From a virus (lineage: Duplodnaviria; Caudoviricetes): a DNA stretch of 30,209 nt. Shown here in pieces: positions 1-30,209 of this stretch. A model generated the notes under the pieces. That model worked only from the letters and a program-made list of their open reading frames with translations, was not told where the DNA came from and did no database searches. The stretch spans positions 1 to 30,209 of the IMG/VR virus record IMGVR_UViG_3300027986_000024, one strand, 5' to 3'. The position numbers and the translations under genes were made by a program. Within the stretch, counting starts at the first letter, position 1, and the number at the start of each line of letters is the position of its first letter.

Positions 1-109
1 GAATGTACCCTCGGCATGCCGGGTCTAGCAATAAGGGAAAATAGGAAAATAACAACAGTTAAGAGGGGATAAGGGAAATCAGAATTGCGCAAGCGGGAGT
101 AGATTGTGC

Positions 110-138
110 TTGCTTTTTTCGGGGAAATGTGGTATACT
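110..138 (+). promoter_or_regulatory. sigma70-type early promoter
   Basis: TTGCTT (110-115), 17-nt spacer, TATACT (133-138) with extended -10 TGn (130-132); SD GGGAGG (152-157) precedes ATG 165; heads a ~14.7-kb run of co-oriented overlapping genes. Confidence 0.75.
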
Positions 139-164
139 GTTGGGTAGAATAGGGAGGTTAGCCC

Positions 165-407
165 ATGCGGCGCGTAGCAATCATCCTTACCTGCGCTCTT
201 TGCCTTACCGCTTGTGAGAGTGAGGAGGAGAAACTTGCTAAATGGCAATCCTTCTGCACCGCTCATGAGTTTACCGAAAAGCAATGCCAAGTCCTCTACG
301 TCCTCAAGCAAGGGAACGAAGAGGCGAAAGTTGCAGCTAATTCAGCGGCAATAACGTCTGGAGCCGCAATGGGATTCGCGATAGGTAGCATGGGTGCACG
401 TCGATGA
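165..407 (+). CDS. small lipoprotein (possible superinfection-exclusion protein)
   Basis: MRR + hydrophobic stretch + lipobox LTA-C; Gly/Ala-rich hydrophobic C-terminus; good SD. Confidence 0.65.
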   Translation: MRRVAIILTCALCLTACESEEEKLAKWQSFCTAHEFTEKQCQVLYVLKQGNEEAKVAANSAAITSGAAMGFAIGSMGARR

Positions 408-814
408 CCTCCCTCTACCAACTCCGCTCCTCCACGACCGAAGGCTACCAAATCCTCAAGCTCGATCCGCCAGGGAGTTACTTCCTCACCGCCGATGCTT
501 GTACCTGCCCGCAGGGGCATAAGGCAACCTGCCGCCATCGGAAGATGCTGCCGCTGTTCGTCAACAACCACCACGTCGACGATGGCTGGTTTCTCGATTG
601 GGACACCCGCCTTTGGCGTGCGCCGATCGGGGTTGAATACGATTCCAACGGACATGAGACAGCCTCTCTCGCGGATGAAACCACCTTGCCGCTGGAGCGA
701 CCCGCGGCGAGAGGGGAGGAGCCTGCGTCGCCCTCCCCTGCCCCCACAGTTGAGCCACCCGCTCCGGTTCCTGTGGGGGCGACCAAACCCCTCAAGCGAA
801 GAAAGCTCAGCTAA
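404..814 (+). CDS. SWIM-type zinc-finger protein with Pro-rich tail
   Basis: CTCPQGHKATCRH fits CxC-xn-CxH; ATGA overlap with upstream gene; ends LKRRKLS. Confidence 0.7.
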   Translation: MTSLYQLRSSTTEGYQILKLDPPGSYFLTADACTCPQGHKATCRHRKMLPLFVNNHHVDDGWFLDWDTRLWRAPIGVEYDSNGHETASLADETTLPLERPAARGEEPASPSPAPTVEPPAPVPVGATKPLKRRKLS

Positions 815-1002
815 TGGGATTCTCTCCCGGAAACTTTCACACTTTCAATGGCGACGAATACCATTGGGAAGCAAAGGACAACGAGGTGGTTCTCTGGGAT
901 AGATTTGAAGCCAAAGCCATCCTAGTCCTATCACACGACGCCGCTGTTACTGCTTTACAACAACTTCGCACAGCTCTCTTCGCAATAGGAATCGAAGAAT
1001 GA
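814..1002 (+). CDS. hypothetical protein
   Basis: TAATG coupling with upstream and ATGA coupling with downstream gene. Confidence 0.6.
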   Translation: MGFSPGNFHTFNGDEYHWEAKDNEVVLWDRFEAKAILVLSHDAAVTALQQLRTALFAIGIEE

Positions 1003-1280
1003 CCAAAAAGCCAACCAACCCTCCCATCATCTACACCAACGGGGTCGATCTCTTCCTCGAATGGCCAACCTACGTCCTCCGCTTTGCCTTCACCGAGGCT
1101 GGCCTCCACCGCGCGCTAGCGCATATCCCAAACATCGCTCCCCCGCCAAGGCTTGCGCCGGTTGCGAACAAAGTCCTTCCCAAGCTCGCGGCTTCGACCC
1201 GACGCAAGCGGGAGATTAACAACTTTTCCCCGGAGCTTCGGCAGGCCGCGACGGAACTACTTCGCAGGAGGTTTGGATGA
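999..1280 (+). CDS. hypothetical protein
   Basis: ATGA overlaps at both ends; basic C-terminus LLRRRFG. Confidence 0.65.
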   Translation: MTKKPTNPPIIYTNGVDLFLEWPTYVLRFAFTEAGLHRALAHIPNIAPPPRLAPVANKVLPKLAASTRRKREINNFSPELRQAATELLRRRFG

Positions 1281-1486
1281 GCCTCACCGAGATCGACGAC
1301 GCGACCTACCAACGGTTCTACACTGACCTCGTTGCCAAGTGGATAGACGAGGGCCTAGACCTACCACGTGCGAGGTCAGCCGCAGCAGACGAGATGGAAC
1401 GCTCCTTCATCTCCACCTCCGCCGCCTTCGCCCGCGAATCCGCGTTGGACGATCAGGAGGAGAAGGAAGGGGATTGGACGAGATGA
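1277..1486 (+). CDS. acidic hypothetical protein
   Basis: SD AGGAGG upstream; ATGA overlaps at both ends. Confidence 0.65.
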   Translation: MSLTEIDDATYQRFYTDLVAKWIDEGLDLPRARSAAADEMERSFISTSAAFARESALDDQEEKEGDWTR

Positions 1487-1602
1487 AGAGCGACTACAGA
1501 CTGATTAACTTCCTATTGGGCGTTTGGTGTGTCAACTCTTTGGCCATTAGCATTCTGATCGGCCTTTGCATAGTTCACCTACTATGGACACCGCACCAAT
1601 GA
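1483..1602 (+). CDS. 39-aa single-pass membrane peptide
   Basis: ATG 1483 overlaps the upstream stop; MKSDYRLINFLLGVWCVNSLAISILIGLCIVHLLWTPHQ is hydrophobic; its stop overlaps ATG 1599 (3' part of the track's 1339..1602 ORF). Confidence 0.55.
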   Translation: MKSDYRLINFLLGVWCVNSLAISILIGLCIVHLLWTPHQ

Positions 1603-2621
1603 TCCCCTGGCTCATCTCCGTCCCCGTCTATGGCGAGCGTTACCGCCGGAACTTCCTCTCCCGCGGCCTTCCCTCCCTCCTCGCCGCGCTAGACGCCGCA
1701 GGCAATCCCCCCACCCGCTTCCTCATCCATACCGACGACAAATGGGCTCTCGCCCGCTACCTCCCCTCCGCTCCGGTCAAGTTCCTCCCTCCGCCTCCCG
1801 GAGCCAACTCTTCCCTCGCCCTCGCCAACGCTGGGCGCATCGCGCTAGCCGAGGCCCTCCCCGGCGAAGCCATCCTCAACCTCAACGCGGACCTCGTCAT
1901 GTCCCGCGAGGCCATCTCCGTCTGCGCTTCGCACTTCGCCGAGGGCAAGCTCTACGTCACCTCTCACACCCTCCGCACCACCCTCGCTGCCCCACCAGTT
2001 GGCGCGACCGCTCTAGACCTTCGCACCTTCGGATGGTTCAACCACCATCGTTGGGTTGACGATTGTACCCTCCGCAGAGGTTACGCAGCGAACCCCGCCG
2101 TGGTCTACCTCCGCTCCCACTTCGGCGATGTCTATGCCCATTGCTTCTCGCTTTCTCCCTTCGCGGTCTTCCCTTCCCGACCAATCACCTTCGCCGGTCC
2201 CTCGATGGACGAATTCATCGACTGCTTTGAGACTTCCGAAGTTCACATCGCCCAGCCCTCCGAGTTCTGCCTTGTCGAGCCCTGCCCGCCTTCGCTCCCT
2301 TACATCCGCCGACGGCTTCGCCTATCCCCTGCGCAGGTAATCCGCAAAGCCCCATTCTACTCCACCCCAATGATGTGCTGGCAGTTCGGGCATCAGATCG
2401 TGATCCGCGGCGTCCCTCGCCTAAGCGAGCGGAAGGTCATCGACGAGATTCTCTCCAAGATCGACCAGAGCAGGCTGCCGACTCGGCTACTTCCGCTTAA
2501 CGAGCAATCTGGCGTAGCCCGCCTTCCCCCTTCCCTCTTTAAACTCGCCTTAAGCATCCCCGGGCCGATCCGACGGCTGGTCCCGAAGGCCATTCGTGAG
2601 GAGGTGATGAAATGGATTTGA
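1599..2621 (+). CDS. putative glycosyltransferase (GT-A-like)
   Basis: N-terminal LISVPVYGERY...LPSLL, FLIHTDD, and an LNADLV DxD-like motif after a hydrophobic strand; amphipathic basic C-terminus; start at coupled ATG 1599. Confidence 0.5.
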   Translation: MIPWLISVPVYGERYRRNFLSRGLPSLLAALDAAGNPPTRFLIHTDDKWALARYLPSAPVKFLPPPPGANSSLALANAGRIALAEALPGEAILNLNADLVMSREAISVCASHFAEGKLYVTSHTLRTTLAAPPVGATALDLRTFGWFNHHRWVDDCTLRRGYAANPAVVYLRSHFGDVYAHCFSLSPFAVFPSRPITFAGPSMDEFIDCFETSEVHIAQPSEFCLVEPCPPSLPYIRRRLRLSPAQVIRKAPFYSTPMMCWQFGHQIVIRGVPRLSERKVIDEILSKIDQSRLPTRLLPLNEQSGVARLPPSLFKLALSIPGPIRRLVPKAIREEVMKWI

Positions 2622-3583
2622 CCATCGCCGCCTACGACCAAGCCGAAGCGCAAGCTAGGCTGACCGCCCCCTATCCAGTCATTAGAGCATTCACTCCGAC
2701 CCACTTCCAACTCTGCGGCTTCCCCACCCGCGTCACTGAGGAGATCGAACTCCGACGCTACGCGGATATCATGGGGGAGAACACTCCAAGGGCGGAGTTG
2801 GTGGAGAAGGCGAGGTTCTCTCAGAAGGAAGCAGTATTGATCCACGACATGCAGAAGGGTGTTGAATTCCTTACAAGGAAACTATTCGATAATCCTGTCT
2901 CTCCTTACACCTCTCTCTTTGGCCCAATCACACTCGTTCGAGCAATTCAATACTTTGCTGAATTGCACTCACGCAAGTTAATGGTTATGGACATTAGTGC
3001 TGGCGCTGGCTACCTCTCAGCCTACTTATCTGGCCTTGGCCACAAGCTGATTGTAACCGAAGTGACCCAAGCTCTGTATCTTTGGCAAAACCGCCTATTG
3101 CACCATCTTCACCTTGACGAGTGGGCTTTACCATCCAAACTTACAAGAGATGACCGTATCTTGCATATGCCATGGTGGCACTTCGGCAACCTTTACAATA
3201 TTCACCATTCACCTCAATTCGTTGACATCGTCATCTGCGACGCAGCCCTCGGCGAGATGGACCCCTGGGCCTTTCGCTATACCCTTCATCTCGCGAAGGA
3301 CCTCCTCGCGTCCTCGACCGTCGGCTGCCTGCTCTACACCAACGTTGGGGAGCAACGCGCGCAGACCGAGAAGCAAGTCCTTGGCTACGCAATGGAACTT
3401 GGATTCAAAGTCTTCCACCTCTCCGGCGTCACCATCCTCTGCCCCTACCGGCCCAAGCTCCCTCGCTCCTTCCCGCCCCTTGGCGGCCCAGCCGCCCTTC
3501 GCATCCCCGACTTCCTCTCCTTCGACAAGTCAAAGCTGATGGAGAGCTACGAGTTCTGTGATTACATCAATGTTGGGAGGTAA
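2612..3583 (+). CDS. class I SAM-dependent methyltransferase (sugar O-methyltransferase-like)
   Basis: motif I VMDISAGAGYL, acidic residue at end of strand 2 (IVTEVT), VDIVICDAALGEM; SD GAGGAGG upstream. Confidence 0.7.
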   Translation: MDLTIAAYDQAEAQARLTAPYPVIRAFTPTHFQLCGFPTRVTEEIELRRYADIMGENTPRAELVEKARFSQKEAVLIHDMQKGVEFLTRKLFDNPVSPYTSLFGPITLVRAIQYFAELHSRKLMVMDISAGAGYLSAYLSGLGHKLIVTEVTQALYLWQNRLLHHLHLDEWALPSKLTRDDRILHMPWWHFGNLYNIHHSPQFVDIVICDAALGEMDPWAFRYTLHLAKDLLASSTVGCLLYTNVGEQRAQTEKQVLGYAMELGFKVFHLSGVTILCPYRPKLPRSFPPLGGPAALRIPDFLSFDKSKLMESYEFCDYINVGR

Positions 3584-3586
3584 CCC

Positions 3587-3772
3587 ATGCCAGAGCCAAT
3601 CACGGCCGCTCTAACCTACGAAGAGATTCATTCTTGGCTAACCGATATGGGAGTCGAGCTTCCAGAACTGAACTCTGCCTTGGAAGAGGGGCACGATCAG
3701 GCGAGACTATACCTAACCACACAAACAATCATTGTAACTGTCACGCCCCCAAGGGAGCCAGTCGATGTCTGA
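3587..3772 (+). CDS. hypothetical protein
   Basis: SD GGGAGG upstream; tight packing. Confidence 0.6.
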   Translation: MPEPITAALTYEEIHSWLTDMGVELPELNSALEEGHDQARLYLTTQTIIVTVTPPREPVDV

Positions 3773-3956
3773 GTCCCTCACCATTCAAGAACTGATCCAG
3801 GCAGCGTTAGCTCGATACAACGCAATGTCTCCAGATGAGAAGGCCAGCCACGACTACGAACAACGCCGATCCTTCGTTCGTGGCATGTGCCCAGATAACC
3901 GAGACTACGGCGAATGGTGCAAGATTGTTGACCGTCTACTACCTCCTCGGAGTTGA
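3765..3956 (+). CDS. hypothetical protein
   Basis: SD AGGGAG; overlaps both neighbours. Confidence 0.6.
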   Translation: MSESLTIQELIQAALARYNAMSPDEKASHDYEQRRSFVRGMCPDNRDYGEWCKIVDRLLPPRS

Positions 3957-4225
3957 CCATGCCCGAATCCCTCACCATCACCGAAATGCTCCGCAACATC
4001 ACCGCTAACATCGACCTCGATCTCGCGGTGATCATCTCCGATACCCTCAACCTCTACCGCGATTCCCTCAAGCGCAGAGCGAACCGCTCTGTCTTGACCC
4101 CAAACGACGCGGTCCGAATCCTCCACATCATCAACCACCTCCTCGAAGCGACGAGCGAGAGCGGGGAGGCGGAGCTTATCCCTGGATCGCCGGTTAAGCC
4201 GAAGCAGGAGGAGACGAATGGCTGA
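3953..4225 (+). CDS. hypothetical protein
   Basis: overlapping packing; true start may be ATG 3959 after GGAG. Confidence 0.6.
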   Translation: MTMPESLTITEMLRNITANIDLDLAVIISDTLNLYRDSLKRRANRSVLTPNDAVRILHIINHLLEATSESGEAELIPGSPVKPKQEETNG

Positions 4226-4547
4226 ACCTCTCTTCCTTATCCTCCACAAAGTCCGCGGCGAACCGGCTTTCGATATCGCCCATCAACTCGACATTGGTGA
4301 TGAAATCGGTTGGATCATTCCCACTTCTGGCCACCGGGCCTACCCATTTGATAAGTGCAACCTAAGTCAGCTAACTGCCGACGCCCCATCAACTATGATG
4401 GCCTCCATGACCTACGACTACGGTAACGCTTGGCGTAACCACCCAGATCACTACGAACAATCCACACCCACCTTTCGTCAGGCGGCATCTGACCTCTTGG
4501 CTTCCCTCGGCCTCGGCCAGAAGCAGATTAAGCGGAGGAAGCTGTGA
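4218..4547 (+). CDS. hypothetical protein with LGL...IKRRKL C-terminus
   Basis: SD AGGAGGAG; ends LLASLGLGQKQIKRRKL. Confidence 0.7.
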   Translation: MAEPLFLILHKVRGEPAFDIAHQLDIGDEIGWIIPTSGHRAYPFDKCNLSQLTADAPSTMMASMTYDYGNAWRNHPDHYEQSTPTFRQAASDLLASLGLGQKQIKRRKL

Positions 4548-4771
4548 AGACCAAACGATTTGTTGTTATGGGTGGCGCCGTATACTATGCCTCTGGTGGC
4601 TTCGAGGATTACCTTAACTCATTTGACACGAAAGAAGAAGCAGATAAGTTTGCGGCTGACTATCTTAAGTCAGAAGGCGAATACCACTGGGCCCAAGTAG
4701 GCGACCTTGAAACCGGAGATTTCTGGGTACTTGGTCAACCAGCATGTAATCCAATGGGAATACTCAAATGA
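4544..4771 (+). CDS. phage hypothetical protein (YYxSGG-type)
   Basis: GTGA overlap, SD GGAGG; YYASGGFEDYLNSFDTKEEA resembles a motif of small phage early proteins. Confidence 0.65.
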   Translation: MKTKRFVVMGGAVYYASGGFEDYLNSFDTKEEADKFAADYLKSEGEYHWAQVGDLETGDFWVLGQPACNPMGILK

Positions 4772-5019
4772 CCAACCGCCTCCCCTACGAAACCCGCGCC
4801 GGAGCCGTCTCCGAAGCCGATACCTACGCGCAACTATTGGAGTATTTGCGTTTGGCTGAGGAGGCCGCCTACACCATCGGCCACCTCCGCAAGGCGAACG
4901 ATGACGAACTCACCGGCCAGGGCTGGCTTGCCATCGGAGAGATGCTTCGCTTGACCGGCATCAACGTCACCAATCTCGCAACTCGCAAGATGCGAAGCTC
5001 GGTAGGTTACGACTCATGA
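4768..5019 (+). CDS. hypothetical protein
   Basis: ATGA overlaps at both ends. Confidence 0.65.
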   Translation: MTNRLPYETRAGAVSEADTYAQLLEYLRLAEEAAYTIGHLRKANDDELTGQGWLAIGEMLRLTGINVTNLATRKMRSSVGYDS

Positions 5020-5264
5020 ACAGACGCGGCTTCCTTAAAGGACTCTTAACCACCGTTGCAGCAACCCCAACTGTCAAACTTCTTGGCCGTGTTGCAGAAG
5101 TAACAGTAGTAAAGCCAGTTAGAGCAGCTTGGGCCTACATGACCGGCTTCAAACCACTACTAAACTCTGGTGCCTGGAATGCCAAGTACAAAACCTATGA
5201 TGAAGCCAAAGAAGCATCAGACAAGCTTGCCAGTGAAGTTCTTAAGAAAATGTTGGGGCACTAG
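5016..5264 (+). CDS. small protein with twin-arginine (Tat)-like N-terminus
   Basis: MNRRGFLKGLLTTVAA matches the S/N-R-R-x-F-L-K consensus. Confidence 0.6.
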   Translation: MNRRGFLKGLLTTVAATPTVKLLGRVAEVTVVKPVRAAWAYMTGFKPLLNSGAWNAKYKTYDEAKEASDKLASEVLKKMLGH

Positions 5265-5266
5265 TA

Positions 5267-6694
5267 ATGGACAAACCCACCATCTCCCCTACCGAGGAGC
5301 AACTCCATATCCTCGATCTTCTCCAATCCACTCGCGACAATCTCCTCATCAACGCCCTCGCGGGCTCCGGCAAAACCTCTACCCTAGAGCTAATCCAAAA
5401 TGCCGCTCCTCCTCCTGTTCTTTGCTTGGCTTTTAATCGTCGTATCGCTGACGAAATGGACAAAAGGTTCCTCGATACCACCACTGTCCGTACTCTTAAC
5501 GGGCTGGGCCATCGCGTTTGGTCTGGCGCTTGTGCTGGCCGCCTTGCTCTAGACCCGAAGAAGTGCCAAGACCTCCTCCGTCAGGAGATCGACTCCCTCC
5601 CTAAATCCTCCCGAGGCGAAGCCTATGACATCTTCTGGGAAGTCATCTCCGCCGTTGCGCTCGCGAAGTCCCTCGGCTACATCCCCGAAGGGAAGTTCCC
5701 CGCCGCCAAGCGGCTTATTCCCCCCATCCCCTTCTACTCCCGCCTCGACGAGGCCCCTTCCCCCCTCTTCATCGACCTCGTCGAGGCGACCCTCTTCTCC
5801 TCGATCAAGGCCGCCTACTCCGGGAACATTGACTATAACGATCAAGTTTACATGCCCGCATTGTTTGGAGGAACATACCCTCGATTCCCGCTTGTCCTCA
5901 TCGACGAAGCGCAAGACCTCTCACCCGTTAACCATGAAATGCTCGGTCACCTCACTTCCTCTCGTCTTATCGCAGTCGGTGATCCTTGGCAGAGTATCTA
6001 TGGTTTTCGTGGAGCGGTTACGAACGGGATGAGCAAACTCCGCGAGCGGTTCGCGATGGTCGAGGCCGACCTCACCGTCTCCTTCCGCTGTCCCGAAACC
6101 ATCGTCCGCTCCGTCCACTGGCACGTCCCGAAGATGAAATGGAATAAAGGAGGCGGCCGTGCAGCGCGACTTCGTAACCCTACTGCTTCTAGCTTCCCTG
6201 ATGGGGCTGCTATTATTTGTCGCAACAACGCGCCTCTCTTTGCCCTGGCTCTTCACCTGCTGTCTAGCGGGCGCAGCGTTAGCGTCAGCGGTAGTGACGT
6301 TGGTCCGAGAGTTATTGGGATTATGAGAAAGCTGGGCCCAGAGGGCATGAATCAGGAGCAACTCTATGAAGAAATCGAAAGTTGGCGCGCAGAGAAACTC
6401 GCCAAACAGTCAACTACGGCTAACGACATTGCTGACTGCATGCGAGTATTTGCCTCGTTCGGAAACACTCTTGGACAAGCGGTCAGTTACGCGGACCATT
6501 TATTTAAGCAACGGGGAACGCTACAACTTCTTACAGGACATAGAAGTAAAGGGCTTGAGTGGAACACTGTCTATCACCTGGACCCCTTCCTCATCGGCGA
6601 AGGGGAGCAAGAAGCCAACCTCCGTTACGTGATCTCGACCCGCGCGATGGAAACCTACTATGAGATCGAATCCAGAGAGATAAGGTGGGATTGA
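5267..6694 (+). CDS. superfamily 1 (UvrD/Rep-like) DNA helicase
   Basis: Q motif TEEQ, Walker A ALAGSGKT, AFN, DEAQD, VGDPWQSIYGFRGA, SFRCP, TGHRSKGLEW, YVISTRA. Confidence 0.93.
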   Translation: MDKPTISPTEEQLHILDLLQSTRDNLLINALAGSGKTSTLELIQNAAPPPVLCLAFNRRIADEMDKRFLDTTTVRTLNGLGHRVWSGACAGRLALDPKKCQDLLRQEIDSLPKSSRGEAYDIFWEVISAVALAKSLGYIPEGKFPAAKRLIPPIPFYSRLDEAPSPLFIDLVEATLFSSIKAAYSGNIDYNDQVYMPALFGGTYPRFPLVLIDEAQDLSPVNHEMLGHLTSSRLIAVGDPWQSIYGFRGAVTNGMSKLRERFAMVEADLTVSFRCPETIVRSVHWHVPKMKWNKGGGRAARLRNPTASSFPDGAAIICRNNAPLFALALHLLSSGRSVSVSGSDVGPRVIGIMRKLGPEGMNQEQLYEEIESWRAEKLAKQSTTANDIADCMRVFASFGNTLGQAVSYADHLFKQRGTLQLLTGHRSKGLEWNTVYHLDPFLIGEGEQEANLRYVISTRAMETYYEIESREIRWD

Positions 6695-7092
6695 TGCCAG
6701 TTTCAACCTCTCCCCGAGCGTATGATGATTGTTTTGAGCTTTTTGAACAGGCTCTATCCGCTCCAAAGGGCATTCGTAAGCGCGCTCCCAGCGCAGGCAA
6801 GGCTAAGAATCTCGTCTCCCGCCTTCACAAGGCTAGACAAATCCATCGCTTGGAGATGACTGCCCTTCCACCAGACAATCCAGACTACGGTATCTCTCCA
6901 TACGATAAACTCGTTTGCTCATTTCGAGAGGTTGATGACTCATGGTGGGTCTACATTGAACCGCGCTTACTTGATGGAGAAGTCGAAGAACTTGGAGGGG
7001 AGGTAGTTGAACTTCCAAAAGCAGCGCCACCAACACCGAGGAGACTCTCAATTAAAGACATCAAACGTAGAAAACTCGGCGCTGCTGAGTGA
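6694..7092 (+). CDS. hypothetical protein
   Basis: ATG 6694 coupled to the helicase stop (TGATG); ends IKRRKLGAAE. Confidence 0.7.
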   Translation: MPVSTSPRAYDDCFELFEQALSAPKGIRKRAPSAGKAKNLVSRLHKARQIHRLEMTALPPDNPDYGISPYDKLVCSFREVDDSWWVYIEPRLLDGEVEELGGEVVELPKAAPPTPRRLSIKDIKRRKLGAAE

Positions 7093-7385
7093 AGGAGTTC
7101 TGGATGAACGCCTCTCGTGGATGGTGGACCGAAGCTCGCGTAGCGCGGCTACGCCAACTCGATGCCCTCGGCCACTCGGCCTCCGAGATCGCCGAGGCCC
7201 TCGGCACTACCAAGAACGCAGTTATCGGTAAACTCTGGCGTCTGCGTCAAACCCTCCCCTTCAACCCCGAACTCTTCACCGAACAGATGAAGGTAGCCGG
7301 ATGCCCACCCCGCCCCTTGAAGAACCAACCACCAAGGTCACTCTCCTCCTCTTCACCAAAGACTACGAAACCCTCAAACGACTAA
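7089..7385 (+). CDS. gcrA: GcrA-like cell-cycle regulator (N-terminal HTH only)
   Basis: WTEARVARLRQLDALGHSASEIAEALGTTKNAVIGKLWRL matches the GcrA N-terminal consensus WTxERVxxLxxLWxxGxSASQIAxxLGxxRNAVIGKxHRL; start may be ATG 7104 after AAGGAG. Confidence 0.8.
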   Translation: MKEFWMNASRGWWTEARVARLRQLDALGHSASEIAEALGTTKNAVIGKLWRLRQTLPFNPELFTEQMKVAGCPPRPLKNQPPRSLSSSSPKTTKPSND

Positions 7386-7462
7386 TCGGCCACGGCTGGT
7401 CAGCGAAGGTGAGGGAACTCGTGAGGGAGTTTGTGACCAAGCCGAAGAGGAGGAAGCTATGA
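7301..7462 (+). CDS. 53-aa ribbon-helix-helix-like DNA-binding protein (not in ORF track)
   Basis: my translation: MPTPPLEEPTTKVTLLLFTKDYETLKRLIGHGWSAKVRELVREFVTKPKRRKL; strand-helix-G-helix pattern; stop coupled to ATG 7459. Confidence 0.6.
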   Translation: MPTPPLEEPTTKVTLLLFTKDYETLKRLIGHGWSAKVRELVREFVTKPKRRKL

Positions 7463-7623
7463 ATGTCCCTTGGCATTGGTTAGTTGTAGATTACTTTTAC
7501 TTTATCGTCGGCAGGATCGGAATGTTAATCGACTCCCTCTATCTTGTTGATATTGCTATAGCCCATATGACGCAGCGAATAGAACAAATCGAGGCAATGA
7601 TGGAGTCGCGCGATGCCCAATGA
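7459..7623 (+). CDS. 54-aa hydrophobic hypothetical protein (not in ORF track)
   Basis: my translation: MNVPWHWLVVDYFYFIVGRIGMLIDSLYLVDIAIAHMTQRIEQIEAMMESRDAQ; SD AGGAGG; fills the gap exactly. Confidence 0.55.
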   Translation: MNVPWHWLVVDYFYFIVGRIGMLIDSLYLVDIAIAHMTQRIEQIEAMMESRDAQ

Positions 7624-7822
7624 AATCGACCTCTTAATGTCCCTCGACCCGCTTGAACTCTCCGCGCAGAACATCGACGAGATCATCCTCTACATGCGTA
7701 AGCAACGGCTCGCCTACGACTCGGGCGTCAAGCCCAAACGCGCCACCACCGCCGAAGTCCCCTCCCTCGCCCAACTCGGCTTGCAGGAGAAGGCGAAGGA
7801 GATTAAGAGGAGGAAGCTGTGA
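7613..7822 (+). CDS. hypothetical protein with LGL...IKRRKL C-terminus
   Basis: SD GGAG; ends SLAQLGLQEKAKEIKRRKL. Confidence 0.7.
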   Translation: MPNEIDLLMSLDPLELSAQNIDEIILYMRKQRLAYDSGVKPKRATTAEVPSLAQLGLQEKAKEIKRRKL

Positions 7823-8121
7823 ACATTTATGAGCTACATGAGAAGATGACTGCGCATCTATTTCCTGCTTATACCAACGAGGACGAGCGATTCTTAGCTC
7901 TTGCCCTATGTGGCGAGGCAGGTGAACTGGCCAATATGATAAAGAAGCGTTGGCGCGACGGAGTTGATCTCACAGAAGAGATCAAGGAAGAGATCGCTGA
8001 TATTAGAGTTTACCTCGAATTGCTTGCTAAGCGATTTGACATTGAAGGACCCAAGCTTGATCTCTGTGTTGAACGTAAATTAATGAAAGTAGCCGAAAAA
8101 CACAAGGCACGACTAGGATGA
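7819..8121 (+). CDS. MazG-like nucleoside triphosphate pyrophosphohydrolase
   Basis: LCGEAGELANMIKK...IKEEIADIRVYL gives the ExxE...ExxD metal-binding motif. Confidence 0.88.
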   Translation: MNIYELHEKMTAHLFPAYTNEDERFLALALCGEAGELANMIKKRWRDGVDLTEEIKEEIADIRVYLELLAKRFDIEGPKLDLCVERKLMKVAEKHKARLG

Positions 8122-9089
8122 CCGAACCCGCCCCCTCCCCCTTCCTCCCCGGAACTCGCCTCCAAGTCGCGTGGGACTCCACCTCCCTCGGAATGCTAAA
8201 GACCTGCCCGCGCCTCTACTACTACACCATCATCGAAGGCTGGACCTCCCGCGAGGAATCCGTCCACCTCCGCTTCGGGATCGAATACCATGCCGCGCTT
8301 CAAGATTACGATCTCTCGCGAGCCGCCGGTATCACCCATAATGACGCCCTACATGATGTCATTCGGGAGCTTCTACTACGCACGGCAGACTTCGACCCGG
8401 ACCACAAAAGTAAAACACGGGAGAGTCTGGTACGCACAGTTGTTTGGTATCTGGATCAGTTTAAAAACGATCCAGCGGAGACGGTGATCTTGAGCGATGG
8501 GAAACCTGCGGTCGAGCAGAGCTTTCGGTTTGAGTTGGATTGGGGGCCGCCCGAGAAGTTAATAACTGACTACGTTATTGGTGGTGCAAGTGCGGCCGTT
8601 GACATCCACTATATCCTCTGCGGCCACCTCGACCGCCTCGTCCGCTACAACGACGAACTCTTCGTGATGGATCGAAAGACCACCACTTGGACCCTCGGCG
8701 CGAGTTACTTCGCCCAATACGAACCGCACAATCAAATGACCCTTTACACTCTCGCCTCCCAGATCGTCCTCGGGACCGCTGTCAAAGGCGTCATCATCGA
8801 CGCGGCGAGGATAGCCGAATCCACCTCCGACTTCGCGCGCGGCTTCACCTTTCGCTCGCAGGACCAACTCGAAGAGTGGCTCAACGATCTCCACTATTGG
8901 TTCGCCCTCGCCGAGCAATACGCGACGATTGGGATTTGGCCGATGAATGACGTTGCCTGTGACAAATTCGGCGGATGTAAGTTTCGTTCCGTCTGTTCCA
9001 AGTCTCCCTCAGTCCGCCAGCGATTTCTGGAGGGAACCTTTACGAAACTAGAGGAAAGTGCCAAATGGAATCCTTTGCGCCCGCGTTGA
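8118..9089 (+). CDS. PD-(D/E)XK exonuclease, Cas4/AddB-like
   Basis: N-terminal CPR, FGIEYHAAL, VEQSF, GHLDRL, VMDRKTT, QMTLY, C-terminal C-x5-C-x5-C (Fe-S-type Cys set). Confidence 0.9.
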   Translation: MTEPAPSPFLPGTRLQVAWDSTSLGMLKTCPRLYYYTIIEGWTSREESVHLRFGIEYHAALQDYDLSRAAGITHNDALHDVIRELLLRTADFDPDHKSKTRESLVRTVVWYLDQFKNDPAETVILSDGKPAVEQSFRFELDWGPPEKLITDYVIGGASAAVDIHYILCGHLDRLVRYNDELFVMDRKTTTWTLGASYFAQYEPHNQMTLYTLASQIVLGTAVKGVIIDAARIAESTSDFARGFTFRSQDQLEEWLNDLHYWFALAEQYATIGIWPMNDVACDKFGGCKFRSVCSKSPSVRQRFLEGTFTKLEESAKWNPLRPR

Positions 9090-9454
9090 GTGAAACCACT
9101 TACCAACGATGTTTGGAGAAGATCATTCCAGAGCCCAATTCAGGCTGTTGGCTTTGGTTTGGTGCAACAAACAAGAAAGGCTACGGGCACATAAGAGCCA
9201 ATGGAGTGTGGTGGTTAATTCATCGGTTCATGTACACATATCATAAAGGCCCCATTCCGAAAGGAGAGGTGATAAGGCACACTTGTGATAATAGCAGTTG
9301 CGCTAATCCAGACCATCTATTGGCCGGGAGTGCTATGGAGAACGTATTGGACCAGATTAGAAGAGGCCGGTTCAAGCCTCGGCAGGGAATCTGCAAGCCG
9401 GTTGAATTCTACATTGAGAGGAACGAGGAATGGCGGAAGCTGCTAAGCCGATGA
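9065..9454 (+). CDS. HNH homing-type endonuclease
   Basis: GCWLW..GYG..HR..HTCDNSSCANPDHL..EN; start may be TTG 9086 overlapping the nuclease stop. Confidence 0.9.
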   Translation: MESFAPALSETTYQRCLEKIIPEPNSGCWLWFGATNKKGYGHIRANGVWWLIHRFMYTYHKGPIPKGEVIRHTCDNSSCANPDHLLAGSAMENVLDQIRRGRFKPRQGICKPVEFYIERNEEWRKLLSR

Positions 9455-9657
9455 GAGCCATCCTCCCCCTCCTCAAAGCCCGCATCGTCGACCGAGGGCC
9501 AACCCACTTCACCCTCTCCTTCGGCCCAGAATACGGCTCCCCCACTACCATCCGAATCAGCACCAACACCGAAAGGTATGATCTGCGAGATGGCGATATC
9601 CTCACACTTTACACGGAGGTCTTCCTTGCCCAGCCTAAGCCAACATCAATCGAATGA
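9451..9657 (+). CDS. hypothetical protein
   Basis: ATG 9451 overlaps the HNH stop (alternative start 9430). Confidence 0.6.
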   Translation: MRAILPLLKARIVDRGPTHFTLSFGPEYGSPTTIRISTNTERYDLRDGDILTLYTEVFLAQPKPTSIE

Positions 9658-10450
9658 ATTCACCAAAATGCTGCTCGAAGGCGACTCCGGCTCAGGCAAG
9701 ACCGGCGCCCTCACCTCCCTCGTAGCCGCGGGCTACAAGCTCCGCATATTGGACATGGACAATGGCCTTGAAACGCTCAAAGGTTACGTTCTCAAAGAAT
9801 GCCCCGAGAACATTGAAGCTGTTGAATTCCGCACCCTACGGGACCGGTATAAGAGTTCACCCGTCGGACCTGTCGTGGATGGTCAGCCAAAGGCGTTCGT
9901 GGATGCTCTTAAGATGCTCGACCGTTGGAAATACGACGATGTTGACCTTGGGTCACCGTCTTCCTGGGGGAGCGAGGTTATTGTTGTGCTTGATTCCCTT
10001 ACATTCCTTTCTGATGCTGCGTTCTCCTGGGCGCAGGGCCTCAACCCGTCCGCGAAGGACCCCCGCCAGTGGTACGGCACAGCGCAAGACGCGGTCGAGA
10101 AGGTCCTCGCGCTCCTCACATCGCCGAACTTTGAAACGAACGTCATTGTGATCTCGCATATCAAGTACATGGAAACCCCCGAAGGAACCAAGGGCTACCC
10201 AACCGCCGTTGGCTCTGCCCTTTCCCCAGTAATCCCGCGTTATTTTAATAGCGTGGCCATGTGTCGAACCAACTCCCGCGGTGAGCGGAGGATACAAACC
10301 GCAACCACGGGAATGGTAGACTTGAAGAACCCGAAACCATTCGAGATGAAGAAGGAGTATCCACTTGAAACCGGATTAGCCGACTTCTTCGCGGTCCTCC
10401 GCGAACCACCAAAGGCAACTGAACCGAAACTGAAATTGAGGAAAGTCTGA
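9626..10450 (+). CDS. P-loop NTPase (AAA_24/Sak4-like recombination ATPase)
   Basis: Walker A GDSGSGKT, Walker B VIVVLDSLT, VIVISH; TTG start 9626 after GGAGG; lies between a Cas4-like nuclease and an SSB-like gene. Confidence 0.85.
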   Translation: MPSLSQHQSNEFTKMLLEGDSGSGKTGALTSLVAAGYKLRILDMDNGLETLKGYVLKECPENIEAVEFRTLRDRYKSSPVGPVVDGQPKAFVDALKMLDRWKYDDVDLGSPSSWGSEVIVVLDSLTFLSDAAFSWAQGLNPSAKDPRQWYGTAQDAVEKVLALLTSPNFETNVIVISHIKYMETPEGTKGYPTAVGSALSPVIPRYFNSVAMCRTNSRGERRIQTATTGMVDLKNPKPFEMKKEYPLETGLADFFAVLREPPKATEPKLKLRKV

Positions 10451-10451
10451 A

Positions 10452-10907
10452 ATGGCCAAACCCGCAACCCAACGCAAGTTTGAATCCGTCCTCGACATGC
10501 CCGCCTCCGCGGTCGAACGTCCAAAGCCCCTCCCTCGCGGTACTTACATCGCCGTTGTCCAGGGGCAACCCCGGTTCGATAAAAACCCAAATACCGGAAC
10601 TCAATTTGCGGAGTTTACTCTCAAACTCCTCCAAGCCCTTGAAGACGTGGACAAGGATGAACTTGAAGCCCAGGGAGGTCTAAAAGAAAGAACCACACGA
10701 GTTCTTTTCTATCTGACCGACGACTCGGTCTACCGGCTCAAGGAATTCCTAGAGCATTGCGGAGTCGATATGGACTCCGATGCCACAATGAGCCAGCTTG
10801 TGGCCGAGACCCCGGGTTGCCAAGTTGGCATTACCATCATCCACAAGCCTAGCAAGGATGGTGATGCGATCTACGCGAATGTAAAGAATACTTTCCGGCC
10901 GGAGTAA
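10452..10907 (+). CDS. putative ssDNA-binding protein (DUF669-like OB fold)
   Basis: PKPLPRGTYIAVV N-terminal motif, C-terminal YANVK; usual position downstream of the NTPase. Confidence 0.7.
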   Translation: MAKPATQRKFESVLDMPASAVERPKPLPRGTYIAVVQGQPRFDKNPNTGTQFAEFTLKLLQALEDVDKDELEAQGGLKERTTRVLFYLTDDSVYRLKEFLEHCGVDMDSDATMSQLVAETPGCQVGITIIHKPSKDGDAIYANVKNTFRPE

Positions 10908-10913
10908 CCGACC

Positions 10914-11087
10914 GTGAAGGAGGACGGGAGGTTCACCATTACTCTAGTCGAACTGGAGGGCCATCCCGTCCTCCGAATTTCATCAGACGGCGTAACACAC
11001 GAGTACTGGCTTAACGAAGGTCAGGCCAATCTCCTAATCCACCAACTTGTGAATTGGAGAACTCGATGTTCAAGATTGCCCTTATAG
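10914..11087 (+). CDS. possible 57-aa hypothetical protein (not in ORF track)
   Basis: GTG 10914 after GGAG; open to TAG 11085-11087 (MKEDGRFTITLVELEGHPVLRISSDG...). Confidence 0.45.
   Translation: MKEDGRFTITLVELEGHPVLRISSDGVTHEYWLNEGQANLLIHQLVNWRTRCSRLPL
10919..10974. repeat. 11-bp perfect inverted repeat enclosing an inner hairpin
   Basis: GGAGGACGGGA (10919-10929) / TCCCGTCCTCC (10964-10974); inner CTCTAGT-CGA-ACTGGAG stem. Confidence 0.8.
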
Positions 11088-12082
11088 GGGAGGCCTGGGG
11101 TGAGGAAGAAGAGAAACAAAGAACGCCTTTTGTCGGCTATTCGGGCCGGGAACTCACCAACCTCCTCTCCGAAGCCGGAATCCACCGCGCCGACTGCTTC
11201 CTCACCAACGTCTTCAACATCCGCCCTCCCGGCAACAAAATCGAATTCTTCTGCGGCCCCCGCAGCGAAGCCATCCCGGGTTACCCGTCACTCATTAAGG
11301 GGAAGTTTGTTCGTCGAGACTTCATCCCAGAACTCAATCGACTCGCGGATGAACTTGTACATACAAATCCCAACATTATCATCTGTCTTGGCAATACGGC
11401 TTCATGGGCTCTCCTGGGACGAACTTCGATCTCTAAGCATCGCGGGACCACAGAGGTTTCCACTCATACAGTTACAGGCTATAAAGTTCTCCCGACGTAC
11501 CACCCGGCCGCGGTAGTACGGCAATGGGAGTTGAGACCTGTTACGATCCTCGATTTGATGAAGGCGAAGGAAGAGAGCGAGTTCCCGGAAGTACGGCGGC
11601 CAAAGAGAGAAATCTGGATTGAGCCAACCTTGGAGGACCTTTATGAGTTCGAGCGACAGTACATCGAAGGAGCTAAACTCCTTTCTATTGATATTGAAAC
11701 AAGCGGCAACCAGATTACCTGCATTGGATTTGCATCCTCTCCCGAAGTTGGAATCGTCATTCCGTTCACTGACAGTAGAAGAAAGAACCGAGATTATTGG
11801 GGTTCTGCTGAGGCTGAACTCAGAGCTTGGAATTTTGTTAAGCAGGTTCTATCAAAACCATTACCGCGTAAGCTTTTCCAAAACGGCCTCTACGACATCG
11901 CCTTCCTCTGGCGAGCCTACGGAATAAAAGTCCTTGGAGCGGAACACGACACGATGTTGCTTCATCACTCTCTCCAACCCGAATCCCTCAAAGGACTTGG
12001 CTTCCTCGGCTCAATCTACACCGATGAGGGGAGTTGGAAGACGATGCGAGCGAGGGCTACAACAATCAAGTCCGACGAATGA
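11066..12082 (+). CDS. uracil-DNA glycosylase (family 4-like) domain fused to the N-terminal part of a DnaQ-like 3'-5' exonuclease
   Basis: UDG motifs IGEAWGEEE..PFVGYSG, FLTNV, LGNTA, TYHPAA; then ExoI SIDIETSG and ExoII FQNGLYDI, HDTMLLHH..L; ATG 11066 after GGAGA. Confidence 0.88.
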   Translation: MFKIALIGEAWGEEEEKQRTPFVGYSGRELTNLLSEAGIHRADCFLTNVFNIRPPGNKIEFFCGPRSEAIPGYPSLIKGKFVRRDFIPELNRLADELVHTNPNIIICLGNTASWALLGRTSISKHRGTTEVSTHTVTGYKVLPTYHPAAVVRQWELRPVTILDLMKAKEESEFPEVRRPKREIWIEPTLEDLYEFERQYIEGAKLLSIDIETSGNQITCIGFASSPEVGIVIPFTDSRRKNRDYWGSAEAELRAWNFVKQVLSKPLPRKLFQNGLYDIAFLWRAYGIKVLGAEHDTMLLHHSLQPESLKGLGFLGSIYTDEGSWKTMRARATTIKSDE

Positions 12083-12266
12083 AGCGCCGCAAACACTCTG
12101 ACCGACGTAACTGGGAGAACTGCCCACGTTGTGGGGCCAAACTCCACAAGTACACATGCAAGCAATGTGGGTACTCTGCACCAGCATGGTGGGAGCCAGA
12201 ACCAACTAAGCAACCAACAGAATGTGGGCGTGTGATCCCACGTCTTAGCGACGAAGACGAATGAAG
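12074..12266 (+). repeat. 11-bp direct repeat GACGAATGAAG flanking an inserted minigene
   Basis: identical at 12074-12084 and 12256-12266; each copy contains an ATGA stop/start overlap. Confidence 0.85.
12079..12264 (+). CDS. 61-aa zinc-ribbon minigene
   Basis: MKRRKHSDRRNWENCPRCGAKLHKYTCKQCGY...; CxxC-x8-CxxC; ATGA coupling at both ends. Confidence 0.65.
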   Translation: MKRRKHSDRRNWENCPRCGAKLHKYTCKQCGYSAPAWWEPEPTKQPTECGRVIPRLSDEDE

Positions 12267-13787
12267 ATCATCCGCACCGACGAGGCCAGTCCACAGGACC
12301 TCTCTCTTTGGGAGCGCGAGCAAGTCTACAACGGCCTCGACTGCTGTGTGACCGCGGAGGTCCTTGAAGCTCTCCTCCCCCAACTCGATAACCACACCGC
12401 CGCCACCTACAACTTCTCCCGCGAACTGCAAGGTCCCGTCCTCGAAATGCGCCTCCGCGGTGTGTTGATAGATCAAGCCCGAAAGGAGCAAGTCATCAAT
12501 GAATACTATTCCCAACTCGACATCCTCTCCTCCCAACTTGAACGAATTGTTGGCGAAGGTCTTGGAGTTTGGGATTTCAACTGGAGATCAAATAAGGATT
12601 TGCATCACGTCTTCTACGATGTCTTGGGAATCCCTCCCATTCGACGAGGCGGACGTGCGACGGTTAATCGAGACGCTCTTGAGAAGCTCGAGAGTTACTT
12701 CGCCGCAAGCCAAATCGTCAAGCATATCCTCGCAATGCGAGACCTCGGAAAGAAGATCGGGATGCTCAGAACTGAAATCGATCCCGATGGCCGTATGCGC
12801 ACGTCTTACAACATTGCTGGAACCACCACCGGTCGCCTCTCAAGTAGTTTTTCGGAGTTTGGGACCGGAACCAATTTACAAAATATTGAGGAGTCCCTCA
12901 GGTCGGTATTCGTTGCTGATAGAGGAATGAAGCTGGCCTATCTCGATGCAGAACAAGGAGAATCCCGTGTCGTCGGAGCAATCGAATACAATCTCTTTGG
13001 AGATGATAAGTACCTTAACGCTTGCGAGAGTGGCGACCTGCACACTAGCGTTGCCCAGCTCGTTTGGCCCAGCTTGGGGTGGGTGGGCAACCCTGAACAA
13101 GATCGAAAGCTCGCTGAGCAACCTTTCTATCGACATTACGATAGGCGATTCATGTGTAAGAAGATTGGTCACGGAACTAATTACAGAGGTAAACCAAGGA
13201 CACTCGCTGGGCAGGCTAAGATTGAAGTTGGACTTATTGAAGACTTCCAACCCAAATACTTCCGCGCCTTCCCCGCCCACCTCAGATGGCACCGATGGGT
13301 AGCGGAACGCTTAGCCGAGGACGGATATCTAATCACCCTAACCGGCCGCAAGCGCTGGTTCTTCGGGAGGAGGAATGAGGATGCGACTATTCGTGAAGCT
13401 ATTGCCTACGACCCTCAGGGCTCACTTGCTGATATCCTTAATCGAGGAATGCTCCAGGTCTGGAGAGATCGAACTTGTCAGCTTCTCATGCAGATTCATG
13501 ACGCCATTCTCATACAGTATCGAGAGGATCAAGAGGACGAGGTTATACCTCTTGTCTTGGGGCAACTTCGATTTCCAATTGAACTTAAAGGCAGAAGAGA
13601 GTTCTTGATTCCTTACGGAGTAGCCACGGGTTGGAACTGGGGAAAGTTCGATAAGGAGAAGAACCCCGATGGCCTCAAAACCTGGAAGGGTGGGGATCAA
13701 CGGAAGCGGAGCCCGGAAGTGCGAATCATGGATCGAAAGCTTTCTAGCTTTCACCGACAACCTCGAAAGCGCGGAGGTATTTCGTAA
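12261..13787 (+). CDS. polA: family A DNA polymerase (ExoIII motif + polymerase domain)
   Basis: YNGLD (ExoIII), TTTGRLSSS, NLQNI, motif A DAEQGESR, DLH, motif B RFMCKKIGHGTNYRG, TGRKR, motif C QIHDA, GWNWG. Confidence 0.93.
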   Translation: MKIIRTDEASPQDLSLWEREQVYNGLDCCVTAEVLEALLPQLDNHTAATYNFSRELQGPVLEMRLRGVLIDQARKEQVINEYYSQLDILSSQLERIVGEGLGVWDFNWRSNKDLHHVFYDVLGIPPIRRGGRATVNRDALEKLESYFAASQIVKHILAMRDLGKKIGMLRTEIDPDGRMRTSYNIAGTTTGRLSSSFSEFGTGTNLQNIEESLRSVFVADRGMKLAYLDAEQGESRVVGAIEYNLFGDDKYLNACESGDLHTSVAQLVWPSLGWVGNPEQDRKLAEQPFYRHYDRRFMCKKIGHGTNYRGKPRTLAGQAKIEVGLIEDFQPKYFRAFPAHLRWHRWVAERLAEDGYLITLTGRKRWFFGRRNEDATIREAIAYDPQGSLADILNRGMLQVWRDRTCQLLMQIHDAILIQYREDQEDEVIPLVLGQLRFPIELKGRREFLIPYGVATGWNWGKFDKEKNPDGLKTWKGGDQRKRSPEVRIMDRKLSSFHRQPRKRGGIS

Positions 13788-14853
13788 ATGGACCGCGATC
13801 ACAATCCTCGCCGCGGCGTTGGAACAAAAGACCTGGATCACCACCTCCGACCGACTTTACCCAAACCTCTATACTATCCTAGTTGGACATCCTGGTGTCG
13901 GGAAAACCCGTACTATTATGTCAGGACGCAAATTCCTCGCGGAGTTACCAGAGTTCCATATCGCCCCGACTTCTATGAAGATGGCGTCCCTTGTCGATGC
14001 CCTTCTTGCAGCCAAGCGGACTATTATCGCTTTGCCGGAGCCAGCTATGGAGTACCACTCCATGAGCTTGCTCGTAGACGAGTGGACCGCATTCATGCAC
14101 GCCTTCGACGACGAGTTAGTCGGTGGGCTCACCACCTTCTACGACGTGGTGGTTCCATATGAGCATCATCGAAGGGGTAAAGACATTCGCATTAAGATAC
14201 CCCGGCCCCAGCTTTCTATCCTTGCAGGTTCCACCCCTAGTAATCTCATTAAGTTTATGCCTGAGGGCGCTTGGGATCAGGGCTTCACTTCTCGTGTTCT
14301 TCTTATATATTCTGATGAACGCTTTGTTGGTGACGACTTTGCTCAGACGACGCGGGACCTTCCGGAGGAAATGATCTACGATCTAAAGCTGATCTACGCC
14401 CTACAGGGCGAGTTCCAAATCTCAAAGGAGTACCGCGAACTTGTCAACGCGTGGCGAGCGTCGAATGAGGAACCGAAACCAAGTCATCCCAAGCTTGTCC
14501 ATTATAACACTCGCCGTCGGGCTCATCTTTATAAGCTCTCGATGGTGGCCAGTGTCAATCGCGGCGGTGATCTTGTCCTTCGCGCTGATGACTTTCGCTC
14601 TGCGCTGTTCTGGCTGGGAGAAGCGGAGATGACGATGCCGGCGATATTTGAGGCGGGGGCATCGAGCGTGGATGCCCGAGCGATGGATGAGTTAGTTGAT
14701 TGGTTACGAACTCAAAAGGGCCCAGTGCCCCAGCATCGGCTCATCCACCGCGCAACGAGGTTGTTCCCGCTGCACGCGGTTACGAAGGTGATTGATCTAC
14801 TGCATCTAGCTGGAAGAATTCAGAAGTCGAATGACGGCTTCACCGCTACTTAG
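13669..14853 (+). CDS. DUF3987-like AAA+ ATPase, probable replicative helicase
   Basis: YPNLYTILVGHPGVGKT (Walker A), LLVDEW (Walker B), LSILAGSTP, GFTSR; own SD TAAGGAG; overlaps the pol 3' end by 119 nt. Confidence 0.75.
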   Translation: MASKPGRVGINGSGARKCESWIESFLAFTDNLESAEVFRKWTAITILAAALEQKTWITTSDRLYPNLYTILVGHPGVGKTRTIMSGRKFLAELPEFHIAPTSMKMASLVDALLAAKRTIIALPEPAMEYHSMSLLVDEWTAFMHAFDDELVGGLTTFYDVVVPYEHHRRGKDIRIKIPRPQLSILAGSTPSNLIKFMPEGAWDQGFTSRVLLIYSDERFVGDDFAQTTRDLPEEMIYDLKLIYALQGEFQISKEYRELVNAWRASNEEPKPSHPKLVHYNTRRRAHLYKLSMVASVNRGGDLVLRADDFRSALFWLGEAEMTMPAIFEAGASSVDARAMDELVDWLRTQKGPVPQHRLIHRATRLFPLHAVTKVIDLLHLAGRIQKSNDGFTAT

Positions 14854-15148
14854 CCGCCCCATTAATAAGCTTATTCAACCTCATAACCAAATCATCAACC
14901 CTCTTCCCCTCCTGCAACTGCCTATCCTCCACCCGGTCAATCCTCCCGCTCTGCCTCGTCTGCTCAACCACAATCTCCGCAAGCTTCTTGATTTCCTCTT
15001 TGAAATCCTCAATCTGCGCGTCAATCATGGTAAACCGCACCTCCAGAATCTTCGTATCTGATTTGACGCTATACGCAAACGCGATACCGCCGAGCAGGAA
15101 CGCAACCACAGTCAGGATATTCCCTAGGCTGATGGTGAGATCGAACAT
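14846..15148 (-). CDS. membrane protein with N-terminal TM helix and coiled coil (lysis-associated; holin- or i-spanin-like)
   Basis: LGNILTVVAFLLGGIAFAY TM segment followed by a heptad-like charged region; last gene of the lysis cluster; SD GGAGA. Confidence 0.6.
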   Translation of the reverse strand: MFDLTISLGNILTVVAFLLGGIAFAYSVKSDTKILEVRFTMIDAQIEDFKEEIKKLAEIVVEQTRQSGRIDRVEDRQLQEGKRVDDLVMRLNKLINGAAK

Positions 15149-15166
15149 CTTGTCTCCGGAAAGGGC

Positions 15167-15184
15167 GGGAGCATTTGCGCTCCC
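15167..15184 (-). terminator. GC-rich hairpin, possible weak terminator or mRNA stabiliser after the OMP gene
   Basis: minus strand GGGAGCG-CAAA-TGCTCCC followed by GCCCTTT; U-tract is short. Confidence 0.35.
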
Positions 15185-15199
15185 TAGTCAGACGGGTCG

Positions 15200-15880
15200 T
15201 TAGAACTTCATACTCACGCCGGTACGGAATCCCGTACCCAGCGCCGGGCACTTCTGCGGTGCGCCAAGACAGATATCACTCGACTGAATTGCCACGCCAG
15301 CGTAGGCGTCGATCACCGCGTTCCAGTTGTTCGAGAGCTTAACCGGGACGAGCATTCCCGGGCCGAACACCCCATAGACCATCCAGGCCTTGCCAGTGGT
15401 CAGCCCGACCTGAGTCGAGATATCATCTTCGTAGATCGCCGCGAAGACATAGCTCTGCGTCGGGCCATCGGCCGTTACCCCAACCGGGAGCACCGGCGAT
15501 GGGATCGCGCCGGTGAAGCTGGTCGGGAGGAACTGCAAGTAAGGCAGCTCCACACCGATCCTCTGGCCAAGATGCGCGGGGCCGGAGAGGGAGAACCCCG
15601 CCGTCCCTGCGTTGAGGTTCTGGAAGTCCGCCAGCCCCTCCACAAACCACGGAATGCCGTTGAACTGGCAGGCGTAGCCCACCACTCCACCGATATCTCC
15701 GCCGACTGCGTAGGTGCCGGAGGTAACGCCGGTTACTTGGTTCGCCGAGCCTTCGGCGTTGATGCCGTAGAATACCCCGCACTTCTGCGGGTATCCGGGG
15801 ATAGGAGCCTTGACCGGTAGGTCCGCTGCCCCCGCCACCCCTGGCATGAGCAACAAAGCTGCGTAGAGTAGCTTTCTCAT
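15200..15880 (-). CDS. outer-membrane beta-barrel protein (Omp25/Omp31/RopB-like N-terminus)
   Basis: Sec signal MRKLLYAALLLMPGVAGA followed by ADLPVKAP; alternating beta strands (GGDIGGVVGY); C-terminal Phe (TGVSMKF). Confidence 0.8.
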   Translation of the reverse strand: MRKLLYAALLLMPGVAGAADLPVKAPIPGYPQKCGVFYGINAEGSANQVTGVTSGTYAVGGDIGGVVGYACQFNGIPWFVEGLADFQNLNAGTAGFSLSGPAHLGQRIGVELPYLQFLPTSFTGAIPSPVLPVGVTADGPTQSYVFAAIYEDDISTQVGLTTGKAWMVYGVFGPGMLVPVKLSNNWNAVIDAYAGVAIQSSDICLGAPQKCPALGTGFRTGVSMKF

Positions 15881-16059
15881 GTTTCCCTCTTAGGTAAGGA
15901 GTTGAATATCCCCACGACCTTCTCAGCGGTTTTCAACGCCGATTTGATCTCAGGGTCGCCTTGCAACCGCTCAAAGGTTACCAACGCCTTCTGTATCTCG
16001 GGCAGGAGCGGTTGAAGTTGCTGCGCGAGAGAGAAGTAGTCCTCGATCCAAAGGGTCAT
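15877..16059 (-). CDS. small amphipathic hypothetical protein in the lysis cassette
   Basis: ATGA overlaps at both ends; SD AAGGAG. Confidence 0.6.
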   Translation of the reverse strand: MTLWIEDYFSLAQQLQPLLPEIQKALVTFERLQGDPEIKSALKTAEKVVGIFNSLPKRET

Positions 16060-16304
16060 GGCTTAGGTGGCTCCTTTGGCCCGAGGTAGAAGCCTTTGGT
16101 CTGGCCGGGCGCGGACGGGATCGCGGCGAGGACTGCATTGATTGCATTGCCAACACCAACAATGAGTGCATCGCCGGCAAGGATTGCTTTAACCTCGCCT
16201 GGGCTAAGACCAAGATCAGTGAACTGCGCCCCAGCACCGCCAAGGAAGCCGAGAACGGCGAGGCTGATGCTGAGGTAGAAGCTAACTCGCGGGTCGATTG
16301 TCAT
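16056..16304 (-). CDS. putative holin
   Basis: 82 aa with two hydrophobic segments, directly downstream of the endolysin. Confidence 0.6.
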   Translation of the reverse strand: MTIDPRVSFYLSISLAVLGFLGGAGAQFTDLGLSPGEVKAILAGDALIVGVGNAINAVLAAIPSAPGQTKGFYLGPKEPPKP

Positions 16305-16311
16305 TGTTCCC

Positions 16312-16782
16312 TCACTTTGTCAGAAAGAGTTTCGCCTCACGCTGCCTACGCCCGAGGAGGACAGGAACCATCGCCCCGTGCATATGTGCGTAGCGCCAAG
16401 CCTCGAAGGCGTTGGTGATTCGGGTTGGGTCGGTGATTCCGTTGTTGACCAGGATCAGAAGGCCCGAACGATCCAGCGCGCCGGTGTTGAAGTCAAAGCT
16501 AACCAGCGCGTCGAACTCGTTCTGCGTCAGTCCAACCTTCACATGCTGGTTGATATCCGCTTCGACCGAGGCGAGATCAGAGCCGAGGATGGCATCGGCC
16601 ATATCGGCGGTGATCGTCATTCCAGGGTAGACCCTCGGTAGCCCCGCTGCGGAGGTGTGGCCAAAGCCGATGGTCCAGGTCCCTGTTCCGTCGTTGTACG
16701 CGGTTAGCTTCGGCCGCCCGCTCTCTTCCTCGATCTCGATGAACTTTCTTCCATTCGGCGAGGTCTTCATTGGTTGCATCAT
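16312..16782 (-). CDS. endolysin, GH24 lysozyme
   Basis: E..KLTAYNDGTGTWTIGFGHT, LTQNEFDALVSFDFNTG, LLGRRQREAKLF; start at ATG 16782 coupled to the upstream stop. Confidence 0.93.
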   Translation of the reverse strand: MMQPMKTSPNGRKFIEIEEESGRPKLTAYNDGTGTWTIGFGHTSAAGLPRVYPGMTITADMADAILGSDLASVEADINQHVKVGLTQNEFDALVSFDFNTGALDRSGLLILVNNGITDPTRITNAFEAWRYAHMHGAMVPVLLGRRQREAKLFLTK

Positions 16783-19700
16783 CGCCTCTGCTCCCTCATT
16801 TGCCCGTGCCAAAGTCCGTTAAAGACATCTTTCAAATCCCTCGGCCGTTGCTGACCGGTGGAGTAGTCGTAGACGAATTGCGCAGTGCGGCCCATTTGGG
16901 CATTGGCCAACCCACTCAACGCGCCGAAGGCGGTTATCGTATGCCGAATAGTCTTCCCTGCGTGGGCCTTGTTAAGGCTAACTTCGCCTTTTCCGATATC
17001 CTTGAGCGAATCCGTCAGCATCTTCGCAGAGGTAGCGTAGAGGCCGACGGTTGGATCGCGCCCGCCGAGGTAGGCTTCGACCAAATCCCGAACCAACGGC
17101 AGCGAACTTGCCATTGTCCGCGCGCCCCAACTCGCAACCTTTACCGCCGTTGGCTCTTGCCCAGTCGCGATTGGAGAGACGAGTTGCTCGACCAGTGCAG
17201 GGAATACAATGAAGGCCCAAAGCCCCTTCGCCAAGTTCGGCAACTCCTTCAACCCGGCTTTATACTCTCCACTCCGCTCCTGCTCCAAGCTCCTTCCCTC
17301 AATCGCATCCTTCGCCCTCCACGCCATCTCATACTGGCGTTGGAACATCTCGTTGAAGAAGGTATAGAACGGCGTAGCCAACTGCGCTAGCGGACCCCCG
17401 CGCATGATACGTGGCCGGGCGGCAACCGCGGATGATCCGTGGGCCCTTCGCACGGCGGTATCGGCGAAGGCAACGGCATCCCCATGCTCTGCTCCGGCTC
17501 GGATTTGATCTTTGTATGCTGCGAGCCAAGTGGGTACTGCCGAAAGTAGATCACTGATAGCAACAGGAGTAGCACCGAACTTAATAACAGAATTACGAAG
17601 AGTGTTTTCACCAAAGAGGTCCTGCTGTGCACCACTGAGAGTCTCCTGCCAATTGCGATGTCTGCGTTGAAGTTCTTCACTCCCGCCCCAAGGCTTTCCA
17701 TCGACGATCCCGCCCTTCATTGCGAAGGTCCAGTTTCTCTCGCCGAGTTCGTCATTCATGGAGAGGAGGCCGGTTAGTTCGCGGAGGAAGCTCGCTGCGC
17801 CGACTTCTTTGATTGAGAGCGCCGCAGCGGTAGGGCCGTGTTTAAGCACGGTGGAGGGATTCAGCCCGATCAAGGTCGCGGTTACGTTCTGTCTTGCGTA
17901 CTCAAGGTACCTCATCGCCGCAGTCTGCGCTGCGTCTTTGTACTGGCGCTGGCCAGCAATGTCCTTTAGATACGGAATGAGAAGGTCCTTAATCTCCTTC
18001 GAGTAGGTCTTCGTCACCGCCATCTGGAACTTCGGATCGTAGAAGACCTTCGCGACTTCCGTCACCGCTGGCCGCATGGCGATGTCGTTGATCATCGCCT
18101 TCATCTTCGTCGGGATAGCATCGAAGTCGAGTTTGATCGGCGCGGCGTAGCCGGTTCGGGCTTTGGTGTAACCAGAAGGAGTGGCGACGCGATAATACGA
18201 GCCGTCTTCCAAAGGACTAGGGCCCATAAGTTTCTTGGACGAACCGGGCCGCAAGGGATCATAGACAATAGGGTGATACCACCCGCGATAAGTGCCAAAC
18301 GGAGTTTCAATAGGACGGATGTCGATCTTAGCTGGAGCGACTCCAGAAAGCTCCTGATACATCCCCGCGGATTCCTCGAAAAGCTGCTCAAAGATATCTC
18401 CCAGCTTCTGCGCTCGATCCCAATCCTCCTTCGTGGTGTTCTGAAACAACCACTGCATGATCGAGTTCTTATCCTGAATCTTATACCCCCGCGCGAGCTT
18501 GTCGAGCTGGCTCGCGTTGCCGACGTTCTGTAAGACCGCGAGAAGGTTCCCTCTCGTGAACCCTTCCTTAAGCTCCCCATCCTCGAGCGGATCGCGGAAG
18601 AGCGTGTTCTCCACCCGCTTCTTCAAATCTCCGAAATCGGGCAGTCCTTTATACAATCGGCTGTACTTCGTCTCAAGTGTATTAGCTGTATGACTTCCCT
18701 CAAAGATAGGTTGAGTAACCGCCTTTCGGAAGATTCCCTTTGGATCGCCGCGGTCAAAACGGTTGAAAATGCTCTCGATCTGGAGGAGGGAGGCCCAGTA
18801 GGTTCGGAGGGCATGGCCGACGCCCTGGTCCTTATGGCCGAAAGCATACTGCTTCTCCTTTCCCTCGAACAGCTTCGCGAGTTGCGAGGTCATCGTCGAG
18901 ATCGTCTCGGTAAGATCGCGCTTCTCACCTGCGACGAGAATCTTCTTCTCATCTGCGCCGTTCTTAATCAGCGTCTTCAAGGAATTATGCACCGCGCGGA
19001 ACTCTTCCGGCGTCATCTGCTCAACCGGCTTGCGATAGTTCGAGTCGAAGAGGAACGGCGCGACGGGCATTACCTGAAAATCTGATGGGGAGTTCTCATC
19101 CCCTTCCCAGATAGCGCTATCGTAGTTCTTCGCTTGGACGAACTTCTCCAAGTCCCCCTGCGCTTCACGGCCGATAGCCTCTTGTAAATCCTGCACGCTG
19201 CGTCTAACAACATTCCCAGTTCGCATGAGGATATCGTGAATCCAGTTGGTGTACTCCGACGGGACTCCGCTGACTTCGCGCTTCGCAAACCGCTTAGCGA
19301 TTCGATCAAACCCCTTGCGCTCCTTTTCGAGTCGTTTAGCTTCATTTGCAAGGAGAAAGCTGAGATATTGTTCTTGTTTCGCTTTGAAGGCGTCAGTGGG
19401 TTTGTCATCGAGGAGGGCCCTCTCTGCTTTCGCTCCTGCCCTTCCAGCCTGCGCGAGGTATTTGTCGGTGGAGTGTTGGCCCAGCGCAGCGCGATTGAAC
19501 TCTTGCTTAACCCAGTCCTTCACATCTTCTTTGGAGATCGCGAGTTCGCCTCCGGCCTTTTGGCCTAACGCCAGCATCTCCTCGTGAAGCAAATCCATCT
19601 GCGTCTGGGAGATCACATGGTCCTTCGCCTCTTCGAGGATATTCTCCTCAAGATTCCCGAACCGCTTTCGCATCTCCCGCTCAGTCTCGGCGTCAACCAT

Positions 19701-22301
19701 CCGAGAGAAATGCGCCGCAGGCGTTAGCCCCTCCAGCTTCCTCTCCCCTTCTAACCCAGCCAGTCTCCGAAGTAACTGCTCACCCGATTGATAACCAAAT
19801 AAGCCAGCCAGATCATCAGCGCGAACGCCATCAGGGCTGAGATAGTCGTTAGGAAGCTGCCTGCGAAGCTCCTCTGGAACATCGGCGCTGGCGATCTTGA
19901 CCCGCTTTGCTTTCTTCCCATAGAGTTCTCCTGTTCGGAGGAAGCGGTCGGCCGCGAGGTCGGGGCGGGAGGAGAGGTCGGCCTCAACCTCCTTACGGGT
20001 GGAAGCGAAGTTCTCCTTCCACTCCTTCGTCTGCTGCTGACGAGCTAGCTTATCCGCGCGGGCCTGTTGGTGTTCAAGGTCCTCCGCTTGCCGCTTGGCG
20101 ATTAACTCTTGGTAGCGGGAGTATTGGTCCTTGGTCATGCCGATTGCAGCGGCCTTAGTGAAGAGGTCGTCGCCTTCGGGCTTCGCCGCAAGTGCCTCAT
20201 CCTTCCCAAGCGTAACCCCCCTCGCCTTCGCCTCTACCTGCTCGAACTCCCGCTGCAAATGAAACAACCCATCCACCATTGTATCCGGGATATCATGGCC
20301 GGGGAAGACCTTCTCCAGGATCAACTTCACAATTCGCCGAAAGGCATCGTAGATGCTCTTGCCAGCGGGGGACTTCATGCCGAGGTCTTGCGCAAGCTCG
20401 ACCGACATTGGCATCATTGAAAGGGAATGCTGGAATTGAGTGTCGGACCAAGCCTGTGCCCAAAACTCCCTTTCATTCTGGAACGCGTAGGCGTGGCCGC
20501 CTTCTTTGAGCAGGTCCGGCTCGTTGATTTCCAAGAACTTCTGCGCGGATTTCATCATAGAGACGACTTTCGCGCGGAGTTCGGGGTTCTCCTCCATTGC
20601 GTGGACTGACAGCGCGTGGCCACCTTCGTGAAGTACGGCGTACTGCGCAAACCCGGGCGCGCGGGACTTGCCCGCAGCGAGCCGATCCGACATGTAAATC
20701 TCGTCGGTGCTGGGGGAGTAGAACGCCAAGGCGTAGTTATCTCCCCCTCTCCCCTCGCCGAACTGCGCACCGGAAATCCGCTTCATGTCCTCGTCTTTAA
20801 CAATCCGAATCGGCACATCCCCAGCAAGCTTGGCGAGGCGGTCTTTGTAGAACTCTTGGAGAACCGCGGGGATGCCTGTCGTGTCGATCTTGATCTTATT
20901 CAGCGCATCGCGGAGTGGGAAGTTCATGTAAGGAGTGAACTTCTCTCCGCCTTTAGCTTCTATCTCCCCGCCTTCGTAGTGGGTGGCAGAAGCCGGGACG
21001 ATGGAGCGGTCGGCTTGAGGCTGGCGGAGAAGAGGTTCGGCGGTGGAGGTAGCAGCGCGAACGGCTTCGACTTCGGGGATTTGGGAAGGCGGCCGAGGCT
21101 CAACTTCCTTCGGCTCTTCCCCCTTCGCCGCTTGCAGATCATCCAACGTCAGCCCACCCGGCCGAACTCGAAGGAAATCATGCACCGCATCGGCGGTTTC
21201 AGGCGAAGCCTTTGCTAGCCAATCCGCGAGCGGGATTTCGATATCGCCGCCAGTCGCGAGGGCAAGGTCATATTGATCGAGGATATTAGGTGCCCATCCC
21301 AGCTTCGTGTCTCCAACCTCGGGACGCCCGTCACCATAAAGCTGGCGGAGTCCTTCTGCTGAGATGCCAATTCGGTTATCTGTATGTTGCCGAATGAAAT
21401 CAGCGAAAAGTTCCGGGCTACGCTCGCGAGTAGAAGATTTTTGAGCTTCTTTGAATGTCTCATCCAGCGCCTTGACATCTAGCTTCGCCTGTTCCTGATG
21501 GAGTTGATCCACCGCCGGATGTAGCCCAACTGGCGGCTCCTCTCCAGCAGTTATGTAATGCGCGGCGTGGTACAATCCTCGGTTATGCGCCAGCATTGCA
21601 AACGGTAACTCCGCCGCTTCGCCAGCAGGACCGAGGCTCGCTGCGAGGCCGGGGTCGGTCAATGTTTGCAACAACGCCTCGGCGTAGTCCGGGCCCTTCT
21701 CCACCCCAAGCCGCTTGGCAGTCTCGCCAGCTACGCCGGTTAGGCCAGTGATCATCCCGCTCCCGATTCGCTGAGCTTGATAGACCTGTCCAAAGGGCGT
21801 GTTGAGGAAAGCGCGGTTGAGCATATCGGAGACGACGGGATTACCCGTCAACCGATTCAGCTTCTCCATCTCATCCCGAGTCAGCCCCGCCGGCCCTTCG
21901 CCGTAGCCTTCCTTAAAGCTCTCTACGGCTTTCTTAAAGAAGGAAGTATCGCCAAGGCGAGTGAGGGCTTGGGAAACCGCATCGAGTTGGCCCCAGTCAT
22001 CAGCGGAGACTTTCGGCGCGAGGGGATGGGAGAGGGCGTACTGACGGAGGTATTGGTTGTTGGTGAGGAGAGCCGAAGTCAGCGCGGCCTTATGCTGCTG
22101 TTGGAACTCATCGAGGTTGCCATAGACCAGCGCAGGGTTGGCGCCTGTCGCCTGCGACAACTCCATCGCCCGCCCAGCGTCGTCTGGGTTATCCTCAAGC
22201 GAAGTCACCGCCGCTGTCTGCGCATCCCTCCGTGAGCGCATGATCCAGTCCATTGCATCGGCAGGAGACGCCGAGCTATCAGGGCTGATTGGGTCCGCCA
22301 C
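16779..22301 (-). CDS. very large internal virion/DNA-ejection protein (T7 gp16-like position) with a zincin-like HExxH domain
   Basis: ~1840 aa, helical; last of three internal virion genes; AVLHEGGHAL...NEREFWAQAWSD; GTG 22301 coupled to the upstream TAG. Confidence 0.75.
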   Translation of the reverse strand: MADPISPDSSASPADAMDWIMRSRRDAQTAAVTSLEDNPDDAGRAMELSQATGANPALVYGNLDEFQQQHKAALTSALLTNNQYLRQYALSHPLAPKVSADDWGQLDAVSQALTRLGDTSFFKKAVESFKEGYGEGPAGLTRDEMEKLNRLTGNPVVSDMLNRAFLNTPFGQVYQAQRIGSGMITGLTGVAGETAKRLGVEKGPDYAEALLQTLTDPGLAASLGPAGEAAELPFAMLAHNRGLYHAAHYITAGEEPPVGLHPAVDQLHQEQAKLDVKALDETFKEAQKSSTRERSPELFADFIRQHTDNRIGISAEGLRQLYGDGRPEVGDTKLGWAPNILDQYDLALATGGDIEIPLADWLAKASPETADAVHDFLRVRPGGLTLDDLQAAKGEEPKEVEPRPPSQIPEVEAVRAATSTAEPLLRQPQADRSIVPASATHYEGGEIEAKGGEKFTPYMNFPLRDALNKIKIDTTGIPAVLQEFYKDRLAKLAGDVPIRIVKDEDMKRISGAQFGEGRGGDNYALAFYSPSTDEIYMSDRLAAGKSRAPGFAQYAVLHEGGHALSVHAMEENPELRAKVVSMMKSAQKFLEINEPDLLKEGGHAYAFQNEREFWAQAWSDTQFQHSLSMMPMSVELAQDLGMKSPAGKSIYDAFRRIVKLILEKVFPGHDIPDTMVDGLFHLQREFEQVEAKARGVTLGKDEALAAKPEGDDLFTKAAAIGMTKDQYSRYQELIAKRQAEDLEHQQARADKLARQQQTKEWKENFASTRKEVEADLSSRPDLAADRFLRTGELYGKKAKRVKIASADVPEELRRQLPNDYLSPDGVRADDLAGLFGYQSGEQLLRRLAGLEGERKLEGLTPAAHFSRMVDAETEREMRKRFGNLEENILEEAKDHVISQTQMDLLHEEMLALGQKAGGELAISKEDVKDWVKQEFNRAALGQHSTDKYLAQAGRAGAKAERALLDDKPTDAFKAKQEQYLSFLLANEAKRLEKERKGFDRIAKRFAKREVSGVPSEYTNWIHDILMRTGNVVRRSVQDLQEAIGREAQGDLEKFVQAKNYDSAIWEGDENSPSDFQVMPVAPFLFDSNYRKPVEQMTPEEFRAVHNSLKTLIKNGADEKKILVAGEKRDLTETISTMTSQLAKLFEGKEKQYAFGHKDQGVGHALRTYWASLLQIESIFNRFDRGDPKGIFRKAVTQPIFEGSHTANTLETKYSRLYKGLPDFGDLKKRVENTLFRDPLEDGELKEGFTRGNLLAVLQNVGNASQLDKLARGYKIQDKNSIMQWLFQNTTKEDWDRAQKLGDIFEQLFEESAGMYQELSGVAPAKIDIRPIETPFGTYRGWYHPIVYDPLRPGSSKKLMGPSPLEDGSYYRVATPSGYTKARTGYAAPIKLDFDAIPTKMKAMINDIAMRPAVTEVAKVFYDPKFQMAVTKTYSKEIKDLLIPYLKDIAGQRQYKDAAQTAAMRYLEYARQNVTATLIGLNPSTVLKHGPTAAALSIKEVGAASFLRELTGLLSMNDELGERNWTFAMKGGIVDGKPWGGSEELQRRHRNWQETLSGAQQDLFGENTLRNSVIKFGATPVAISDLLSAVPTWLAAYKDQIRAGAEHGDAVAFADTAVRRAHGSSAVAARPRIMRGGPLAQLATPFYTFFNEMFQRQYEMAWRAKDAIEGRSLEQERSGEYKAGLKELPNLAKGLWAFIVFPALVEQLVSPIATGQEPTAVKVASWGARTMASSLPLVRDLVEAYLGGRDPTVGLYATSAKMLTDSLKDIGKGEVSLNKAHAGKTIRHTITAFGALSGLANAQMGRTAQFVYDYSTGQQRPRDLKDVFNGLWHGQMREQRR

Positions 22302-22495
22302 TAATGCTTCGCCTTTCGTGGTATAAAGCATTCAATTATGCTATGCGTGCCATCTTGCGGAATTGTGGAACAACACTCCTTACACGGCATTCCTGCTCCG
22401 CAATCGCAAACATCTGGCCAAGGTCGATCTGGATGGTTTTCGCATACACATCCAGTATCTTCACAAAGGCTACACATGAAGCTATTGAGCGCCAC
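22301..22495 (-). CDS. Cys-rich zinc-binding minigene
   Basis: CSLCEDTGCVCENHPDRPWPDVCDCGAGMPCKEC; fills the gap between two ejection genes and overlaps both. Confidence 0.65.
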   Translation of the reverse strand: MALNSFMCSLCEDTGCVCENHPDRPWPDVCDCGAGMPCKECCSTIPQDGTHSIIECFIPRKAKH

Positions 22496-24173
22496 TCGGC
22501 TTTTCCTTGTGATAAAGCTGGATGAACTGGCTTCTTACGAATGCGCGGTTGATTTCTTCGTCCGTCGGCGCTGGTTCGCCTCTGCGCTCGGCCTCAGCTT
22601 TGAGGTCATCTCCCCAGCCTTTCGGCACGTCTTGATCGAAGAAGGGCCGGTTGGCCGACCAGAAGTGCGTCCCAGCGCGTTGCTTGATAACCTGCGGGCC
22701 GATTGTCTCGACGATGTCCTTGTATCCTGGAGGGCGCTTGTTCTCTTCCTGCCAAACGTCGATGGCGCTAGAGAGCGCGCCGGTGAAGTGGTCGAATTGG
22801 TCTTTGTTGTTTTCGTTCCGATGGAAGATGCCGAGGGCTTCAAGCTCGCTCCCGCGCGAGGCACGCATCCAGCCGACGGCACGAGCGACGCGAGGGTCAT
22901 CCTGCGGGTTCTTGATAAGCGTCGCCTTTCGATTCATCAACTGCCGCATCTGCTGTTGAGAGACATTCTGCGCGGAGATGTCGAGGTCGAGGAAGGAGGA
23001 GGGATCGTTGTAGGACATCCCCCAGAGTTGGGTGAAGTTGTCTTCATGCGCGGACTTCAACCGTGCTGCATTGAAGTTGTTAATTGCAGCAGGGATTTTG
23101 TTTCGCTTATTCGCAGGCAACGCGTCGATGGCAGCAGCGACTTGCGGATCGAGGCGGAGTTCGCGTTCGTCTTTCACGCCTTTGCCGATTGCCTCATCGA
23201 CGGTCTGGAGGTTAGTCATATCTTCTTGCTTCTGGGCGTAGTGCTTTTGGTTATAAACTCCCCTCAGCGTCTGAATCGCGTGCTGAGCAAAGAGCGGATC
23301 ATCATGCGCGTATTTCGGCGCTTGCTTCTCAACATCCGCTTCCATGTCCTTCAAGGACTTACTCGGATCGAAGATGTTGTTAGCGAGGATTGCCCCGCCA
23401 ATTGCTCGGTTCTGCGCGCGGACGATATCACTGACGTGATCGAAGTCATCCTGCGTCATTTGCTCTTTGTACTTATCTAGCATCTGGAATGCGTGAGGCG
23501 GATCGGTCTTCGACACCTCACCGATCTGACCGAGGCGGAAGTGGGAGGTCTGCTTCAACTTCCAATCCTGCCGCTGCGGCTCTTCCCAGTTCTGCGCTCC
23601 AGCGATGACGTGAGACTGATCGTCGATATCCTGAACCTTCTGCTCTGCCTCCTCTTCATCGGTCGGGTTGACCATTGTCTTCGCGGCGAGGTCGGCTTTA
23701 GCCTGCGCAGTGCCGACTACCCAGCGCTTGTTCTCGTTACCTGCGTGGCCCGCAGCATTGAAGATATTTCGTTGAAGGAATCCGAGCGAAGCCGAGTCGT
23801 ACATCCGCTGAGCGGCAGGATTCGATAGATTATCCCTGATCGACTGACGCAGTTGATGGCTCTGATCAATATAGGGCTTGAGCCCATCCACCGCTGCCTT
23901 GCCCTCCTTCGCAGTGTAATCCGCGTGAAGCAGCCCTTGCTGCTCCGCATACTTCGCGTCGGCTTCCCTCGCTTCGGTTTCGTTCTTGATATCTTGGAAT
24001 CCAACCGCTCGCTGAAATAGCTCGCTCCCAACCTGATCAAAGCTCGTCCCGAGTTGCTTCAACGCCGCGCCGATGTTCTCACCAAACGCCGCAGGCGGGG
24101 TGTTGACGCTGATCCGCTCGCCGGGGGAGGATGGCTGGGCAGTGGAGTAGGGTTGATAAGGGACTTGTGGCAT
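22482..24173 (-). CDS. internal virion protein (gp15-like position)
   Basis: MPQVP N-terminus, Ala/Gln-rich helical protein, syntenic position. Confidence 0.7.
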   Translation of the reverse strand: MPQVPYQPYSTAQPSSPGERISVNTPPAAFGENIGAALKQLGTSFDQVGSELFQRAVGFQDIKNETEAREADAKYAEQQGLLHADYTAKEGKAAVDGLKPYIDQSHQLRQSIRDNLSNPAAQRMYDSASLGFLQRNIFNAAGHAGNENKRWVVGTAQAKADLAAKTMVNPTDEEEAEQKVQDIDDQSHVIAGAQNWEEPQRQDWKLKQTSHFRLGQIGEVSKTDPPHAFQMLDKYKEQMTQDDFDHVSDIVRAQNRAIGGAILANNIFDPSKSLKDMEADVEKQAPKYAHDDPLFAQHAIQTLRGVYNQKHYAQKQEDMTNLQTVDEAIGKGVKDERELRLDPQVAAAIDALPANKRNKIPAAINNFNAARLKSAHEDNFTQLWGMSYNDPSSFLDLDISAQNVSQQQMRQLMNRKATLIKNPQDDPRVARAVGWMRASRGSELEALGIFHRNENNKDQFDHFTGALSSAIDVWQEENKRPPGYKDIVETIGPQVIKQRAGTHFWSANRPFFDQDVPKGWGDDLKAEAERRGEPAPTDEEINRAFVRSQFIQLYHKEKPSGAQ

Positions 24174-24709
24174 TAGCCGTTGAATATCCCTGTCTGAATT
24201 CCTTGCAGGAACTTACTGCTAACCGAGCCAGCACCGCCGATTATCGAACTCGCCGCGCCGATATCCCCAGCGGTGGTCGAAGTCAGCGCCGCGAACTGAT
24301 ACGCCCCAGCCTGTGCGGTGTCCTCCGCCGCGGCGACGTTGAAGCCATAGGCCCGTTTCGCTGCGTTCGCGCGAGTGATTGCTTCGTTCTGCTGGCCGAT
24401 CTCGATCTCGCTCTTCGCGACCTTGCTCGCGGTGCCAGAGTTGACTGCGATATTCCCTGCGCCAAAACCGACTTTCGTCGCTCCCACCTCCGCGCGAGTG
24501 CGCATTCCATGCTGTTGCGCTTCGACCTCGCCAGTCGCGACGGAATAGTTCGCATCCTGCTGGGCCAGGGTCTTATTCGCCAACGCGACCCCGGCCTGAT
24601 AGTTATACATATTCGCTTGGGCCTGCCCCTGAAAGAGGCTCCCAATCGCGCTAGTTAACCCACCAGCGGCGCTAGCTCCAATTCCGGCTGCGGCAAGAGG
24701 AAATGCCAC
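24173..24709 (-). CDS. internal virion protein (gp14-like)
   Basis: Ala/Gly-rich with hydrophobic termini, QGQAQANMYNYQA, GAGNIAVNSGT; follows the gp13-like gene. Confidence 0.75.
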   Translation of the reverse strand: MAFPLAAAGIGASAAGGLTSAIGSLFQGQAQANMYNYQAGVALANKTLAQQDANYSVATGEVEAQQHGMRTRAEVGATKVGFGAGNIAVNSGTASKVAKSEIEIGQQNEAITRANAAKRAYGFNVAAAEDTAQAGAYQFAALTSTTAGDIGAASSIIGGAGSVSSKFLQGIQTGIFNG

Positions 24710-25120
24710 TTATCTCTTCCTTATAGTGAAAGCGATCTTGCCTTCAACCAACGGCGTGAACTCAGCGCCAAGCCATTTCAACCAACGCACTGCGCGAGCG
24801 TCGCCGACTTCGCCGATTAACTCAGGATACTGCTTCAACGCTTCTTCAACATACCGCTGCGCATTGCGAACGAAAAGGAACTTATGTTCGGCGATGATAT
24901 CGGTCGTGATGAGCCAGAGGTAAGCCTGTTCGGAAAGGATCGTCGGTGGGATCAGTCCCCAAACGCAAGCGATCTTTCCATCAATCAACCCGTAGCGGAC
25001 TTCGATACTTCGGTGCAAGCACTCCTTCAACGTCTCCTCAGCACCAGCCACGCCAGCGAAGGGGCTCCGCCGAACCACATCACCAACGCTGATATCCCCA
25101 ACCCGCGCGATCCGAATCAT
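24710..25120 (-). CDS. T7 gp13-like acetyltransferase-fold virion assembly protein
   Basis: GKIACVWG, AYLWLITTD, AVRWLKWLGAEF; ATG 25120 overlaps the tail tube B stop. Confidence 0.8.
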   Translation of the reverse strand: MIRIARVGDISVGDVVRRSPFAGVAGAEETLKECLHRSIEVRYGLIDGKIACVWGLIPPTILSEQAYLWLITTDIIAEHKFLFVRNAQRYVEEALKQYPELIGEVGDARAVRWLKWLGAEFTPLVEGKIAFTIRKR

Positions 25121-28100
25121 TTTGGCGTATCCCCCACCACCACTTCCGGCATCACCCCAAGAATCGTTGCCGGATACGGCAGATTCTGCTGCACGCAGAG
25201 CTGCCCCGGCTCCTGCCAGAGCTGATCGAGGATTTGTCTCGCATCGACTAGCGTCGCGCCGGGATTCCAAGAGGGGTTAACTAGATCGTTCACGACCGCC
25301 ACGCCGTTGCTCTGGGATGGAATCGCGCCGAGTTGCAAATCCTTCACCGTCACCGCGTTAGCAAAGCTAGTCCCAATCTGTAGCCCTAAAGCATCCGCGC
25401 AACGAAGGGTAGCTGCTGGGACTTTCTTCCTCTTGCTCTGGACTGTCGGCTCGCCGAGGTCGAGGGAGAGGGTCATCAGCTGTGGCGTGTACGCCAGCCC
25501 CAACGTCACCTTGGACGCTGCATTCGGCAACGTCACCGTCCCTGAGGCGGAGACAACCAGGGGTCCAACAACAGCGCCATCGGCTACTCCAACCACACTT
25601 TGGCCGACCAACTGCGTCAACCCACTCACCGTAGTAACCGGTTGCCATATTGTCCACTCGAATGGTTGTGCGGGGTAGGGCACCCCGGTGTAGGGGTTGA
25701 TGTCTTGAAAGGCGCGGGTGATAGTACAGGTGTAGGTGGAGGAGTTAATGACGTTAGTGATAACCGCTACGCCGCCACCAAAGCGAAAGACCCAGCCAGC
25801 GAGGAAGGAAGAGTTATCGGAAGTGGTGAAGGTCGCGCCAGGGCCAACTGCGCCGGTTGAAGCAGTGACGGTGGCATTATAGTCAACTAAGCCGCCGGGA
25901 TTGACGTTGCTTGAGAGCGGTTGCGTTTGTAGGGCACAATCGACGGACCAGGAATCCTCGTAGCCGTAAGGGAAGTACCGATCCGCCATCCGCTCAACGT
26001 AAGAGACGGTAACGCCGTTGATCTGGCGTTGGACGATAACGTAGACCGCGTCCACTACTCCGCTTGCTACCGTCTCCACAACCGAGCAGACGGAGGTGAA
26101 CTGCCCGTTGGTATCATGATGCGCCCAGCCGATTAGCTCTTGCTCCTTCACGTAAGTGAGCGAGAGCATAATCCCATCCTCGCGGATGACCCAAGCAGTT
26201 TTGAACGGTTCTTCCGACCAAGCCCAATCAAGAAGGAAATGACCGAAGAAGAGGTGATTGGAGAGGACCGTGATATCCGATCCGGTGAAGATGTTCGCGT
26301 AGATGTTGTAACTCGCTTCGCGGATATAACTCCCTTTGAAGGTGCCGAAGAGGAAGTTATCCGCGACCTTCAACGGAGCAAGATCGCTGGAGCCATTGAA
26401 GGCTTGCGCTGTCGCGGCTACATCAGACGGGGTGATTGGATTCGAGGTGGAGAGGCCCCCACCGCCGTTGAGTAGCCACGCGCCCTTTCCAGTCAGGGCG
26501 AGCAACCCCGTTGGGACGTTGAGGAGATTCTTGATATCGTTCAACTGATCCGAAATAATCGAACCGAATATCCCGTCATCCGACTCGATCGGATTGCTGG
26601 TATTGAAGTTAAAGAAGCTCCCTGGCTGCGACATATAGAAGGATTGCAACGCAGCGTTGGGACCGGCAAGGACGAGGCGCTCTTGGAAGAAATTCGGCAC
26701 ACGAGGGTTGCCAACTGGCGCTGCGGCTTGAGCGCCTGAGCCAGAGCCAGAGATTGGAGTGACTGTCGCAGTCGCTGTAGCAGCGCCAGAGGTGAAGGTC
26801 ACTGCCGGAGCGGAGGTGTAACCGAAGCCGCCTTGGATCAGCGTAAGCGCGCTGATATCCCAAGTAAGATTGAAGGTTGGTGGAGTGACTAAGCTTCCGG
26901 AGCTAACCGCTAAAGCGGTAACCGGATTCGTTGGAACGCTTCCGGAGGTGGCTGATCCCGGATTGGCGATTGATACGCTAGTAATGGCAAAGGCACCGTT
27001 GATGGTTTCTATTGTTAGGATAATGCCCCCGGGTAGGGTTAAGGTAGAGCCTGTGGTGGTCGAGCGGCTTACCTGTCCACCATTGACAATCGCAACTGAG
27101 ACAACGCCGAGAGAAGCGAAAGCGGTAGCGGTAAACCCACCTGCTGGCGCGGCTGCAATTTCAACGCCGGGGACGACGGTATAGTTATCATTCCCGGTCA
27201 ACCTTAATCTGTTAACCATTCCCCCAACGATCGGGCTCGCGATAATCGGCGGGCATTGCGAGAAGTCTGGATTGATACCGGGATAAGCATCAATGAACTT
27301 CACCCCGGTTACGTTTCCAACAAAACCGAATTGGCTTCCTGTAGGTGGCGCCGCGCCAAAGTTGGGGGAGGTCTTGTAGACGTTGTAGCTAACCGCGCCA
27401 GGAGCAGCAGTCCAAGAGACAGAGTTCTGTCCTTGAGTGGAACCAATGTAGTTTATTGGGCCGAGAGTAGTTGTTGACGACGGAACGCTTTCTTGCCCAT
27501 TGTTATCGACAGAGGTGACGAGATACCTATAGTACCAATGATCCGCGCTAAAGGAGGTCGCGGAGGTAACGTTAGTTGGTGCAGCGACGCTTGGACCGAA
27601 GTTGATCGCGGTTAGGGACCAATTATCTGGAGTGTCGATCGTGAGTATCTGCGGAGGGTAGCTCGGATGGCAGATGATGAGTGAGGTTACGTCTTGGACG
27701 AATTTGATTCCCGGGTTGCCGGTTTGCTGATTGGGAAAGAGGTCGCTGGTGATGTAGGGGGAGGCGATGGTATAAACCCGCTGAGCGGTGCCACCAGAGG
27801 TGTAGGTGCCGAAGAGAGTAGTGTCGATCGCGTTGCCGAAGAGATCGGTGAGGGTGAAGGTGTTGGTCGTGACGTTCTGGACGATGTAGTAATTGCCGTT
27901 CAGTTGCGTCATTCCGCCAACGCCAGAGATGAAGACCCAGTCGTTGTTGTTGTAGCCGTGAGCGTTGTCGGTGATAACGCCAGGGTTAGCGTTGGTCGCG
28001 CCGGATATCGTCGTTGCGACTTCAAGGATCGGCGCGCCGTTGGAATAGAAGCGAATGTAGTTCTGGCCAAACTCTAGAACGTAAGAGATGGTTGTAGAGG

Positions 28101-28314
28101 GTTGGAAGCCGACAAGCCGAGCGCCAGCGGAGAGGCATTGATTGACGAACATCGTCCCCTGGCGGGTGGAAGCACCACCGCCGGAGTAGTCAACGAAGAA
28201 GTTACGAAGCAGCGCAGCGCCAGCGTGATACTTCTGCACATCCACGCGCGAGCGGAGCTTCGGCGCCCATTCACCGGATGCAAAGGAGGTTTTGATTGTG
28301 GGCTGGGCTGACAT
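25117..28314 (-). CDS. tail tubular protein B (nozzle, gp12-like) with inserted accessory domains
   Basis: SFASGEWAPKLRSRVD..Y...LRNF, FFQERLVLAG, EQELIGWAHH, YVERM, VTLGLAY, QNLPYPATIL. Confidence 0.88.
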   Translation of the reverse strand: MSAQPTIKTSFASGEWAPKLRSRVDVQKYHAGAALLRNFFVDYSGGGASTRQGTMFVNQCLSAGARLVGFQPSTTISYVLEFGQNYIRFYSNGAPILEVATTISGATNANPGVITDNAHGYNNNDWVFISGVGGMTQLNGNYYIVQNVTTNTFTLTDLFGNAIDTTLFGTYTSGGTAQRVYTIASPYITSDLFPNQQTGNPGIKFVQDVTSLIICHPSYPPQILTIDTPDNWSLTAINFGPSVAAPTNVTSATSFSADHWYYRYLVTSVDNNGQESVPSSTTTLGPINYIGSTQGQNSVSWTAAPGAVSYNVYKTSPNFGAAPPTGSQFGFVGNVTGVKFIDAYPGINPDFSQCPPIIASPIVGGMVNRLRLTGNDNYTVVPGVEIAAAPAGGFTATAFASLGVVSVAIVNGGQVSRSTTTGSTLTLPGGIILTIETINGAFAITSVSIANPGSATSGSVPTNPVTALAVSSGSLVTPPTFNLTWDISALTLIQGGFGYTSAPAVTFTSGAATATATVTPISGSGSGAQAAAPVGNPRVPNFFQERLVLAGPNAALQSFYMSQPGSFFNFNTSNPIESDDGIFGSIISDQLNDIKNLLNVPTGLLALTGKGAWLLNGGGGLSTSNPITPSDVAATAQAFNGSSDLAPLKVADNFLFGTFKGSYIREASYNIYANIFTGSDITVLSNHLFFGHFLLDWAWSEEPFKTAWVIREDGIMLSLTYVKEQELIGWAHHDTNGQFTSVCSVVETVASGVVDAVYVIVQRQINGVTVSYVERMADRYFPYGYEDSWSVDCALQTQPLSSNVNPGGLVDYNATVTASTGAVGPGATFTTSDNSSFLAGWVFRFGGGVAVITNVINSSTYTCTITRAFQDINPYTGVPYPAQPFEWTIWQPVTTVSGLTQLVGQSVVGVADGAVVGPLVVSASGTVTLPNAASKVTLGLAYTPQLMTLSLDLGEPTVQSKRKKVPAATLRCADALGLQIGTSFANAVTVKDLQLGAIPSQSNGVAVVNDLVNPSWNPGATLVDARQILDQLWQEPGQLCVQQNLPYPATILGVMPEVVVGDTPK

Positions 28315-28775
28315 CAGGCAAATTCGCCAAGTAGATTATGCCTTGCCGCCTGATAGGCTGCTACTGCCTCTTCTGGCGTATCGAATGACCCTAACTCATG
28401 CCTGATACCATCAACGTCTATTCTTGCCCGATATTTTGCCCCATGTACCTCGTAGCCTCTTGCCTCACTATGCGCTGCCGCAAGGTTCTGCGCATGAGTA
28501 CAAAGACGTAAGTTGGAAATTCTATTATCCCATGGCTTGCCGTTTATGTGGTCGATTCGCTCTGGCATGTAGCCGTATATAAAATACCACGCTAATCTAT
28601 GGCCCAGCCATCTCGTACCGAAAAGACCAATCTGCCAATAGCCTATCGTATTAACTCCACCAGCTAGCTGTCCGAGTTTACTAGGTCCTCGTGGATTATT
28701 ATCCTTGATCCAATAGAAATCTCCAGTTTCAGATTCGTACCGAAGAAACTCCTTTGCTTTCAGTAAGGTGACCAT
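28314..28775 (-). CDS. HNH endonuclease with AP2-like DNA-binding domain
   Basis: HRLAWYFIYG, IDHINGKPWDNRISNLR, YRARI...LGSFDTPEEAVAAY...GEFA. Confidence 0.9.
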   Translation of the reverse strand: MVTLLKAKEFLRYESETGDFYWIKDNNPRGPSKLGQLAGGVNTIGYWQIGLFGTRWLGHRLAWYFIYGYMPERIDHINGKPWDNRISNLRLCTHAQNLAAAHSEARGYEVHGAKYRARIDVDGIRHELGSFDTPEEAVAAYQAARHNLLGEFA

Positions 28776-29947
28776 AGAGCCCCCCAGTCAAAGCTCATAT
28801 TTGGGCTATATTCCCAGTTCGGTCCCCCGTAATTCCCACGAATGCGAATGAAATCTGGGGTTACGTCATTGACGGTTATGCCCTCGTTGCCATCGGCCTT
28901 CCTCGCTTCCGAGATCATCGCGTTGGTAACGCCGATCAACTCATTCGACTTTGCCTTATCTCCCGAGAGTTGGAAGCAAATCCTCGCCGCAAGGATATGA
29001 ATCCAAGCATCTTGGAAGAGCGGGTCCATCACATTCGGATCAGTGATCGAGGCGTTGTAGCAGAGGATCGCGCTCTCTTGGTTACAAAGGACCACTCGCT
29101 GCGGGGCGGGGGAAGATGACATTGTGAGATTGAAGGTCGCGCCAGTGCCATTGCTGACTTGGCCATTCGCGCCGATGGCATAGCCTTGCGCGACGGGATT
29201 GGTTGGGGGTTGGTAGTAACTTCCGGAGAGAGTTTGGGTAGTTCCGCCGGAAGGTGAGACATTCTCGTCGAAGACTTGGTTAATCAGCGCGATACCAGTG
29301 ATTGCGCCGCCTCCGCCGATTCCAGTGACCTGAACTAGCGCTGGCGCACCGACGTTCATGGTGAAGGTCTGAGGGGAGAGTTGGTTCGTTAGCGGAGGAT
29401 AGTTCTGGGTGAAGGTGAAGGTCGGCTGCGCGAGGGAGATGATGTCGCCGACGGCATAGCCGGTCCCAGCGGAGGCAACGGCCACGGCAGTAGCAGCGTA
29501 GAACTGATCCGTGCTGACTTTGAACTTCAACGCTGGGCCAGTCCAGCCAATTCCGGCCGCGCCGGTAGCGGTTCCTGACGGGTAGATCGGAGTTCCCCCC
29601 GCGAGCGCGGTGTACTGTGGCATGATAAACCGCGCTCGCAGGCAGTCAACGGGGTATTGGTATTCGTAGGCGTAGGGTGGAGCAGGTGTCCCCGGTTGCC
29701 ACATAGGCGGGCCGCTGCCAGTATTCTCTGGCGTGGTTGGGATTGAGGTAATGTAGTTGAGATTCGCGAATCGAGTCACGCAATCCCACGGCGCCATTCG
29801 GTTTAGTTCGTTCCGGAGATTATAGATAATGAGGTTGACTTGGATTGCCTCGTTCGAGGTCTGATTCGCAAACTCCGTCGCGGTCATGTTCGTCCGCGTG
29901 CCCGCGAGTTGCAGAGCTCGATTGGCGATATCCAAGACAGCGGTCAT
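28760..29947 (-). CDS. tail tubular protein A (gp11-like adaptor) with internal insertion
   Basis: LDIANRALQLAG, PWDC, YAYEYQYPVDCLR, DPLFQDAWIHILAARI, ARKADGNEG; directly upstream of tube B. Confidence 0.85.
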   Translation of the reverse strand: MTAVLDIANRALQLAGTRTNMTATEFANQTSNEAIQVNLIIYNLRNELNRMAPWDCVTRFANLNYITSIPTTPENTGSGPPMWQPGTPAPPYAYEYQYPVDCLRARFIMPQYTALAGGTPIYPSGTATGAAGIGWTGPALKFKVSTDQFYAATAVAVASAGTGYAVGDIISLAQPTFTFTQNYPPLTNQLSPQTFTMNVGAPALVQVTGIGGGGAITGIALINQVFDENVSPSGGTTQTLSGSYYQPPTNPVAQGYAIGANGQVSNGTGATFNLTMSSSPAPQRVVLCNQESAILCYNASITDPNVMDPLFQDAWIHILAARICFQLSGDKAKSNELIGVTNAMISEARKADGNEGITVNDVTPDFIRIRGNYGGPNWEYSPNMSFDWGALWSPY

Positions 29948-30141
29948 TAGTGCTTACCTTGAGTCCCGCAGCAGCCGTGGTTGTCTCCGCCGAGGCCAGG
30001 GCCTTCACGCATTTGGCCGGTTGGGCCCTTCGGGGCGGAGTAAGGAAGGGACTTTGCCTCTGTCACGCCGCCGGAGGTAGCGCGGGGGGCTTGGGGTTTG
30101 TTGGTGTCGGGGCCGTATTCACTCAGAATCGGTCGGCTCAT
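29947..30141 (-). CDS. small Gly/Pro-rich hypothetical protein
   Basis: ATG 30141 after AGGAG; TAATG coupling to tube A. Confidence 0.55.
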   Translation of the reverse strand: MSRPILSEYGPDTNKPQAPRATSGGVTEAKSLPYSAPKGPTGQMREGPGLGGDNHGCCGTQGKH

Positions 30142-30209
30142 CTTTGCTCTCCTGATGTTTGACTTCACTAGCTAGCTTAGCGTGCTGGTCTAGCTCGGCT
30201 AGCGCAGCA

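What the first reader, a model, noticed from the sequence alone, without database searches (positions are those of the whole stretch)
11066..13787. Family A DNA polymerase split inside its proofreading domain: UDG-ExoI-ExoII subunit plus ExoIII-Pol subunit
Seen: the first gene has a UDG domain, then ExoI (DIE, ~11690-11698) and ExoII (QNGLYD, ~11879-11896), and stops at 12082. The pol gene begins with the missing ExoIII motif (YNGLD, 12327-12341). Established: the DnaQ-like active site needs acidic residues from all three Exo motifs, and UDG-PolA fusions such as the SPO1 polymerase are single chains. Inference: proofreading here needs two polypeptides to assemble one active site, i.e. a heterodimeric PolA with a detachable uracil-scanning/processivity subunit. 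Deleting the intervening minigene still leaves an ATGA stop/start overlap rather than a fusion, so the split looks older than the insertion and is unlikely to be a sequencing error.
Basis: partly seen in the sequence, partly recalled or inferred. Interest (0 to 1): 0.8.

Follow-up and report, generated by a model that had tools for sequence, protein, structure and literature searches.

The report
Phage polymerase split through proofreading site
A large group of mostly uncultured phages, including this one, encodes its DNA polymerase as two separate genes cut inside the proofreading domain, so two proteins likely lock together to build one error-correcting active site, whereas the split family A polymerases described in print and checked here are cut between domains.

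Summary
Observation confirmed. Gene A (11066-12082) carries a family-4-like UDG plus ExoI and ExoII; gene B (12261-13787) opens with ExoIII (Y23 aligns with Klenow Tyr497) and carries the PolA domain. The cut recurs in 233 of 265 loci examined (179 distinct), including cultured Caulobacter phage Kuura. Gaps run from -4 to 1463 nt in all three frames, which argues against error, frameshifting, readthrough or splicing. All 175 scorable pairs keep ExoI/II on A and ExoIII on B. Fused relatives are distant (at most 43% identical). Trees suggest one old fission plus a second at the same loop (AU p=0.005). A two-chain model scores 0.92 against 0.02 for the best control, partly expected from likeness to single-chain enzymes. 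Covariation suggests B's new N-terminal strand clasps A. The 61-codon minigene is optional cargo. The 'detachable' subunit idea is unsupported; an obligate heterodimer fits better. The published PolA split (S-SBP1) and LUZ24 keep ExoIII on the exo chain. The scan noted this split before on two other genomes. Verdict: new variant of a known kind, untested biochemically.

The parts
11066..12082 (+). Gene A, 338 aa: family-4-like UDG domain (res 3-169) plus the first part of the DnaQ-like exonuclease (ExoI, ExoII); no ExoIII
   Evidence: AF2 model mean pLDDT 91 matches family-4 UDGs, phiLo UDG-PolA and Klenow
11087..11506 (+). UDG motifs: GEAWGEEE (G8-E15), F22, N48, YHP (H146, P147); the KCRP cysteine of T. 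maritima UDG is replaced (I52)
   Evidence: N48 and P147 53 of 53, H146 51 of 53, E9 50 of 53
11603..11620 (+). A residues 180-185, first strand of the exonuclease part; predicted antiparallel partner of B residues 2-7
11690..11698 (+). ExoI, D209-I-E211
   Evidence: invariant in 52 of 52 aligned; motif in 175 of 175 scorable loci
11879..11896 (+). ExoII, Q272-N-G-L-Y-D277
12062..12082 (+). Clade-conserved tail TIK(R/S)D(E/D)-stop; predicted disordered; in relatives it likely doubles as the ribosome-binding site of the next gene
   Evidence: pLDDT under 50 at 332-338; tail Arg codon AGG in 59% of 123 vs 10% elsewhere
12074..12266 (+). 11-nt direct repeat GACGAATGAAG at 12074-12084 and 12256-12266, bracketing the minigene; local to this genome
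   Evidence: 1 of 122 gapped loci has a shared stretch of 10 nt or more
12079..12264 (+). 61-aa Cys-rich zinc-ribbon-like minigene with ATGA overlaps at both ends; optional cargo, a singleton among seam genes
   Evidence: DZR E 2e-5, under cut-off
12261..13787 (+). Gene B, 508 aa: new N-terminal arm (res 1-22), ExoIII helix, and PolA thumb, fingers and palm
12264..12281 (+). B residues 2-7 (KIIRTD): predicted beta-strand clasp on chain A, with no counterpart in the short linkers of fused relatives
12327..12341 (+). ExoIII, Y23-N-G-L-D27
   Evidence: Y23, N24, G25, D27 53 of 53; aligns with Klenow Tyr497
12945..12968 (+). Pol motif A, D229-AEQGES-R236
13158..13184 (+). Pol motif B, K300-KIG-H304-GTN-Y308; His at the position of E. 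coli Phe762
   Evidence: H304 53 of 53
13497..13502 (+). Pol motif C, H413-D414
13669..14853 (+). Downstream DUF3987 / phrog_14296 primase-helicase-like gene; same position in fused and split relatives

Best explanation
The phage encodes a UDG-fused family A DNA polymerase as two genes cut in the loop between ExoII and ExoIII, and the two products likely assemble into one obligate heterodimer whose proofreading site would take D209, E211 and D277 from chain A and Y23 and D27 from chain B. Shown: the two-gene layout, its recurrence in 233 loci, and conservation of all catalytic residues. Predicted: B's ExoIII helix completes A's exonuclease fold, and B's new N-terminal strand (residues 2-7) pairs antiparallel with A180-185 as a clasp replacing the lost covalent link. 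Inferred: the genes are co-translated through start/stop overlaps and a ribosome-binding site in A's tail; the seam then behaves as ordinary intergenic space where unrelated small genes come and go. Inferred from the single-chain phiLo and YerA41 enzymes: the UDG domain excises uracil from the template ahead of the polymerase site.
For: Same cut in 233 of 265 loci, 179 distinct; gaps -4 to 1463 nt, frames 82/49/48, stops TGA 101, TAA 55, TAG 22. ExoI and ExoII on A and YxxxD on B in 175 of 175 scorable distinct loci, 4 too short to score. Cultured phage Kuura has the same cut with two ORFs between. Two searches for longer forms listed 120 fused proteins each, none above 43% identity to A; the set is at most 34% identical to B. 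53 of 53 split pairs form one branch in both the A and B trees, support 99 and 100. Complex score 0.92 vs best control 0.02; the mark was reached by 116 of 157 solved and 2 of 215 mismatched pairs; runs agree in at least 93% of contacts, partner pLDDT at least 87; D209 touches B C28 and the ExoI, ExoII and ExoIII segments all lie in the interface. The best of 338 registers for B2-7 is antiparallel on A180-185, mean z 2.54 vs 0.91-1.59 in 20 shuffled pairings. 16 of the top 25 covarying pairs fall in the modelled interface, about 7 expected.
Against: No biochemistry, RNA or proteomics. Halves of a split gene tend to pass the complex test by likeness to solved single-chain polymerases. Metal-ligand geometry was not returned, so convergence of the carboxylates is inferred from contact lists. 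The covariation window B2-7 was chosen after seeing the top pairs, the shuffles do not control for phylogeny, only the top pair (z 8.1) exceeds the shuffled maxima (5.2-6.6), and the sequences overlap those given to the folding model. Split loci were collected by similarity to the window, which favours their forming one branch. 13 loci have an A stop but no B in the DNA held, up to 1213 nt.
Confidence: 0.85

Rival explanations
1. Chain A is a detachable or exchangeable accessory (uracil scanner or processivity factor) that binds B transiently, so proofreading is switched on by assembly; surplus A works as a free UDG.
For: A is translated first and folds confidently alone (pLDDT 91). The UDG domain (res 1-153) lies outside the listed interface. 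UDG catalytic residues are conserved. Cargo genes up to 1.4 kb could uncouple the levels of A and B.
Against: The interface is large (236-257 contacts) and includes core exonuclease strands. In B folded alone, residues 21-30 drop to pLDDT 62 and ExoIII is not helical. B always followed A within 1.5 kb wherever both were on the locus.
Confidence: 0.08
2. The two genes yield one polypeptide by recoding or splicing (readthrough, frameshift, ribosomal bypass, group I intron or split intein).
For: The 11-nt repeat at both junctions looks like matched take-off and landing sites. In 49 of 179 loci the genes abut within -4 to +6 nt.
Against: All three frames and all three stop codons occur. The repeat is seen in 1 of 122 gapped loci, and landing on it meets TGA again. 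Seam content falls in 104 unrelated clusters. No Rfam match at E up to 1 in 10500-14500. No intein family on A or B. The split forms carry about 35 residues between WK and ExoIII against 9-20 in the fused relatives inspected, with conserved free ends.
Confidence: 0.03
3. The chains act independently: A is a stand-alone UDG with a vestigial exonuclease half, and B is a proofreading-deficient polymerase.
For: Databases label A as uracil-DNA glycosylase. CCPol is a published PolA that keeps only three exo helices and lacks the rest (PMC10201439, section 32).
Against: D209, E211, D277, Y23 and D27 are invariant across pairs of 57-60% mean column identity; half-sites without a function should decay. 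Inter-chain covariation and the complex model also argue against it.
Confidence: 0.03
4. Sequencing error or recent pseudogenisation.
For: One relative (L115) has frameshifts, so errors do occur in such data.
Against: 233 loci, a cultured high-titre phage (Kuura; PMC9959647 passages) and an identical Logan contig (possibly the same sample).
Confidence: 0.01

Closest known systems
S-SBP1-like split T7-like PolA of cyanopodoviruses (Czernecki et al. 2023, PMC10201439)
   Same: Phage PolA made from two adjacent genes by fission; predicted to reassemble into the fold of the uninterrupted enzyme.
   Different: S-SBP1 gp15 keeps ExoI, ExoII and ExoIII (YCIQD) on one chain, so that cut lies between domains. 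Here it passes through the exonuclease active site, in a different PolA lineage with a UDG domain, and with a variable cargo seam.
LUZ24 (Bruynoghevirus) 'DNA polymerase exonuclease subunit' gp25 plus 'part II' gp34
   Same: Separate exo and pol genes with several unrelated genes between them.
   Different: gp25 ends after ExoIII (YCLQD), so it holds the whole domain. T7-like, no UDG.
Single-chain UDG-PolA: SPO1-like, SP15-like phiLo and YerA41 (Missoury et al. 2026, PMC13697223), N4-like; also Microcystis phage Mel-JY34 and the Desulfofustis phage
   Same: Domain order UDG-Exo-Pol; UDG catalytic Glu and His kept; A's model matches phiLo 9qhs (E 2e-11).
   Different: They are one polypeptide. 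SP15-like enzymes are over 1000 aa with large inserts and come from T-modified genomes; 'split' does not occur in that paper's main text. Here there are two chains of 338 and 508 aa, with His at the 762 position.
CCPol-MP of staphylococcal mobile elements (as described in PMC10201439)
   Same: The pol chain starts inside the exonuclease domain and keeps its last helices, which bind a partner.
   Different: The missing exo part (about 110 aa) is not found nearby and the partner MP is an unrelated beta-barrel, so no proofreading site is rebuilt.
Genes-in-pieces enzymes: Aeh1 NrdA split by mobE, split gp43 PolB of T4-like phages (recalled, not read); chimallivirus split polymerase (PMC13648687, search listing only)
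   Same: Functional enzymes assembled from two gene products; for Aeh1 NrdA a composite active site (recalled).
   Different: Different enzyme families. Here homing nucleases are a minority of seam genes (about 16 of 146 ORFs), so a homing origin is possible but not shown.

Membership tests
Family A DNA polymerase | Motifs A, B, C (Asp; Arg-Lys-Tyr; His-Asp) | tested here: met
   D229, R296, K300, H413, D414 invariant; Y308 48 of 53; PF00476 E 1e-36
Family A DNA polymerase | Klenow-like fold | tested here: met
Family A DNA polymerase | Template-directed DNA synthesis | not testable with these tools
   needs an assay
DnaQ-like (DEDDy) proofreading domain | ExoI DxE, ExoII NxxxD and ExoIII YxxxD all present | tested here: met
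   175 of 175 scorable loci, across the two chains
DnaQ-like (DEDDy) proofreading domain | All three motifs on one polypeptide | tested here: not met
   no YxxxD after WK in A in 175 loci
DnaQ-like (DEDDy) proofreading domain | Four carboxylates converge on two metal ions | tested here: inconclusive
   motif segments share the interface and D209 touches B C28; metal geometry was not returned
Family 4 UDG | Motif A GExxGxxE, Phe, Asn, motif B HP | tested here: met
   (HP 164 of 169, GE 161 of 169)
Family 4 UDG | 4Fe-4S cysteine ligands (feature recalled) | tested here: not met
   KCRP Cys is Ile52 (Leu in 36 of 53) and the protein begins at the first strand; filed as family-4-like
Family 4 UDG | Uracil excision | not testable with these tools
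   shown only for phiLo and YerA41 (PMC13697223 section 19)
SPO1/SP15-like UDG-PolA | UDG fused in one chain to Exo and Pol | tested here: not met
   two genes; domain order is the same
S-SBP1/LUZ24-type exo/pol split | Cut after ExoIII, whole exo domain on one chain | tested here: not met
Intron- or split-intein-interrupted polymerase | Intron RNA structure or intein halves at the junction | tested here: inconclusive
   no Rfam match and no intein Pfam; abutting genes in 49 of 179 loci leave no room for an intron; no RNA data

The most novel reading that the evidence does not exclude
The ExoII-ExoIII loop is a recurrent breakpoint of UDG-PolAs, cut at least twice independently. In this abundant clade a newly evolved beta-strand clasp turned the polymerase into a two-subunit replicase in which the supply of the UDG-Exo subunit sets proofreading and uracil surveillance, giving the phage an assembly-gated fidelity control not described for family A polymerases.
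Probability: 0.15. Interest if true: 0.78.

Novelty: new variant of a known kind. Interest (0 to 1): 0.55.

Why it matters
It would be a family A polymerase whose proofreading active site is built from two gene products, in a phage group with over a thousand estimated matches in IMG/VR (about 1300 stretches; the patterns may also catch fused relatives) and a cultured member (Kuura) on which it can be tested now. It explains why these genes are mislabelled as a lone UDG and a truncated polymerase. It offers a natural split point and clasp for engineering split or switchable polymerases. A second apparent origin at the same loop makes it a case of convergent gene fission.

Tried and rejected
Ribosomal bypass via the 11-nt repeat: rejected, as the repeat is local (1 of 122; cross-locus control about 0.5% per pair). 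Internal promoter or terminator at the seam: scan counts equal chance (3 vs 3.2; 4 vs 4.6). Rfam: nothing. Homing-endonuclease origin: 4 of 102 scanned cluster representatives are HNH or EndoVII (about 16 of 146 ORFs by cluster size; the 2 Kuura representatives were left out); others are dNMP kinase, PNKP phosphatase, nucleoside deoxyribosyltransferase, gp5.9-like, DUFs or unknown, so it is neither shown nor excluded. A's conserved tail as an interface: residues 329-338 are not in the modelled interface and are disordered; codon bias points to an RBS, though T-I-K conservation is not fully explained. EBPR podovirus 3 and PaMx33 polymerases are single genes. RNA evidence: no RNA holder listed; run X2 covers only 269 nt. 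The 50%-cluster profile search could not be run, so distant stand-alone UDG-ExoI-ExoII proteins were not surveyed. Literature searches that found no report of this cut: (0 papers); His at 762: (0 papers). Subscription journals are not covered and I read no supplements; those of PMC10201439 could list such sequences.
Full report
Context. The window is 30 kb of a podophage-like genome; a Logan contig of 51,150 bases from a soil metagenome holds the stretch unchanged and may be its source. The + strand carries a replication module: UvrD-like helicase, PD-(D/E)XK nuclease, HNH, Sak4-like ATPase, the two polymerase genes and a DUF3987 primase-like gene. Tail, internal virion and lysozyme genes lie on the - strand. 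A GcrA-like gene suggests an alphaproteobacterial host (inference).

Observation. Gene A has a UDG domain aligned to T. maritima family-4 UDG (E 2e-18), then DIE and QNGLYD, and stops at 12082. Gene B starts at 12261; its Y23 is where the alignment to the Klenow fragment begins, at chain position 174, which is Tyr497 of ExoIII (numbering from my knowledge). The halves tile one PHROG polymerase profile almost without a gap.

The split is old and general. I gathered 265 loci: the window, 7 GenBank phage regions, and IMG/VR, metagenome and GTDB contigs. Of these, 233 are cut at this site, 1 at another site, 4 carry ExoIII on the same ORF as A, 1 more is a full-length fusion, 13 have an A stop without B in the DNA held, and 13 are uninformative. 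The 233 reduce to 179 distinct junctions. Gaps are -4 (19), -1 (16), 0 to 6 (14), 10-99 (5), 100-499 (93) and 500 or more (32, up to 1463); all frames and all stop codons occur. One locus (L107) has a masked run at the junction and one (L115) has frameshifts. In 175 of 175 scorable loci ExoI and ExoII are on A and YxxxD on B; 4 were too short. Cultured Caulobacter phage Kuura has the same cut with two ORFs between, annotated as a hypothetical protein and a DNA polymerase; the passages of its paper that I saw do not mention the split (PMC9959647). A profile search lists 120 stand-alone proteins of 335-357 aa at 59-75% identity, apart from the window's own. Two searches for longer forms list only fused proteins of at most 43% identity.

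History. With 53 split pairs and 84 fused proteins (thinned from 121), split sequences form one branch in both the pol tree (support 100) and the UDG-Exo tree (99), with Kuura deepest (FastTree). Sampling by similarity favours this result, but no close fused form turned up. Two GTDB contigs (L112, L113; 35% and 27-28% identity) are cut at the same loop yet group with the fused Desulfofustis phage polymerase (support 97-100). Forcing them together with the main clade is rejected (26 rows, AU p=0.005; the group was named after seeing the tree). So the loop was likely cut at least twice. Other UDG-PolAs break elsewhere: after ExoIII in MW202554, and in the palm in Vibrio phage VS-ABTNL-3.

The seam. 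In 124 loci with gaps of 60 nt or more, 146 ORFs fall in 104 clusters, the largest with 6 members, and ORFs fill over 70% of the gap in 103 loci. Of 102 representatives scanned, 4 are HNH or EndoVII nucleases and several are nucleotide-metabolism genes; most are unknown. The window's 61-aa zinc-ribbon-like ORF is a singleton. Its flanking 11-nt repeat is not a family trait. A's tail TIKRD(D/E) uses AGG for Arg in 59% of 123 cases against 10% elsewhere, and the last 20 nt of A pair with an anti-Shine-Dalgarno motif at -5.5 kcal/mol on average against -2.5 for random sites. The tail therefore likely serves as the ribosome-binding site for whatever gene follows. The window itself has Ser there and probably relies on its ATGA overlaps.

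Mechanism. Folded alone, A is confident except for its last residues; B alone has a poorly ordered ExoIII segment (pLDDT 62 at 21-30). The two-chain model scored 0.92 against 0.02 for the best of 3 controls (mark reached by 116 of 157 solved and 2 of 215 mismatched pairs; contact agreement at least 93%, partner pLDDT at least 87). Such halves can pass from likeness to single-chain enzymes, so this shows compatibility, not binding. The closest contacts put B28-35 against A207, 209, 223, 226, 270-272 and 296, i.e. the ExoIII helix in its usual place. B1-7 and A177-188 are also in the interface. Fused relatives have about 9-20 residues between the conserved aromatic-Lys and ExoIII (read by eye); split forms have about 13 plus 22. 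In 168 paired sequences, 16 of the top 25 covarying pairs lie in the modelled interface (about 7 expected), and the best of 338 registers for B2-7 is antiparallel on A180-185 (mean z 2.54; shuffled best 0.91-1.59). The window was chosen after the fact, phylogeny is not controlled, and single pairs other than the top one are within the shuffled range. I read this as moderate support for a clade-specific beta-strand clasp; the second lineage has only a short head before ExoIII and seems to lack it. The best model is an obligate heterodimer with polymerase, proofreading and probably uracil-excision sites. The last rests on conserved E9, E15, F22, N48 and H146 and on phiLo and YerA41, which excise template uracil (PMC13697223; abstract, passages and section 19 read).

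Against my own reading: no experiment, no RNA data, and the metal geometry was not inspected.

Comparison with what is known. Czernecki et al. 2023 (PMC10201439; passages and section 32 read) report exo/pol fission in S-SBP1-like cyanophages as the first split PolA. I checked S-SBP1 gp15: it keeps all three Exo motifs, as does LUZ24 gp25. MEP401-type phages are cut in the pol domain (PMC10580990 passages). Flores-Uribe's cyanophages have a split T7-like polymerase whose site is not given in the passages seen (10.1101/325100). CCPol starts inside the exo domain but lacks the other half. Searches found no paper on a cut between ExoII and ExoIII in the open library; supplements were not read. Earlier notes of this scan describe the same split on two other genomes and a similar one in a marine phage; these are unchecked AI notes, not evidence.

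Side observation. H304 sits at the E. coli 762 position, is invariant in 53 of 53, and is His in 83 of the 86 fused relatives where the motif matched (35 of 121 unmatched). A 2026 preprint lists only Tyr, Phe and Leu at this site (10.64898/2026.05.20.726624 passages).

Verdict. Real, conserved, and most likely a two-chain polymerase with a composite proofreading site: a new variant of a known kind, interest 0.55.

Noticed in passing
window 13170-13172 (B H304): His at the E. coli Phe762 / T7 Tyr526 position, invariant in the split clade and present in 83 of 86 matched fused UDG-PolAs; the papers checked list only Phe, Tyr and Leu.
   Followed up: partly
L112:4932-7872 and L113:4941-7653: Second lineage cut at the same ExoII-ExoIII loop, grouping with the fused Desulfofustis phage polymerase; tails NIKDES and DIKENS resemble TIKRDE.
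   Followed up: yes
L013:1727-4364 (MW202554): UDG-PolA cut after ExoIII, with a small CxxC zinc-ribbon ORF in the gap (NrdR-like by eye, recalled).
   Followed up: partly
L012:3956-7090 (Vibrio phage VS-ABTNL-3): UDG-PolA interrupted in the palm at NLQNLPK by a 184-aa gene; split or intron not resolved.
   Followed up: no
window 1566-3583: Adjacent GT-A-like glycosyltransferase (351 aa) and SAM methyltransferase-like (323 aa) genes by ESM Atlas, no Pfam hit; may modify host surface or DNA.
   Followed up: partly
window 7089-7385 and 15200-15880: GcrA-like regulator (Pfam E 1e-9) and an outer-membrane-protein-like gene starting AADLPVKAP (Rhizobiales-type by recall); both point to an alphaproteobacterial host.
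   Followed up: no
window 9065-9454 and 28314-28775: Two free-standing HNH endonuclease genes, one in the replication module and one between tail genes.
   Followed up: no
L115 (contig of 4.7 Mb, Actinomycetota MAG): Split-clade polymerase with several frameshifts near the end of a chromosome-sized contig: prophage, misjoin or long-read error.
   Followed up: no
L107:3743-5008, L112:3699-4931, L113:3540-4937; also L013, L014: ParB-like / methyltransferase-like gene directly upstream of the UDG-Exo gene in several relatives; absent at that place in the window.
   Followed up: no
L089:4756-4998, L061:1471-2025, L109:6533-7054, L006:6020-6406: Seam cargo includes a T7 gp5.9-like RecBCD inhibitor, dNMP kinase, PNKP phosphatase and nucleoside deoxyribosyltransferase.
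   Followed up: no
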